Virus record (IMG/VR): IMGVR_UViG_3300002307_000002
Coordinates: 27,266 to 91,265 of that record
From: a virus
DNA: 64,000 bases
Strand: one strand, 5' to 3'
Shown: one piece after another, positions 1 through 64,000 of the stretch
Layout: each line of letters begins with the position of its first letter
Position numbering within the stretch: the first letter of the stretch is position 1
Translations under genes and position numbers: made by a program
Notes under the pieces: generated by a model
What the model was told of the DNA's origin: nothing
What the model saw: the letters and a program-made list of their open reading frames with translations, nothing else
The model's database searches: none

Positions 1-545
1 AGTTGCCATAACAGGAAATCACGTATGATGTACTTTTCCTGCACAGAAGATAACCCAGTGTAAGATGCTACTTGTGAAGCTATTAAAGTGGAAAGTGTTA
101 ACGTGTCCCCATTAATAGTGATAGACACTGTAGCGTAATACGGGCCAGTAGCTGTAGAGTTAGGTAGTGGGATTGCCAGTATGGGTTGTGTTGTTGTACT
201 GGTGATGCCTGTAATTCCATTACACAGTTTGGTTACCCTGCTGTCATCGCTTATCAGGTAGGAGTAGTCTCCAGGTAACTCGCATTCATAACTTTGTTCA
301 TTACTGTCATATACTGCTATCAGGTCAGCTGTAGTTAAAAGAGGACGGATAGCGTCTGCATTCAACTGGTCAAGCTGAAAGCCTCCACTACCGTCCTTCT
401 TTGCACGTATCTTGGATTGTATGAACCTTTGCTGATTCTTGTTGAGAAGCCAGTCAATCTCTTCTGGCAGCAGCTTCCTTCTGGTTGATGCTGCAATGTT
501 CTGAGAGGCTTGCTTTACTTCAATGTGCAATTCAGCTATGGTCAT
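1..545 (-). CDS. conserved crAss-like virion (neck/tail) protein, runs off the left edge
   Basis: Not in the ORF track. ATG at 545 reads MTIAELHIEVKQASQNIAASTRRKLLPEEIDWLLNKNQQRF. It is the second gene downstream of the MCP, as in the crAss-like head block. Confidence 0.65.
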   Translation of the reverse strand, partial: MTIAELHIEVKQASQNIAASTRRKLLPEEIDWLLNKNQQRFIQSKIRAKKDGSGGFQLDQLNADAIRPLLTTADLIAVYDSNEQSYECELPGDYSYLISDDSRVTKLCNGITGITSTTTQPILAIPLPNSTATGPYYATVSITINGDTLTLSTLIASQVASYTGLSSVQEKYIIRDFLLWQ

Positions 546-561
546 ACAATTTGATTAAATG

Positions 562-1491
562 TTATTTCTTGCTTTTGGCATTGGGGGCTGGTTTGCTAAG
601 CCCTTCCTGCATACGGGATTTGAGAATGATAAGCCTGTCACTGTTGGCCTTGTCCTTTATCCAGGCTATGGCCTCTTCTGTTTTGTGCCCGAGGGTATCA
701 CCTGTTTCAGGGTCAATTATCCTTTCACCAGCTTTAATCAGTACGCCTGTGTTTAACATGCTCTGAAGCTGGTACAAGGTTTCAAAGTGTGTGCCGTTGT
801 AAGTGGTTACAAATGTTTCAGGACTGGTTTCAGCAAGCTGTTTAAGCTTACCTTCTTTCAAAGCCTGTGCATTTTTGCCACCAAACAAGCGTGGGTCAGT
901 GTCTAGTAATGTAAGCAACATGTCAATCTTCTCAGGAGTTTTGATAATCTTGAGGTAAAGTTCAAGTGCTTCATTTTTCGTCTGGTTGGTTTTCACCAGC
1001 GCTTCTTCCTGCGCGGCTGGGTCAAATATGTAGAACTCTTTCAGCATATCCCCTTCACTTGCAGTTTTGTCCTTGGCCACCAACGGGTGATTCAATGCGT
1101 GCCTGTATGCAATGTAATCAGGCAGGTTGATGGGCAGATTTGTTTTGCTCAGTGGCTGGCTATTGTCAGTCTCTAAGCCGATTTCAAAATCCCGACCTTT
1201 CTTAGCTGGTACAATTGTCCGTATGTTACGGAAATAGTCTGCGCATTTTTCCCTGAAAGCCCTGTCCTCAGGTTCGCAATCCACCAGGATGGGCATTAGC
1301 AATTTCTGCTCATCAAAATTCAGGCCGGAGCCAATCACTTTTGAATAGCTGTTATCCCAATATGAGCCGAGACTTTTCTTGGCCATCTCTACGAACTCAG
1401 GTGCTGTGCCCATCTGAGCGTTCATAATGAAGCTATCCTTACGGTATAGCGTTACAATTCTGCTGTTAGAATGTTTCTTCAATTGTGTCAT
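562..1491 (-). CDS. conserved crAss-like protein downstream of MCP
   Basis: 309 aa ORF directly after MCP in the TerL-portal-scaffold-MCP block. Confidence 0.65.
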   Translation of the reverse strand: MTQLKKHSNSRIVTLYRKDSFIMNAQMGTAPEFVEMAKKSLGSYWDNSYSKVIGSGLNFDEQKLLMPILVDCEPEDRAFREKCADYFRNIRTIVPAKKGRDFEIGLETDNSQPLSKTNLPINLPDYIAYRHALNHPLVAKDKTASEGDMLKEFYIFDPAAQEEALVKTNQTKNEALELYLKIIKTPEKIDMLLTLLDTDPRLFGGKNAQALKEGKLKQLAETSPETFVTTYNGTHFETLYQLQSMLNTGVLIKAGERIIDPETGDTLGHKTEEAIAWIKDKANSDRLIILKSRMQEGLSKPAPNAKSKK

Positions 1492-1533
1492 ACTGTTGAG
1501 TGTTTCGTTTGTTTATGTATAGAAGATAGAGGT

Positions 1534-1562
1534 AAAAAGGAAGCCCTTAGAAAAGGGCCTCC
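1534..1562 (-). terminator. intrinsic terminator after the major capsid gene
   Basis: Minus strand GGAGGCCCTT-TTCT-AAGGGCTTCC followed by TTTTT. Confidence 0.75.
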
Positions 1563-1609
1563 GTTAAGAAACCTCTATACAGTAGTTTCTTTGATATGTT
1601 GGGGTTGGG

Positions 1610-3157
1610 TTACTGGCCTGCGATACATTGGAAGTCGAAGCACCTGTTAGCCCTTAGTATCTGAATACCCTTAGAACTGAAGCGTGTGTATGCGCTCTTA
1701 TCCTGGTCGGTAGACAGTAAGGCTGTACGTGACTCGTTATCAATGTTGAAGCTATTGGTCATTACCTGCAAGCTCTTAGGCATGTTGGTAAGACCCGCAA
1801 TTACACCATGCTGAAAGGCACGGCCTTTTTGCGCTACGTGCTGGATGTTTGGTTGGCCATCGTAGTCATTGTCGTCAATGAATACCATACGGTAGCTTTC
1901 CAGCGGCCAGCCTGTTTCCGGGTGAACATAACCACCAGCCTGTTGTGTCATAGCCACTTGGCCCATGTCAAATAGCGGGTTATGTTTCACTTTTATGTAA
2001 TAACCATCCATGTGGTAAAAGGCATCGAAGTAACCACCTAATGCCAGGTTGTAACCTGTACCAGATACGAATTTGCTACCCACATCGCTTACGCTGCCAA
2101 AGCTCTGGAAGAATGTACCACCAACTTTCTTAATAGCTTTATCAAATGCCCTCATACCGCCACGGCCTGTATGAAGTGTGATGCTGGCACCAGCTGTATC
2201 AGAAAGGCCGAACAGAGCGTCACCAATCTGATTGCTCAGGTAGTCATACGTGAGGTCAGAATAAGTGCTCTTGTTCTGTATCTGCTCCAGCAAGCCAGAA
2301 CCAGTAGGTATCACTTTACCAGTAAGCAAATCTTTCAGTGCAATCTCACCATTGGCAGCACGGTTGTAACGGCTGTACCAGTAGTTGTGTTCGCAAATGC
2401 TTAACCACTCCAGTTCATACTGCCACATGGCCCAGTCCATCCAAACGTCAGTTTCACCTTTGTCGGTTTTAACGTTGATTTTCATAACCTTGTTGGCACT
2501 GTTACCAGCCCAACTAAAGCCATGGCGAAGGAAGCCCATCTGGTTTTTGTATGAACCCGGCATTACCATCTTACCTTCGGTGGTACGAGATTCACTTTCA
2601 GCCACAGCTGTGGTGATAGCTGACCATGCAGCGCCGCTTTGCAATTCAGTCAGCGGACAATAGTCGGTTGGCAGGGCAGCATTGAGGCTTACATTGTATT
2701 CATACTCACCGCTGCCATTCAGTTCACCATCAGCATGCACGTAAGCCTGAATGCCACGGGCAGATTGTATGATGAAAAAGCGCTTAATCCAATTGTCCTG
2801 GAAACGGATTTTAAACTGTGTATTACCGATACCAGGCTTATCACCAGAGCTGTACGGAGTAGAGCTTACGATGGAAGCTTTGGTGATACGGCCCATTACA
2901 GGGTAAGTAAACTGAACGTCATCCAGTTCTACGGCAGCCCTTTTCATAGCATTGCCTTCATAGCCAATGCCGCCTAAGGTCATCAGTGAAATAGGATAGT
3001 TCTTTGTGTAGTCACCCATTATATAGGTGAGCTTCTTGGTGAGTTCGGAAGGGTGACCCTGACGCTGGTGGTAGAAGTTCGTCTCATCCAGCATTGATTT
3101 GCTGTCAAAGATTGCCTCGGTCACCTGGTATTTAAGGGCCGGCATAGGATTAGCCAT
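1610..3157 (-). CDS. major capsid protein (crAss-like)
   Basis: 515 aa, with motifs IPTGSGLLEQI, LHTGRGG and HNPLFD typical of crAss-like MCPs. Follows portal and scaffold genes and is followed by a terminator. Confidence 0.88.
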   Translation of the reverse strand: MANPMPALKYQVTEAIFDSKSMLDETNFYHQRQGHPSELTKKLTYIMGDYTKNYPISLMTLGGIGYEGNAMKRAAVELDDVQFTYPVMGRITKASIVSSTPYSSGDKPGIGNTQFKIRFQDNWIKRFFIIQSARGIQAYVHADGELNGSGEYEYNVSLNAALPTDYCPLTELQSGAAWSAITTAVAESESRTTEGKMVMPGSYKNQMGFLRHGFSWAGNSANKVMKINVKTDKGETDVWMDWAMWQYELEWLSICEHNYWYSRYNRAANGEIALKDLLTGKVIPTGSGLLEQIQNKSTYSDLTYDYLSNQIGDALFGLSDTAGASITLHTGRGGMRAFDKAIKKVGGTFFQSFGSVSDVGSKFVSGTGYNLALGGYFDAFYHMDGYYIKVKHNPLFDMGQVAMTQQAGGYVHPETGWPLESYRMVFIDDNDYDGQPNIQHVAQKGRAFQHGVIAGLTNMPKSLQVMTNSFNIDNESRTALLSTDQDKSAYTRFSSKGIQILRANRCFDFQCIAGQ

Positions 3158-3198
3158 AGGTATATTGGGTTTTTAGTGTACGGATATTGGATTATATG

Positions 3199-4362
3199 TT
3201 ACAGTTGCCCGAGTCCGATGAAGTTCTTGGAAGGCCCCTCACCCCCGGCAGTCTTAGTTTCTGTTCTTGATTTCTGCAATTGCTTGCCCAGCCTTTGTGT
3301 GTTCTGTGTTTTAGCTTCACGGGCAATCAGTTCTTTCAGGTTGCCTTTCTTGTACAGGAAGTATAAACTTTCCATCTGCCTGGCTATGTCTGTATCCACT
3401 GGCTGTACGATAACAAACTTGCCATTTTCAACCTGTATCTTTCCTTTCACAAAATCCAGGAAAGGTTGCTTGTCTGTGTCAGGTATAACAAGATTGATAC
3501 CCTTACCCTCTACAATCAGGTCATTCAGATTGGAGCTTAACTTGCTTACTGAACGCTGGTATTCCTGTTCGTTCTGTACCCGGCGCTGTTCAATTGCTGC
3601 AAGCTGGTCTTCCTGTTCCTTCTTTACAGCTTTGTAGGCTGTGTTAGAAACATCAAAGAGCTTGTTGTCTTTAATGGCCTTATCAATTACAAGCTGTATG
3701 GTGTCATCATCCAGCCCTTTGGCCCTTAGACTTTCTCTGTAAACTGCTGTCTGTATGTCAACATTCTCTTTGAATGTGTCATACTCAGGCAAGCTAAATG
3801 TTTTGTTAGAAAAGAATTCTTCATCGCTACCACCTGCTTGTCTGTGGAGCATGTATGCGTAGCCTCTTGGGTCAGTCTTTTTCAGGTAGGCTTCAAAGTC
3901 ATCAGCTGCCTTGTTTGCTACTGCTTTCTCCCTGTAGTATACACCTTCAGGACTGAGTGGGTCAACTCCTTCAGGATATTCTACTGTCAATTCCCAGCCA
4001 TGGCGCTTGTTAACATCCTCCCAGAATGCTGCCGGGTCAATGTCCCCTTCATCACCAGCTTCTGCCGGTTTGAAGTTGGGGTCTTTAACTACCTTACCAG
4101 ACTCATCTTTGATGTAGCCTTCCTGTAAGGAGCCATCTTCATTTACCCCTTCAGTGGCTGAGGATGAACCTTGAGCTTTGTCGGCTGCTTCCTTGGCTGT
4201 CTTTTCAGCGGCGGCTTTCTCTGCTTCAGCTTTTGCCTGTGCTGCTGCCAGGTCTGTTGGATTAGTAGCGCCATCTCCAGCATTTAAGTCTGCGAGAGTG
4301 AATGTTCCACCAGTACCACTTCCGGTACCGGTATCATAAAATTTACGTAATAGCTGTTCCAT
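3199..4362 (-). CDS. putative capsid scaffolding/assembly protein
   Basis: Acidic low-complexity N-terminus and coiled coil; lies between portal and MCP. Confidence 0.6.
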   Translation of the reverse strand: MEQLLRKFYDTGTGSGTGGTFTLADLNAGDGATNPTDLAAAQAKAEAEKAAAEKTAKEAADKAQGSSSATEGVNEDGSLQEGYIKDESGKVVKDPNFKPAEAGDEGDIDPAAFWEDVNKRHGWELTVEYPEGVDPLSPEGVYYREKAVANKAADDFEAYLKKTDPRGYAYMLHRQAGGSDEEFFSNKTFSLPEYDTFKENVDIQTAVYRESLRAKGLDDDTIQLVIDKAIKDNKLFDVSNTAYKAVKKEQEDQLAAIEQRRVQNEQEYQRSVSKLSSNLNDLIVEGKGINLVIPDTDKQPFLDFVKGKIQVENGKFVIVQPVDTDIARQMESLYFLYKKGNLKELIAREAKTQNTQRLGKQLQKSRTETKTAGGEGPSKNFIGLGQL

Positions 4363-4372
4363 ACTGTATAGT

Positions 4373-6838
4373 TTAGTTCTTAGAAGACTTGTATCTTATA
4401 GCCTTAACCTTCTGCTTCTCAATGCGTTCTTTGCTCTTCAGCTTCTCCCTTTCCAGCTGTAGTTTCTGTTGGGCCTGTTGGTGTTGAAGACTGGCTACAT
4501 GCTCACGGCTACTGATTTCAGCATAAGCCTTACGCTCCTCAGATGCAACCTTGCTGGCTGCTATCACACGTTTGGATATTTCTGAAGCATCAGGTATGCC
4601 ATTGTTGTTGGCATCACCAGTAGTCATACCAGCGGCTTCAAGAGCATATTCACCAACAATCATCTGGTTTTCATCTTTTCTATCCCACTCTGCATTGATT
4701 TCCTCTATCTTGAGCTGTGAAGCAATCTTGAGGAATTGCTCTTTCATGGCCTCAACCTCTTTCTCGTGTTGCTGCTCAGCTTCCTGATTAGCCTGGGCCT
4801 GTTGAGTTTCAATGTTTTCAATCTCCTTCAGCTTGGCTTTTAATTCAGCCACATTGTTACTGTGCTGTATTTCAAGAACAGTGGAAAGTTTGATGTCAGG
4901 ACGTTGAAGCATGGTTTGTGCGCCTTGCTTGTACTCTTGCAATGTTTGTAATTCTGAGGCTGAACCGTTGACAAACAAGCCCAGTTCTGCATTACAGTAG
5001 CTGTTGGGGTCAATGTCCAGCAGCTCTTTATCGAAATCATCCTGGTTGTAGATAGCCCGGATGCCGTCTGTGTTTATGAATTTGGAAAAGTCAAGTATAC
5101 CCTGCAGTTCACGTTCTGTGAATTCCTCATACAGCGTGAATATCATATCTGTAATCACAGAAGACTGATACATCAGGTTTTGCTGTACTCCCAATCCTTC
5201 TCCGCTGGGGGCAGTCTGGCCTTTGCGCGGAGCATTGATACCCAGTACATCATCCCAGTCTTTCTTAAAGCTGTCACGCAGCATGATGAGTTTTTCAATC
5301 TGGTCAAACAAGCTCATGTCTACCGTGGTATACTGGTTGAAACTTTTGTCTACACCCTGTTGATTTCTATCAATCATGGCATAGCCCAGCGCATCTGCAT
5401 AATAGAAGAACTTTTCATCATTCCATCCATTCTTCCTTGGGATAACGTTTTGGTCAAAGATGAATATCTTACCCTTGTTCTTAGCTATAGTTTTCTCCAG
5501 TGTGAAGTTGGTTATCATGTACATGATGGCATAGGGTACACCCATTTCCATCACGGATATGTTATCACTGTGAACATCGCTGTAATGCCTGCCGTTGTAT
5601 GGCAGCTTACAGGTGGAGTAGTTGTTCATCTCATTGCGCTGAACAGGCACGGCCCGCATCTTGGCAAAGGTGTTATCTCCTATTCTCCAGCCTTCGAGAG
5701 CTTCATTCACCCACTCAGTTTTGGTTATCTTAACACCCATGCCTGCCTGTACGTCCTCATCCACTATCATTTCCTGTATCTTGCCCGTTAGTGGGTCTGT
5801 GTATTCAGCATGTTTAATCTCCTTACGGCTTTTCCAGCATACGTGGTACACTGGTATCTTACCGCTGTAGGTGTCGTATTTGGAAAACTCTTCTTGTAAG
5901 TAGTTGTACATGGAGAAAGGGGTAACCCAATGGCTTCTCTTCTCCAGTTCTTCGTGGTCTGCATCTTTCAGTTCATCATAAAAGCGGTCTACCACATCTG
6001 AAATGGTCATAAGAATACGCCTTACTGTCCATTCACCATCTTCAATGTATTCTATGTTAGGACTTTTGTCAAAGTCAATCTCCAACGGGCTAACACGTTC
6101 ATATACAAAGTTTCCCAGCTCAATGTTCTTATAGCTATATACCCTGCCGGTAACCAGCCAGTCTCTGAACATCTTGAGCAACTTAGGGCGTATGTAGTAC
6201 TCCCTTAATGCCCTCTTCATCCAGCGCTGGCCTTGTATAGCCAGGTTATCTTTATAGTTGGCTGTTTTCCGTTCCTTTACGCTTTCAGGTATTTCAATTT
6301 CATCATCCTGAGGTATCTCTTGTCCATCCTGTAACTGCCCAGCTTCTTTCATTTTCTGCTGAGCAATAGCCATGAAGTGTTCTTGCAGGTTACTCTCTAC
6401 AGCTTTATTCATACTTTCCACATAGCTGTTAAATCCTTCTTCACCCATGTTCACCACTTGGAATGAAAATGGCCTCTTAGGGTATTCTCCCATTAAGAGG
6501 TCAATGTTCGTCCGTATCATGGTAGTCGGGCGTATCTTGGCAGGGTAGCGTGTGTGCTGTGGGTCAGCTGCATTAAGAGGGTCAGTGAAATGGCTAAACC
6601 ACTCAAGAGGGAAGTGGTTGTTGTATATCTGGTACAGCATCCTCAAATCTTTACGGGCAGAAGGAGCCGTACCGAAGTTGAAGTTAGATAGATGAATGTA
6701 GTAGTCTATGTTCTTCTTGAACCAGTCGTACTTATCAGCAATCTTCTCACTCCAGCTTAAACGTTGCAGAGGTCTGCCGGTAGGCACCTCACGTTTGACT
6801 GAGTCTGGTTTATCCCTCTCGTTGATTGAATTGGCCAT
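4373..6838 (-). CDS. portal protein
   Basis: 821 aa directly after TerL; IDLLMGEYPKRPF and CKLPYNG motifs plus a C-terminal coiled coil, as in crAss-like portals. Confidence 0.88.
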   Translation of the reverse strand: MANSINERDKPDSVKREVPTGRPLQRLSWSEKIADKYDWFKKNIDYYIHLSNFNFGTAPSARKDLRMLYQIYNNHFPLEWFSHFTDPLNAADPQHTRYPAKIRPTTMIRTNIDLLMGEYPKRPFSFQVVNMGEEGFNSYVESMNKAVESNLQEHFMAIAQQKMKEAGQLQDGQEIPQDDEIEIPESVKERKTANYKDNLAIQGQRWMKRALREYYIRPKLLKMFRDWLVTGRVYSYKNIELGNFVYERVSPLEIDFDKSPNIEYIEDGEWTVRRILMTISDVVDRFYDELKDADHEELEKRSHWVTPFSMYNYLQEEFSKYDTYSGKIPVYHVCWKSRKEIKHAEYTDPLTGKIQEMIVDEDVQAGMGVKITKTEWVNEALEGWRIGDNTFAKMRAVPVQRNEMNNYSTCKLPYNGRHYSDVHSDNISVMEMGVPYAIMYMITNFTLEKTIAKNKGKIFIFDQNVIPRKNGWNDEKFFYYADALGYAMIDRNQQGVDKSFNQYTTVDMSLFDQIEKLIMLRDSFKKDWDDVLGINAPRKGQTAPSGEGLGVQQNLMYQSSVITDMIFTLYEEFTERELQGILDFSKFINTDGIRAIYNQDDFDKELLDIDPNSYCNAELGLFVNGSASELQTLQEYKQGAQTMLQRPDIKLSTVLEIQHSNNVAELKAKLKEIENIETQQAQANQEAEQQHEKEVEAMKEQFLKIASQLKIEEINAEWDRKDENQMIVGEYALEAAGMTTGDANNNGIPDASEISKRVIAASKVASEERKAYAEISSREHVASLQHQQAQQKLQLEREKLKSKERIEKQKVKAIRYKSSKN

Positions 6839-6852
6839 ACTGTTGTAAATTA

Positions 6853-8961
6853 CTACCCCAGCATGCTTGTGCTTCCTGCTCCCTGTGAAGCATAGTTACC
6901 CCCAAAGAGTGGTCGGGTGTAAAATCCCTGGTCATCTTCTGTAGTTCTTGATTCCTCTTTATAAGCGTTTTCCTTGAGCATGAACATGGCTAGTCTGCCA
7001 GCGGATAGTCGGTCAGCATTCTTTTCAGGGTTATATTTCTTCATCTCCCGTAACATACCGATGTCATAGCAGCGGTGGATATTCAATATAGGCTTACCAT
7101 CCTCTGTATACCCCCGCACTTTGGTGTGCCAGTTAACCAGATAGGTGATACCTAGCCTGGCTTTTTCTGTACCCATATTCATAAAAATGGCCCGGTTGCG
7201 TTGAGAAGCTGTGGAATTGTATTCCTTGTTATTACCCATCATCTCTGGCTCTCTCTCCAGCTTGTGTAAGAGTTTGTTCGTTTTGGCATAATCCACTATA
7301 CCCTGCCCACCACCAGCTATCTCTGATTGGATGGTACAGTTATAAAGGTCTGATAGCATGAACAGATTGGCGTAAGCTGTATCAAGATTCTGGGGACGGC
7401 CCACATACCAGGCTATCGGCAGTTCCTCATCCACCGGGCTAAGCTGGTTGAATTGCTTCCACACTTGCACTACAAACAGGGAAGTGAGGTCTTCACTCTC
7501 TTCTTTGTAATATGGGTCAACAACTATCTGGTACATTCCATCTGGAACGTTACCACGCTGATCACGGAATGGTGCGGCAACTATTGTGATACAGCCTTCA
7601 AGGTCGTCTTTCTGGTTGTGAGGGTATTGCTCTACTGGCTTAGCTACATCCTTTGGCTGAGGAATGAACATCACACCCAGCTTTTCATCCCTGATGAGAT
7701 GGCCATACCTTAGCATACCCTGTATAGCCTGTTGGGTTTCAATCCTTCTTATCTGTGCATCTACTTCAGCTACATTGAAAGAGTTCTTTCTCAGCCTCTT
7801 GAACGCCTCAGATGGGAACAGTGGATACTCAGCTTTATGTCCGTCAAGTACCTGCGGGTCTTTGGCCTTCTTCTTTTGTACCCGTATCTTTTTCTCACTC
7901 TCAATGGCCATGACAATATCCACGTTACCATTCTCATCCATGAATGTGGACTTGGTACGCCACACCGGTACGAAATATCCACATGTAGTATTCTCAAATC
8001 CAGGTTCCCACACATTGGGGAAAGCAAGCATATCAAAACTTTCCGGGTCATAAAACATATCTTCCAGCCCTTCAATATCCGGGCCTTCTTCACCACCAGT
8101 ACCCAGCACTGTTATCTGTCCTACGTATATGTCACCATCCTTCATAGAACCTTGACACACGTTGTAGGCTTTCTTCAGATTGCGGAGTGAACCACTTTCT
8201 TCAAAGGTTATCTTGCGACCACGTTTGCCTCTCGTCTTATCAGGGTCATCAACTACTACCCCCATGATTTCAGACATGCTACCACGTTCCACCCCGAATG
8301 AATCTACGTAGCTGGCCCTCATGTGCATGAGTGTGTTCTTCTTCTGCCTGTTCTTCTTCCAGTCCGGGCAGTTATCATTCACCCAATCCAGCATTGGTAA
8401 TACCTTATTCAATATACCATCAGTGGTGAGGTACTGTTCAATACCAGCATAGTAGTAGTTTTTGCTGCCGTCTATGAACACGTAATTGTATACTCCATCA
8501 GCAGCTTCCATATAGCTCCATCCTGCACCACGGGCTTTGGCACACACCATGTGCCGGGCCCCGGGGGATTGTATTCCCATAAACTCTCCACCGTGCCAGG
8601 CTATATGTTTAAATCTGTTCCACTCATAGCCTATCTCATAGAAACGAGGAAAGCTGAATATCTTTTCAGCCGTAAGCTTGCCTATCTTGCCCTTACCATT
8701 CTTAGCTTCATTAAAAGCTTGTATACCAATGTTATCCGGCACTTTCCATATAGGGGCAAAGTTCAGGTAGAAGTAATGCCGACCAGTAATCCATGTATCC
8801 CCAATCTTGTATCCTTCTTTACAGCGCTTGGCTTCGATAGCCCAAAACTCTTCCCACTCCCTGCTTCCCACTGGCGCCAAACAATAGCGCCCGCCATTCT
8901 TTGAAAAATCACGGGCTGTGTAAGAAAACTGTGCTGTATTTGTAAGGTTATGCCACCCCAT
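6853..8961 (-). CDS. terL: terminase large subunit
   Basis: ITGRHYFYLNF, Walker A KARGAGWS, Walker B ITFEESG, GTGG, nuclease VDPY and DRLSA motifs. Confidence 0.93.
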   Translation of the reverse strand: MGWHNLTNTAQFSYTARDFSKNGGRYCLAPVGSREWEEFWAIEAKRCKEGYKIGDTWITGRHYFYLNFAPIWKVPDNIGIQAFNEAKNGKGKIGKLTAEKIFSFPRFYEIGYEWNRFKHIAWHGGEFMGIQSPGARHMVCAKARGAGWSYMEAADGVYNYVFIDGSKNYYYAGIEQYLTTDGILNKVLPMLDWVNDNCPDWKKNRQKKNTLMHMRASYVDSFGVERGSMSEIMGVVVDDPDKTRGKRGRKITFEESGSLRNLKKAYNVCQGSMKDGDIYVGQITVLGTGGEEGPDIEGLEDMFYDPESFDMLAFPNVWEPGFENTTCGYFVPVWRTKSTFMDENGNVDIVMAIESEKKIRVQKKKAKDPQVLDGHKAEYPLFPSEAFKRLRKNSFNVAEVDAQIRRIETQQAIQGMLRYGHLIRDEKLGVMFIPQPKDVAKPVEQYPHNQKDDLEGCITIVAAPFRDQRGNVPDGMYQIVVDPYYKEESEDLTSLFVVQVWKQFNQLSPVDEELPIAWYVGRPQNLDTAYANLFMLSDLYNCTIQSEIAGGGQGIVDYAKTNKLLHKLEREPEMMGNNKEYNSTASQRNRAIFMNMGTEKARLGITYLVNWHTKVRGYTEDGKPILNIHRCYDIGMLREMKKYNPEKNADRLSAGRLAMFMLKENAYKEESRTTEDDQGFYTRPLFGGNYASQGAGSTSMLG

Positions 8962-9349
8962 CCTTACCTCCTTTGAATTTAAAATACTCTTCTATGTAGT
9001 ATCTTACTGATAGTTTATTCCACCTGTCCATTAGAAGTTTGTAATCCTGTTCATTGCAGTTTTTCTCAATGTCTTCCAGTAGCTCGTGAAAGAAGTACAG
9101 TGGCTCAAATTCATAATTGCTTACGTAGGCTGCTACGTATGCAGTCTCATGGTATCCACCATAAGTGTACGGTTCAGATTCTTCACATACGCCTCTTAGC
9201 CTATATCTTATTTCTGATTTACAACTGTTCTCTTTTCCATATCCTATCTCAAGCCCTTCTCCGCTGTCTCCCCACCAGTTGTCAAATCCCAGGTAGCGTA
9301 CAAGCTTGGCTGTCAAGGGGAGCACTGCAAATTCAAATGGATAGTTCAT
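8948..9349 (-). CDS. hypothetical protein
   Basis: 133 aa ORF overlapping both neighbours in the operon. Confidence 0.55.
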   Translation of the reverse strand: MNYPFEFAVLPLTAKLVRYLGFDNWWGDSGEGLEIGYGKENSCKSEIRYRLRGVCEESEPYTYGGYHETAYVAAYVSNYEFEPLYFFHELLEDIEKNCNEQDYKLLMDRWNKLSVRYYIEEYFKFKGGKDGVA

Positions 9350-10035
9350 ATATCTTCCTCCTTTTCATCTTCATCATCTATTCCACGTAATAGTTGTCCT
9401 ATGTCATTGAAACTCACTGAAGCTGCAGCAGGAGCAGCAGTCTCTTCTTTCCACTCACCCATGCCAGCGGTTTCCTTGCGGCCCAGGGTGGCTGTACCAC
9501 GGATACTGGTTTCACCTTTCAGCTCTTCCTGTACACGTTTGCGGAATTTGTCTACACTGTCATAGGCAGCCCCTATCCGCTGAAGGTTAAGAATGTATTT
9601 GGCTGGGTCGTGCAGTATCTCTCCTTTTTTATCTACGGCTGAGAAATCTATGGTGTTGAAGTAATCATCCATGGCATCCAGAGATTTCTCAATCGCCTGT
9701 AATGTCTTCAAGCTGCGGGATGACTTGAGAAGGAGTTGATTGTACAAAGCATGCGCTTCCATCACCGGCCCATCAAGGTCAGCTTCTGTGAGCCCAGCGT
9801 ATCTCATTGCTTCCTGCCGTCTCTCAAAATCTTCCCACTCACGGATCGGGGAGGTGAAGTCTAAATCGAAATATATGAAAGTGAACTCCCGGCGTGCTTT
9901 CAGTTTCTTGTCTCCACGGTAGTCTCCGGCTGAGCCTTTGTCCCGTTTAATCAGGAAGCTAAATTCTGGTATCAGGTACAGCCATTCCTTGTTCAAGTCT
10001 ACCTGGTAACCTTCATCGAGTATGAATAATCTCAT
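9346..10035 (-). CDS. conserved crAss-like protein (possible small terminase position)
   Basis: 229 aa, LIPEF...RDK and EFTFIYF motifs; upstream of TerL. Confidence 0.55.
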   Translation of the reverse strand: MRLFILDEGYQVDLNKEWLYLIPEFSFLIKRDKGSAGDYRGDKKLKARREFTFIYFDLDFTSPIREWEDFERRQEAMRYAGLTEADLDGPVMEAHALYNQLLLKSSRSLKTLQAIEKSLDAMDDYFNTIDFSAVDKKGEILHDPAKYILNLQRIGAAYDSVDKFRKRVQEELKGETSIRGTATLGRKETAGMGEWKEETAAPAAASVSFNDIGQLLRGIDDEDEKEEDI

Positions 10036-10343
10036 GCTTCACCTCCTTCTGCTGCAAACAGCTGGTTGAGTTCAGTCTGTGTAAGCCCTTTCAATACAGC
10101 TTTGTCTACCGGCCCTAAGCTGTGGTAGTAGTCCTTGAACTGCTGCTCTCCATGCTTTACCATAATCTTTCCGAGGTATGGGATAAATACTCCTTCCATT
10201 CCTCCTGAACGTATGGTGGTAGCAATGAACTCTCCGTAGTGGTGTACTGCATGCTCAACTATCATCAAGGAAACATTCTGCTCCTCAGCTACTTCCTTAG
10301 CGATGCGTTTGTTACAGGTTGTATTTGATTGTTTTGGATTCAT
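10032..10343 (-). CDS. HU/IHF-like DNA-binding protein
   Basis: 103 aa with IAKEVAEEQNVS helix and VFIPYLGKIMVK strand, matching the HU/IHF fold. Confidence 0.65.
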   Translation of the reverse strand: MNPKQSNTTCNKRIAKEVAEEQNVSLMIVEHAVHHYGEFIATTIRSGGMEGVFIPYLGKIMVKHGEQQFKDYYHSLGPVDKAVLKGLTQTELNQLFAAEGGEA

Positions 10344-11121
10344 AGGAACGGAAGTTGAAGCTGGCCATAGACACTGCCTCCTTCTTCAGATAGGGCACGT
10401 CATATTTAACCGGCTTAGGATTTGGATTATCAGGTGTCGGATGTGGAAAATGGGTGATGCTCATCTTGCCAGGAAGGAACCCCTGGTACCCCAGCATGAG
10501 CATGTATATAGAAAGCTGTAAACAGTAATGCCACCAGTTGCAATCCTGTATGTGAGCAATTGGTGGCTTCATCATTTTACGCCTACCGTCTCTGAACTGG
10601 TAGCTTTCAAATGCCAGTTTCTCGTTGGTTTTGTAATCTTCAATGAAAGCGTATCTTTTTACCCTTTCGTAAGGATTGGCATGCTCTATCGGGTATTCTG
10701 TAAGCAGTATTACCTTGTCACTCCTACCAGCAATCTTGTACCCGTGGTGCCACAACTTAGCTTCAGTGTACACACCATCAGGCCGGGAAATCCATGGGTC
10801 AGTTTCCAGTATCATACCATCATGTACCGGCATCTGTCTGTTTTCATAGAAGTCTATCTGCCTGGATTTCAGTATCAGCTCTTGCTGATCGTGAATGTTG
10901 TTACCCCGTATCTTGGATTTCTCGTTTTTAGTGGCCCATTTGTCCTTCCAATATGCAGCAGTCATACCATGCTTACGGGCATAGTTTTCTGCTATGGTGT
11001 CTGTGTCAAACTCATTTGTGAATTTCTCCACAAGCTGAGAAGCAGATGTGTATCGTATCCCACCGAGTGAGTACAAGTGGGCTGAGTCGTTGTAGTCTAC
11101 CGGGGTGTCTTTGGTTAGCAT
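10312..11121 (-). CDS. PD-(D/E)XK exonuclease
   Basis: RGNNIH, IAGRSD, IEDYKT and HYCLQLSIY motifs. Confidence 0.85.
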   Translation of the reverse strand: MLTKDTPVDYNDSAHLYSLGGIRYTSASQLVEKFTNEFDTDTIAENYARKHGMTAAYWKDKWATKNEKSKIRGNNIHDQQELILKSRQIDFYENRQMPVHDGMILETDPWISRPDGVYTEAKLWHHGYKIAGRSDKVILLTEYPIEHANPYERVKRYAFIEDYKTNEKLAFESYQFRDGRRKMMKPPIAHIQDCNWWHYCLQLSIYMLMLGYQGFLPGKMSITHFPHPTPDNPNPKPVKYDVPYLKKEAVSMASFNFRSYESKTIKYNL

Positions 11122-11123
11122 TG

Positions 11124-11363
11124 TTAGTGCTTTGGGTGTGTAGTGTCTGTAGCAGCTTTATCCTGCATCTGTACCTGAGAGTATATTACTTGCTGAAGCT
11201 GAGTGATAACTGTGTGCTCTGCTTCACTTTTGTCAAGCGCGTAGCCTAATGCTTGCACTTGAGCAGGGGTGAGTATCAGATGGTATTGAGTTGGTGGATT
11301 GCCAACTTTGAATGCAAGAAGGCTCAAGGATAGCAGAAGGATGGCTCCTTTCAGTAGTTTCAT
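11124..11363 (-). CDS. small secreted/membrane hypothetical protein
   Basis: N-terminal signal-like segment MKLLKGAILLLSLSLLA. Confidence 0.55.
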   Translation of the reverse strand: MKLLKGAILLLSLSLLAFKVGNPPTQYHLILTPAQVQALGYALDKSEAEHTVITQLQQVIYSQVQMQDKAATDTTHPKH

Positions 11364-11385
11364 AGTATGGATTTTACGTGGTGGA

Positions 11386-11757
11386 TTATCGGGTTACAGC
11401 TTTAACAGCATACATCTGGGCTGTCTCCAGGTTGGTTTTGGCTATGGCTGCCAATCTGTTAATGCTTCCTACTTGTTTAGCTGAAAGCATGGTTGGCCCT
11501 GTTAGTTTAACTTTCACCCATTTGTCAATCTCATCATAAGTATCAGCAAATACTTGCTTGATACACTTGACATCTTCCCTCTGGCCCGGGTTGAATGTTA
11601 CCGACATCTCCTCTTGTCCCTCGGTTATGGTGCGTGTCTGAGCGTTGTGCAGTTCTTTCCAGGTTTTAAAGCTGTCTTCAATTACTGGCTGTCCAAGTGG
11701 TAATGTGGTTAGGTACTTACCAAATTCAAGAAGGTCTTGTTCTGTGTAGAGTTTCAT
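11386..11757 (-). CDS. Acb2/Tad1-like helical-hairpin protein (putative cyclic-nucleotide sponge) with N-terminal extension
   Basis: C-terminal FNP...VKCIK...RLAAIAKTNLETAQMYAVKAVT resembles the Acb2/Tad1 hairpin signature. Probable start is MKLY at 11757. Confidence 0.7.
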   Translation of the reverse strand: MKLYTEQDLLEFGKYLTTLPLGQPVIEDSFKTWKELHNAQTRTITEGQEEMSVTFNPGQREDVKCIKQVFADTYDEIDKWVKVKLTGPTMLSAKQVGSINRLAAIAKTNLETAQMYAVKAVTR

Positions 11758-11869
11758 AGTAAAGATGGATTGGATTAAGAAGATTAGCAACGGCCTGTCA
11801 CCGTGTGAGTGACCTATGAAGCCTAAGATACCCTCAAGCTGTGAGATGAGTGGAAGGTTTAACGGAGAG

Positions 11870-12211
11870 TTAACAATCTATATTTATATACGTTGAAATT
11901 CTCATATTTAAACCTTTAAACTCATCCGTAGTTATTAATCTTCCTAAGCATGGGTCATAAATATGGCCAGACATCCAGAGTACCCAATGCCAGTTATTTG
12001 TTCTCAGTGTTTTGTTTCTTGATATACACAAGGCTGTGTGATGTGTAGGTTTTTTTGTCTTCTTTCCAAGTTTTATATGTACTGATAGCTCTTTAGTAGT
12101 AGTTCCTTTAACATGCCCTATTAACTTGATAGCAGATTCAAGCGATATGTTTAACACAGTAGCAAGACAGCAATGCCCACAAAGACTACTTCCGGTTGGT
12201 TGTTGTATCAT
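11870..12211 (-). CDS. papain-like/C39-type peptidase domain protein
   Basis: QQP...CGHCCLATV (Cys), HWVLW (His) and IYDP (Asp). Probable start is MIQQ at 12211. Confidence 0.65.
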   Translation of the reverse strand: MIQQPTGSSLCGHCCLATVLNISLESAIKLIGHVKGTTTKELSVHIKLGKKTKKPTHHTALCISRNKTLRTNNWHWVLWMSGHIYDPCLGRLITTDEFKGLNMRISTYINIDC

Positions 12212-12471
12212 GGAATGTAAAATACATCCGAGTAAATGTTTTTGTGTACTGTTTACTATACAGCTTGAGTTCTGGTGATAGTGGTAAGTAAAAAGGAGTG
12301 AGATGGATTTATAGGACATGTGTGTTGGTGGGGAGAGGTACCACCTCCATCGCCACTCCCCCTCGAAATCTTGGCGGGAAAGGTACCGGGGTGCTTGTGC
12401 AAGCAAAGCATTCAGGCTGCTGGAAAAAATTCCCGACCGTAAAAGAATTCTTAACCACAAACTTAAATACA

Positions 12472-12687
12472 ATGAAAACGTCATCTAAAATCGCACTTGC
12501 TCTGTTCTTGCTTCTTGCCCCTATCATATTTGTATATGGGGCATACTTCCTTACATTGGAAGCATTTGATTTTAAAGCAGTGTTTCATCATCATCTGTTT
12601 CGTATCACAGTTACCCTGTATTATGCAGGATTGGGTATATTCCAATTCTCCAGAATGTTGGGAAAAGCCACATCTTCTTGGTATTAG
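12472..12687 (+). CDS. small two-TM membrane protein
   Basis: MKTSSKIALALFLLLAPIIF...; followed by the hairpin AGCCCC-TTAACT-GGGGCT-TT. Confidence 0.5.
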   Translation: MKTSSKIALALFLLLAPIIFVYGAYFLTLEAFDFKAVFHHHLFRITVTLYYAGLGIFQFSRMLGKATSSWY

Positions 12688-12776
12688 TTATCAGCCCCTT
12701 AACTGGGGCTTTCTTATGTCTTAATTATCCTTAACTATAAAACCTTACGGAGATACAGGGTTAACCGTATTAAGCT

Positions 12777-13454
12777 ATGTCACGCAAAATTGTAATCGGC
12801 GACAACGAAATCGAATTGAAAGAAAGTGCTATCAAGTGGACACTTACCACAACACAGGCAGTGTTTAACAAACGCAGGGAGTATTCTGCTGAGCATGCTG
12901 GTTCACGCTTTAAGTTTCTGGTAGGTAAAGCAGGTGCTCAAGTTGTACAGGCTATGGCTGTAGTGAATGCCAAGGGTGAAACTGTAATGGCTGCCAATGG
13001 CTCTGGTGTATTGCTGAAAAAGATTTACAACCTGGTTGCCAACAGTGCAGAGGCTGTAAGAAGGCTTGAGCCGGTATTGATGGCCGCAGTGGATGCTGAA
13101 GAAGGTGGCGACAAAGACCTTGCAGCAGACCTGTACAACTATTACCTGAACCGCACTGCCATCAGCTTCAACGTGTTGAGCACATCCAGCCAGTATGAGC
13201 AGGATTTGTGCATGAGCGAGATTGAGGCTGAGCTTCAGGAAGTGAAAACCGAGAATGGCAGTATCCTGACCATTGCTGCTGGTACTATCAAGGTGCTTAA
13301 AGCTGAGTATGGTGCTAAGGCTGCTGAGCTTCCAAGCAATCCATTTGCTCGTATTGCTGCACAGCGTAAGGCTGCTACCGGGAAGGATGGTAGTGGTGAG
13401 GGTGTGAGAACACATCAGGTGAACATACCTGAAGGTGCTGCACTGACCGTGTAA
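12777..13454 (+). CDS. hypothetical protein
   Basis: 225 aa ORF with codon usage like the highly expressed genes; hairpin downstream. Confidence 0.7.
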   Translation: MSRKIVIGDNEIELKESAIKWTLTTTQAVFNKRREYSAEHAGSRFKFLVGKAGAQVVQAMAVVNAKGETVMAANGSGVLLKKIYNLVANSAEAVRRLEPVLMAAVDAEEGGDKDLAADLYNYYLNRTAISFNVLSTSSQYEQDLCMSEIEAELQEVKTENGSILTIAAGTIKVLKAEYGAKAAELPSNPFARIAAQRKAATGKDGSGEGVRTHQVNIPEGAALTV

Positions 13455-13552
13455 AGCTGGAGATGAATGAGCTGGAGGGAGGATGGGTGATGCCTGTCCT
13501 CTCTTCACAGCTTGAGGAATCTTAATTGTTAACTGTTAGTCAATCTTACTGT

Positions 13553-13681
13553 ATGAAAAGAGTTTGGGTATGGTGTAACAACCAGGGTAAACAGGTGTAT
13601 CGCCTGCTGGGTACTACCCTTCAGCTACAGGCTGGAGAGGCCATCTTCATCAACGGAGTAGAACACTTCGTGAGAGGGTGA
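13553..13681 (+). CDS. small hypothetical protein (42 aa)
   Basis: MKRVWVWCNNQGKQVYRLLGTTLQLQAGEAIFINGVEHFVRG; below the ORF-track cutoff. Confidence 0.4.
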   Translation: MKRVWVWCNNQGKQVYRLLGTTLQLQAGEAIFINGVEHFVRG

Positions 13682-13755
13682 GGGAGATTATGGGGGGGGG
13701 GAATGAATAGGAGATTGTGTGATGGATTGTGTGGTAGATGGCAATGTGTGTGTGG

Positions 13756-13796
13756 GCCTTCCATCCCTGGCTTCGGCTGGGGGTGGAGGGCTTTTT
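13756..13796 (+). terminator. strong intrinsic terminator
   Basis: GCCTTCCATCCCTGGC-TTCG-GCTGGGGGTGGAGGGC followed by TTTTT; C(UUCG)G tetraloop; lies between convergent genes. Confidence 0.8.
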
Positions 13797-13834
13797 CGTT
13801 GAACGCAGGGTCAACTCGTCCCGATTGTGGTCAG

Positions 13835-14422
13835 TTATCCAACCTCATCGAAGGATTGCCTCGTCCCTCTTGTGGTAGCTGTAGGCTGTACTCCTGGGAG
13901 AGTGGATATGTCCATGAGCTTGAGCTGAACCTCGTCCTCTTTGTATCCCAGTTTACGTATGTTATCCATACTCACACGGGAAACTCCTTCCAGTTCTTTG
14001 GCTGTGCAAGCAAGGACAGCAGTCTTAGTGCCCTTACGGATGAACTCGGGATTGACGAAGTGAATGCAATGGTCTTCAGTACGAATAATAACACCATTCT
14101 CTTTCAACTCCTTGAGGGCCTGGGAGTCAGCAGTGGATTTAGTGGGGTCGAAGTACCAGAGGGCATTGTTCAGGCAGAGACTAGGCATAAGCTGAGTACA
14201 GATAATCTTAGTTGCACGGGCGCTCAGCTTGGGGTTAGCCAGGAGAGTGGCATCAATTACAACAATATTTTCAGGAATATATCGAGATTTGTATCCAGTA
14301 TCCAATTTTTTGTACGAGCTTTGCGTGTATTCCTCAAAGGTTACCCGTTTAACCACTCCTTCATTGCATGCCTTCACGTACATCTGCAGAGAGATGATAT
14401 AAGCCTTAGATTTCATATTCAT
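13835..14422 (-). CDS. RepL-like/wHTH replication-initiator-like protein
   Basis: ALKELKENGVI...HFVNPEFIRKG resembles the RepL-type HTH (Y/F-x-VNP-x-F-xx-G). Confidence 0.55.
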   Translation of the reverse strand: MNMKSKAYIISLQMYVKACNEGVVKRVTFEEYTQSSYKKLDTGYKSRYIPENIVVIDATLLANPKLSARATKIICTQLMPSLCLNNALWYFDPTKSTADSQALKELKENGVIIRTEDHCIHFVNPEFIRKGTKTAVLACTAKELEGVSRVSMDNIRKLGYKEDEVQLKLMDISTLPGVQPTATTRGTRQSFDEVG

Positions 14423-14854
14423 ACTGATAGTTTACCTGGTTTAAGATTCAACAAAATTAGAACTTTGGAAGGACATTTTCAAGAAATGTTGAACCCAAAA
14501 TCGCTGAAACCCAATACCAGTAAGGGGTGATGTAGTCTCCCTCTTTATAGATAGGGGTTCACTCACCAGCTTGGGCCAGAATCAGCACAACATGCAGGAA
14601 TTCTGCAAAAACAGGGGGTTGACTACAAGAAATCTGCATGAATTTGGGTTAGTCGCTCAGGCTCCCCGGAACTCCATCCCCTTTTCCCTCTCCTTCCCTT
14701 CCTTTCTCACTCCTTTCTGGAACACTCATTCCTATTCTATCCAGCCATCTCCCACCACTCCTCTCTCCTCAGCTTTTGGATTTTCCCTCTTTCCACCTAT
14801 CTTCGCCCACACAAGCTGAGTGAAAAACTGGACTCAACTCACACATTTCCCACA

Positions 14855-15135
14855 AATCTTTAAATCTTTTCACAATGCAAACAGGTGCTCCTCCCTTCTA
14901 TGTTAATGCAGAGTCTCTTATATTCCTTCACAGGGGTGACATTCTTCCCATATCCAAACAAATAGCAGATAGTCTCAAACGTACAGGTAAATCCGCTAGG
15001 AACACACATGACTGGTCAATTACCTTTCAAGTGTACATTCCTGGCTGTAATGACTTATGTGATCTAAGATACTGGGGCAATGGTAAGATACTCATACAAT
15101 TAGGCTCAGATTTGTAATCTTTAAATCTTTTCACA
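14855..15135 (+). repeat. 20-bp direct repeat AATCTTTAAATCTTTTCACA flanking a small ORF
   Basis: Exact copies at 14855-14874 and 15116-15135. Confidence 0.85.
14875..15117 (+). CDS. hypothetical protein
   Basis: 80 aa ORF between the direct repeats. Confidence 0.5.
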   Translation: MQTGAPPFYVNAESLIFLHRGDILPISKQIADSLKRTGKSARNTHDWSITFQVYIPGCNDLCDLRYWGNGKILIQLGSDL

Positions 15136-15144
15136 TGTTAATAT

Positions 15145-15314
15145 GTATGAGTGGCGGAATTGGTATACGCAACCAGCTTGAGAGCTCCATTCTGGTTTCA
15201 ATGCACCTGACTCGTACTCAGGTTAAGCCGGATAACAGTTACCGGTCACTTCCACCAGGCTTTCCGGGGGTGTAGCATAATTCTCTATTGCAGGTTCGAT
15301 TCCTGTCTCATACA
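15145..15314 (+). ncRNA. enlarged tRNA-like RNA (Leu-type frame, 170 nt)
   Basis: Acceptor GTATGAG/CTCATAC-A, D-arm GCGGAATTGGTATACGC and T-arm GCAGG-TTCGATT-CCTGT, with about 85 extra nt between the D and T arms. Confidence 0.7.
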
Positions 15315-15339
15315 CTTTATTCATAATCAAACTTATTCT

Positions 15340-15714
15340 ATGCTGTTAACTGAAATTGAAGCAGCCAGAGAGAAACAAAGGCTTAGACGTACAGCCTGGG
15401 ATTGGTGGCGGGGTGTACTTACTACTGAACAACGGATACAATTGATGGGTACATATTTTCCTAAATGTAAGCATACCTGGAGACTAAGCTTAGATGATAT
15501 TACAGACATCCAGCAACGTACAACCATCTTAGGCTTGTCTCAGGAATGGCTCAAGGCTATGTCTGCAGACCAGTGGACTACCATCATTGACCAATGGAAG
15601 AAAGTCACCAAAGATTATTCACGCCTGGATTGGTCACCGGCCATGATTGCTACATCAACTATCGCTGTAGAACGTGTTTATAGAGAGATGGTATTGGGAG
15701 AGAATTTTAAATAA
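15340..15714 (+). CDS. hypothetical protein
   Basis: 124 aa ORF. Confidence 0.55.
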   Translation: MLLTEIEAAREKQRLRRTAWDWWRGVLTTEQRIQLMGTYFPKCKHTWRLSLDDITDIQQRTTILGLSQEWLKAMSADQWTTIIDQWKKVTKDYSRLDWSPAMIATSTIAVERVYREMVLGENFK

Positions 15715-15841
15715 TTCCCTCAAAAAGTTTTGTTAATATCAACTCTATCTGTATCTTAGCATTCTCACATCACCCGACCTATTCTTCGCCCAAGCAGGGG
15801 CAAATTACACAATCTTAATTCATCACAACAAACTCATTATC

Positions 15842-16054
15842 ATGCTACAAATATGCCTGATAGGTTACTACGTTACAGTAATCATTGCCTACTTTATAGC
15901 CATACGAAACCACGCTCGTAAAAATTATCTTCACGAAGGTGATTGGGCATCGGTTTTCACAGGTTTAGTCCTTTCACATTCTTGGCCTTTTGTACTACTT
16001 GCCCTATATTTTACAGAACATCCACCAAAACACAAGCCACCTAAATGGCTATAA
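15842..16054 (+). CDS. small membrane protein
   Basis: Two hydrophobic segments. Confidence 0.5.
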   Translation: MLQICLIGYYVTVIIAYFIAIRNHARKNYLHEGDWASVFTGLVLSHSWPFVLLALYFTEHPPKHKPPKWL

Positions 16055-16069
16055 CCAATCCTCACTCCT

Positions 16070-16186
16070 ATGAATCCAGAACAACTCATCAACAACATTC
16101 TTCAAACTTATTTCCTCGTATTGGCAGTATGTAGCGGCACGATTGCATGCTATGGTATTGCCTGTAAGCTGAGGAAGAAAACTTAA
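16070..16186 (+). CDS. small single-TM protein (38 aa)
   Basis: MNPEQLINNILQTYFLVLAVCSGTIACYGIACKLRKKT; below the track cutoff. Confidence 0.4.
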   Translation: MNPEQLINNILQTYFLVLAVCSGTIACYGIACKLRKKT

Positions 16187-16191
16187 ATATT

Positions 16192-16923
16192 ATGGAAATT
16201 ACTCCCAGGTTTCCTGAAGGCACCACTGTGCTCTTTACACTGCATCCTGACAACCCCTCCCCATTAAAAGGGAAGGTTGTAAATTACATTCTTGGATACT
16301 ACAGCAGATTTGCCCGTATAGAATCTGGTAAAATAGAACATGTGGTTAATGAAACTCAAATCATCGGTCCGTACAACGGCACCCATACTTCATCCTCAGC
16401 TGATAGGCCAGAGCAGATTAAGCCTTTTGTTTATAAGAGTGGTGATAAGGTAGTAGTTAAAGCCGATACTACCGGGCATAAGTTTCCAATAGGCACTGTA
16501 GCAGAAGTATCTGCATTTGGACGGGATAACACTCTTTTACTTAAAGGCCCAGGATTTTTTGGAATGCTTAAAGCCGATGATGTAGAATTAGCTTGTACCT
16601 CTAAACTTCTACACCCTGAAACAACTCCTTCTTACAAAGTTGGAGATAGGGTGAGAATTACTACCAACTCACGTTCTCATTTATTTACACCAGGAGATAT
16701 TGGAGTTATTACAGCAATTCATAAGAGTGGAACGTATTCAGTAACGGTAGGCACTGTAGACCAGCTTCTTAGGTCTGATAGTATTGAACCGATGGAAGAA
16801 AGCCTTTCATACACAGCAGACTTGTCATTACATCTTGCCAACTTCTACCAATGGCTTTGCCCGCACCACAGTAAGGGTCACATCGAGCAGACAGTTAACG
16901 AATTTCTAAATTCTCAAACATGA
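16192..16923 (+). CDS. protein with repeated KOW/SH3-like modules
   Basis: YKSGDKVVV...GHKFPIGTV and YKVGDRVRI...HLFTPGDIG repeats. Confidence 0.6.
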   Translation: MEITPRFPEGTTVLFTLHPDNPSPLKGKVVNYILGYYSRFARIESGKIEHVVNETQIIGPYNGTHTSSSADRPEQIKPFVYKSGDKVVVKADTTGHKFPIGTVAEVSAFGRDNTLLLKGPGFFGMLKADDVELACTSKLLHPETTPSYKVGDRVRITTNSRSHLFTPGDIGVITAIHKSGTYSVTVGTVDQLLRSDSIEPMEESLSYTADLSLHLANFYQWLCPHHSKGHIEQTVNEFLNSQT

Positions 16924-17069
16924 AACGTCCTGTAACACCTGGCCATGTGCTTATCCTGGCCTTCATCCTCAGCTATTGTGTACTGGTTACGATAGTTGTG
17001 GTATATAAATGGAAAGATAACCAGATTGAGGTAACACAACAAAACACCAAGCATGTCCAATTACATTAA
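16920..17069 (+). CDS. small single-TM protein (49 aa)
   Basis: MKRPVTPGHVLILAFILSYCVLVTIVVVYKWK...; ATGA overlap with the upstream gene. Confidence 0.45.
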   Translation: MKRPVTPGHVLILAFILSYCVLVTIVVVYKWKDNQIEVTQQNTKHVQLH

Positions 17070-17211
17070 AACTCTTGCTATTCTACCTCTTACAGTGTTT
17101 TGTGCTGGGCCGTAGCCACCTTAACATGGGTAATAGGATTGGTAATAATTACAGCCAGTGTTACTAAGAAGAATTCAAAGAATTGACTAACACATTCAAA
17201 AACAACAAGCA

Positions 17212-17883
17212 ATGACAACAACTATACAGGGTGTGACAATCACCCTCACAGATGAGCAGATAGCTGAGATTGAAAAGCAACAGGCTGCTGCTAAACAACC
17301 AAAATTCAAAGTGGGGGATAAAGTCCGTATATTAGGTTCTACAAGGGCATGTACCAACAATCAAATTGGGGTAATCATAGGTATTTCAAACGATGGGAGC
17401 CTTGAAGTATCTTTTCCACAACCTACTGACTGGTGCCATTACGATCCAAAATGGCTTGAGCTTGTACCTGAAACCATCATGGATAAGGTGAAAAGCTGGG
17501 AAGATGCCGGGAAATTGCTTAACCCTTCTTATTGGGTAATGGACAGTGGCAAAATATACAAAGGGAATAACACTTTCAATAAAAGCGAAGATGTAATAAA
17601 TGTTACTTCTGAGCTTCGTGCTAAATCTATCCGTGCTTATGGGCAGCTTTCAGTGATTGCTGATGCACTAAATGAGGGTAAACTGGGTACAGTCTCAATA
17701 TACTGGAACGAGCGTAACAGCAAGATTGAGCCCTATAGCTATGCAGCTTCTGCTGGTGTGGTTAAGTTTGCTACGTTTGAATTAGCTAACTATGCTATCC
17801 AGCAGTTTGCCCCTCTCTGGTACGATTACTTCATGGTTCCAAACCCCAATCAAGGTTCCGATGACAGCACATGTAATCCATAA
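17212..17883 (+). CDS. hypothetical protein with KOW/SH3-like module
   Basis: FKVGDKVRI motif. Confidence 0.6.
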   Translation: MTTTIQGVTITLTDEQIAEIEKQQAAAKQPKFKVGDKVRILGSTRACTNNQIGVIIGISNDGSLEVSFPQPTDWCHYDPKWLELVPETIMDKVKSWEDAGKLLNPSYWVMDSGKIYKGNNTFNKSEDVINVTSELRAKSIRAYGQLSVIADALNEGKLGTVSIYWNERNSKIEPYSYAASAGVVKFATFELANYAIQQFAPLWYDYFMVPNPNQGSDDSTCNP

Positions 17884-18457
17884 CATTAACCGGCCTGACC
17901 GACTGGCCAATATCATCAAACAAGCTGATGAGCAAGGCTTTGAATTTGAAATACATGCAGCAACCATGGATGAGGACAATCCCGTCCGTGGTTGCCATCT
18001 CTCTCACAGAAAGATAGTCCAGAAAGCTAAAGACGAGGGCTGGCCTTGTGTCTGGATTATGGAAGATGATTGTATGTTTACAGGCCCAGGAGCTGTTAAG
18101 CATTTCCTTAGGAGTATTCCTATGATTTACAGAATTTATACTGGGGGCAGTTATGGGACTCATAAAACATATCATAAAGATGTTTATTACACTTATCCTC
18201 AGTCCATATCTGGTACACATTGTTATATACTAAGAAATTCAGTGTATGGACAGTTTCTTGGTATGGACGAAAATGAGCATTTAGATGTGGTTATAAGCAA
18301 AACTTTTGCACTTGAAGACAAGGTAGCTATTGTAATGCCAGCCCAGATAATAGCGTTGCAGATGCCAGGATACAGCGATATTACCAGACAGGAAGTAAAT
18401 TACAACAACGACAAGTACCTCTGGCAGTACGAGTTGTGGAAAGGAGATGGCGTATGA
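17861..18457 (+). CDS. GT25-like glycosyltransferase
   Basis: INRPDR, GCHLSH, IMEDD, GTHCY and HLD motifs of GT25-like enzymes. Probable start 17861. Confidence 0.75.
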   Translation: MTAHVIHNINRPDRLANIIKQADEQGFEFEIHAATMDEDNPVRGCHLSHRKIVQKAKDEGWPCVWIMEDDCMFTGPGAVKHFLRSIPMIYRIYTGGSYGTHKTYHKDVYYTYPQSISGTHCYILRNSVYGQFLGMDENEHLDVVISKTFALEDKVAIVMPAQIIALQMPGYSDITRQEVNYNNDKYLWQYELWKGDGV

Positions 18458-19050
18458 AAATAGCTGAAAACGGAGCCTGGCTCAACGAGACGAATGAGGG
18501 GCATTGCTTTGACAGTAATTTGGCTGGTGGTATTGTACGTTTTATGGGTGAACACAGCCTAGTATCTGTATTAGACTTGGGCTGTGGAAATGGCTTGTAT
18601 GTAAAATGGTTTAATTCAGCGCCAGAGTTTATAGTGTCATTAGGTGTGGATGGAAATCCACATACAACTGAACTGGGAGGAGTACTTTGTACAACAGCGG
18701 ATTTAAGTAAACCACTTGATATTAATAATTCCATCCACAGGAGTCTGCCACGAATGCAACATTTCAGCTTAATCCTCAGCTTGGAGGTAGGAGAGCACAT
18801 CCCAGCAGAATACGAAAGCACATTTCTCGACAATGTAGTCAAGTATGCCAAAGATTGGATTATCCTAAGCTGGGCAATACCTGGGCAGACTGGCGATGGC
18901 CATGTAAATTGCAGGCCAAACGGCTACATAGCCGGTGAGATGGAAATGCGTGGCTTTGCATCGCAAATGGGTGAGACTGAAAAGCTTAGAGAAGCTTCAA
19001 CTCTGCCGTGGTTCAAAGACACATTGATGGTATTTAAACGAATAACATGA
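18454..19050 (+). CDS. class I SAM-dependent methyltransferase
   Basis: VLDLGCGNG, SLEVGEHI and PGQTGDGHVNC motifs; ATGA-coupled to the glycosyltransferase. Confidence 0.85.
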   Translation: MKIAENGAWLNETNEGHCFDSNLAGGIVRFMGEHSLVSVLDLGCGNGLYVKWFNSAPEFIVSLGVDGNPHTTELGGVLCTTADLSKPLDINNSIHRSLPRMQHFSLILSLEVGEHIPAEYESTFLDNVVKYAKDWIILSWAIPGQTGDGHVNCRPNGYIAGEMEMRGFASQMGETEKLREASTLPWFKDTLMVFKRIT

Positions 19051-19295
19051 TACCAAAAGCTAATATCATTGGTAGAGCAAAAGCTAAACATATACCTGAA
19101 GGAGCAGAGTATGCATTGCTTAGCCATGACCAGAACTTTGTCCAAATATTCATACGTTTCTTCGCTGAAGCTTACAATGATGGTACAACCATTAAACGCT
19201 TGCAGTTTTGGGGAGCCAATCAAAGTTGGGAATACGCTATAGCTGAACAAGAATGGTACACATCTGACAAACGGTACATTCAAATTATAAACTAA
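19047..19295 (+). CDS. hypothetical protein
   Basis: 82 aa ORF with ATGA overlap. Confidence 0.5.
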   Translation: MIPKANIIGRAKAKHIPEGAEYALLSHDQNFVQIFIRFFAEAYNDGTTIKRLQFWGANQSWEYAIAEQEWYTSDKRYIQIIN

Positions 19296-19451
19296 ACGAT
19301 TTCAGGGTCAGAGCGGTAACCAATCCGTGTCATTCCCTGGCCCGACGTCTCAGTGATGAGTAGCCGGGAACAAAAGAGGTTCGACTCCTCAATACCAAAT
19401 CGTACACATGGGTAGTGTGGCGGTGAGGGGTATCAGTGAAAGCCTGACAAG

Positions 19452-19526
19452 TAAACCATAGCTTACAATGGTAGAGCCTCTGACTAATATCAGAGAGATG
19501 TCGGTTCGAATCCGACTGGTTTACCA
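19452..19526 (+). tRNA. tRNA with aberrant anticodon loop (Ile-AAT-like or undetermined)
   Basis: TAAACCA/TGGTTTA acceptor, D-arm GCTT...TGGTAGAGC, T-arm GTCGG-TTCGAAT-CCGAC. Anticodon arm is CTCTGA-CTAATA-TCAGAG with a 6-nt loop. Confidence 0.75.
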
Positions 19527-19728
19527 AGAACAGCAGTATTCATAGGACAACATCTAACGTCTGGGAAGTGGTTCGATGCCATGGGATGGCCAGTTGCTAC
19601 GACTGGTGTCTGAGTGGATGTAGTTATCCAAAGACCGTATGCGTACTAAAGTTGGGTTGAACTGTACGTGAAAGCGTGTGCCAAGGTATGAAACTTACCA
19701 AATAATTACTGTAGCAAGCTGCTGTTCT
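19527..19728 (+). ncRNA. candidate ~200-nt multibranch structured RNA between two tRNA-like elements
   Basis: 10-bp closing stem AGAACAGCAG/CTGCTGTTCT. Internal hairpins CCAGT/ACTGG, TGGAT/ATCCA, ACGT-GAAA-GCGT and GGTA/TACC, plus a T-loop-like GTGG-TTCGATG-CCAT. Confidence 0.5.
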
Positions 19729-19732
19729 ACTT

Positions 19733-19847
19733 GAACTGTTGGTGAAATTGGAAGAGACACAGCCTATTAAGGGGTCGGAGTACAATAGCAAAACCCAAGA
19801 GGTAAACCGAATAACTCCAATTATGGGTTCAAATCCCATACAGTTCA
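19733..19847 (+). ncRNA. enlarged tRNA-like RNA (Leu-type frame, 115 nt)
   Basis: Acceptor GAACTGT/ACAGTTC-A, D-arm GTGAAATTGGAAGAGACAC and T-arm ATGGG-TTCAAAT-CCCAT. The anticodon arm is weak and an extended GGAGT...ACTCC arm follows. Confidence 0.65.
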
Positions 19848-19935
19848 CTTTCAGGTACCGGTTGCGCACACGCTGCAGCCCTGCGCTTTAAAGCCGGTAC
19901 CTCAACTTCTACTTTGTGGTAATCAAGTTAACCAC

Positions 19936-19981
19936 TGTAAGCTGACGCAGCAAAAGCTATGACCGTCAGCTTACATTTTTT
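19936..19981 (+). terminator. terminator closing the RNA cluster
   Basis: TGTAAGCTGACG/CGTCAGCTTACA stem followed by TTTTTT. Confidence 0.75.
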
Positions 19982-20082
19982 CCTTTCGGGCAGAGGCCCA
20001 ATTCCAAACACACAATCTTAATTAACAATCCTCAGCTTGTGAGCTGCAGGATACTTATTTCCTAACACTTAAACATTCAGTT

Positions 20083-20316
20083 ATGCTAATGCTAACATTG
20101 CTTTCAATCAAATTGCCTTTAATGACATTTACCCTGGGCCTGGTTATAGGCTTAATAGCAGGAATTCTTATAACTATTGGGGCTTTCTATGCTGCTCAAC
20201 GAATTAATGAAGATGATGACGGCCAGGATGAAATTGATGGGTATGCTGTACCCATGGACAAAACTTATTTCAAACATCCTCAACCCGCAAAGTATGAACA
20301 CGAAAATGAGAATTGA
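20083..20316 (+). CDS. small single-TM protein with acidic tail
   Basis: FTLGLVIGLIAGILITIG followed by EDDDGQDE. Confidence 0.55.
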   Translation: MLMLTLLSIKLPLMTFTLGLVIGLIAGILITIGAFYAAQRINEDDDGQDEIDGYAVPMDKTYFKHPQPAKYEHENEN

Positions 20317-20649
20317 GGCTGGGCCAGGTACGTGGGAGATTGAATACCATCTTTCTACAAGAACACTACCAGGTACAGTTGTACTGTCTTCAGTACGATA
20401 TAGGCTTGACTGGTTTACTGATGACATACCAGCTTACAGCGATAACATGCTGCCCTATTTTGGGGCGCGTCTTATAATCAAGTTTCAAGACTTAGTAAAA
20501 CAACATCACAAAACAATCAAATAACTAACCACCGGGGGTTCTTAGGCGGGAGCAGACACAGTGAACAGGACATGTGAGCACGAAGTCAGTGAGATAAGAT
20601 AGTGAGGAGCCACCTCAGTCTCCTCCCGGTCGGTTTAAAACTTAATGAA

Positions 20650-20997
20650 ATGGAACAAATAATTAATAATTTAGTACAAAAGTTGATAAGTAAGAACGCT
20701 GAAGATAAGCTTAACAAAGACCTTCAGACTATGAGTAATTCAATGAGAAATAACAAACTGATAGGACACTTTTTATCGGATAAAGTTTACCCTGTTGTAA
20801 GAACTTTTAAACAGACGCCTAATCAAGAAAATGAATGGATAACCAGATCTTTAAGTGAGGTTTTCAATCCAGACCTTGAAGTTATGCAAGGTTTGAAAGC
20901 CTATTGGCTACCCATCTACATTCAAAAAGAGTTGGAAGCCTTCATCCAAAAGGTAGATAGCCTCGCTAACCAAGTTGCTGAACTTCAAAACTTTTAA
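20650..20997 (+). CDS. hypothetical protein
   Basis: Probable start MEQII at 20650. Confidence 0.55.
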   Translation: MEQIINNLVQKLISKNAEDKLNKDLQTMSNSMRNNKLIGHFLSDKVYPVVRTFKQTPNQENEWITRSLSEVFNPDLEVMQGLKAYWLPIYIQKELEAFIQKVDSLANQVAELQNF

Positions 20998-20998
20998 G

Positions 20999-21304
20999 AT
21001 GAGTAACCTTACCAGAGAGAAAAGAATTGCCGCATACAAACAAGTATTAGCAGACCTCGAGAAAAACAGTGTTGCTGAACTTGATAGAGAAGCCAATGGG
21101 ATTTTTGTGTGTAACAGACTGGCTGCAATCTGTAGTATTGGAGGGATAGACGTAGACTTCCCTGAATTTTATGCTCAGAAACCTAAAGTCCTAATACCTG
21201 CATACAATAAAGGCGGTGGATGGTGGAATATGTATCACAAAGCCCCACGTATTGCAGCACTTCAAAAGGCTATCAAATTGGCTGAAAAAGGAGTGTACCC
21301 ATGA
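20999..21304 (+). CDS. tandem paralog 1 of an unknown ~100 aa family
   Basis: MSxLT..R.A.Y...VCNRL...DFPEF..QKP...GGWW...RI.ALQ.AI pattern, shared with the next two genes. Confidence 0.75.
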   Translation: MSNLTREKRIAAYKQVLADLEKNSVAELDREANGIFVCNRLAAICSIGGIDVDFPEFYAQKPKVLIPAYNKGGGWWNMYHKAPRIAALQKAIKLAEKGVYP

Positions 21305-21606
21305 GCAAACTAACAAAACGACAAAGATTGGCTGCTTACAACCGTGTATTACATGAGTTGAAGACATATACTGTAGCACAATTATCTTATAACGGTTCAA
21401 GCGGTGTATTTGTATGCAACAGGCTACGTCAAAGTTTTGGGAAAATTGATACAGAGAGAGATTTTCCAGAATTTTTCAAGCAAAGGCCGGTATGTATCAG
21501 TCGAAAAGCAGAGCAATGTGGAGGCTGGTGGGCAGAAAACAACAAAGCATCTCGTATCAAAGCTCTGCAAAGGGCTATAAAATTATGTGAGGAAGCTGTA
21601 AAATGA
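21301..21606 (+). CDS. tandem paralog 2
   Basis: Same motif pattern; ATGA overlap. Confidence 0.75.
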   Translation: MSKLTKRQRLAAYNRVLHELKTYTVAQLSYNGSSGVFVCNRLRQSFGKIDTERDFPEFFKQRPVCISRKAEQCGGWWAENNKASRIKALQRAIKLCEEAVK

Positions 21607-21919
21607 GTAAATTAACAGTTGAGCAGCGGTTAGCTGTGTATGAGGAAGTACGCTTATTCTATCTTGAGGGCATCAATATTGCCTTTGTCCCTTTTTAGAG
21701 GTGTGTACCCATGCACTTGGATTTGGTGGAAATGGAAGAATACACATCGAAGATTTTCCCGAAGTACTTCAGCAAAAGCCTGAACATGTATCTAAAAGTG
21801 AACGATGGTGGCCCCCTTATCCTTTTAATGAATTTGGGCCAGATTTTATAAAGCCTCGATTAGCTGCTGTAGAGATAGCTATTGAGACATGTAAAAATAT
21901 CAAAGATGATACCGCATGA
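21603..21919 (+). pseudogene. tandem paralog 3, split by a -1 frameshift (programmed or mutational)
   Basis: MSKLTVEQRLAVY... stops at TAG 21696-21698. The -1 frame continues LEVCTHAL...DFPEVLQQKP...RWW...PRLAAVEIAI. Confidence 0.7.
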
Positions 21920-22463
21920 ACATGTATACGATTTCCTGCTTGCAGGAAGGTGTGAGGTGACTTTTCATAACACCTCTACCGGTAACCAGTTTAAAGCTCA
22001 CATCAACGGTTACCCATCCCGCAAAATATCTAAATCCAATTTACCATTCACCGGGTGGACTGTAAGAAACGCCGGTTTCAGAAAGCTCGGATACATACGT
22101 GGTGATGTTTTCATTCCAGAGGGAGAGATAACAGAAGATACACGTCGGTTTAAATGGGTTTGGAACCACATTGTAAACAAAACTATCCCACCTGAGCTTG
22201 AGGTGATGCACCACGGCAGATGTTCTTATTGTAACAGACCATTGACAGATGCTGAGAGTATCAAAGTTGGTATTGGGCCTGTATGCAGGAGTAAGCTGGC
22301 ATTTGGAGAAATCCTGTATGCTAAGTCTTCACCAGCTACTATCGAGGAACCAGTTGAGCCTGCAGAACCCGAAGGAATGTGGGATGGTATTCAAGAATTA
22401 CCTATCACACCTCATGTTACAGCTGATAGCTATACGTGGGATGAGGTGTTTAAAGACTTTTAA
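21906..22463 (+). CDS. DUF6011-like zinc-finger protein
   Basis: CSYCNRPLTDAESIKVGIGPVC motif. Confidence 0.75.
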   Translation: MIPHEHVYDFLLAGRCEVTFHNTSTGNQFKAHINGYPSRKISKSNLPFTGWTVRNAGFRKLGYIRGDVFIPEGEITEDTRRFKWVWNHIVNKTIPPELEVMHHGRCSYCNRPLTDAESIKVGIGPVCRSKLAFGEILYAKSSPATIEEPVEPAEPEGMWDGIQELPITPHVTADSYTWDEVFKDF

Positions 22464-22465
22464 TT

Positions 22466-22726
22466 ATGAAACCATACATGATATTCTTCCGTGAAGTAGA
22501 CCAGGAGCACTTCATCTTCAACGGAGAATGGCCGATAGCTTTTGGCCCTCAGAGCCTGGCTTTTGGAGCAAAGGATAAGAAGACTCCCCCAGACGTGGCT
22601 ATCAGGAATACAGAGCCTCACATTCCATTGCTGAATGAGGTGCTGCATAATCCCCGTAAGAAGACATTCCTGATTAACAAACAACGTTACCAGGTAATAC
22701 ACCGGGCTAAATTCCTTGCAGAATGA
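22466..22726 (+). CDS. hypothetical protein
   Basis: 86 aa ORF in the operon. Confidence 0.5.
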   Translation: MKPYMIFFREVDQEHFIFNGEWPIAFGPQSLAFGAKDKKTPPDVAIRNTEPHIPLLNEVLHNPRKKTFLINKQRYQVIHRAKFLAE

Positions 22727-22947
22727 GTAAAGCATACGACCAGTTTAACACGCAGGTTAAAGAAGGAGATACAATAATCTGGGCTCCTTACAAGTATTTG
22801 TACATCGGTAAAGTTTTGCATATCACAGAAGGTGGGAATATTAAAGTCCGGATGTACAATAAAGTACTGGGCGAGTTTATCCCTAACGGTGTGTCGCTTA
22901 TAAGAACCTGGAGGTACATGGTAATACCGATGGAATTGCCAAAATAG
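22723..22947 (+). CDS. small KOW/SH3-like protein
   Basis: VKEGDTIIW...IGKV; ATGA overlap. Confidence 0.55.
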   Translation: MSKAYDQFNTQVKEGDTIIWAPYKYLYIGKVLHITEGGNIKVRMYNKVLGEFIPNGVSLIRTWRYMVIPMELPK

Positions 22948-23005
22948 TATCTCAGCTCCATAAGCAGTCAGCTGAGTATGGAGAGTTAACCACAATCTTT
23001 GACCC

Positions 23006-23332
23006 ATGGAAGCAATAGCAGTTTATAATGCTGATGAAGGTAAGCTGGTAGCTGTGTTTAATTGTATCAATTTTGCAGCTGAATTCATTTGCCAGAAAGG
23101 CGGGCATAGCTACAGCCATCACAAATCAACGTATGTCTACAATTGTTTGAATGGTAGCGCTCGCAGGATACTTCCAAAAACTTCTGGATTACCCTTTAAA
23201 GCAGCGGTAAGGTACGCCAACAACCAACAGCTTGAGGAATTAGGCACTCAACCTTATATTCTCAAAGACCTCTCATTCAAACAGAAAGTAGAACAGATTT
23301 ACAAATTCACGTTAAACCGTGTATATCATTGA
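23006..23332 (+). CDS. hypothetical protein, possible NUMOD1-like DNA-binding domain
   Basis: IAVYN..EGKLVAVFNCINFAAEF pattern. Confidence 0.5.
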   Translation: MEAIAVYNADEGKLVAVFNCINFAAEFICQKGGHSYSHHKSTYVYNCLNGSARRILPKTSGLPFKAAVRYANNQQLEELGTQPYILKDLSFKQKVEQIYKFTLNRVYH

Positions 23333-23460
23333 GTATGGAGCATGATGTGCAGGGAGAACCTGCAATGGCACGGTAGTCCTTTCCAGGAGTAAGCTGATAA
23401 GTGAGGTTTTAGACGCAGGAACACTTTTTCCCTCACAGCTTTTGAAACACTCATACTCAA
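23329..23460 (+). ncRNA. candidate ~130-nt structured RNA upstream of tmRNA
   Basis: Closing stem TTGAGTATG/CATACTCAA; internal TGCAGG-GAGAA-CCTGCA and AAGCTG..GTGAGG/CCTCAC-AGCTT. Confidence 0.45.
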
Positions 23461-23534
23461 CCTCTTAGCTTTAAGCCGTGACCAGCAACGTAAGTTGAAG
23501 TCTGGCGGGTGACGTGAGACTCGTTGCCCAATTC

Positions 23535-23993
23535 GGGGGTGTACTTGGTATTGACAGCAAGTAATAGACTGGTATCACATGCAAGGCTTGGGAGAGCCAA
23601 ACAACTCCTAAACAACAACTGACACACGTCAAACTGAAGGCGCTGCCATCATCCGTATGGCATTTGCTTCTGAGAAAGCTGTAGCAGCTTAATCAGGTGC
23701 CTGACCAGCATTCTATAAGGTTGATAGTTTGTACGTTCTATCGGGCCAAAAATGTACATCAACAGTTTTCAGCTTCTGTCAAAAGCTGATGGTGGAGTCG
23801 GCCCGCGGGAAACCAACGGCCCCAATTAGTAATCAGAGTGTTTACGAGGTAGTAACGTAATTAAATATATTACTGGCACACCGCAAGGAACAAATTATAG
23901 CCTCAGATTAACCGTGATGGGTAACATCTAAGCATGTAAGAAAGGTATCAGGGTATTCTTGTTTGGACGCCGGTTCGACTCCGGCCACCTCCA
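23535..23993 (+). ncRNA. ssrA: tmRNA (transfer-messenger RNA)
   Basis: 5' GGGGGTG...GGTATTGACAGC and 3' GGACGCCGG-TTCGACT-CCGGC-CACCTCC-A, giving G3:U70 and A73. The internal tag ORF 23621-23692 ends in AVAA-stop. Confidence 0.93.
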
Positions 23994-24021
23994 CAATTAT
24001 CCAACAACTAAAATCAATTTA

Positions 24022-24504
24022 ATGAAATTTACAGTAGACATTGAAGAGTTTTACCTCGAAGGAGGGGAAGAAACTGAAGTAAGTATAGCTAAAGAGCTGC
24101 ATAAAGGGATTGTCCGGGATGTTGTATATCAAATCCGTGAGCAAATCAAAACTCTGGTTAACACTACAATTGAAGCAGAAGCCCGTAACCAAATTATCAA
24201 CACAATGGTTCCTACTATTCAGCTTACGATGGAGGAGTTCATCAAAACTGGTATTGTTAGAGGCCGTTATAGTACAGATCCTCCCAGAACGTATGCTCAG
24301 TTTCTTGAAGACTCAGTTGTTAACAGTAACCCTTGGAGAACAATGGAAGCCTACATTAAGAGCTTAGTTCATACCCAGGCTGAAAAGCTTTCCAAAGAGT
24401 TCAAAGAGCGCTATGATGTAGCGTTTGCGACAAAGCTGGTGATGAGGCTTGGAGAACAAGGCATGTTGAAAGATAATGTTGCTGAGCTTCTGCTCAAGCA
24501 ATAA
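24022..24504 (+). CDS. hypothetical protein
   Basis: True start is MKFT at 24022; the track's extension overlaps the tmRNA 3' end. Confidence 0.65.
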   Translation: MKFTVDIEEFYLEGGEETEVSIAKELHKGIVRDVVYQIREQIKTLVNTTIEAEARNQIINTMVPTIQLTMEEFIKTGIVRGRYSTDPPRTYAQFLEDSVVNSNPWRTMEAYIKSLVHTQAEKLSKEFKERYDVAFATKLVMRLGEQGMLKDNVAELLLKQ

Positions 24505-24578
24505 GCGTTTGGTTTTCGCTATTTGCTCATTACCGCCCTGTGTTTCCACATGGGGCTTTTTACTCTAAACTATTAAGT

Positions 24579-25016
24579 ATGAAGGTGATTTATCGTTGTG
24601 AGCTATGTTCCAATGATTATTATGTAGCTCAACAAGCAGAGAAATGTGAAGCTCGAGGAGTTTTTGATTTTAGCAAGTTTACAGTGGGAATGATGTTTGA
24701 ATATTACCATAGTGGTTTTATAGGAATATTTGCTATACCACCAAATACTGGTGAGCCTCATGGTAACAGGCATCTTGGAACTATATCTTACTGGGCATGT
24801 AGAACTCCCCAGTACATGGGAGACAGTTTAGGCGAATATTTATGCGGAGGAGATTTAGTTTCAAGTGATAGTGAAGCGCTTGCTAAATATATTCAACATC
24901 GCACCGTAGATACTAAACTAAATTGTCCAGAATTTACCCGTATGGTAGATTATTTACGTAGTCAAGGTATAACACCATCTTACTATGACAAAATTGGAGT
25001 TAAGCACATTTTATAA
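24579..25016 (+). CDS. hypothetical Cys-containing protein
   Basis: YRCELC...AEKCE zinc-finger-like N-terminus. Confidence 0.55.
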   Translation: MKVIYRCELCSNDYYVAQQAEKCEARGVFDFSKFTVGMMFEYYHSGFIGIFAIPPNTGEPHGNRHLGTISYWACRTPQYMGDSLGEYLCGGDLVSSDSEALAKYIQHRTVDTKLNCPEFTRMVDYLRSQGITPSYYDKIGVKHIL

Positions 25017-25177
25017 TTTTCCAGATTTACACACTGCTCACCGCGTATCTGGGCCGGATTGAAGCTTTGAAAGCAGCTTTGATAGAACGTAACAGAGTGA
25101 ATTTAAAACCTGATGTTATGCGTGATATTAACTGGGACTAAACCCTGCAAGCAAACATTATTTTCCGCTATGGTGTG

Positions 25178-25208
25178 CCCGTCTCTTAGGAGTAAGAGGC
25201 GGGTTTTT
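25178..25208 (+). terminator. intrinsic terminator
   Basis: CCCGTCTCTTA-GGAG-TAAGAGGCGGG followed by TTTTT. Confidence 0.8.
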
Positions 25209-25266
25209 AATCTCTTTTTAAGGTAGGGGCATTAGTTACCTGCCTAACTTAGTACAATCATAATCA

Positions 25267-25668
25267 ATGAGTTCAGTATCGACCCTACTCAACATCTACG
25301 GTGAAAGCCAGGTTGAGATAGTTTTTAATGACCCAAGCATTTTTGAAGCAGCGAAAGTGCATTTACAGAAAACCATAGAGCCAAAAGTTAGGGCTTATAT
25401 CGAAAGCTTGAACATTCCCGAACGATTGAAGGAAGTTACAGCACTCGATGTATTGGAAAAAACCGAAGTCAATTTCATGCCTAATGCGCTTAGAGAAGCA
25501 CTGGCCACTGAGATTGATAGCCTTACTACAGCTTCTGACGTGCAGAAGACATGGTTATTTACCCATTTCCTGTTTACATTCTATGAAGCTTCTGTGCATG
25601 CGGTGCAAAAGATATTTGCAAAGCGGGCCCAGGAGATTGCCAATAGCAGCAGGATAATCAAACCTTAG
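25267..25668 (+). CDS. hypothetical protein
   Basis: 133 aa ORF. Confidence 0.6.
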   Translation: MSSVSTLLNIYGESQVEIVFNDPSIFEAAKVHLQKTIEPKVRAYIESLNIPERLKEVTALDVLEKTEVNFMPNALREALATEIDSLTTASDVQKTWLFTHFLFTFYEASVHAVQKIFAKRAQEIANSSRIIKP

Positions 25669-25671
25669 TGT

Positions 25672-26088
25672 ATGGATTCACTCCGTGAATTACTGGATAC
25701 TTCCATGATGGAGAAGTGTCCAGCTGAAACTACTATGTACAATCTCATAGGAATTTCAAGAGAAGCACAGGAAGCCTGGATTACTGCAGCTTCTGAGTTA
25801 ATGAAAGAATACCAGGTTGTATTGGATGCTAATGTTCAGCAGATAAGCTATAAAGCAAATGGGGAATATTTACTTATCACACCTTCTATGTATGAAGACT
25901 TAGCTAATTTGGCTGATAAGGAATTTCCCGAGCTGGGTATAGCACAAAGAACGATACTCTGGTGGGTTTCAATGAATTGCTGGGTAAATTTTGCTAATAA
26001 CCAGGCAGCTACCTATGCTTACAAACAACTTATAAAAGACAGGACAAATGGAAACAACGAACAAACCCTTGACACACAAGGAAATTAA
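25672..26088 (+). CDS. hypothetical protein
   Basis: 138 aa ORF. Confidence 0.6.
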   Translation: MDSLRELLDTSMMEKCPAETTMYNLIGISREAQEAWITAASELMKEYQVVLDANVQQISYKANGEYLLITPSMYEDLANLADKEFPELGIAQRTILWWVSMNCWVNFANNQAATYAYKQLIKDRTNGNNEQTLDTQGN

Positions 26089-26383
26089 AGAGCTGAGCAA
26101 AGGTGTGCATGAAACCTCAGGCCCTAACAGGCAGGAGCGCAGAATGGTAAAGCAGGCTATGCCAGGCAACAACCGTAAAGCAACCAAAGGCCGACAGAAG
26201 CAGGTAACTGATATTGTGGCACCTGAAATGAAATTCGGCGAAAAGATACTGGTGCCAACAGGTTTTGTAAGGCGTGTCATTCACCGTGTTGTGGAAGCCA
26301 AGAAGGATAAGGTACGCTCTAAGGTGCTTACCAAAGTGTATGAGGCCCGTAACCCGGTAACAGATAGCGATACCGCTAATTAA
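26048..26383 (+). CDS. basic hypothetical protein
   Basis: K/R-rich with an NRQERR motif. Confidence 0.6.
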   Translation: METTNKPLTHKEIKELSKGVHETSGPNRQERRMVKQAMPGNNRKATKGRQKQVTDIVAPEMKFGEKILVPTGFVRRVIHRVVEAKKDKVRSKVLTKVYEARNPVTDSDTAN

Positions 26384-26404
26384 TTAACAGCTTAAACAAA
26401 TCGA

Positions 26405-26707
26405 ATGTTTGGATTTTTGAAACGAAAGAAAGGAATTGCCCCAACAAACAACGGGGATGGATTGGGATTGGAGCATGCTGTTACTACACCTATGGATTTT
26501 GACTATGTGATTGATCAGTTCAACCATTTGAGTGACAGGGCCAAAGCCACTTTGCTTTACAGACTGGTTGAAGTGATGCCATACAAAGTTGCACATACAT
26601 TTCACACTTACTTAAAAGGGAGGCTGTATGGTAACAGTGATGACAGCAGACCGGAAAAGGTTAATTCTACGGGAAGTAAGAAAGCCTCTGCAGCAAGTAA
26701 GTCCTAA
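26405..26707 (+). CDS. hypothetical protein
   Basis: 100 aa ORF. Confidence 0.55.
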   Translation: MFGFLKRKKGIAPTNNGDGLGLEHAVTTPMDFDYVIDQFNHLSDRAKATLLYRLVEVMPYKVAHTFHTYLKGRLYGNSDDSRPEKVNSTGSKKASAASKS

Positions 26708-27122
26708 TTGGTACAACAGTCTTTACAAATCCTTATCCAATGTCAGATATGCAGCATATAGCAGGAAAGCAGTTCCTGATATAGAAACCCTGAAACTACA
26801 GTTAGAAGCAGACCCTTATATTCACATATACACAATCCTTTCACATTACCCCATATTTTCTCAAGCTGATGAGGAAAACATCAGGTTGGGTAAGCAGTCC
26901 CGTGCATTTCTGGAAGACAGCCAGAGGGTACGGATAGGGGATGATTGGTATATAGATGAGTTCGGCTTTTATGTGTATCTGGTGTCAAGATTAGGATATG
27001 AACAAGACCAGGACAGGCGGTATGACACCCCTGAACCTGAATTATTTAACCTTGAACATGTAGAACATGATATATGTGATAGGAAACCCGACAGAATGGA
27101 TTCCCGAATATCAACCGGGTAA
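26628..27122 (+). CDS. hypothetical protein
   Basis: 164 aa ORF upstream of the polymerase. Confidence 0.55.
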   Translation: MVTVMTADRKRLILREVRKPLQQVSPNWYNSLYKSLSNVRYAAYSRKAVPDIETLKLQLEADPYIHIYTILSHYPIFSQADEENIRLGKQSRAFLEDSQRVRIGDDWYIDEFGFYVYLVSRLGYEQDQDRRYDTPEPELFNLEHVEHDICDRKPDRMDSRISTG

Positions 27123-29256
27123 GTGGGAAGACTTCGCAAGCTGGTTGGAAAAGCTACCAGAGGTAGAATTTGACATTGAGACTAATCCATCTGACTGGTG
27201 GTGTGACAAACAGGTTATCACTGTACAGTTTGGCTGGGCCGGGATTGAGTGGGTACTGCAATGGAGTGAGCTTACAGATGAGCAAAAAGCCTTCATCAAA
27301 TCTAAACTGGAAGACAAGAAACTATGCAAACTCATTCACAATGCTCAGTTTGAGTGTGTGGTAATGCTATTCCATGGCATCCGTGTTCAGAATGTGTATG
27401 ATACTATGCTGGCTGAGATGGTTTTACAGGGCGGGGAACATGAAGTCGGTTATGGCCTGGACGATGTATGCTTCCGCTATCTGCTAACCATGTTGGATAA
27501 AAGTCAACAGACAGCTTTTGGCGATAACATCCTCACTTCTGAGAAGGTGATATATGCCGCGCAGGATGTGAAACATCTGGCTAACATACGTACAGCTATT
27601 CGCCAGCAGGCTATTCAGCTGAACTATGACACCTTCGATAAAGTGGTGGAGCTGGAGAATAATTGTGTACCAGCTTTTGCCGAGATGGTGTATCATGGCA
27701 TGGAAATCGACCAGCCGTGGTGGCGTAGTCTTCAAGCTGAGGCAGAACCATTGGTAGCAGCAGCTCAGGAGAAACTCAATGAGTGGCTGAAACAAGAGCC
27801 GTTTTACAGCAAGGCTATCGAGCTGGGGTATATTTCCATTAAAGACAGGCTTCTGTTAAACTGGAACAGTCCTAAGCAGAAAGACCAGGTGTTTGCTGAC
27901 ATCTACCCAGAACTGCCGGGCACGTCCAAGGCTGTACTCAAACGCTGGCAGAGTGATAAGCTCAAGGCTGGATTACCGGTGCCTTCCTGGCTGCCTTATT
28001 ACCTCGATGGAGATACTTCAGAAGTAACTAAAGACCTGATGGAGCATCACCGGGATTACCTGATAACTAATCATCAGCTTATACCTGCAGAGACTCCGTC
28101 CTTGAATTGGGGCAGCACTGACCAGGTATTGCCGCTTGTTAAGCTTGTTGAGCCTCAGGTTAAGGATTTATCGAAAGAAACTAAGGGCAGGTGTGCGCAC
28201 CCTATTGTAGCAGACCTTGATGATTATCTTGATACCCTCAAGCTGATAGGGACTTATGGTGAGGCGTTTCTTACAGGCAATCCAAAGGCTAAAGATAGCA
28301 AGCCTAAGGTAGAGCCAGATGGTAAAGTTCGTACCTCTTTTACCCAGGTAATGACGACAGGACGGGTTTCGAGTAAAAAGCCGAACATGCAAAACATCCC
28401 TGCGAAGGAAACTGTAGGCAATAAATACCGTAACGCTTTCATACCAGAAAAAGGCTGGGTGTTTGTCTCATCAGATTATGTTAGCCAGGAGCTTATCAAT
28501 ATTGCATACCTCTCTAAAGACCCTGTATGGATTGATGCTTTGAGTAAGGGCCAAGACCTGCACAGTGTAGCTGCAGAGCTCGTATACGGTAAGAAATGGC
28601 GGGAAGCTGCTGAGCAAGGTTGTGCTTACTATCAGAAGAACAAGCAAAAATGCTCTTGTAAACGGCACAAGTACCTACGCACTGGGGTAAAATCTATCAA
28701 TTTCGGTTTGGCCTACGGAATGTCCCATTTCAAGCTCGCATCTGAGTTACGTATTACAGTGCCAGAAGCTAAAAAATTGATTGAGGACTACTTCAATGCT
28801 TTCCCAGGGTTGAAAAGTTTGCTGGATTACTTTGGTCGGTTTGGTGTCGAGAAAGGATATATACAGACTATTAAACCTCTATATCGCAGGCGCTGGTTCC
28901 CAAACCACAAGTTTTACACCCGTTTTATTGACGCTCACCTTCAAGGAGCACAGTATCATGGTGGCCTTGGAGAAATTGAACGGGCGTCAAAAAACATGCC
29001 AATACAAGGCACGGCTGCTGACTCGATGAAGGAAGCAGTTATACGGGCCTACAATTACATTCACGATAACCAGCTTCAGGATAAGGTACATATGAAAATG
29101 CAGGTGCATGACCAACTTGATTGTGAGGTTGTAGAGGATTTTGCCCAGGAATGGAAAATCATCCAAACCAAACTTCTTGAGGATGCTGCTCTTGTGTTCA
29201 TACCTACTGGCCTTTTGAAAGCTGAAACAACAATCACTCCCCGGTGGAGCAAGTAA
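27067..29256 (+). CDS. polA: DNA polymerase family A with 3'-5' exonuclease
   Basis: Exo I FDIET, Exo II HNAQFE, Exo III YAAQD; TTGRVSS, motif A DYVSQEL, motif B KSINFGLAYG, motif C QVHDQ. Confidence 0.96.
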   Translation: MIYVIGNPTEWIPEYQPGKWEDFASWLEKLPEVEFDIETNPSDWWCDKQVITVQFGWAGIEWVLQWSELTDEQKAFIKSKLEDKKLCKLIHNAQFECVVMLFHGIRVQNVYDTMLAEMVLQGGEHEVGYGLDDVCFRYLLTMLDKSQQTAFGDNILTSEKVIYAAQDVKHLANIRTAIRQQAIQLNYDTFDKVVELENNCVPAFAEMVYHGMEIDQPWWRSLQAEAEPLVAAAQEKLNEWLKQEPFYSKAIELGYISIKDRLLLNWNSPKQKDQVFADIYPELPGTSKAVLKRWQSDKLKAGLPVPSWLPYYLDGDTSEVTKDLMEHHRDYLITNHQLIPAETPSLNWGSTDQVLPLVKLVEPQVKDLSKETKGRCAHPIVADLDDYLDTLKLIGTYGEAFLTGNPKAKDSKPKVEPDGKVRTSFTQVMTTGRVSSKKPNMQNIPAKETVGNKYRNAFIPEKGWVFVSSDYVSQELINIAYLSKDPVWIDALSKGQDLHSVAAELVYGKKWREAAEQGCAYYQKNKQKCSCKRHKYLRTGVKSINFGLAYGMSHFKLASELRITVPEAKKLIEDYFNAFPGLKSLLDYFGRFGVEKGYIQTIKPLYRRRWFPNHKFYTRFIDAHLQGAQYHGGLGEIERASKNMPIQGTAADSMKEAVIRAYNYIHDNQLQDKVHMKMQVHDQLDCEVVEDFAQEWKIIQTKLLEDAALVFIPTGLLKAETTITPRWSK

Positions 29257-29316
29257 TTATGAAGAACAATTTCAAATCTCTCAATGGCTATGTCACAGCT
29301 TTAGTAAAGATGCAAA

Positions 29317-29772
29317 GTGGTAAAACTCCGCTACAACTTCTACTGGAACAAAAGCTGGTGGAGAGACTTAAAAAGCAATCGTCATCCTATGTTGGTAAAC
29401 CGTAAAACAATTGACCAGGTAGCCCAGACACCATTAATTGTTCATGTACGGGCAGAGCTGGTGTACTTCTCAGCTTCCACAGCTGCAAAGCTGGATATTA
29501 CAGGAGGGGATTACATACACTTCAACAATGATGAGGAACACTGGACATTCTGGGTGAACAATGACCCGGATGGTTTCCTCTGTACCTCTGAGCACAATGG
29601 GTCAGTGAGAGTGTTCTCCAGACCGTTGGCTCAGCTCATACTGAAGTCTGTAAAGAAATCCCCGGTGGCTCAGTTTTATGTGATAGAAACAATGGCCAAG
29701 CTGGATGGAAGTAAGGTATTTGAAATCTTAACAAACAAAACCGTGAAAGAAACGGGAAAGGAGACAGTATGA
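29317..29772 (+). CDS. hypothetical protein
   Basis: ORF between polA and the kinase. Confidence 0.55.
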   Translation: MVKLRYNFYWNKSWWRDLKSNRHPMLVNRKTIDQVAQTPLIVHVRAELVYFSASTAAKLDITGGDYIHFNNDEEHWTFWVNNDPDGFLCTSEHNGSVRVFSRPLAQLILKSVKKSPVAQFYVIETMAKLDGSKVFEILTNKTVKETGKETV

Positions 29773-30632
29773 TATTTTCAATAAGCGGAAGAGCAGGTGC
29801 CGGTAAAGATACAGTAGGCAAGCTCATACAGTGGTATTTCTATAAAGAACGTGCTAAACAGATTCCTACTTTATTAAAAAATCAAGAAGTTTTATTGTCT
29901 TTGGATAGCTGGTTAAGTTTAGGTATAGCGGAAGTACAAACTTCTCAATCAGGCTGGAAGATTGTAAAATGGGCCACAGCACTACGTCAGGTAGCAGCTA
30001 TTCTGCTTGGTATGCCTGAAGAGTTTCTGTACACGGATGAGTTCAAACAAATGGTGTTGCCTGACTGTTGGTCAACAACTTCAGGTAAAGATGGTATTCA
30101 TACACTATCTGTTGGTATGACTGGCCGTGAATTCCTTCAAAAGCTGGGTACAGATGCAATCAGGAGTGGCCTCCATCCACAGACGTGGGTGAATGCTTTG
30201 ATGAGCAAGTATAAAACTGTAAGAGGCTGTGGTCAGCGTTGTGCAAGAAGCGAAGAAAACAATTGCTCAGAGGAATGTATATCAGCTGATTGGTGCTACA
30301 ATGCTGTTTATCCAAGCTGGATTATTACCGACACCCGTTTTCCAAATGAGCTTGAAGCTGTTAAACAGGTAGGCGCTGTAAGCATTCGGGTTAATCGGCC
30401 AGCGGTGCATTACCAAAATCATGCAGGCATACTAACACCTTTACACCCTTCTGAGACAGCTTTAGATGATGCAGAATTCGACTTCACGATAGATAATACT
30501 GGCTCGATAGACCAGCTTGCAGAGCAGGTGAAGGCCATTGTTCAATCCACACTTAAATCTAACGAAAATGCAAACAGCAGAATTAACTCCGAAGACAACG
30601 ACACCGAGGCTCCAAGCCGTACAGAAGAATGA
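29769..30632 (+). CDS. deoxynucleoside monophosphate kinase
   Basis: ISGRAGAGKDT P-loop, REFLQKLGT, IITDTRFPNE and HPSETALD motifs. Confidence 0.9.
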   Translation: MIFSISGRAGAGKDTVGKLIQWYFYKERAKQIPTLLKNQEVLLSLDSWLSLGIAEVQTSQSGWKIVKWATALRQVAAILLGMPEEFLYTDEFKQMVLPDCWSTTSGKDGIHTLSVGMTGREFLQKLGTDAIRSGLHPQTWVNALMSKYKTVRGCGQRCARSEENNCSEECISADWCYNAVYPSWIITDTRFPNELEAVKQVGAVSIRVNRPAVHYQNHAGILTPLHPSETALDDAEFDFTIDNTGSIDQLAEQVKAIVQSTLKSNENANSRINSEDNDTEAPSRTEE

Positions 30633-31017
30633 CCCTGAATGCCGCTGCTGTGGCCGGGGACGTGAAATCATCTGCCCTACCTGTGCCCAGCTTATGGAAG
30701 ATGGGTACGCCTTTCTTATTGAAGTCAAAGAAGGTGGTACGGCAGAACGTAAAAGCCCCACTGGGTTTGTGATAGCAGTGCATACCGACAATCTGTATGA
30801 GAACAAAGATGCAGATTATCCTATGCAGCCACACATCATTTATTTCATCCAGGTCAGTGACCTTAAAAACTTTATGCGTGGAAGATATTTTGAATTTAAC
30901 AAAACCGCCAGTCACATCCCTACCAGATTTATTGGCCAGCCCTACAGACGTCCAGCTCACGCCCCATCAGCAAGAAAGCCTGAACACGCTGCTTTGCTTC
31001 CTCACGGGGAAAGTTAA
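30568..31017 (+). CDS. hypothetical Zn-binding protein
   Basis: CRCCG...CPTC motifs. Confidence 0.5.
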   Translation: MQTAELTPKTTTPRLQAVQKNDPECRCCGRGREIICPTCAQLMEDGYAFLIEVKEGGTAERKSPTGFVIAVHTDNLYENKDADYPMQPHIIYFIQVSDLKNFMRGRYFEFNKTASHIPTRFIGQPYRRPAHAPSARKPEHAALLPHGES

Positions 31018-31396
31018 AGCACCATTTGCCGTGCTTAGAGGGTTTGCTGGTGTTGGTAAAAGCACCGTAACCAATAAGCTGGTGAATGAACTGAAGAAGA
31101 TAGATGGTGGGCGCATAGGAGTGTGCGCCCCCACTCACAAAGCTATCAAAGTGCTCCGTAAAAATGCCATTCCTGGGATAGACTACAGAACAGTGCATAG
31201 CATGCTGGCTCTTAAGGAGTCAGTAGACCACCGCACTGGTAAGAAGTCTTATGTACCTGACCCACGGAAGCTGGCAGAGGAGCCAGTGTCTGATCTCAGC
31301 TATCTGTTTGTGGATGAGACGAGCATGCTTAACAAGGCCCTGTTCGATTACCTGGTGCCATGGATTAAGCAAGGCTTGAAAGTGGTGTTCATCGGT
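30878..31396 (+). CDS. Dda/RecD-like SF1B helicase, exon 1
   Basis: GFAGVGKS, APTHKA, TVHSML and VDETSM motifs; ends VVFIG at the intron. Confidence 0.88.
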
Positions 31397-31676
31397 GAAT
31401 AGATTGCCGATATAAAATCCCTTTAATTGCTGGAAAATCTTGAAGGCATATCAACTACAACGTAAGCTGAAAAGCTAAGCGTGAATGTTAAAAAATGATA
31501 TGTTATAAGACAATCAGCAGCCAAGTCCCTTTTAACTGGGAAAGGTTCAACGACTATCTCGAAAGAGAGTACATAAGCTCTATATTATAGGCTTTTGGAA
31601 ATGGGGGAATTTGAGAGAAGTAGTCTTTCAAATAAGATATAGTCTGGTCTTACTGGTGACAGTAAGTTAACAAACG
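31397..31676 (+). mobile_element. group I intron (280 nt, no ORF) in the helicase gene
   Basis: P1 ATCGGT/GCCGAT with U:G; core AATTGCTGGAAA, AATCAGCAG, GTTCAACGACTA and AAGATATAGTCT; terminal G. Splicing restores IG|DPAQ (helicase motif III). Confidence 0.93.
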
Positions 31677-32585
31677 GATCCAGCCCAAATAAACCCAGTG
31701 GGAGAGAAGGACTCCATCCCATTCCTTCATGCCTCAGCTTGGGGAGCAGTGATAACTGAGCTCACACAGGCAATGCGACAGAAGGATAGCAATCCAATCC
31801 TGGAATTTGCTACAGCTATCAGGAATGATTACAAGAGTGGCTCATTCACTCCTGTTAATCATCAGCTTTCCACTGGTGAGGGTATAGCACTGATTGATCA
31901 TGCCAGCGAAGAAGAACACAGGCTGCTAACAGAGTATTTTGGTAGCGAGGCATTTGCCGCTGACCCAGATTACATGAAAGTGGTAGCCTGGCGAAATGCT
32001 ACGGTGGACACTTACAACGGCATCATCAGGCGTATCATCTACAAAGATGCTCACTTGTGTGACATTATGAATGATGAAAGGCTGGTGATGGATGCTCCTT
32101 TCAGCATGAACGGCAAGGCTATCCTGAATAACAACGAAGAAATTGTTGTTCTCAGCTCACGTACCGGCACCAAAGGAGTGCAATGGCTGGATAACACTGG
32201 CCCCCGGTTGGCAAGCTTTAAAGTGTACTATGCCATTGTTCAGTGGGAAGCAGAAGGCCGGACAAAAACTGCCACCCTGCCAATCATCCATGAGGAGAGT
32301 AAGACAGACCTGTCCAATACCTTATCCAGCTTGAGGGATATTGCCCTTAAAGCAGATGCCGCTTTCCGTGGTAAAGCATGGAAGCAATTCTTTGAGGTAC
32401 AGGATGCTTTTGCCTGGGTGAAGTACAACTATGCTATTACGGGCCATTCTTCACAGGGCTCAACATACGACAACTGTTTAGTTCTCAAGTGGGATATTGA
32501 CTACAATAAGAACATTGAAGAACGAAACAGGATACTGTATACAGCCTGTACCCGTGCAAAACACACATTATTCATTGAAGCTTAA
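31677..32585 (+). CDS. Dda/RecD-like SF1B helicase, exon 2
   Basis: DPAQINPV, LTQAMRQ, YAITGHSSQGSTY and YTACTRA motifs. Confidence 0.9.
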   Translation, partial: DPAQINPVGEKDSIPFLHASAWGAVITELTQAMRQKDSNPILEFATAIRNDYKSGSFTPVNHQLSTGEGIALIDHASEEEHRLLTEYFGSEAFAADPDYMKVVAWRNATVDTYNGIIRRIIYKDAHLCDIMNDERLVMDAPFSMNGKAILNNNEEIVVLSSRTGTKGVQWLDNTGPRLASFKVYYAIVQWEAEGRTKTATLPIIHEESKTDLSNTLSSLRDIALKADAAFRGKAWKQFFEVQDAFAWVKYNYAITGHSSQGSTYDNCLVLKWDIDYNKNIEERNRILYTACTRAKHTLFIEA

Positions 32586-32589
32586 AGCT

Positions 32590-33276
32590 ATGGCAGCAAC
32601 AACAGACAAAGTATTCATATCCTCCGTGAAGGAGGTAGGAACTTTCTACAATGACTTCTCACAAGACACTATCAAGAAAGAGCCCATGTTTTTCAACGCC
32701 AGTGTTGCCTATGCCAAGGAACACGGGGGCGTTGTCACACGCTGCTTTTTAGATGCTCTTCCCGACGGATGGGACACGGCAGTGTTTGACAGCCGGGTAC
32801 ACATGCTGATGCCTGGATGGTACCCAGCCATACCAGGCTGGCACCACGACGACGTACCACGGCCAGCCATCCCACCGGGACAACATTTCATCACGGCTGG
32901 GCAGCCTGATTACGATAATCCACGTTACGAGTCTGAGCATATCCTCGGACTGGTGAATGGAGACATCTGCCCTACAAAGTTTGCCCTTGGCCAATGTATC
33001 ATGCCAGCTATTCCTGAGGGAGAGCTTATCTACCGTAAATGGCATTCTGAGGTAAACAGGTTGATAGCTGAAGGACAGCTTGAGGAATACTCATCTCCAA
33101 GCGGTAAGCTGCTATACTTTGACTGGCAAGCATTCCACAGTGGTGTGAAAGCTACCGGCAATGGCTGGAGATGGTTCGGTAGGCTGTCCCGTAACACTGA
33201 CAGGCAGAACCAGATTACCAACGAAATTAGGAGTCAGGTACAGGTGTACCTCGAGTTTCCTATGGAGGGCTGGTGA
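32590..33276 (+). CDS. 2OG-Fe(II) oxygenase-like protein
   Basis: PGWHHDD (HxD), distal FH and WFGR; pattern of a double-stranded beta-helix fold. Confidence 0.6.
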   Translation: MAATTDKVFISSVKEVGTFYNDFSQDTIKKEPMFFNASVAYAKEHGGVVTRCFLDALPDGWDTAVFDSRVHMLMPGWYPAIPGWHHDDVPRPAIPPGQHFITAGQPDYDNPRYESEHILGLVNGDICPTKFALGQCIMPAIPEGELIYRKWHSEVNRLIAEGQLEEYSSPSGKLLYFDWQAFHSGVKATGNGWRWFGRLSRNTDRQNQITNEIRSQVQVYLEFPMEGW

Positions 33277-34526
33277 TGAAACCAGTAAATCAAGTTAAAG
33301 ATGAAATCCAGCGGCAGGCTCACGCAGTGTGGGTAGCTGCTGGAAGAGTTGGAACTGTGGTTGCAGGTACGGGGTTTGGGAAAAGCAGGTTAGCTGTGAT
33401 GGAGATAAAAAGACTCTATGAGGATGTAGGAGAACTCAGACACATGAACTTACATGATGAAAGCGCTGTATTACTTGTAACTCCTACTGAAAAGCTAAGA
33501 GACGAAAACTGGCCCAAAGAATTTACAGATTGGGGAGAAGAACATCTATTGGGTTTTGTAAAATCTATCTGTTTTGCTTCACTCAAAAAAGAACTCGGCA
33601 GCAATCATCACTACAAGTTGGTGATACTTGATGAAATACACCGGCTTACTGAACTTTCTGCTCAAGCCTTCAAGGAAACAGGAAACAATCCTCTTACCAG
33701 CTTACTGGCATCTAACCTTGCTGATGCTGTGATGGGCCTTACTGCTACTGTCCCAGACCCTAAACGTGACCCAGACAAAGCCGCTATCATCAATCAGATT
33801 GCACCTGTGGTATTTCGCTACACGTTAGACCAGGGTGTGAATGACGGAATGATACGCGACTATGAAATCCGGGTGATACAGACAATCCTGGATGACAGGA
33901 AGAAGTGCATACCTGGGGGCACCAAGGATAAACCTTTCCTTACCACTGAGGCTAAGCACTATGAATATCTGGAGAAGCAGATAAAGAAATGGCGCATGTT
34001 GGCTAATAAGGAGCCCGTACCGGCGAAGAAAGCCAAGCTTGACAATCTGGCTATGTATGCTACAATGGCCCGTAACCGGTTTCTATATAACTGTGAAACT
34101 AAAACAGATTTAGCTGCAAGATGTATCAGACAGATACAGGCTGGCAAGCGAACGTTAGTGTTTTGCGGGAGTATAGAGCAGGCTAACAAGCTATTGGGGG
34201 AGAAAGTATACCACAGCAAATCCAGCAATGAAGCTTATACAGCTTTTAACCAGAAAGCAATTGACATTCTTGGAGTGGTTAACGCTGCAAATGAAGGGGT
34301 CAACTTTACCGACCTTGACCAGAGCCTTGTGATACAAGTCGATAGCAATGAACGTAACCTCGTGCAACGCACGGGCCGAAACTTACGACTTGGTCTGAGT
34401 GGTAAGGCTATCATCTACATCCTGGTTGTGCAAAACACAGCCGATGAAAGATGGCTGGAAAAGAGTCTGGTAGGGTTTGACCCTGAAAAGGTAAAGTATT
34501 ACTCAGCTAAAAGCGTACCGTTATGA
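33273..34526 (+). CDS. SF2 (DExH) helicase
   Basis: GTGFGKS, ILDEIH, GLTAT, EGVNF and QRTGRNLR motifs. Confidence 0.9.
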   Translation: MMKPVNQVKDEIQRQAHAVWVAAGRVGTVVAGTGFGKSRLAVMEIKRLYEDVGELRHMNLHDESAVLLVTPTEKLRDENWPKEFTDWGEEHLLGFVKSICFASLKKELGSNHHYKLVILDEIHRLTELSAQAFKETGNNPLTSLLASNLADAVMGLTATVPDPKRDPDKAAIINQIAPVVFRYTLDQGVNDGMIRDYEIRVIQTILDDRKKCIPGGTKDKPFLTTEAKHYEYLEKQIKKWRMLANKEPVPAKKAKLDNLAMYATMARNRFLYNCETKTDLAARCIRQIQAGKRTLVFCGSIEQANKLLGEKVYHSKSSNEAYTAFNQKAIDILGVVNAANEGVNFTDLDQSLVIQVDSNERNLVQRTGRNLRLGLSGKAIIYILVVQNTADERWLEKSLVGFDPEKVKYYSAKSVPL

Positions 34527-34819
34527 CAATTACCTCAAGAGCTCCTAAAACCGGTATTGATTGGTCTTTTGATTTTCCTACAAAACAATTTATAGTTTTC
34601 AACTTGTTAAGACCTGATAGGGAGGAATTTGTAACTCTTGTACGTAAATACTTTGATATTGAAATACCTAAGATTCAAAATGTCTGGTTTGCTAAAAACT
34701 CTGAGTATACTAACTACATGATGGGGTATAGAGGTATGACAATACTTACTAAAGAACAAGCTTTGTTATTACCACAAATAGGCCCTGTACCAATTATTGA
34801 AGCTTACAAAAGCACCTAA
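34523..34819 (+). CDS. hypothetical protein
   Basis: 98 aa ORF with ATGA overlap; AT-rich. Confidence 0.5.
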   Translation: MTITSRAPKTGIDWSFDFPTKQFIVFNLLRPDREEFVTLVRKYFDIEIPKIQNVWFAKNSEYTNYMMGYRGMTILTKEQALLLPQIGPVPIIEAYKST

Positions 34820-34912
34820 ACCGTATAATTATGAGTACTAAGATTGGCAATACCACATACCTACGTAACCCTGAATTCTATGGAACAGGAATGTTTAATA
34901 CTGTAATATCCA

Positions 34913-35449
34913 ATGAACAACCTACAACAAACAGTCCAGTACCTGATGGACAACCAGTACATGGTGTGCATCAAGGGCAAGTACAAGGTGACAGCCAAAT
35001 TCATGAAGGAAATGACAGGGCTGGAGACAGGAGTACTGATGCTTCCGAGCGGCCCGATAGTTGCGGAACGCCCACTTCCAGCAATAACTCCAACTACTGA
35101 TTGGGTAGGATTGTACACCAAATTCATACTTGAAGCTCAGGTTCCATCCAGAGGTACGGGCAAAGATGGTGGGTATGACCTAAACAAGTATAGCGAGCAG
35201 GCTATGAAGTGTTTCAGGCGAATGGTAGAAAAGGAAGGTGTGAAGTATCCTATACTGGTAAAGAGTACCATGCTCTATTACAAAACCAGGAAAACTTACC
35301 CTGTAACTATCACGAAATACATCACTGATGGTGCCTGGCGGAGTGACTACCAAGCCCTTCTATCCTCAGCCGAAGATAACACCATTCAAGAACACATTCA
35401 ACAGGAAATCGATGCAACAACAGAGTTCAACAGGTTCAAACTGGGCTAA
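34913..35449 (+). CDS. hypothetical protein upstream of DnaB
   Basis: 178 aa ORF. Confidence 0.6.
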   Translation: MNNLQQTVQYLMDNQYMVCIKGKYKVTAKFMKEMTGLETGVLMLPSGPIVAERPLPAITPTTDWVGLYTKFILEAQVPSRGTGKDGGYDLNKYSEQAMKCFRRMVEKEGVKYPILVKSTMLYYKTRKTYPVTITKYITDGAWRSDYQALLSSAEDNTIQEHIQQEIDATTEFNRFKLG

Positions 35450-35611
35450 ATTAAGATGGCTGTACAGGGTTCCTATACTATCGATTCAGATACCTGTGTT
35501 CTGTATCTTTTTTATCCTTTTTGCATTAGTATGGATAATAACACTTGATGATGGATATTGGGAAATGTTTTTTGAGTGGGTAGAACAGGCTTACACTAAT
35601 TTAAAGAAACT

Positions 35612-36772
35612 ATGACACAACCAAAGCTCATCTGGGAAATTCCAGAGGAGGAGGTGCAGTGGTCAGACTTCGAGAAGCAGTGGGAGGACAGGAAGGATGA
35701 TAGTTTCGTACAGCTCATCAACCGGGGTAAAGCTGGGCAGAACATAGGGATGAGCAATGGCCTTAATACCATCAACAAGTACATCAACGGAACTCACAAA
35801 GGCCGGTACATCTTGATTGGCGCCGACTCTGGTTGTTTCAAAACCACCCTTGTTGACTTCATGTATCTGTATGCCATCTGGAAAGATTGCAAATCGAAAG
35901 GCATAAAGCTGTATGTGAAGTACTTCAGTTTTGAGCTTTCCCTGGCAGAGAAGAAGGTGAAGTGGGCCTCTCAGTGGATTAAGGCCATGTACAAGATTGA
36001 TTTGAGGGCTGATTACATTGCTGGCCGCTCTGGTACTCTATCTGAGGAACACTTCAAGCTGGTACAAAGAGCCTATGCTGTGATTGAGGAAATGATGCTT
36101 GACGTAGATGTTATAGACCACATGCTTCACCCTACTGGTATGCTGAATCGGTTGATAGAGGAGCATTATGAAAAGGTCGGTAAAGTGATACGTGCTCCAT
36201 CAAAGTTAGACAAGCATGGGAAGCCCCGGCCTGGCATGATACTCCGTTATGAGCCTAAAGACCCTCAGGCACTCACTCTCTGCATTGTTGACCACGTATC
36301 CCTTATCAATGTGGAAGCAGGAGCAACTACAAGCAAACAGATAATTGACAGATGGTCAATGTATTGTGTACAGCTTAGGAACATCTTTCAAACCACTATC
36401 ATTAACATTCAGCAGTTCTCAACAGACCTGATGAGTGCTTATCGGGAGCAAAAGAAGAACGAGACAGCTATTGCTCCTCAACGATTGGACTTTTCAGAAT
36501 CAAAGTTCACTTTCCGGGATGCAGACACTGTATTTGGTTTGGTTAAACCTATCCAGTTCAATCTAAGAACATATCACGGGTATAACATGGAGGAAATCGG
36601 GCAATACTTTGTTGCTCTGCACCTGATGAAAAACCGGTATGGTCCAGCTGACAGGGTAATGCCCTTGTTTGTTAACCCCATTGCTGGTTTGTTCTGGGAT
36701 TTACCTACAAACCCACTTGACCCGGCTATGAAATTTTTCATTGACGAAGCTAAACGCTTAGACACATTATGA
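35612..36772 (+). CDS. dnaB: DnaB-like replicative helicase
   Basis: GADSGCFKTT, YFSFEL, IVDHV, IQQF, DADTV and KNRYG motifs. Confidence 0.87.
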   Translation: MTQPKLIWEIPEEEVQWSDFEKQWEDRKDDSFVQLINRGKAGQNIGMSNGLNTINKYINGTHKGRYILIGADSGCFKTTLVDFMYLYAIWKDCKSKGIKLYVKYFSFELSLAEKKVKWASQWIKAMYKIDLRADYIAGRSGTLSEEHFKLVQRAYAVIEEMMLDVDVIDHMLHPTGMLNRLIEEHYEKVGKVIRAPSKLDKHGKPRPGMILRYEPKDPQALTLCIVDHVSLINVEAGATTSKQIIDRWSMYCVQLRNIFQTTIINIQQFSTDLMSAYREQKKNETAIAPQRLDFSESKFTFRDADTVFGLVKPIQFNLRTYHGYNMEEIGQYFVALHLMKNRYGPADRVMPLFVNPIAGLFWDLPTNPLDPAMKFFIDEAKRLDTL

Positions 36773-37542
36773 GTATACTACCTACACGGGCAAATCCCGT
36801 CAAAGCCTCAAGGATTGGGCCGAAAATCCTCATTCTATACAGCTTACCCAAAGTCGGTAAAACAGAGCAGCTTACAGTGCTGGCAAATAAAGCAGATTGC
36901 CTGATTGTAGATGCTGAGCTGCCACATGGCACTGACACCTATGAAACCACAGCTATTAAAGTGGATAACATGGCTCAGGTTAAATATGTGCCCACTTTGA
37001 TTACTCAAGCTGGTGAGAAGCTGAAGGGTAAACAAGGACTGGAGCAGTTCCCTTACACTTTCCTGGCTATTGACACCCTTGATGCTGTGGAGGATATGGC
37101 TGAAATATCAGCGACAGAGGTGTACAAAAATTCCACCATCGGCAAAACATTCAAAGGTAAATCTGTGTTGGAACTTCCTCAGGGTGGCGGATATTACTAC
37201 TTGCGGCAGGAAGTGCAGGAAGTGATTGATGCTTATGCAGCCGTATGCCCGTATCTTATCCTTATTGTCCATGTGAAGGATAAAATCATTGCTGACAAGA
37301 AGGGCATGGAGGTGAAAGTAAACGATATTTCCCTAACTGGTAAACTTTCTTCCATTGTATGTGCCAAAGCTGATGCCATTGGGTACATGTACCGCACAGC
37401 TAAAGGCGAATTACGGGTGTCGTTTGAGACTTATGATGGTGCTGTAATGGGTGCCCGACAAAAGTATTTGGCTGGTAAAGACATGCCATTCGATTGGGCT
37501 ACCATTTATCCAGAAGTATTCCCTTCACTTACAACAGAATAA
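36769..37542 (+). CDS. AAA ATPase (Sak4-like)
   Basis: YSLPKVGKT, AIDTL, LPQGGGY and ADAIGY motifs. Confidence 0.8.
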   Translation: MSILPTRANPVKASRIGPKILILYSLPKVGKTEQLTVLANKADCLIVDAELPHGTDTYETTAIKVDNMAQVKYVPTLITQAGEKLKGKQGLEQFPYTFLAIDTLDAVEDMAEISATEVYKNSTIGKTFKGKSVLELPQGGGYYYLRQEVQEVIDAYAAVCPYLILIVHVKDKIIADKKGMEVKVNDISLTGKLSSIVCAKADAIGYMYRTAKGELRVSFETYDGAVMGARQKYLAGKDMPFDWATIYPEVFPSLTTE

Positions 37543-37543
37543 C

Positions 37544-38560
37544 ATGGCTATAGAAGCTAAAATCATCGCTGACTCCAAAAACGAATTTGGACAGCGTATC
37601 ACATCATTCCTGCTCCGATTTCCGCGCATTGTTCTCGCTGAATTCAACACACACAGAATGCTTAGCCGGAACTCTGCCAGCAGTCGGGCCATACCATTTC
37701 AGAAGATGCTGAAGATGGTACAGGAAGACCCGTTCATCCCAATTGCCTGGATGAAAGAGCATACGGGTATGCAAGGCAGTGAGTATTTCACAGACTCAGA
37801 TGTTTGTAGAGATTACAACGAAACAACTCAACGTCATGGATTACATGATGAAAGAGTAGAAGATTTATTAAAGAGGCAATGGCTTTCAGCCAGGGATTTA
37901 GCTGTTCAGAAGGCAGAGTTACTGTCATATATCGGCCTTACCAAACAGCTTTGTAACCGTCTACTTGAATGCTTCATGTGGCACACGGTGCTTGTAACAG
38001 CTACTGAATGGACGAATTTCTTTGCACTCCGGGCGCATCCTGATGCAGAAATTCACATCCAAGCGCTGGCTTATAAGATGATGGAGGCTTATAACCAGAG
38101 TGTACCCAAATTGCTAAAAGCTGGTGAATGGCATGTACCTTTCGGAGATGACATTGACACACTCAAACTATCCAGTGTATTACAAGAATTGCACGGAGGT
38201 GTAATGCTTACTAATCACGATAAATATGTAGAGCAAGCCAAACTCGAGGTAGCCACTGCCCGTTGTGCCCGTACCAGTTACACCACATTCGATACCCAGC
38301 TTAAACACGATTATGCTGCTGACATCAAGCTGCATGATAAGCTTGCAAACATGGGCCACTGGTCACCTTTTGAGCATTGCGCCAAAGCTATGACCTTACA
38401 GGAAATGGATACCTATACATACACAGAACCTTCTAATAGTGAAGATTTTGATGGATATGTAACTCGTGGGGTATGTGGGAATTTCAGAGGATTCATCCAG
38501 TACCGCAAGCTTTTCCCAGGTGAGAACAAAACAGATGACCGCGTAATCAAACAAGCATAG
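37544..38560 (+). CDS. thyX: flavin-dependent thymidylate synthase
   Basis: AEFNTHRMLSRNSASSRAIP signature, ARCARTSY and HWSPFEH. Confidence 0.9.
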   Translation: MAIEAKIIADSKNEFGQRITSFLLRFPRIVLAEFNTHRMLSRNSASSRAIPFQKMLKMVQEDPFIPIAWMKEHTGMQGSEYFTDSDVCRDYNETTQRHGLHDERVEDLLKRQWLSARDLAVQKAELLSYIGLTKQLCNRLLECFMWHTVLVTATEWTNFFALRAHPDAEIHIQALAYKMMEAYNQSVPKLLKAGEWHVPFGDDIDTLKLSSVLQELHGGVMLTNHDKYVEQAKLEVATARCARTSYTTFDTQLKHDYAADIKLHDKLANMGHWSPFEHCAKAMTLQEMDTYTYTEPSNSEDFDGYVTRGVCGNFRGFIQYRKLFPGENKTDDRVIKQA

Positions 38561-38561
38561 C

Positions 38562-39155
38562 ATGGATAACATTTTAAAGTACGGCCCTGAAATCTATGAG
38601 ACAGCCAAGGCCAAAGGGTTTTGGGAAGATGGTTGGAACCGTAACAAAGGTGAGATGGTAATGTTGATTATCACTGAGCTGTCAGAAGCTGTGGAAGCAC
38701 ATAGGAAAGATAGGAAGTCCCTTACTTCCAGCTTTGAAAATGCAATGTTAGCCTATAAAGATTGGGATAAGGATAGTGAAGGCTATAAAAAGCAATGGCT
38801 TCACAATTTTCAACTCTGGGTAAAAGATAGTGTAGAAGACGAAATCGCTGATGCCGTTATCCGTATCCTGGATTATTGCTATGGCTGGAATTATCATATT
38901 GCTGGGAGCTGTGACATAAGTGGTACTGGAAATTTTGCAGAAGATGTATTGAGAATATGTGACCACATCCTTTCAGCATACAAAACTGGTCGGCATAGTA
39001 TTAACACTGGGCAGGATAAGCAATACTTCTGGGGATGTGTATTAGACCACATACTCAAATTCTGTAGTTGGTACAACATCAACCTCGAACAACACGTAGT
39101 CTGGAAACTACGCTACAATCAATCCCGCCCACACAAGCACGGCAAAGCTTACTAA
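38562..39155 (+). CDS. MazG-like NTP pyrophosphohydrolase
   Basis: ELSEAVEAHRK, EDEIADAVIRILD and YNQSRPHKHGK motifs. Confidence 0.85.
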   Translation: MDNILKYGPEIYETAKAKGFWEDGWNRNKGEMVMLIITELSEAVEAHRKDRKSLTSSFENAMLAYKDWDKDSEGYKKQWLHNFQLWVKDSVEDEIADAVIRILDYCYGWNYHIAGSCDISGTGNFAEDVLRICDHILSAYKTGRHSINTGQDKQYFWGCVLDHILKFCSWYNINLEQHVVWKLRYNQSRPHKHGKAY

Positions 39156-39198
39156 ACTGCCACAAATAATTCACGTTCAAGTTTTTAATTCCAATTAT

Positions 39199-39954
39199 AT
39201 GTTAGATTTCTTAGCAACCGCTACCCTGAGTGATGTAGCCGAAAAAGTGCCCGTTAGTCGTAAAGGTGTAACCACAAAGCAACGCAACCCGGAGAGGTTA
39301 GCAATCCGCTTATTCCGTGATGGCAGTGTGTATCCTTCTGCCGAGCTGGTAGAGAAGTTCCAGCTTGAATATGCCAATAAAGGTGCTATCACTGGCAATG
39401 GCTTTGATGTGATTGACACGGCCCTGTACCCATCTTTCAACGTGGGTAAACGCATTTTGATTATCAACCCGGTACCAAAGGCTTTACCTAAAGTAGACTT
39501 ATTTGGCAGTACCACTTACAAAGAAGATGGTACACCTAAGAGCAATGTTATGACTCAGGGCGCTAAAACCTATGGTGCTGACGAGCTGATACCAATGGTG
39601 GAAGAAATTTACGGCATCACTTTTTACAAACCAGCCGTGGATGCTCAGGACGGTGTTGAAGCTTCAGAGGAAGTGGAAGGTGTTGAATTTGTGGACTTAG
39701 CCCTTGTGGTTAACCCGGTAACAAACGAGCCATGGGCTAAAGCTATCACTTACATCCCTAAAAAGGTAAGCCGTGGTAAAGATGCTGGCCAGGTAACTAC
39801 TCAGCGCAGGGAAAATGCACAGTTCTATGCTTTGCTACCATTAAGCTCCATACAACCCGCTGAAGAAACAGCAAAAGAAACTGGTGCTGAACTGCCTGAT
39901 AATCAGCAGGAAGCAGAAGATGTGGAGACTGAAGAGCCTGTAATGAACGCATAG
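39199..39954 (+). CDS. hypothetical protein with acidic tail
   Basis: 251 aa; followed by a TGAGCGGC/GCCGCTCA hairpin. Confidence 0.65.
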   Translation: MLDFLATATLSDVAEKVPVSRKGVTTKQRNPERLAIRLFRDGSVYPSAELVEKFQLEYANKGAITGNGFDVIDTALYPSFNVGKRILIINPVPKALPKVDLFGSTTYKEDGTPKSNVMTQGAKTYGADELIPMVEEIYGITFYKPAVDAQDGVEASEEVEGVEFVDLALVVNPVTNEPWAKAITYIPKKVSRGKDAGQVTTQRRENAQFYALLPLSSIQPAEETAKETGAELPDNQQEAEDVETEEPVMNA

Positions 39955-40048
39955 TAAGGCAAGCAGTTCAAATGACCTTTTATAGAGTGAGCGGCGGTAA
40001 TTTAGCCGCTCATTTCTTCTCAAATTTTCAATTCATAAAATCTGAATT

Positions 40049-40759
40049 ATGGCTATTGGTGTTGGTATCAATGAAAACATTGTCCTCAAAAACGCGGAAA
40101 TTAACGACAAAAAGCGCTTAGTTGTAACGCTTTCTATCGCAGGTAAGAAATCATTATTTGAAGAATCCCTCACAGCTGGTGTGGTAAGTGACAGTTCTGA
40201 TTTAAGCCTGCAGTTATTTGGGCCGCTTCTGCCTAAGAAAGAAGGCATGACTGAATCCCAGAAAGTAGAGCTGTTAATGGCTGATATTCGTGGGCTGCGT
40301 AACAAGCTTACACACATCCTGGAGCAGTTCATGGTGACTGACAGCATTGACCTTGCACAGTATGATGTGCAGTATGCCGGTACCGGTATTGACAATGACA
40401 ACTTCGCTACACGCCTGTTAGACCAGGATGTGCTTAACAGAATATATGACAACCTGGTTAACCGGTTTGCCATCCTGATTAAACCGTTCCTGAATGACGC
40501 TACCACTCCGCTTCGTGTGAAGCTGGTTAGGCAAAGTAAGGACAAGCACTATGCAACAATGCCCGACCCAGGAAGGTATGGTAACACTTTCATGGAACAC
40601 ATGAGTGTGCCTGTTGCCCAAAGCAGCGTGAAATTCACTGAAGCTGAAATTAAAGCTGGCCTGAACGACCCTACGCCAACAGCTTCGTCTACAGCCGAAG
40701 TTAAATCACCTACCACCGGCGCTAATGCAGCCGCTGCCGAGGTGAATCCATTCGCTTAA
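40049..40759 (+). CDS. putative single-stranded DNA-binding protein
   Basis: Upstream of the primase; low-complexity tail ending NPFA. Confidence 0.45.
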   Translation: MAIGVGINENIVLKNAEINDKKRLVVTLSIAGKKSLFEESLTAGVVSDSSDLSLQLFGPLLPKKEGMTESQKVELLMADIRGLRNKLTHILEQFMVTDSIDLAQYDVQYAGTGIDNDNFATRLLDQDVLNRIYDNLVNRFAILIKPFLNDATTPLRVKLVRQSKDKHYATMPDPGRYGNTFMEHMSVPVAQSSVKFTEAEIKAGLNDPTPTASSTAEVKSPTTGANAAAAEVNPFA

Positions 40760-40773
40760 TCCAATCCGTCTCT

Positions 40774-41718
40774 ATGGAGCTAATTGATATTGATAATATC
40801 CTCGAATTCGTGGATGAGTACACCCTGTACTGTCATTACCTCGAATTTGAACCAGATATTCAGCAAAATTACCTATCTCCATTACGTGAAGACGACCAAA
40901 CCCCCTCATTTGGAATCTATCCTTCCAAGAAGTACCCTAACAGGGAGTTCTTCTGGAAGGATAGCGGGGGAATGGGAATGAGCGGGGATATAATCAGGCT
41001 TATCAAACTGATGTTTGGCTATGTTACGAATTGGGAAGCTGTGGCCCGTATCAAGAGTGACTTCGGGTTAGGTGGGTATTTCGCACCAACAGCTAAAATT
41101 GTCCGGCATAAGCCTACATATAATGTATCTGCTGACATCCGTGTGAGGCCTAAGGCTCTTACAAGCACAGATATTAAGTATTGGCAACAGTTCAACATCA
41201 GCCAGGATTTATTAAATCAATATCGTGTAAGTCCGTTGTACTGCTACTGGATGAATCCCAGCCAAAAAGCTCCGGTGTTTGCTCCCTCAACATCATACAT
41301 CTACCGGATTTATGACAGATACCAGCTTTACTTTCCATTGGCACAGAAGGGCAATAAGTTCAGAAATGACCTGAAAGAAAACTATGTAATGGGCATTCAA
41401 CAGCTTCAGTATAATACTGATACGCTAATCATTACTAAAAGCTATAAAGATGTGATGTGCCTACGTTCTTTCGGGTATGATGCCGTTGCACCGAGAAGTG
41501 AAAATACACCCATGCCAGAGCAGTTTTTTACATGGGCAGACAAACACTACCAGAAGAAACTGGTACTGTTTGACAACGATATGAAACATCGTGGAGACTG
41601 GTATCCTTATCCGAAAGTGTATGTCCCAACTAACACTGGTAGCAAGGATATATCAGATTTCACACGAGATTATTCACCACAACAAGCTAATGAGCTGTTG
41701 AAAACCTTAGTGGAATGA
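40774..41718 (+). CDS. DNA primase (crAss-like DnaG)
   Basis: SPLREDDQTPSF, WKDSG, IITKSYKDVM, TOPRIM LFDND and KDISD motifs. Confidence 0.87.
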   Translation: MELIDIDNILEFVDEYTLYCHYLEFEPDIQQNYLSPLREDDQTPSFGIYPSKKYPNREFFWKDSGGMGMSGDIIRLIKLMFGYVTNWEAVARIKSDFGLGGYFAPTAKIVRHKPTYNVSADIRVRPKALTSTDIKYWQQFNISQDLLNQYRVSPLYCYWMNPSQKAPVFAPSTSYIYRIYDRYQLYFPLAQKGNKFRNDLKENYVMGIQQLQYNTDTLIITKSYKDVMCLRSFGYDAVAPRSENTPMPEQFFTWADKHYQKKLVLFDNDMKHRGDWYPYPKVYVPTNTGSKDISDFTRDYSPQQANELLKTLVE

Positions 41719-42050
41719 TCATTTATTTATCTGGTAAAATATCAGGTTTAGACCCTGCAATTGCGGCTAAAAAGTTTGAGTTTTTTCAACAGGAAATTGA
41801 AAAATATGGGCATACAGTAATTAACCCTATGAAGCTGTCGCATACTGATGCAAAACACTGGGAAGATTACCTTTCCAATGACATCATTATTCTGTTTGAG
41901 CAAGTAGATGCAATCTTTGCTATTTACGACTGGCAGGACAGTTTGGGAGCCAGATTAGAAATTAAACTATTTGAAAAATTGAAACGGCCTATCTATTATA
42001 CCTTAAATCCATTTCCAAATGCTGCTATTCCTGACACGACTACAAATTGA
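41715..42050 (+). CDS. DUF4406/nucleoside 2-deoxyribosyltransferase-like protein
   Basis: IYLSGKISG, INP and WQDSLGARLE motifs. Confidence 0.8.
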   Translation: MIIYLSGKISGLDPAIAAKKFEFFQQEIEKYGHTVINPMKLSHTDAKHWEDYLSNDIIILFEQVDAIFAIYDWQDSLGARLEIKLFEKLKRPIYYTLNPFPNAAIPDTTTN

Positions 42051-42312
42051 GCAAAGACTGGAAAAGGGCCTGCTCAATCAGACTATCTCCTGGGAAGCTC
42101 CTGACAGCACTATCAAAACAGGCAAGGTACAGAAGCTGGCTGTTGAAGACAGTCTGAACGGGGAGGTGATGGTTTTATTTCAGCTTAAAGATGGTGAAGC
42201 GCTTGTTAGCTATTCGTCAGACTTGAACTACTTTATCGAAAACACAATTTTATATGGCAATACTCAACCAGGAGACGGTAGAAATATCGGGAGGCTTCTC
42301 GAAAGAGATTGA
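42019..42312 (+). CDS. hypothetical protein
   Basis: 97 aa ORF. Confidence 0.5.
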   Translation: MLLFLTRLQIEQRLEKGLLNQTISWEAPDSTIKTGKVQKLAVEDSLNGEVMVLFQLKDGEALVSYSSDLNYFIENTILYGNTQPGDGRNIGRLLERD

Positions 42313-44953
42313 AACCGGGTCAATGGGTTTAATGATGAACATTCTCCAGCAGCACCAGTATGCCTACCCGATTAAGAGCACCATACGGGAGCTGGTGAGT
42401 AATGGGCTGGATAGCATTGCAGAGAAGAACATTGCTCTGGCCATCCTGTCTGGTGAGGCTAAGGAGGAGGATTTCTTTGTACAGAAAGATGGGGAGATTT
42501 ACAAGGATAGCAAGTTCAATCCAGATTACTACGACAGGATGTATCTATCAGCCACCAATGAAGTATGGGTTATATACAATGATGGTGGTGAGCTGAGTAA
42601 AGACAGTGTTATCATCCGGGATTATGGTGTAGGACTGGGGGGCACAAGGCTGGAAAAGTATTTTAACTTGGGGTATTCAAGCAAGCGCCTGCTCTCTAAG
42701 GCTCTGGGTAAGTTCGGCATTGGCGCCAAGTCTCCTCTATCTACTGGTTGCCCCTATTACACTATCACCAGCAGGTATAATGGCTGCCAATTCGTATTCA
42801 ATGTGTATGCGCACCGTGTGGAGAGCATTGTTCCCAGATGGAACACTGAAACCGGCAAGGAAAATCCCAGCTATACATTCTCAAACGGCTATGTAGCCTA
42901 CTATACTGAAACGTTTGAAGAGAACATGCTGGAGATTGAAATCGGCACCAAGAAACACCACAAGCAGCAGTACCTCGATGCTGTCACTACTCAGCTTTTG
43001 TACTTCAAAAATGTTAGGTTGTTTGTAAATAACCCAACAGGAGTGAGTGTAGAAATTCCTGTTCAGGCCAACATCATGTATGAAGATGATATGATTGTGT
43101 TGGCCACAAACAGCAATTATTCCAAGCCTCATTTGCTGCTTAATGGGGTGAACTACGGCTACATCAACTTTCAGGAGTTGGAGTTGGAGGAAAAACTGGG
43201 TAACGTGGGTATCAAAGTGAACCCTGACCTGGTTTCAGTTAATCCTTCCCGTGAAAGCCTTATTTGGGATGATAAAACCCGTGGAGTGGTTGTAGATCGC
43301 TTTAACGAAGTGGTGTCAATTGCTCAGGGAGTTATCAATCAGGAATTGCAGGAAACTGATTTCCTGAAGTGGATGAAAATCTGTGCTCAGGCTTCGGCAA
43401 ACAGTCTATGGACTAAAGCTGGTGAGAACACAGTAATAGGCCGTCTGGCTGCCATAATTGACATGTCCAAAGTTCAGTTATCTTACCCCTTAAACAAGGA
43501 TTTGAAGTTTAACCAATGGCTGCTGGATGGGGTGAAGTGTCAGCGGGTGAGCCTGTCTGTTGAGCGTAAAGGTAGTATTATCAAGAAGAAAGTGGAGTAC
43601 TCTGGCTGGCGCAGTGCGTTTGCTGAGGGATTACCCTTGCTGATACACAACGGTCAGATTTCAAACCGAAAGAACAAGTACATCCTGCAGCACGTCTACC
43701 AGCAAGGCTTCATTCTTCTTCAGCTTGAGTATACTGCAAAAGCTGATGGCACAATACTCACAGCGGAAGATATATCCTATTCTCCGAGAGTGGAGGAGGC
43801 TAACAGTCGTACAATGGAAGAAAAATCCATTGCTGCAAATCTCGGAGTTGGACGTTTTGGTTTGGCTAAACAAAAGGTAGCAGACTTGCACAATTACATC
43901 TATGCTGCTGATGGTAAGGTTTGGTATGATAGCATTGTAGTTCCTGATGAGTTTAAAGCCAATGAAGAAGAACAGGAGGAGCAGGAAGAGGAAACCAATG
44001 ACTTTGCTAAGAAATCTGCTGAAGAACGTAGGAAGATAGCTGGTACAACCATTCTTCATACTCCGCGTATAAACGGTGATTACCGCAAATCCGGCAGGGC
44101 ATACGAGATGCAGAAAATCGAGATGTTCCCTCATCTGGTTGATACATGGACGAATGAAGAAGTGTTCTGGAGTAACCAGGATTGTGAGGCTCTATTACAC
44201 ACAGCTTCTTTGATTTGTCGGCCAGTAAGTGACATAGGGTATGCTGTTGGTAAACCTTTTGAACAGCATATTGCATGGAAAGCTGAAGGGTATGCCGGGC
44301 CTAATTCATGGGAATGGGACATATGTGTGAATTTTCACAATGATGCGCCGGTAAGGCTTATCAAAGTGGCACAGAACAATGTCAAATACTACCAGGACTT
44401 CAAGCACATCACAAAATTCTTCAAAGAAATCAGAAACAAAACCATCACCATGAGCAATGCACTGATAAGATGGAACACAGCAAGGTTATTACAGGAAAAA
44501 CTGGATGATTTGAGGTTTCTCAACGGGTTCAATGGTTTAAACCCAGACATTACCTCAAAGTACAGACAACTCCGGCAGTACGTTGATACTTATTGGAGGA
44601 CATTAAACATTTCTCCGGTAGTTGGCGCTAATGACACCATTTCAGGCCAGCTCATATCTCACATGGATAAGGTGGGCCAGTTTCAATTGTTCGTGCGGGC
44701 CAATCCTGATGATAAAGAAGCTATCAGCCAATTGGCAGTAGAGCTGTTTAATCCTCAAGCTGGGGTTGAAATAGCAGATGGTAAAGCCATTGACACAGAA
44801 CTGTATGATATGTATCTGGAATTGGTAGACTGGTGCCAGCCGGTGAAAACGTTGATGAATGCTGTAAGACCTTTAACAGACAATCAGAACATCAGTCCTG
44901 AATTGGAAGAAAAAATCCGTCACTATTTTAAGTATCTAGGTGTAAGTATTTAA
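42254..44953 (+). CDS. rIIA: rIIA-like protein (N-terminal GHKL/HSP90-like ATPase)
   Basis: IRELVSNGLDS, IRDYGVGL, GKFGIGAKS and VNPSRESL motifs; followed by an rIIB-like gene. Confidence 0.82.
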   Translation: MAILNQETVEISGGFSKEIETGSMGLMMNILQQHQYAYPIKSTIRELVSNGLDSIAEKNIALAILSGEAKEEDFFVQKDGEIYKDSKFNPDYYDRMYLSATNEVWVIYNDGGELSKDSVIIRDYGVGLGGTRLEKYFNLGYSSKRLLSKALGKFGIGAKSPLSTGCPYYTITSRYNGCQFVFNVYAHRVESIVPRWNTETGKENPSYTFSNGYVAYYTETFEENMLEIEIGTKKHHKQQYLDAVTTQLLYFKNVRLFVNNPTGVSVEIPVQANIMYEDDMIVLATNSNYSKPHLLLNGVNYGYINFQELELEEKLGNVGIKVNPDLVSVNPSRESLIWDDKTRGVVVDRFNEVVSIAQGVINQELQETDFLKWMKICAQASANSLWTKAGENTVIGRLAAIIDMSKVQLSYPLNKDLKFNQWLLDGVKCQRVSLSVERKGSIIKKKVEYSGWRSAFAEGLPLLIHNGQISNRKNKYILQHVYQQGFILLQLEYTAKADGTILTAEDISYSPRVEEANSRTMEEKSIAANLGVGRFGLAKQKVADLHNYIYAADGKVWYDSIVVPDEFKANEEEQEEQEEETNDFAKKSAEERRKIAGTTILHTPRINGDYRKSGRAYEMQKIEMFPHLVDTWTNEEVFWSNQDCEALLHTASLICRPVSDIGYAVGKPFEQHIAWKAEGYAGPNSWEWDICVNFHNDAPVRLIKVAQNNVKYYQDFKHITKFFKEIRNKTITMSNALIRWNTARLLQEKLDDLRFLNGFNGLNPDITSKYRQLRQYVDTYWRTLNISPVVGANDTISGQLISHMDKVGQFQLFVRANPDDKEAISQLAVELFNPQAGVEIADGKAIDTELYDMYLELVDWCQPVKTLMNAVRPLTDNQNISPELEEKIRHYFKYLGVSI

Positions 44954-45053
44954 TCCTTATGAAAACCGGCCTTCCTTAATGAGGGCAGGGAGGGGTCGTA
45001 ACGATTGGGAACCATAGACCTCTCCCATCTTTTCACTAATTAAACCCACATAT

Positions 45054-45920
45054 ATGCTGACAGTAAATCGCGTAGGCGATAGCATTACAGGCTCTTACAA
45101 TGGTACACCATACGGAGTGCAGTTCAATGAGCAGAAATACCAGGTTATGAAGAACCTGGAAAAGCAAGCTTCTCAGGCTGAGACTATGGATGAGTTGAAA
45201 GCCATCATCGAAGAATTCATTCCGCTTACCAAAGAAAACTACAAAGAGATTGTAGAGCATGCACAAGGAGGCCAATTCCTGTATGTGAACAATCACACAG
45301 GCAAAACCTATCTGGCTATCAATGGTAAAGTAAGCTCCAAACCACTGCCTAAAAGCTTGGTTGACCGTATCATCCTTTCTGTGGAAAAGAAGATTGACGT
45401 ATTACCATTGGTGAAATGTTGGGCACGCTTTCTCCGCAATCCATGGTACACTGATGACAAAGCCAAACGCTTTGCTCAGTACATAAACACTACTGTGGTA
45501 AACGATGTTCTGAAGAACAAACTGATTACAGAAGGTGGCCTGTCTCCAGCAGTGGCTGAGCAGAGAGCTACCATGTATGACGTGAGCTTCACACAGGAAG
45601 GTTTGATTGCCAGCTACAAAGTAGTGAAAGAAATCGACTGGAAATATGTTCCTGATACTGCCGTTGAAGGTGGTGTTAAGAAGATTGACCGGTTTGATTA
45701 TGTGGTAGACGAATTTACCGGCTTGAAAACTTACCAGAAACCAACATTCCTCGAGCAGCGGGTATTCCAACCTGCAGTTCAGGGTGAACGTGGTGATAAA
45801 TTCTTCTCCGGTGATTACGAAGGCCATATCATCCGTGTTGGCCAGATAACCTATTTGGATAGCTGGGATAAGGTGAACAAGAATGATAGCACAAGCTGTG
45901 CCCCGGGGTTGCACATCGGT
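45054..45920 (+). CDS. rIIB: rIIB-like protein, exon 1
   Basis: WARFLRNP, TQEGLIASYK and CAPGLHIG motifs. Confidence 0.8.
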
Positions 45921-46003
45921 AAACTAAAATCTGCCGCTTAGTAAGGTAACTTACTTTGAAAAATCAAGCAAATACGGTGAACACTAAAGTCGGGGAATTA
46001 TAG

Positions 46004-46011
46004 TATATTTG
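46004..46011 (+). promoter_or_regulatory. Bacteroidota -7 promoter element for the homing endonuclease
   Basis: TATATTTG matches TAnnTTTG and ends 4 nt before the ATG. Confidence 0.55.
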
Positions 46012-46015
46012 TAGT

Positions 46016-46855
46016 ATGGGAAAAGGAAATGCAATATCAATCGAAGAATACCAAAGGCTTCATTTAGAACATGAATCTGGTGTATGTTTGAGAGATTTAG
46101 CTACTAAGTACAACTACAGATTAGCTACGTTATTTTACGGATTTAAAAGATTGGGGCTTACAGTACATAAAGCTACAAACGAGCAAAGGAAAACGAATAG
46201 AGTTGTTGAAAATTGGTTTAAACAAATTGACACAGAGGTAAAAGCATATTATTTTGGTTTATTGATGGCTGATGGGTATATAAATAAACGTAAACTGTCT
46301 AATAAATCTCATCGTGTATGTCTAAAACTTCATAAAGAAGATAGTTATTTAATACAGTTTTTTATAGACCAGGTTCAACCTGGAGCAAAGATGTATAAAG
46401 ATGGTAATTCTTTAGGGTGTCAAATCAATTCAACACAATTAGTAACAGATTTAGAAAAACATGGACTTGTAGAACGTAAAACTGTAGCTGGGGAACATTT
46501 TCCAATGTTAGATAACAGTTTAATGCCACATTTTGTGAGGGGGTATTTTGATGGTGATGGAAGTATTTCTTTAGGGGCTCGTAATAGAAGTACAATTTAC
46601 ATATGCTGTGCTAATTTGGGGGTACTATATGGTTTTCAAGATTATTTTGATAGGCAGGGGATAAAAACTGGATTACACTCCGAACATCGAGAACATATGG
46701 GATACAGAACAATGCATACTTTACACATCCGTGACCGTCAAAAATTCTATAAATTAATTTACTCGTTTGCTTCAATTTTTATGATACGTAAAAAATTACA
46801 ATTCGACCATGTGAATACCGTGCTAACCAGAAAGAACTGGAAGCGTAGAGCGTAG
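46016..46855 (+). CDS. double-motif LAGLIDADG homing endonuclease
   Basis: AYYFGLLMADG and HFVRGYFDGDG motifs; AT-rich; its 3' end overlaps the intron core. Confidence 0.92.
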   Translation: MGKGNAISIEEYQRLHLEHESGVCLRDLATKYNYRLATLFYGFKRLGLTVHKATNEQRKTNRVVENWFKQIDTEVKAYYFGLLMADGYINKRKLSNKSHRVCLKLHKEDSYLIQFFIDQVQPGAKMYKDGNSLGCQINSTQLVTDLEKHGLVERKTVAGEHFPMLDNSLMPHFVRGYFDGDGSISLGARNRSTIYICCANLGVLYGFQDYFDRQGIKTGLHSEHREHMGYRTMHTLHIRDRQKFYKLIYSFASIFMIRKKLQFDHVNTVLTRKNWKRRA

Positions 46856-46989
46856 AGACTGAGCGTCAATCAAGCAATAATGTCTCCAAGAGTGTTTGAC
46901 AACCAAAGTGAATTGGTTGAAAATGTACGCCGAACTTGTAGGAAACTACAAGAAGCTGAGGATAAAAAGCCACAGCGATAACAACTTTG

Positions 46990-47289
46990 GGATTAAGATA
47001 CATCAAGAATTACCAGGCTGATGACACCCTTACACTGAATGTGTTTGTTGATCCGGCCCATATTGGCGCCATAGATGGTGAAGGTACTGGTGCCCTGAGA
47101 GTACTCAAGTTTTTCCCTCACTCAGCTTTAGAAGGTGTAACTCAGAACCTGTATCACAGCAGCAAGTTTGCCGCTTTGACAGATGAGGAATACACCAAGC
47201 TGATTGAAGAAGCTGTAAACCAGCACACGCAGAAGCTGGATGAAATGGATGCCGAACTGGCTGAGAAGCACAACTTGCTGACTGTTTAA
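46990..47289 (+). CDS. rIIB: rIIB-like protein, exon 2
   Basis: GLRYIKNY...VFVDPAHIG...ALRV. Confidence 0.8.
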   Translation, partial: GLRYIKNYQADDTLTLNVFVDPAHIGAIDGEGTGALRVLKFFPHSALEGVTQNLYHSSKFAALTDEEYTKLIEEAVNQHTQKLDEMDAELAEKHNLLTV

Positions 47290-47366
47290 TACTGCAAGGG
47301 ACTCAAGGCCGGGAAGGAACCCGTAAGGTGAGTACCGGCCCGCTCCCTTTTTAATCCACTACACCT

Positions 47367-47768
47367 ATGGCAAAGAAAACCAGAGTATCAAGAACCCGGA
47401 ATGGAGGAACTATGACTGAAGCCCAGTATTGGGGAAAGCTAAGAAGTACATTAAGGAGAGCGTTCATGTTCTGGGTGCCGATGAAGATGGCACTTGATAG
47501 AGTTAAGCGGCCTTCCCTCAGTACCAACAAGCGCTTGAAATGGGAATATCAGTGTGAGAAATGTCATTCCTGGCATCCACGAAAGGATGTTGAGGTTGAC
47601 CACACCATTCCCTGTGGCACACTCCTCAGCTTGGAGGATATAGGCCCATTCATAGCTAATTTAACCCAGGAAAATCCTTCAGCCTACCAGATACTCTGCA
47701 AAACTTGCCACAAAAGCAAGACTCTCAATGAAAGAAAACAACGAGTTGCCCATGGGAACAGACAGTAA
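47367..47768 (+). CDS. HNH endonuclease
   Basis: YQCEKC, VDHTIP and LCKTCHKSKT motifs. Confidence 0.85.
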   Translation: MAKKTRVSRTRNGGTMTEAQYWGKLRSTLRRAFMFWVPMKMALDRVKRPSLSTNKRLKWEYQCEKCHSWHPRKDVEVDHTIPCGTLLSLEDIGPFIANLTQENPSAYQILCKTCHKSKTLNERKQRVAHGNRQ

Positions 47769-48051
47769 GTCTCCGGCTGCTTATGCAGCATGGACTAAAG
47801 CTGCTCAAATCTTTTCATATATTTCTAAACCGGTTAACCAGTACATCCTCACTTATCTATCTGAGAACAAAGAAGCTACTGCATTGCAGATGACTTGTTC
47901 TGAACACTCCTACAAGACTCTGTTGAAAAACTTAGCTGGTATGGAGAAAATCGGACTGGTAAGAAAGGAAAAGCTGGGTAATGACACAAACTGGAAAATC
48001 ATCTATGCTAAAATCACAACACTCAATTCCGCAGCAGCCAGGCTCCTCTGA
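47728..48051 (+). CDS. winged-helix (ArsR-like) DNA-binding protein
   Basis: ILTYL...LAGMEKIGLVRKEKLG pattern. Confidence 0.55.
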   Translation: MKENNELPMGTDSKSPAAYAAWTKAAQIFSYISKPVNQYILTYLSENKEATALQMTCSEHSYKTLLKNLAGMEKIGLVRKEKLGNDTNWKIIYAKITTLNSAAARLL

Positions 48052-57300: not shown

Positions 57301-57889
57301 ACAGCCTGGTTAATGGTGCTGTAAAAGCTGTACTGCGCCAGTAGAAGGCTGCTTCTATCTGACTTGGTGTATTAAAATAATTACCAGCAGGGCTATTGAA
57401 GTTAGTTGTTTGTCCTGCAAAAACAGTATTTTGTGCATTTATAAAAAATGTACCCCAGTTATTAACTTTTAAAGTGTCTCCGGTATTTGTACCATTCAAC
57501 CCTAAATTATGACCATTACCTTGAATATAAGAATTCTGAGAAAGATTGGGATTGTTATTTAATACTTGTTGTATCCCAAAAGCACCTAAAGCCTGGCTTA
57601 ATTTGGAGAGGTTCACTTGTGCTATCCAATTACCATTTCCGAGGTATAAATACACACTACTGTCAGCAAGGCAGAACACGGCATTGGCTGTAGTATCAAC
57701 CCCTCCAGTAATTCCAGGTACATGTCCAGTGGGTGGTGTAGCTACTTTAGGCAGATACAAGTCCTTACCGAACATACCCCTTTGTACCAATGATGTCACA
57801 GATTGAGGAGATGTTTCACGAACTGGTTGTGCTGCAGCCGATAAGTTAAGCAGTAGAAAAAGGCTTAGGATTGAAAGTAGTTTATTCAT
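54308..57889 (-). CDS. tailspike/depolymerase-like beta-helix protein with signal peptide
   Basis: D.RRAFQHAID pectate-lyase-3-like start, N/G/T-rich beta-helix repeats and a fibre-like C-terminus. Confidence 0.7.
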   Translation of the reverse strand: MNKLLSILSLFLLLNLSAAAQPVRETSPQSVTSLVQRGMFGKDLYLPKVATPPTGHVPGITGGVDTTANAVFCLADSSVYLYLGNGNWIAQVNLSKLSQALGAFGIQQVLNNNPNLSQNSYIQGNGHNLGLNGTNTGDTLKVNNWGTFFINAQNTVFAGQTTNFNSPAGNYFNTPSQIEAAFYWRSTAFTAPLTRLYNTGISTGVYFNGQNTIDTVLMASDARDNYVSLTLSQTVRGIKSFSPSLSVSTSTSGTLFSPNITTTTNNNLLAGVRINPTLSGTVGTTGNNFLSLWVNNFPVLFDKDFYETGKIHGDTISISNDTTFNANRSFVVTDTTGTDAIITAFNSGKTVYLGANPTRNGYQLTVQKTTKLNDTLNYNAPTGTPAYGLYLDAGKNVIYGSVAAGNVVDTVFATIQSMVAYSGSYVNSFVYDTVAGGQFHYYSSGCPIIDSGIVIEATGKGTGCWVRNITQANGNNPDWWYRNSASASPVFDPLTQDSTTGVDMRRAFQHAIDYYPHRNGPVIVTHPYLSLDSIQLGEQTTIIGNNTLFPYQLTAGNRQNYLNKSAIFFKKPGGSNGFVTTREAVTYRNQGIRIKNVGIFGTYVTGSTQQYTGTLLRTNPNKIGGGLTKSGLPTFENIYWDGWYIAADGRDSTDSWTISGGQVSNCQWGIFGGLTQTTLNAVDIYNVDSVGFVSNATDGFGSDLIINNQFETSKPNSKAIRVSGSRNIAISHNQFQTGDVAIQVTGGVSGSAGPVNIDNNSFNTYSNSIVLDSGASRVNIFNNMFESFSSDSVGTPNFIKGRYTSYISVFDNTMFYSAGNVTDPIRIDTSTNTYIAFNKAPGFATIKQINQGTGNTYLPSYFQQDLVLSGQVPGSGTINNLIGEAWGPGNTQTPSGAQLFAMRGKVVDNTNTLTGSKVSIAGIATAAPTTTSTPTRIAFSITPINSTTLTEQMNLSGSGLSIGNGASAAAKSLDINGGARFINDIFVGSSSLNDSAIINFAASSSTKASMYFPTTGSTPTTTVDGDFWVTSSGVKFKLGTNRRFLLGPDANWSSGVIVYGNGTDLSATAAGISGQVLTSAGTGTPTWTNTQSLGSVASAGTTGTLSQTMTGGNFISVTPTGNITYNAAGSPVSGATMTFIITTSGTTSYTVTFGTSFKSMGTITTGTVSGKVFTARFVWDGTNWNEISVTTAM

Positions 57890-58595
57890 AGTCTGTAACT
57901 GTTATGTAGAAGTAGTTTGTTCCATCATGTACATCAAATCCGGGGATGGTGATTGTAAACCCACCATCAGAAAGTATACTGATTTCATTTGTAGGGTCAG
58001 ATGGATTGTTTGCATTGTAAAGCAGGTATCCAAGTCCACGGTGCCATACAAGCACTTTCTTGCCTGCCAGGCTGCTATCCTGGTACACATTTGTGCCAGT
58101 GTTGAAGCTATTCCCGGTTAGCAGCTTTGTGATGGTAGAAGCTGAGGAAGAAACATAGAGTCCATCACTGTTGATGGTGGCACGATTATCAGCTGTAGAA
58201 GACACACGGAGTGTTGCGCTGAGTTTGTTATTGCTGTAACTCAGGTCTATACTGCTGGTATCCAACACAGTAAATGAAGCTCCACCACTGTTTGCCCCAG
58301 TAATTGCAGCTGCATCAACACTGGTGATTGTATCGCTATCCTCATCCTGAGCAGCGACTTTGATAATCTGCTCCATTAGTGCAAACATTTGGTAGGCTGA
58401 GAATGGATTTACTGCTCCGGGCCGGTTATTCCATGCTGTAAGTGCTTCAAGCAGCAACTCCAGCTTCTCTCCAGTCTTCAGCTTACGGTAAAGCACACCA
58501 TACAAATCCCTTCCATACCGGTTATAGGTAATGTTAGTGATGGACTGCAGCGCAGTGTTGTACCGGCTTGTTATATCAGCATTGGATATTAGCAT
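57882..58595 (-). CDS. putative tail/structural protein
   Basis: DTSSIDL...LSATL...DGLY fibre-like segment. Confidence 0.5.
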   Translation of the reverse strand: MLISNADITSRYNTALQSITNITYNRYGRDLYGVLYRKLKTGEKLELLLEALTAWNNRPGAVNPFSAYQMFALMEQIIKVAAQDEDSDTITSVDAAAITGANSGGASFTVLDTSSIDLSYSNNKLSATLRVSSTADNRATINSDGLYVSSSASTITKLLTGNSFNTGTNVYQDSSLAGKKVLVWHRGLGYLLYNANNPSDPTNEISILSDGGFTITIPGFDVHDGTNYFYITVTDYE

Positions 58596-59362
58596 GATGT
58601 GCAACCTGCTGGTTTAGAATGTGAGCAATATGAAGCAAGTTTCACAGCCAGGTTGTGGCTATCATAATACATACCCTGACTGAATTTTACATCCCGGGCA
58701 ATTTTCTGTCGTCTCCGTTCCCAGATACGCTTGAAGTCCCCATCAGGGCAACCTGTGTCAGCCCATGCAGCAATATCCTTAGCCAAACATTTGTCACCAG
58801 CTTTAGGAATGAGTAATTTTAAATTGGATTCATACGTAACCTGATATGCCTGAGAGGCTGTTGTATCAGAAAATGCTGCAGTTACGTACCCGCCTGAACC
58901 ATTAAGTGTGCGTGTACGGTCTATGTAGTAAACGATTGTAGGGTCATTATCAGGCAGTACAAAGCCTGCTGCTGTAGCAAATATGGTAGAAGCCCCTGAT
59001 AAGGTGAAATGGGTACCACCAGGTGTGATTGTAAGAGAACCCAAGCTGGTGAAGACAACATCGTACTTGATGTCATATACACCATCGGCAAATATGCTGC
59101 TAAACCCAAGATTGGAAGCACCTACTGCTAAGCCATCTGTAAACAAATTATAAAACAGGTCAGGGGCATAGCTGTGGTAAGCTGTAAGGTCTGCAAAGTA
59201 CCCTCCTTGCAGTATCACTGCAGCAATATCTGCAGTTTCAGGATTAGGCGCACCGTACCCTCCAGGATTGGTGCTGGAATAAGCTCCTGTGGTATCTTTT
59301 ACCACAATGCTACTGGCATCATCTGAGATAGATACCAGGGATAAAACAGGTAGTAGTGCCAT
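58589..59362 (-). CDS. putative tail/structural protein
   Basis: DTTGAYSSTNPGGYGAPN and DGVY motifs. Confidence 0.55.
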   Translation of the reverse strand: MALLPVLSLVSISDDASSIVVKDTTGAYSSTNPGGYGAPNPETADIAAVILQGGYFADLTAYHSYAPDLFYNLFTDGLAVGASNLGFSSIFADGVYDIKYDVVFTSLGSLTITPGGTHFTLSGASTIFATAAGFVLPDNDPTIVYYIDRTRTLNGSGGYVTAAFSDTTASQAYQVTYESNLKLLIPKAGDKCLAKDIAAWADTGCPDGDFKRIWERRRQKIARDVKFSQGMYYDSHNLAVKLASYCSHSKPAGCTSC

Positions 59363-59423
59363 AGGACAGTGAAAGTATGCAAGATTACTACCCTCACTGT
59401 CCACTGACTATGGAGCCTATATT

Positions 59424-62400
59424 CTATTGAAGTTGACTGATGTCTTTGGTTACCAGTGTACGTATCCTGTTTACATGGTTCAATCCAGGGAAAGCTTTAG
59501 TGAATTTTAATGCCCACTTGCTGAACTCATAGTCATCATCAATTATCACTTTCCCGCTGGCTGTCATCAATGCTCCCCAGTCTTTCAGCACAGCCATAGC
59601 CGGTACCGGATTACGGAATACCTGGTCAAATACCCCGGGGGTGTAGTACAGATTAATATCCTGCTGGGTACGGATGAGTGTGTTCATCAGCATCATGTAC
59701 TGCCACTTCTTATCATCATCCTTTTCATGCAGGTGTTTCAAACCTACAATCATGGTAGTGAGCATGAGTGCAAACCCGGCTTCAGCGAAATTCCTTCTCA
59801 TGTTGTCCACATCCACAGCACTATTCTCCAGCTTTGTGCGTACCTGATTTCCTTCCTTGTCTACACTACGGATAGTATGGCCAGTAAACGGGTCAACTTT
59901 CACACCAGGTATCAAGTTCAAAAGCTGTTTACTAAACACAGAAAGTACCCCACCCAACCCAAGTCCACCCAGTGTTCTGTACCGGCCTTTAACCATCCTG
60001 TCAAGGTGGTCATCGTATCGCTCTTCCTGAAAACGGGAGTACCACCCTTCTGGCAGCCAACTCCCACGGAACTGCATGATAAGTCGTCCCAGTATATAAC
60101 TGTTGAGCATCTTAGGGTTGGCCTTATCCTGGTTACCGTGAATGATAGTGTTTACACGGGTGGCTTTCAGTTGAAACTTAGCCCACTCACTTTCTAAAGC
60201 TGGGTCAGAACTATGCCATTCAGGTCTTTCACCATACTTCTCGCTGTCCCAGTATCCTTCCTTATTCAGTGTGTTGTACAAGTTAACAGTTTTCTTCATT
60301 CCCCCTTCCTCGACTTCAACTGTATGCTTGAGCATGGTAGCTATTGTGGTAACAGCTTTCATGTAGAAATCACTCTTTCTCATCAGCTCAAATGGGCTGA
60401 TAGCATGTTTCCAACCGGGTATTTCATCATGGAACTTCTTACGGTTACCATAGCTGCTGTCTACATAGTCTCCTATAATTCCCAGCCTGTCCATCATGTT
60501 GGCAATCTTAGCCGTCTCAGCTTTATCAAATCTGGCAGCATGATAGATTTTCAAGGCCTGTCCAAAGTGTGCCCATGAGAAATCAGTTCCACCATTTGCA
60601 TGGATGGCATTGGAAATCATACCGAATGTAACGTTGGCAAAAGCTGAGAAAGGATTGTAACTCATGGCTTTGAGCTGACCAATCTTGATAAGCTTGTCAC
60701 CAATTTTACTACCGTAGAACTGATAGCCGGAATATTTATCCAGTTCTTTGTTCACTTCCTCTAAGTCCTTGTTGTATTCCTCATCTGTGTAAGGGTTTTC
60801 TGCATCAGCTTCAGCATACCGTTTCTGAATATCCTGACGTTTAAGAAGCAACTCATCTATGGTTTTCCTGATAGCAGCTTGTCTCCATGGAGATATACTG
60901 AATTTCTCACCCTGCCCTTCATTGGTTTCAGAATAGATACGGGAGCCAAGTGCACCTTCCAGCTTCTTAGGTTTACGATATAGCACTACATCCTCCAGGT
61001 TTTTCAGAGCTGCAATCGTATTTGTCAAAGCATCCCGTACAGTAACCATCCGGCCATTTTGTTCTACCTGTACTAAACCAGCTAACCGGGCCTTGTTCTC
61101 CTCGTTCAGAATGGTATTGCCCATATCAACAATAGCTTTAGCTTGGCTGGCGTACTTATAATGTGTGGCCATCATGCTGAACATATCCAATATGCCAATC
61201 ATGTCTTTACTCCTGTCTGCAATATCTGCTTCACCAGCTTCTACATGCTGGATGGGTATTTTGTTGAATGTGCGATTGTTAGCCCCTTCCTGTCCTTCAT
61301 TAGCGGTAAGGCTGCGTACTGCTCTTTCCCCCATGGTTCTGAAGTACCCGGGAATATCCAGTGCATCACTCATCATGCTTTCCCGTACTATAGGTAGGAA
61401 TTCAGGCCCCATCTTCTGCTGTACAGTGGCTGGTAGAAAAGTAGAGAGCTCATTCATGGCTTTCTTGTACCTGTCATAGATGTCCCTCAGTTTAGCATCC
61501 TTCTGTACAGCCTGGTATCTCTCGTCCCAGAACTCCTTAGCATCAGCTTTAGGGGCGTAGGTTACGTACTTTTCATAAGCTGCAGAGTGGCTACGGGCAG
61601 CACTTTCTGAGAAGAACACATTCGGGCTGTATTTCTCCTTGAAAGAATTTTGTTCAGCCTCATGCTGAGCGTACAGTTCCTTCTTGGCAGCTACCTTAGT
61701 AGCCTTTTGCTCTTCCGTGTCTTCAGGCATGCCTTCAACATTCTGTAAGTCTATGGCCAATGTATCATCCAACACTTGTAACCGGTTAGCCCTGTCCTCC
61801 ACGTATTTCTTGTACTTCCCCTGTGCTTCATTTATCAGCTTGGCAGCCTTATCCTCTCCATATTCACGTACCAGAGTGGCCCGGGCGTTATCAAATTCCT
61901 TACCGGTTTTCAGCTCACCGGTTTCAGGTTCAAAGAATTTACGGGTGTCAACAAATAATCCTTTCGCATAAGCATCACTCCAGAAACGTTCCCATACTTT
62001 AGCCTTCTGTCTGGCTTTATCAGCATCAGTCAGGCCCTCTTTAGCCTCAATAGCGTTGAGAGCACCATTCCTTTTAGTGCGTATCTCCTGTTGGTAGTTG
62101 TCCCAATCCTGGCTGTACTCTGTAACCAAACCCCAAGTGTTAGAGCCTTCTCTCATCAGCTTGGCATACACATCCTTCAGCTTGAGGCCATTTGCTTTTC
62201 CATAAGCAATCATATCATCCTTCAGGGTCATGTGTGTGATATGCCTCCTGCGTATTTCCTCATCCTCCCCACGCACGGCAGTCTCAACATACCGGCTAAG
62301 CAGTTGTGATACTTTGCTTTTTGCAGATTGGTTGGCACTACGAAGGTTGGCTTCAATAGCGTTAGAGTCTTTCAATTCTCCAGGTGTGAAATCTGCAGTG

Positions 62401-64000
62401 CTGATAGCACCGGCACCCACCTGAATCAGTCTGTCCTGCATGATGGGTACAATCAGCCTTATCTGACTGTCTGCCCGGCCACTGATGTCAAATGGCACAT
62501 CCTGAGAATACCTCCACACATTCAACAGCTTTTCAGCAGCATTGAGTTCATTGATAGAAGGAGATGGGTTAGCCAGCACATGGTCTACCCAGTTCAAGTG
62601 TTCTCCAGCTACTTTCGGTATGAGTGATAAGTCGTTCTCTTTGTTGAGTTGCTCAATCTGTTGTTCAAGCTTATCTACCCGGCTTTTAAGAGCGCCACTC
62701 ACTTGTTTGTCTCTTAGGCCAGTCTGGTCACCTATCAGGCTTCTTCTAGTTTCCTCCAGCTTACCTGTCACTTTCCGTATAGGTGTGCTGAGGTTAGTCG
62801 GGTTCTTAGCATTGTTCCAAATGTGGGCATTCATTAAGCTGAGGTCAGAAGCAGGACTGTTGAGTATACTGTTAGCCAACTTCTGTTTATAGTTCAGAAT
62901 ATCCAGTGCATGGTAAACAGCCTCTTCCATCTTGCTGCCCTGCTTGGCGCCGAGGGCCTGAGCAATGTGTCCCCATACAGCTTTCAGTGCATCCATGATG
63001 CGGGAAAGTATTCCTTTGCTTTCAGTTGTAGCTGGCTGATTGTTCAGGTAATCAATCATCTGCCGGTTAGAAAACAGGTGAGCTATGAATTCAGTCGGAG
63101 TGCTTAACCCATAATGAAGGATACCAAATTCTCCTTTGTTCTCAGCCGTCTCAGCTTTCCATCTGTCGTAGCCTATCTTAGCTATTATCTGTTTGTTGAA
63201 GTTCTCATAAGCCTCTTTACGCACAGCATCCAGAGTATCGAGTTTAGCTTTAAACTCAGGATTTTCCTCTATCAGCCTACGTACTTTCTCCAGCTTTTCC
63301 TTGAGTCCTTCACTGTATCCTCTTTTCTCCCAGCTCTCCCTGCCTTCATAAGCTGCATAGAGAAGGCCGGTGTGGTAGTGCATTGTTTCATGTATGATGT
63401 CTTCGGCAGCACCAGTACGATCACTCATGCTACGAAGATTGAAAGTCATCTTGTTACCCACACTGTCAAACCTGGCTCTGTCAGCAGTGCCTAAGTCCTC
63501 CAGATGGATGGAGAAGTCTTTACTCAGCTTGAAGATGTCGGAGTAAGCTGTAGACTCTACAGTGTTTCTTTGCAATTTCCTGAGGGAGTTGGCCATGGTT
63601 CTCAAATACTCTGGCTGAGTTCTATCCCCAGCTATCGTATCCAAAGAGCGATGTAAGTCTTCAAATGTTCCACCAGCTTCTGGCAACCCTACCTGTGACA
63701 GTACGCGCTGGGTAATGCTTTTGTTCTCTATGATTTCAGCTTTAACTTCAGGTACTCTGTTTTTCTCAACGATAGAACGGGCCTCTCCAGTAGGTTGACT
63801 TGAATACTCCAGCAGGCCACTCTTACTGTCCCCGAGCGTATCTATCTGTCGGTACACAACCCTGTCTCCCCAATCTACAGCTTTATATAGTTTCACTTCC
63901 CTGCCATCTCTGTAATGTACATAATCAGGGAGTGTTCTGTATGTTGTACCATCATCAGCAGTCACCATGATAGCCAATCCATCAGCAGGTGAAGGGCTGT
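59424..64000 (-). CDS. giant virion (ejection/cargo) protein with zincin-like motif, 5'-truncated
   Basis: More than 1500 aa, frame open to the window edge; HETMH...EFIA zincin-like motif; C-terminal QFRGSW and hydrophobic segments typical of crAss-like cargo proteins. Confidence 0.7.
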   Translation of the reverse strand, partial: SPSPADGLAIMVTADDGTTYRTLPDYVHYRDGREVKLYKAVDWGDRVVYRQIDTLGDSKSGLLEYSSQPTGEARSIVEKNRVPEVKAEIIENKSITQRVLSQVGLPEAGGTFEDLHRSLDTIAGDRTQPEYLRTMANSLRKLQRNTVESTAYSDIFKLSKDFSIHLEDLGTADRARFDSVGNKMTFNLRSMSDRTGAAEDIIHETMHYHTGLLYAAYEGRESWEKRGYSEGLKEKLEKVRRLIEENPEFKAKLDTLDAVRKEAYENFNKQIIAKIGYDRWKAETAENKGEFGILHYGLSTPTEFIAHLFSNRQMIDYLNNQPATTESKGILSRIMDALKAVWGHIAQALGAKQGSKMEEAVYHALDILNYKQKLANSILNSPASDLSLMNAHIWNNAKNPTNLSTPIRKVTGKLEETRRSLIGDQTGLRDKQVSGALKSRVDKLEQQIEQLNKENDLSLIPKVAGEHLNWVDHVLANPSPSINELNAAEKLLNVWRYSQDVPFDISGRADSQIRLIVPIMQDRLIQVGAGAISTADFTPGELKDSNAIEANLRSANQSAKSKVSQLLSRYVETAVRGEDEEIRRRHITHMTLKDDMIAYGKANGLKLKDVYAKLMREGSNTWGLVTEYSQDWDNYQQEIRTKRNGALNAIEAKEGLTDADKARQKAKVWERFWSDAYAKGLFVDTRKFFEPETGELKTGKEFDNARATLVREYGEDKAAKLINEAQGKYKKYVEDRANRLQVLDDTLAIDLQNVEGMPEDTEEQKATKVAAKKELYAQHEAEQNSFKEKYSPNVFFSESAARSHSAAYEKYVTYAPKADAKEFWDERYQAVQKDAKLRDIYDRYKKAMNELSTFLPATVQQKMGPEFLPIVRESMMSDALDIPGYFRTMGERAVRSLTANEGQEGANNRTFNKIPIQHVEAGEADIADRSKDMIGILDMFSMMATHYKYASQAKAIVDMGNTILNEENKARLAGLVQVEQNGRMVTVRDALTNTIAALKNLEDVVLYRKPKKLEGALGSRIYSETNEGQGEKFSISPWRQAAIRKTIDELLLKRQDIQKRYAEADAENPYTDEEYNKDLEEVNKELDKYSGYQFYGSKIGDKLIKIGQLKAMSYNPFSAFANVTFGMISNAIHANGGTDFSWAHFGQALKIYHAARFDKAETAKIANMMDRLGIIGDYVDSSYGNRKKFHDEIPGWKHAISPFELMRKSDFYMKAVTTIATMLKHTVEVEEGGMKKTVNLYNTLNKEGYWDSEKYGERPEWHSSDPALESEWAKFQLKATRVNTIIHGNQDKANPKMLNSYILGRLIMQFRGSWLPEGWYSRFQEERYDDHLDRMVKGRYRTLGGLGLGGVLSVFSKQLLNLIPGVKVDPFTGHTIRSVDKEGNQVRTKLENSAVDVDNMRRNFAEAGFALMLTTMIVGLKHLHEKDDDKKWQYMMLMNTLIRTQQDINLYYTPGVFDQVFRNPVPAMAVLKDWGALMTASGKVIIDDDYEFSKWALKFTKAFPGLNHVNRIRTLVTKDISQLQ

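Follow-up and report, generated by a model that had tools for sequence, protein, structure and literature searches.

The three elements E1, U1, and U3 are clearly phage genes that descend from real tRNAs and have lost codon reading. They are encoded by a 91-kb crAss-like freshwater phage, 64,000 nucleotides of which were analyzed here (the window). In the comparison with ARAGORN and Rfam that the initial annotation had proposed, ARAGORN called U1 alone, and Infernal matched all three to the tRNA model RF00005. The scores were 36.8 (E1), 48.0 (U1), and 31.9 (U3) bits, all above the gathering cut-off of 29 bits, with E-values against the 91-kb genome of 1.4e-7, 1.2e-10, and 3.3e-6, respectively. 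We consider it hardly credible that there are no RNA genes here and that the signals reflect small proteins or chance matches. Genome-wide E-values between 1e-10 and 3e-6 argue against this, as does the clear homology of the elements with tRNA-Leu and with class I tRNAs. A 46-codon ORF (15135-15272) does start immediately after a duplicated motif shared with the neighbouring gene, and the RNA cluster that contains U1 and U3 overlaps with further ORFs of 50-81 codons; however, none of these ORFs matches a PHROG.

The acceptor stems consist of seven Watson-Crick pairs each (GUAUGAG/CUCAUAC in E1, UAAACCA/UGGUUUA in U1, and GAACUGU/ACAGUUC in U3), G18G19 is present in every D loop, and the 5-bp T arms carry the loops UUCGAUU, UUCGAAU, and UUCAAAU, respectively. 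The perfect acceptor stems, D-loop GG, and canonical T-arms described in the initial annotation were thus confirmed. The other universal tertiary bases, U8, A14, and A21, are also found in all three. Over the acceptor, D, and T arms together, 46/46 pairs are intact, and the lesions are confined to the anticodon or variable region. RNase P, RNase Z, the CCA-adding enzyme, and T-loop modification enzymes recognise tRNAs through the acceptor-T minihelix and the D/T elbow. The evidence supports the view that E1, U1, and U3 have retained precisely what RNase P, RNase Z, and the CCA enzyme read, along with the elbow. Since the acceptor stems are AU-rich, unlike those of host tRNA-Leu, and yet perfectly paired, pairing was kept through many substitutions. 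U-1 lies just 5' of E1 and U3, both are followed by CUUU, and CCA is not encoded. Applied to 2.7 Mb of fetched DNA, a home-made strict scan (acceptor stem, U8, D arm with GG, and T arm) gave 74 matches, whereas reversed controls gave none. Six of the matches were 95 nt or longer; two of these were E1 and U3, and three of the other four join the ends of neighbouring tRNA copies.

None of the three elements has the anticodon arm of a working elongator tRNA (5-bp stem, 7-nt loop, U33, purine 37, and standard distance to the elbow), as previously proposed: the loop has 6 nt in U1 and 15 nt in E1, and the stem is broken in U3. The results support the conclusion that the usual mode of decoding is impossible for them. 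ARAGORN reported U1 as tRNA-??? (aa), with a two-base anticodon that corresponds to the 6-nt loop CUAAUA; this loop may be drawn with 6 or 8 nt, never 7. We considered unusual working decoders, in which U1 reads a two- or four-base codon or the CUCGUAC hairpin of E1 serves as a Thr(CGU) arm, for frameshifting or recoding. This hairpin is normal in appearance (5 bp, 7-nt loop) and is taken as the anticodon arm in the best Infernal alignment of E1, and in G005, a more distant relative, loops of 6 and 8 nt occur in a cluster next to a normal tRNA-Phe. However, the hairpin is misplaced, with the ancestral Leu anticodon arm between it and the D arm, U3 has no usable anticodon stem, and the window's long genes stay open when read with the standard code and show no sign of recoding. 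We regard unusual decoding as very unlikely.

Table 1. Features at the two loci with tRNA-derived elements (all on the + strand; positions refer to the window)
Feature	Position	Strand	Description and basis
Promoter-like phage motif	15116..15136	+	(CACA)ATCTT(T)AA(A)T; ends 9 nt upstream of E1
E1	15145..15314	+	170 nt; class II tRNA-Leu(GAG) derivative; RF00005 and constrained fold
U0	19296..19405	+	Two hairpins, T-arm-like hairpin, AAUACCA, 7-bp closing stem
U1	19451..19525	+	Class I tRNA body; 8-bp acceptor (G-1:C73); 6-nt anticodon loop CUAAUA
U2	19527..19728	+	202-nt structured RNA; 10-bp closing stem; T-loop-like hairpin 19568-19582
U3	19733..19847	+	115 nt; class II tRNA-Leu derivative; RF00005, alignment with E1 and host tRNA-Leu, constrained fold
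U4	19853..19902	+	Very stable hairpin, ~11-bp stem
Terminator-like hairpin	19936..19981	+	Intrinsic type: 12 bp, 16-nt loop, then UUUUUU; ends the RNA cluster

E1 and U3 share the hallmarks of Bacteroidota class II tRNA-Leu, namely, a Leu-type D arm with a 3-bp stem and a long GG loop (13 nt in U3), A73, and a long arm before the T arm. In E1, the 7-bp acceptor stem and D arm are followed by a 6-bp arm, the 15-nt loop of which retains UUGAGAG, and then by approximately 78 nt closed by AUGC/GCAU with three hairpins, the T arm, and A73. Positions 5-38 of E1 are 88-96% identical to Bacteroidota tRNA-Leu genes, including tRNA-Leu(GAG), and its D arm differs from that of host tRNA-Leu by one base. 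U3 retains the anticodon-loop letters UUAAGGG on a broken stem, best drawn as 4 bp with a 6-nt loop, followed by a 42-nt arm (GGAGU/ACUCC with an A-rich 32-nt loop), the T arm, and A73. The corresponding letters in Bacteroidota tRNA-Leu are UUGAGGG, from which E1 and U3 further differ in their disrupted anticodon stem, an extra region of 42-95 nt rather than approximately 15 nt, and an AU-rich acceptor stem. As judged from these sequences, the parents of E1 and U3 were class II tRNA-Leu(NAG), and A73 and the D arm suggest that both may be leucylated by LeuRS.

U1 has a different parent, a class I Lys/Asn-like tRNA: it shares approximately 79% identity with host tRNA-Asn(GUU), Lys(CUU), and Arg(ACG), relative to which its loop is one base shorter. 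It had been placed at 19452-19526; the element is real, and the best numbering starts one base earlier, which pairs G-1 with C73. This pair is found in tRNA-His; however, U1 has the CUAAUA loop rather than GUG, and its body is closest to Asn, Lys, and Arg. The proposal of non-decoding tRNA mimics is upheld for tRNA descent and the loss of decoding, but not for membership in one family or system: two elements are class II tRNA-Leu derivatives and one is class I, the inserts lack common sequence and excess folding, and the nearest complete relative has none of the three.

The extra sequence announced in the initial annotation (about 30-85 nt) is present, at approximately 95 bases in E1 and 40 in U3. 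However, it is not structured beyond expectation: the inserts alone folded no better than shuffled sequences (z-scores of -0.71 for E1, -0.66 for U3, and +1.57 for the insert of a relative). The E1 and U3 inserts have no sequence in common. Searches of IMG/VR, JGI metagenomes, GenBank phages, and 401 Bacteroidota genomes yielded no homologs of E1, U1, or U3, and the relatives carry no ordinary tRNAs at the positions of the three elements. A GUC tRNA look-alike of an unrelated 171-kb phage (L070:10875-11033) showed no detectable sequence similarity to E1, which has no GUC loop and carries its own Leu(GAG) loop letters. The segment 19642-19795 is letter-identical in an independent freshwater run.

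U1 and U3 lie in a cluster of RNA units (Table 1). The hairpins of U0 at 19303-19369 are conserved in the closest relative, and its 7-bp closing stem is specific to this phage. Over 79 nt, U0 shares 90% identity with G001, compared with 70-78% in the genes on either side. Where substitutions fall at predicted pairs, pairing is preserved, in one case through changes on both sides, and the remainder are mostly at unpaired positions. The folding z-score of U0 is -2.35. In its conserved U0 hairpins, this locus has at least one RNA element under selection, which favours the punctuation reading proposed below. U1 (z-score -4.76) is followed after 1 nt by U2, which has a minimum free energy of -63.9 kcal/mol and a z-score of -2.46 and stops 4 nt short of U3. 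U2 had no Rfam match at E<=5 and no homolog was found, and the ORFs that overlap it had no protein-family match. The lone T-arm motifs noted earlier exist as T-arm-like hairpins at 19376-19390 (U0) and 19568-19582 (U2). The segment 19848-19937, which holds U4, has a z-score of -3.51 (0/200 shuffles folded as well). The terminator-like hairpin was missed by a consensus terminator scanner because its loop exceeds 8 nt.

The promoter-like motif upstream of E1 occurs five times (13518, 14855, 15116, 15811, and 20014), always on the + strand and before the start of a gene or unit. A 20-nt identical copy at 14855-14874 (blastn-short) precedes the neighbouring gene, and the copy at 20014 is the next motif past the terminator-like hairpin. 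This placement suggests that the motif may be a promoter. E1 follows the motif after 9 nt, and the next ORF starts at 15340, 25 nt downstream of E1. In the cluster, the order is U1, 1 nt, U2, 4 nt, and U3, then the U4 hairpin and the terminator-like hairpin. Of the roles suggested initially, that of processing or stability tags fits this layout best. We tentatively propose, as our best reading, which nevertheless falls short of probable, that E1, U1, and U3 are tRNA derivatives kept for shape only, serving as processing or stability modules after cleavage by RNase P and RNase Z. Host tRNA-processing enzymes would cut at the ends of the elements, providing "tRNA punctuation" in two transcription units, possibly with an effect on RNA stability. 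E1 would separate the promoter-proximal RNA from the mRNA of ORF 15340-15714. In the cluster, U1 and U3 would free U2 (202 nt) with defined ends and separate the RNA units from the glycosyltransferase/methyltransferase message that lies upstream. With punctuation as the role, the anticodon and variable regions would be free to drift and grow, which matches what is seen, and inserts without excess structure fit such regions. In relative G006, the interval from this methyltransferase gene to the next gene also holds a tRNA-like element with an insert, but a different one (CUA in a 6-nt loop, with a T-stem mismatch, still found by RF00005).

However, the reason why the phage would need punctuation at these sites is not evident, and several observations that weigh against it favour decay. 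In this alternative, an unneeded cassette of ordinary tRNAs is in an early stage of decay by insertions and deletions, and the elements and lone T arms have no function; we rate it as possible, though rather improbable. E1, U1, and U3 are conserved in no relative, and the closest complete relative (polymerase 71% identical) is syntenic but lacks them. Locus content differs in every relative examined. Structure in the inserts does not exceed that of shuffles, and one insert has less. The isolated T-arm hairpins of U0 and U2 resemble less lucky remnants, with the U0 fragment ending in AAUACCA like a tRNA 3' end. The aberrant tRNAs of related phages carry the mismatches that decay predicts, in the T stem in G006 and in acceptor stems in G005. 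The genome has no canonical tRNA backed by both tools, as after a general loss of need. Moreover, detection is biased, since a derivative has to retain its acceptor, D, and T arms to be found, and this ascertainment bias accounts for intact copies alone being seen. On the other hand, substitutions are expected to be far commoner than insertions of 40-95 nt, and E1 and U3 each bear several large lesions without the loss of a single acceptor, D, or T pair in any of the three elements. RF00005 would still find copies with one or two mismatches, as it did in G006. A dead region of 700 nt would be unusual in a tightly packed phage genome, and the units abut with a precision of 1-4 nt, framed by a promoter-like motif and a terminator.

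The initial annotation also proposed decoys, and we found no direct support for this role in E1, U1, or U3. It is unlikely, in our assessment, that the elements are off-ribosome mimics, either decoys or sponges for host defences that recognise tRNAs by the acceptor end or elbow and not by the anticodon, or chargeable carriers that do not decode. We similarly doubt, slightly more strongly, that they are deliberate look-alikes, two with a leucine-type and one with a histidine-type end, which soak up or misdirect tRNA-attacking immunity or carry amino acids for non-ribosomal use. The handle and elbow are intact and the decoding end is unusable, with 6-nt loops in U1, U3, and the G006 element. LeuRS ignores the anticodon, E1 and U3 have A73, the E1 D arm is almost that of host tRNA-Leu, and U1 has a His-type G-1:C73, although G-1 opposite C73 arises by chance at a frequency of 1/16. 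Immunity that cuts tRNAs independently of the anticodon exists: Cas12a3 cleaves CCA tails (PMC12851939). Bacterial Schlafen and OLD nucleases cleave tRNAs in or at the anticodon arm (PMC13056530, PMC12445682). If the look-alike reading is true, processed RNAs with added CCA would face Cas12a3-like tail cutters and acceptor-modifying toxins, and Bacteroidota phages would have repeatedly invented a natural "tRNA scaffold" design. However, the elements are not conserved in relatives, no synthetase, ligase, or CCA enzyme was detected among the scanned genes, and the Pfam scans turned up neither a tRNA-targeted enzyme nor a partner gene. Phage tRNAs with altered anticodon loops are known counter-defences that evade or neutralise tRNA-cutting systems, as for T5 tRNA-Lys against PARIS (PMC11464382), retron Ec78 (PMC11555353), and further cases in a survey (PMC10264068). 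They likewise differ from host tRNAs chiefly in the anticodon loop, but they act by decoding, with 7-nt loops, rather than as decoys, whereas the present elements have 6- or 15-nt loops or a broken stem and 40-95 nt of inserted sequence.

Other known RNAs resemble the elements in part. In tmRNA, a tRNA handle (acceptor and T arm) is likewise combined with a large insert where the anticodon arm would be; however, E1, U1, and U3 keep a full D arm and have no G3:U70, pseudoknots, or tag reading frame, and the only tmRNA assigned by cmscan (RF00023) is the phage's own at 23535-23996. Suppressor tRNAs of recoded crAss-like phages do not correspond either, given that no element has a 7-nt loop and the capsid, portal-size, and tail-size ORFs are open in code 11. 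Nor do the elements correspond to intron-containing tRNAs: the only group I intron in the window is at 31387-31666 (Rfam), the inserts measure 40-95 nt, and the relaxed intron models of ARAGORN yield poor anticodon stems. In the region 14900-20100 at E<=5, RF00005 was the only match, with none to YrlA-type Y RNA (RF02553) or other Rfam tRNA-like families. The closest phage parallel in layout is RNA C and RNA D of T4 (species 1 and 2 stable RNAs, rnaC/rnaD), the roles of which are still unknown (PMC3014915). They are likewise small RNAs head to tail with tRNA genes (tRNA-Arg, rnaD, and rnaC at 1-6 nt), an arrangement that favours the punctuation reading, and RNA C keeps a T arm and an acceptor-like stem. 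The likeness is in layout alone, with no shared model or sequence relation: T4 rnaC reaches only 17.5 bits against the tRNA model (tRNA-Sec), whereas E1, U1, and U3 pass the cut-off and their parents can be named. Punctuation by tRNAs and tRNA-like signals operates in mitochondrial transcripts, plant mitochondrial t-elements, and the mascRNA of MALAT1 (Rfam RF01684). We found no description of it for phages in the literature searched. In those systems, non-decoding tRNA shapes cut by RNase P and RNase Z set the ends of neighbouring RNAs, and the spacing of U1-U2-U3 and of E1 and its ORF is consistent with the same arrangement.

All three tRNA-derived elements, E1, U1 and U3, scored above the Infernal cut-off of the Rfam tRNA family (RF00005), with whole-genome E-values of 1.4e-7, 1.2e-10 and 3.3e-6, respectively. 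Each has a fully Watson-Crick acceptor stem (7/7), a 5-bp T stem and a canonical T loop, and U8, A14, G18G19 and A21 are present in each. Across the three elements, 46 of 46 acceptor, D and T arm pairs are intact, and the lesions are confined to the anticodon or variable region. The acceptor stems differ from those of the host, but are nonetheless perfectly paired. The paired acceptor stems, their non-standard sequences and the canonical T arms, together with two lone T-arm hairpins, had been described in the initial annotation, and the observation is real. ARAGORN accepted U1 only, as tRNA-??? with a two-base anticodon, which corresponds to a 6-nt loop. A strict custom scan, which required an acceptor stem, U8, a D arm with GG and a T arm, yielded 74 hits across 2.7 Mb of retrieved DNA, whereas the reversed controls yielded none. 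Six hits were at least 95 nt, including E1 and U3, and three of the other four paired the ends of neighbouring tRNA copies. Part of the U1-U3 cluster is present letter for letter in a second, independent freshwater study; therefore, the cluster is not a one-sample assembly slip. The coordinates of the features are summarized in the following table.

Coordinates of the tRNA-derived elements, neighbouring RNAs and compared features (window positions unless prefixed with a locus label)
Feature	Coordinates	Description	Score
E1	15145-15314	tRNA-derived element	36.8 bits
U0	19296-19405	two conserved hairpins and a T-arm-like hairpin	z = -2.35
Two-hairpin RNA (in U0)	19303-19369; G001 counterpart L026:6641-6719, minus strand	directly 3' of the stop codon of the upstream gene	
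Lone T-arm hairpins	19376-19390; 19568-19582		
U1	19451-19525	tRNA-derived element	48.0 bits; z = -4.76
U2	19527-19728	202 nt, 10-bp closing stem, T-loop-like hairpin	z = -2.46
U3	19733-19847	tRNA-derived element	31.9 bits
U4	19853-19902	hairpin	z = -3.51
tmRNA	23535-23996	approximately 460 nt, phage-encoded	69.5 bits
Group I intron	31387-31666		84.7 bits
tRNA-Gly(CCC) 5' part	52056-52118	acceptor, D arm and anticodon arm; just 5' of tyrosine integrase gene 52168-53292	
G006 tRNA-like element	L031:6607-6768	162 nt, directly after the counterpart methyltransferase gene	32.6 bits
G005 aberrant tRNA genes	L027:6558-6633, 8757-8839, 12734-12956, 13279-13358	more distant crAss-like relative	
L070 tRNA-like RNA	L070:10875-11033	159 nt, GUC-containing loop, branched arm of approximately 79 nt; flanked by a tRNA cluster and a tmRNA	

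The virus comes from a freshwater metagenome, measures 91,265 bp and has direct terminal repeats; the window is its final 64 kb. The phage is crAss-like, with a Crassvirus-family major capsid protein (1610-3157, minus strand), a family A DNA polymerase and an integrase. A polymerase-anchored search of GTDB genomes found a related polymerase on one short contig binned as Ferruginibacter, which suggests a Bacteroidota host. The tmRNA is syntenic with a 346-nt tmRNA of G001, a related phage, and is 84% identical to it over the first 177 nt. The group I intron is flanked by ORFs 30797-31402 and 31698-32585. The second of these encodes the C-terminal part of a UvrD-type helicase, and the arrangement looks like a split helicase gene. 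A LAGLIDADG endonuclease ORF is present at 46016-46855. The tRNA-Gly(CCC) part beside the integrase gene is likely the attP of this crAss-like phage, and a corresponding tRNA hit is present at the syntenic position in G001. Outside the window (C1:3068-3153), ARAGORN called an 86-nt tRNA-Gly(GCC) whose T arm is weak; this call had no RF00005 support at E<=0.001.

The parent tRNAs of the three elements were identified. Positions 5-38 of E1 share 88-96% identity with tRNA-Leu genes of Bacteroidota, with tRNA-Leu(GAG) as the best match; the D arm has a single base difference, and its anticodon loop reads UUGAGAG where the host has UUGAGGG. The 3' strand of the E1 anticodon stem is shifted by approximately 7 nt, giving a 6-bp stem and a 15-nt loop, and is followed by 78 nt with an AUGC/GCAU closure and three hairpins. 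One of these hairpins (CCUGA-CUCGUAC-UCAGG) resembles a perfect anticodon arm and was used as such by the Infernal alignment; the geometry is not tRNA-like because this hairpin comes 3' of the ancestral anticodon arm. U3 aligns in the same Leu frame, with a 3-bp D stem, a long D loop, A73, and UUAAGGG where the host has UUGAGGG. Its anticodon stem is broken (the best drawing has 4 bp and a 6-nt loop), and 32 of the 42 nt in its extra arm form an A-rich loop. U1 is a class I tRNA with approximately 79% identity to host tRNA-Asn(GUU), Lys(CUU) and Arg(ACG), and has G-1 opposite C73. Its loop, CUAAU-A, is one base shorter than the loops of these host tRNAs, and may be drawn with six or eight bases, never seven. 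On the basis of these alignments, E1 and U3 are Leu-derived and possibly paralogous, and U1 is unrelated to either. The proposed "family" applies to a shared design rather than to descent. The elements are non-decoding tRNA derivatives; that they are working decoders is unlikely because the long genes of the phage are open in the standard code.

The extra sequences had also been described as structured. However, no structure was detectable when the inserts were folded by themselves against dinucleotide shuffles (E1, z = -0.71; U3, z = -0.66). Shared sequence was not found among the inserts of E1, U3 and the relatives, and repeats of the inserts elsewhere in the genome were limited to chance matches of 12-15 nt. 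Intron-bearing tRNA models from ARAGORN were discarded owing to their weak stems. A PHROG scan of ORFs overlapping the elements was empty, which leaves these small ORFs without protein-family support. U0, U1, U2 and the U4 hairpin folded better than chance.

The region is arranged as transcription units. Five copies of the motif (CACA)ATCTT(T)AA(A)T are present in the 13-20 kb region (13518, 14855, 15116, 15811 and 20014), only on the plus strand and each ahead of a gene or unit start; the motif is a candidate phage promoter. G001 also carries this motif. The copy ahead of E1 ends 9 nt 5' of the element, its 20 nt are the same as in the copy fronting the neighbouring gene, and an ORF starts 25 nt 3' of E1. 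In the cluster, 1 nt separates U1 from U2 and 4 nt separate U2 from U3; a stable hairpin comes next, and then a 12-bp hairpin and its U-run. E1 and U3 each have U immediately 5' and CUUU immediately 3', and CCA is not encoded. U2 had no Rfam match, and no homolog of it was found. The two-hairpin RNA within U0 also had no Rfam match; positions 19295-19373 (79 nt) are 90% identical in G001, above the identity of the flanking genes. At predicted pairs the substitutions preserve pairing, in one case through changes to both bases; most of the remaining substitutions fall at unpaired positions. Therefore, the two-hairpin element is a conserved RNA.

G001 is the closest complete relative (71% polymerase identity) and is syntenic over 12-24 kb of the window; no tRNA hit was found in this syntenic region. 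At the cluster locus, homology to G001 is restricted to the first 79 nt, approximately 620 nt here replacing approximately 105 nt there, and other genes occupy the position of E1. No homologs of E1, U1, U2 or U3 were found by blastn of 14800-20300 against GenBank phages, by exact and degenerate patterns or neighbour-protein searches in IMG/VR, by blastn-short and nhmmer against the retrieved comparison loci, or by the polymerase-anchored GTDB search. Methyltransferase-anchored loci (IMG/VR and JGI metagenomes) also contained none, with G001/G002 and G006 as the only informative relatives. In BLAST against 401 Bacteroidota genomes, the only matches were ordinary genes for tRNA-Leu, Asn, Lys and Arg. 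When these genomes were scanned with a gapped pattern designed for giant Leu-type tRNAs, nothing was returned but tandem tRNAs and tRNA-Leu genes whose D arm carries a hairpin. In the genomes G184 and G328 (L260, L261 and L267), this hairpin is approximately 19 nt (CCUGUCUGCCGACAGGCAGG) and follows the D-loop GGUAGA motif.

Aberrant tRNA genes recur in this phage group, each private to one genome. The element of G006, a second relative (57% methyltransferase identity), belongs to class I and has a 6-nt loop (UUCUAA, containing CUA), two T-stem mismatches and a purine-rich 92-nt insert before the T arm (z = +1.57 against dinucleotide shuffles). In the G005 cluster, anticodon loops of 6 and 8 nt occur, position 33 can be A or C instead of U, and some acceptor stems have mismatches; this genome also contains an 83-nt element whose anticodon region is enlarged and a normal tRNA-Phe(GAA) at L027:16649-16722.

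These mismatches, the non-conservation of the elements in the nearest relative, the unstructured inserts and the tRNA fragments close by favour pure decay of former tRNA genes. However, the lesions are large (a 7-nt shift and inserts of 40-95 nt), and neutral decay should have broken many pairs before several such events; therefore, the intact pairs favour function, as do the perfectly paired, non-host acceptor stems and the organization into transcription units. The argument from intact pairs is weakened because only handle-intact copies are detectable, and the locus, as a singleton, cannot show selection by itself. Judged from the anatomy, which is the sole basis, we consider a selected shape-based role to be somewhat more probable than pure decay.

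Among selected roles, a processing module is the most likely. RNase P and RNase Z would cut the elements, which would thus act as processing or stability modules. The layout favours this role, and it fits because only the retained parts are needed and the remainder is free to drift. The claim of non-decoding mimics stands for the tRNA origin and the loss of decoding; a processing or stability tag fits the layout best, whereas decoy or carrier roles lack direct support. A decoy or off-ribosome carrier is possible, since tRNA-targeting immunity independent of the anticodon exists (PMC12851939, PMC13056530, PMC12445682). However, Pfam scans of approximately 40 phage proteins revealed no candidate partner, whether a synthetase, an RNA ligase, a CCA enzyme or a Ro-like protein. 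In addition, the phage tRNA genes known to counter host tRNA-cutting defences work as decoders in every proven case (PMC11464382, PMC11555353, PMC10264068).

If selection keeps non-decoding tRNA-shaped RNAs, this would be a second phage use of the tRNA shape, as a processing signal, decoy or off-ribosome carrier. The present locus contributes a clear anatomical example with known parent tRNAs. E1, U1 and U3 join kinds that are already known, namely, the stable RNAs of phage tRNA regions and tRNA-like processing signals. The tRNA-like RNA of L070, from an unrelated 171-kb phage, is similar to E1 in overall size, and E1 likewise has a branched region; however, E1 lacks a GUC loop, shows no detectable similarity to the L070 element, and was not assigned to this type. 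In T4, tRNA-Arg, rnaD and rnaC are arranged head to tail, as in the U1-U2-U3 cluster. The roles of T4 RNA C and RNA D are still unknown (PMC3014915), and this 50-year-old puzzle may gain light if non-decoding tRNA shapes are selected.

What the first reader, a model, noticed from the sequence alone, without database searches (positions are those of the whole stretch)
19527..19728. ~200-nt structured RNA clamped exactly between two tRNA-like punctuation marks
Seen: the 10-bp closing stem AGAACAGCAG/CTGCTGTTCT starts at the first base after the CCA of the upstream tRNA and ends 4 nt before the next tRNA-like element. It contains at least five hairpins, including a GAAA tetraloop and a T-loop-like motif. 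I do not recognise it: it has no RNase P GAGGAAAGUCC and is not rod-like like 6S. Inference: tRNA processing would release it with precise ends, so it may be the cargo of the cluster.
Basis: partly seen in the sequence, partly recalled or inferred. Interest (0 to 1): 0.72.

Follow-up and report, generated by a model that had tools for sequence, protein, structure and literature searches.

The report
Unclassified phage RNA between tRNA genes
A 202-base non-coding stretch with paired ends sits between a tRNA and a tRNA-like gene in a freshwater crAss-like phage; it is probably a small RNA cut out by tRNA-processing enzymes, like the long-known but unexplained "species 1 and 2" RNAs of phage T4, but only one close relative is known to carry it and its function is unproven.

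Summary
The 10-bp end pairing (11 with a G-U pair) and its position are real. It starts 1-3 nt after the upstream tRNA and ends 4 nt before the downstream tRNA-like element. X (19527-19728) has stops in all six frames and matches no Rfam family even at E<=10.

Two features are not special on their own:
- The folding z-score (-2.2 to -2.5) falls at about the 8th percentile of arbitrary windows of the same genome.
- About 26 perfect 10-bp inverted repeats with similar spacing occur in the 91-kb genome.
- The T-loop and GAAA hairpins are absent from the predicted ensemble.

The best support is comparative. A ~92%-identical phage contig in a 2025 sequencing run keeps X's first 96 nt and last 24 nt with 2 differences in 124 nt. 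The neighbouring gene has 51 differences in 644 nt. That contig swaps X's middle 82 nt for 49 others, lacks the downstream tRNA-like element, and replaces the upstream tRNA. The breakpoints fall within 1-3 nt of X's paired ends.

No homologue turned up in INPHARED, IMG/VR, JGI metagenomes, GTDB genomes or ten related phage records.

Best reading (about 0.45): a discrete cassette of a fast-changing phage tRNA-like operon, released as an end-paired small RNA. The scan's earlier notes on this stretch all come from this same genome, not from other DNA.

The parts
19452..19525 (+). Upstream tRNA with a 6-nt anticodon loop (CUAAUA). The acceptor stem ends at 19523, the discriminator is C19524, and CAA follows.
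   Evidence: ARAGORN reports tRNA-??? with anticodon (aa). Rfam tRNA scores 48 bits.
19527..19728 (+). X: a 202-nt non-coding unit with paired ends.
   Evidence: Stops in all six frames. No Rfam match at E<=10. MFE -63.9 kcal/mol. Single copy in the genome.
19527..19537 (+). 5' strand of closing stem P1.
   Evidence: Pairs with 19718-19728 at probability 0.93-1.0. Lies in a block retained in the relative with 2 differences in 99 nt.
19718..19728 (+). 3' strand of closing stem P1.
   Evidence: Lies in block 19705-19729, which has 0 differences in the relative.
19568..19582 (+). T-arm-like hairpin: GUGG stem, UUCGAUG loop, CCAU stem.
   Evidence: One of only six such motifs in the 91-kb genome. 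Not in the MFE; forcing it costs +4 kcal/mol.
19589..19607 (+). 8-bp hairpin with a CUA loop, inside the conserved 5' block.
19623..19704 (+). Variable middle block of X.
   Evidence: Replaced by 49 unrelated letters in the run-X2 contig. Contains hairpin 19640-19670.
19657..19673 (+). A 15-of-17 copy of the 5' end of the downstream tRNA-like element (19731-19747).
   Evidence: the repeat finder family D3. Local alignment p about 0.04 against shuffles.
19733..19847 (+). Downstream tRNA-like element. Acceptor, D and T arms are intact, and 56 nt stand where the 17-nt anticodon arm would be.
   Evidence: Rfam tRNA 31.9 bits. Stretch 19730-19849 is absent from the relative, which has ATTTC instead.
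19296..19373 (+). Conserved leading element of the cluster.
   Evidence: 90% nucleotide identity to L002/L004, whose flanking methyltransferase is only 64% identical in protein. 3 differences in 76 nt in the run-X2 contig.
19850..19902 (+). Conserved strong hairpin after the tRNA-like element.
   Evidence: 0 differences in 53 nt in the relative. Folded.
19936..19982 (+). Terminator-like element: a 12-bp perfect hairpin followed by a T run, closing the RNA cluster.
   Evidence: Inverted repeat I4; sequence. Stretch 19903-19982 is absent from the relative.

Best explanation
X is a discrete non-coding cassette in a fast-changing tRNA and tRNA-like RNA operon (19296-19982, + strand) of a 91-kb freshwater crAss-like phage.

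Proposed mechanism, all inferred:
- The operon is transcribed as one precursor that ends at the hairpin and T run near 19982.
- 3' maturation of the upstream tRNA, which has no full CCA and so probably uses an RNase Z-type cut after C19524, creates X's 5' end.
- RNase P cleavage at G19733 of the downstream tRNA-like element creates X's 3' end.
- The product is an RNA of about 205 nt whose 11-bp terminal helix shields both ends from exonucleases.
- It persists as a small stable RNA, analogous to T4 species 1 and 2 RNAs.
- Its intact T-arm motif suggests that it engages proteins or RNAs that recognise the tRNA elbow, for example as a decoy.

Shown: the anatomy, the lack of coding capacity, the module borders, and sequence constraint on the 5' 96 nt and the 3' 24 nt.
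Inferred: transcription, processing, stability and function.
For: - End pairing is flush with the tRNA borders and robust in context.
- All six T-arm motifs in the genome, the neighbouring genes, and the terminator-like hairpin with its T run lie on the + strand.
- In the run-X2 contig the cassette borders coincide with X's ends: 19524 at the 5' side and 19729 at the 3' side.
- X's retained blocks show 2 differences in 124 nt against 51 in 644 nt in the adjacent methyltransferase gene (Fisher p=0.0066).
- 24 of the 39 listed differences inside that gene fall at third codon positions (table 3; my own count). Near-neutral divergence is therefore well above 8%, and X's blocks evolve several-fold slower.
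- Precedent: in T4 the small stable RNAs rnaD and rnaC directly abut tRNA-Arg. rnaC also has paired ends and a T-arm.
- T4 tRNA-operon precursors are RNase P substrates (PMC11143913).
Against: - No homologue was found beyond one close relative, so there is no covariation test.
- The middle 82 nt are replaced in that relative, and both flanking tRNA elements differ or are missing there. The tRNA clamp is therefore not an obligatory feature.
- The folding z-score is ordinary for this genome.
- The T-arm is not predicted by nearest-neighbour folding.
- High identity of short blocks could reflect recombination rather than selection. The aligner also reports only blocks that are at least 80% alike, which biases what counts as retained.
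Confidence: 0.45

Rival explanations
1. X is a non-functional spacer made of recombination debris. tRNA arrays in phages gain and lose cassettes quickly. X would be a patchwork of leftover tRNA-gene fragments whose hairpins and end pairing are incidental.
For: - X contains a lone T-arm and a 15-of-17 copy of the neighbouring tRNA-like element's 5' end.
- Its middle third is swapped in the nearest relative.
- It is absent from ten related phage records, and the closest IMG/VR relative lacks 19375-19990 entirely.
- The z-score is ordinary, and about 26 comparable 10-bp inverted repeats occur in the genome.
Against: - The retained blocks are 98.4% identical while the adjacent gene is 92% identical, with most changes at third codon positions.
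- The T-arm keeps every consensus position (G53, U54, U55, C56, R57, A58, C61), which decaying debris would not be expected to do.
- The stem ends coincide with the tRNA borders and with the comparative breakpoints.
- The tRNA model gives no hit inside X at E<=10, and similarity to the phage's other tRNA-like genes is marginal.
Confidence: 0.25
2. X is a cis-acting processing or insulating element rather than a product. Its terminal helix brings the 3' end of one tRNA and the 5' end of the next together, or keeps neighbouring tRNA-like units from misfolding. This would resemble the leader-trailer helices of rRNA operons. X would be degraded after cleavage.
For: - The strongest and best-conserved feature is the closing helix itself, with 0 differences in the 3' strand block.
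- The interior tolerates replacement.
- The helix persists when the whole cluster is folded.
Against: - The 5' block of 96 nt is conserved well beyond the 11-nt helix strand.
- In the relative the downstream tRNA-like element is missing yet X is kept. A pure inter-tRNA spacer role does not explain that retention.
Confidence: 0.15
3. X is one domain of a larger structured RNA spanning 19296-19982, with tRNA-like units inserted in variable regions as seen in some GOLLD RNAs. Alternatively, it acts at the DNA level, for example as a recombination or regulatory site.
For: - Conserved blocks (19299-19374, 19524-19622, 19705-19729, 19850-19902, 19983-20106) alternate with swapped blocks.
- That GOLLD and ROOL RNAs lie near tRNAs in phages is from my own knowledge and was not checked here.
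Against: - No GOLLD, ROOL or other Rfam match at E<=10.
- The closest IMG/VR relative keeps the first block alone, without any of the others. The blocks are therefore separable.
Confidence: 0.08

Closest known systems
Phage T4 small stable RNAs rnaC (species 1, 139 nt) and rnaD (species 2, 119 nt)
   Same: - They lie inside a phage tRNA gene cluster on the same strand and directly abut a tRNA, with gaps of 1 and 6 nt.
- rnaC has paired ends and a canonical T-arm.
- The record gives no function beyond 'small, stable RNA'.
- T4 tRNA-operon precursors are processed by RNase P (PMC11143913).
   Different: - There is no sequence or structure similarity: model R1 finds nothing in the T4 region.
- X is longer.
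- Its T-arm lies near the 5' side rather than next to the 3' strand of the end helix.
- X is followed by a tRNA-like element, whereas the T4 RNAs end the cluster.
- T4's RNAs are recorded as stable species; X has no expression data.
tRNA-scaffold RNAs of the same phage and its relatives (15145-15314; 19733-19847; tRNA matches of 108 and 162 nt in related records)
   Same: They share the same strand and the same operon-like setting, have paired ends, and carry a T-arm motif.
   Different: Those elements keep the tRNA order (acceptor, D arm, insert, T arm, acceptor) and score above the Rfam tRNA threshold. X does not match the tRNA model at all.
Bacterial Y RNAs (YrlA) bound by Rsr/Ro60
   Same: Paired 5' and 3' ends plus a tRNA-like T-arm module, and a similar size range (my own knowledge of the family).
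   Different: No Rfam match at E<=10. The end helix is perfect, with no bulged Ro-binding site. The phage has no TROVE-domain gene.
tRNA-punctuated release of non-tRNA RNAs (MALAT1-mascRNA; gammaherpesvirus tRNA-linked small RNAs)
   Same: The principle is that RNase P or RNase Z acting on a tRNA-like unit defines the end of an attached RNA (PMC8457004 and PMC4337559, listed; abstracts only were read).
   Different: Those systems are eukaryotic or animal-virus and are unrelated in sequence. Here the processing is only inferred.

Membership tests
Any Rfam 15 family (4227 models, including RNase P, 6S, tmRNA, Y RNA, GOLLD, ROOL, ribozymes) | Covariance-model match to X | tested here: not met
   No match overlapping the interior of 19527-19728 at E<=10 with permissive filters. 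None at gathering score.
tRNA (RF00005) | Cloverleaf with acceptor, D, anticodon and T arms in order | tested here: not met
   The tRNA model hits only the two flanking elements. ARAGORN at a lowered threshold with introns allowed finds nothing credible in X. Only a lone T-arm motif is present.
T4-type small stable RNA of a phage tRNA operon | Lies in a phage tRNA cluster on the same strand and abuts a tRNA | tested here: met
   X starts 1-3 nt after the tRNA and ends 4 nt before the tRNA-like element. The T4 layout is shown.
T4-type small stable RNA of a phage tRNA operon | Accumulates as a discrete stable RNA released by tRNA-processing enzymes | not testable with these tools
   No listed run holding the stretch is on record as RNA. 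Only DNA contigs could be laid.
T4-type small stable RNA of a phage tRNA operon | Sequence or structure homology to rnaC or rnaD | tested here: not met
   Model R1 finds no match in T4 69000-74000. INPHARED blastn found no match.
Y RNA / YrlA | Partner rsr (TROVE) gene and a Ro-binding bulged helix | tested here: not met
   No TROVE match in the phage genome at E<=1. P1 is a perfect helix. A host-encoded Rsr cannot be excluded.
Conserved structured RNA (generic criterion) | Compensatory base changes across homologues | not testable with these tools
   The only relative with X is a run contig whose letters were not returned. No other homologue was found.

The most novel reading that the evidence does not exclude
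X founds a new class of phage RNA. It would be an end-protected RNA bearing a T-loop, released by tRNA processing, that mimics the tRNA elbow. In that role it could soak up a host tRNA-targeting defence nuclease or a tRNA-modifying or tRNA-repair enzyme. Its swappable middle domain would act as the specificity module.
Probability: 0.1. Interest if true: 0.65.

Novelty: new member of a known kind. Interest (0 to 1): 0.32.

Why it matters
Small stable RNAs embedded in phage tRNA operons have been known since T4, yet to my knowledge they remain unexplained. If X is real, it would show that the arrangement also exists in crAss-like phages of freshwater. There it sits among odd tRNA-like genes and near a phage tmRNA, and its interior is exchangeable. 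That would give a second, independent system for asking what such RNAs do. As it stands, the evidence shows a constrained, discrete non-coding module, not a demonstrated RNA or function.

Tried and rejected
Homologue searches that found nothing useful:
- INPHARED phages by blastn.
- IMG/VR exact-pattern scans with three pieces of X or its neighbour. They gave only chance hits or none.
- An IMG/VR scan for the leading element, which found only the two known relatives.
- A JGI metagenome 20-mer, which gave one chance hit.
- A GTDB genome 20-mer covering the T-arm and the following bases, to test whether X copies a host tRNA 3' end. It gave two chance hits, neither a tRNA.
- blastn of 19380-20000 on five related records.
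- A single-sequence covariance model on ten related records, and on T4 and the window.
- nhmmer for paralogues in the phage's own genome.

Other attempts:
- The flanking 82-aa ORF has no relatives in IMG/VR.
- The flanking methyltransferase has no protein closer than 59% identity in the 5.8-billion-protein set. Synteny therefore could not supply closer relatives.
- Relatives cannot be drawn for a virus record.
- No RNA holder is listed among public runs.
- The run-X2 contig could be laid but not read letter by letter. The two substitutions in X and the 49-nt replacement are therefore unknown.

Readings rejected:
- RNase P, 6S, Y RNA, GOLLD, ROOL and ribozymes: no Rfam match.
- A coding region: stops in all frames. 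Only a 24-codon ATG frame is open from about 19581, and half of it lies in the block that is swapped in the relative.
- A MITE-like element: no target-site duplication, and the interior rather than the whole unit varies.
- A Bacteroidota -7 promoter: no TAnnTTTG near the cluster.
- The generic scan called no terminator because the hairpin loop is 16 nt.
- Neighbouring genes give no functional hint. They are a methyltransferase, a glycosyltransferase-like protein and unknowns.
- The T4 genome review could not be read, and literature searches for T4 species 1 RNA found no direct source.

Full report
**Setting.** The window is bases 27266-91265 of a 91,265-bp IMG/VR virus record with direct terminal repeats. 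The source is a freshwater metagenome. Its major head protein, portal and large terminase match PHROG families. Earlier notes of this scan call the phage crAss-like. I did not independently confirm that these PHROG families are crAss-specific.

Genes around the finding all lie on the + strand. Between the stop of an 82-aa ORF (19295) and the next start (20083) there are 787 nt with stops in all six frames. This stretch contains the following units:
- a conserved leading element (19296-19373) and a lone T-arm at 19376-19390;
- a tRNA (19452-19525);
- X (19527-19728);
- a tRNA-like element (19733-19847);
- a strong hairpin (19850-19902);
- a 12-bp hairpin followed by a T run (19936-19982).

**The observation.** The two 10-mers are perfectly complementary, and a U-G pair makes the stem 11 bp. 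Pair probabilities are 0.93-1.0 even when the whole cluster is folded.

The upstream tRNA scores 48 bits but has a 6-nt anticodon loop, so ARAGORN cannot name it. Its acceptor stem ends at 19523 and C19524 is the discriminator. The downstream element scores 31.9 bits, above the tRNA threshold of 29, with 56 nt where the 17-nt anticodon arm belongs.

X matches no Rfam family at E<=10.

The claim of a remarkable structure is weaker than it looked:
- The z-score is -2.46 or -2.24, and 5 of 61 arbitrary 202-nt windows of the same genome fold at least as well relative to their shuffles.
- About 26 perfect 10-bp inverted repeats spaced 100-300 nt exist in the genome.
- The T-loop and GAAA hairpins are not in the predicted ensemble and cost about 4 kcal/mol to force.

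The T-arm motif itself is not random. Only six copies exist in 91 kb, all on the + strand. Four lie in tRNA, tRNA-like or tmRNA genes and two lone ones lie in this cluster.

**Relatives.** The closest IMG/VR relatives (L002/L004) have a flanking methyltransferase that is 64% identical in protein. They keep the leading element at 90% nucleotide identity but go from it almost straight to the next gene. They lack 19375-19990 altogether.

Whole-record searches of ten related phages found no X, neither by blastn nor with a covariance model built from X. Pattern scans of IMG/VR, JGI metagenomes and GTDB genomes gave only chance hits. INPHARED gave nothing. The flanking protein has no relative above 59% identity in 5.8 billion proteins. 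The lineage is therefore very thinly sampled.

**The one informative relative.** A 92,415-nt contig in a 2025 run (X2) is about 92% identical across the methyltransferase gene, with 51 differences in 644 nt. Of the 39 listed differences inside that ORF, 24 are at third codon positions (my own count from table 3). This is the pattern of a vertically diverging gene under purifying selection.

Across the RNA cluster that contig alternates between near-identity and wholesale replacement:

| Window stretch | State in the run-X2 contig |
|---|---|
| 19299-19374 | kept, 3 differences |
| 19375-19523 (includes the tRNA) | replaced by 379 other letters |
| 19524-19622 | kept, 2 differences in 99 nt |
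| 19623-19704 | replaced by 49 letters |
| 19705-19729 | kept, 0 differences |
| 19730-19849 (the tRNA-like element) | absent, ATTTC instead |
| 19850-19902 | kept, 0 differences |
| 19903-19982 | absent |
| 19983-20106 | kept, 5 differences |

Two points follow:
- The breakpoints at 19523/19524 and 19729/19730 lie within 1-3 nt of the outer ends of P1. X therefore behaves as a module with exactly the borders the end helix predicts.
- X's retained parts have 2 differences in 124 nt, against 51 in 644 nt for the gene (Fisher p=0.0066). They are several-fold below the third-position divergence.

Caveats apply. The aligner reports only blocks at least 80% alike. Mosaic recombination could also create identical patches. 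I could not read the contig's letters, so the two substitutions and the replacement domain are unknown.

A third run (X3, from another study) holds an identical 154-nt contig spanning 19642-19795. This shows only that the same phage exists elsewhere.

**Signs of tRNA-derived material.** X carries a T-arm with every consensus position intact. It also carries a 15-of-17 copy of the first bases of the downstream tRNA-like element (19657-19673 against 19731-19747, p about 0.04). Other similarities to the phage's tRNA-like genes are not significant.

**Interpretation.** The most economical reading is that X is a discrete, constrained, non-coding cassette of a phage tRNA-like operon. It would be co-transcribed with its neighbours and freed by the enzymes that mature them. 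Its terminal helix would protect both ends.

This is the situation annotated in T4. There the small stable RNAs rnaD and rnaC abut tRNA-Arg, and rnaC likewise has paired ends and a T-arm. T4 tRNA-operon precursors are classic RNase P substrates (PMC11143913).

X has no sequence or structural similarity to those RNAs. The resemblance is one of kind, not of family.

The main rival is that X is a spacer built of recombination debris. Several observations favour it: X's absence from related phages, its swappable middle, its ordinary folding energy and the tRNA fragments inside it. The low divergence of its retained blocks, the intact T-arm and the coincidence of stem ends with module borders count against it.

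A cis-acting processing helix and a domain of a larger RNA are lesser possibilities.

**Verdict.**
- The kind of element is known, as in the T4 precedent.
- No family membership can be claimed.
- Expression, processing and function are untested.
- Interest is modest until more relatives or RNA data are available.

Noticed in passing
window 19452-19525: A high-scoring tRNA (48 bits) with a 6-nt anticodon loop (CUAAUA), or an 8-nt loop if the closing A-U pair opens. ARAGORN cannot assign an anticodon. G19451 could pair with C19524, giving a His-like -1:73 pair.
   Followed up: partly
window 19296-19373 (L002 4588-4666): A 78-nt non-coding element that is 90% identical to relatives whose flanking protein is only 64% identical. 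It is also kept in the run-X2 contig (3 differences in 76 nt). One U-A to C-G double change fits a CUCA/UGAG hairpin with a GUGA loop. No Rfam match. It is the best-conserved part of the cluster.
   Followed up: partly
window 19043-20502 compared with the run-X2 contig: The whole region is cassette-like. The 82-aa ORF (19047-19295) is replaced by 1016 other letters in the relative and is missing in L002. The terminator-like hairpin block 19903-19982 is absent in the relative.
   Followed up: partly
window 23535-23996; L020 1498-1843: A phage-encoded tmRNA (69.5 bits, 462 nt against a 374-position model). The closest complete relative also carries a tmRNA (72.3 bits), so tmRNA is a conserved trait of this phage group.
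   Followed up: partly
window 15145-15314; G003 17173-17280; G002 911-1072: tRNA-model matches of 170, 108 and 162 nt. These have tRNA frames with large inserts where the anticodon or variable region belongs, and they recur in related phages.
   Followed up: no
window 31387-31666: A full-length group I intron match (84.7 bits), lying between ORFs 29769-30632 and 31698-32585.
   Followed up: no
window, whole: The Bacteroidota -7 promoter word TAnnTTTG occurs 23 times against 56.7±7 expected from shuffles, a marked depletion.
   Followed up: no
window 19460-19472 and 19931-19943: A 13-nt stretch of the tRNA's D-arm region is 92% complementary to the sequence leading into the terminator-like hairpin. 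This may be chance.
   Followed up: no
window 52168-53292: A tyrosine-integrase match (PHROG 1, E=1.6e-25) next to a short tRNA match at 52056-52118. This is unusual for a phage of this type if it really is crAss-like.
   Followed up: no
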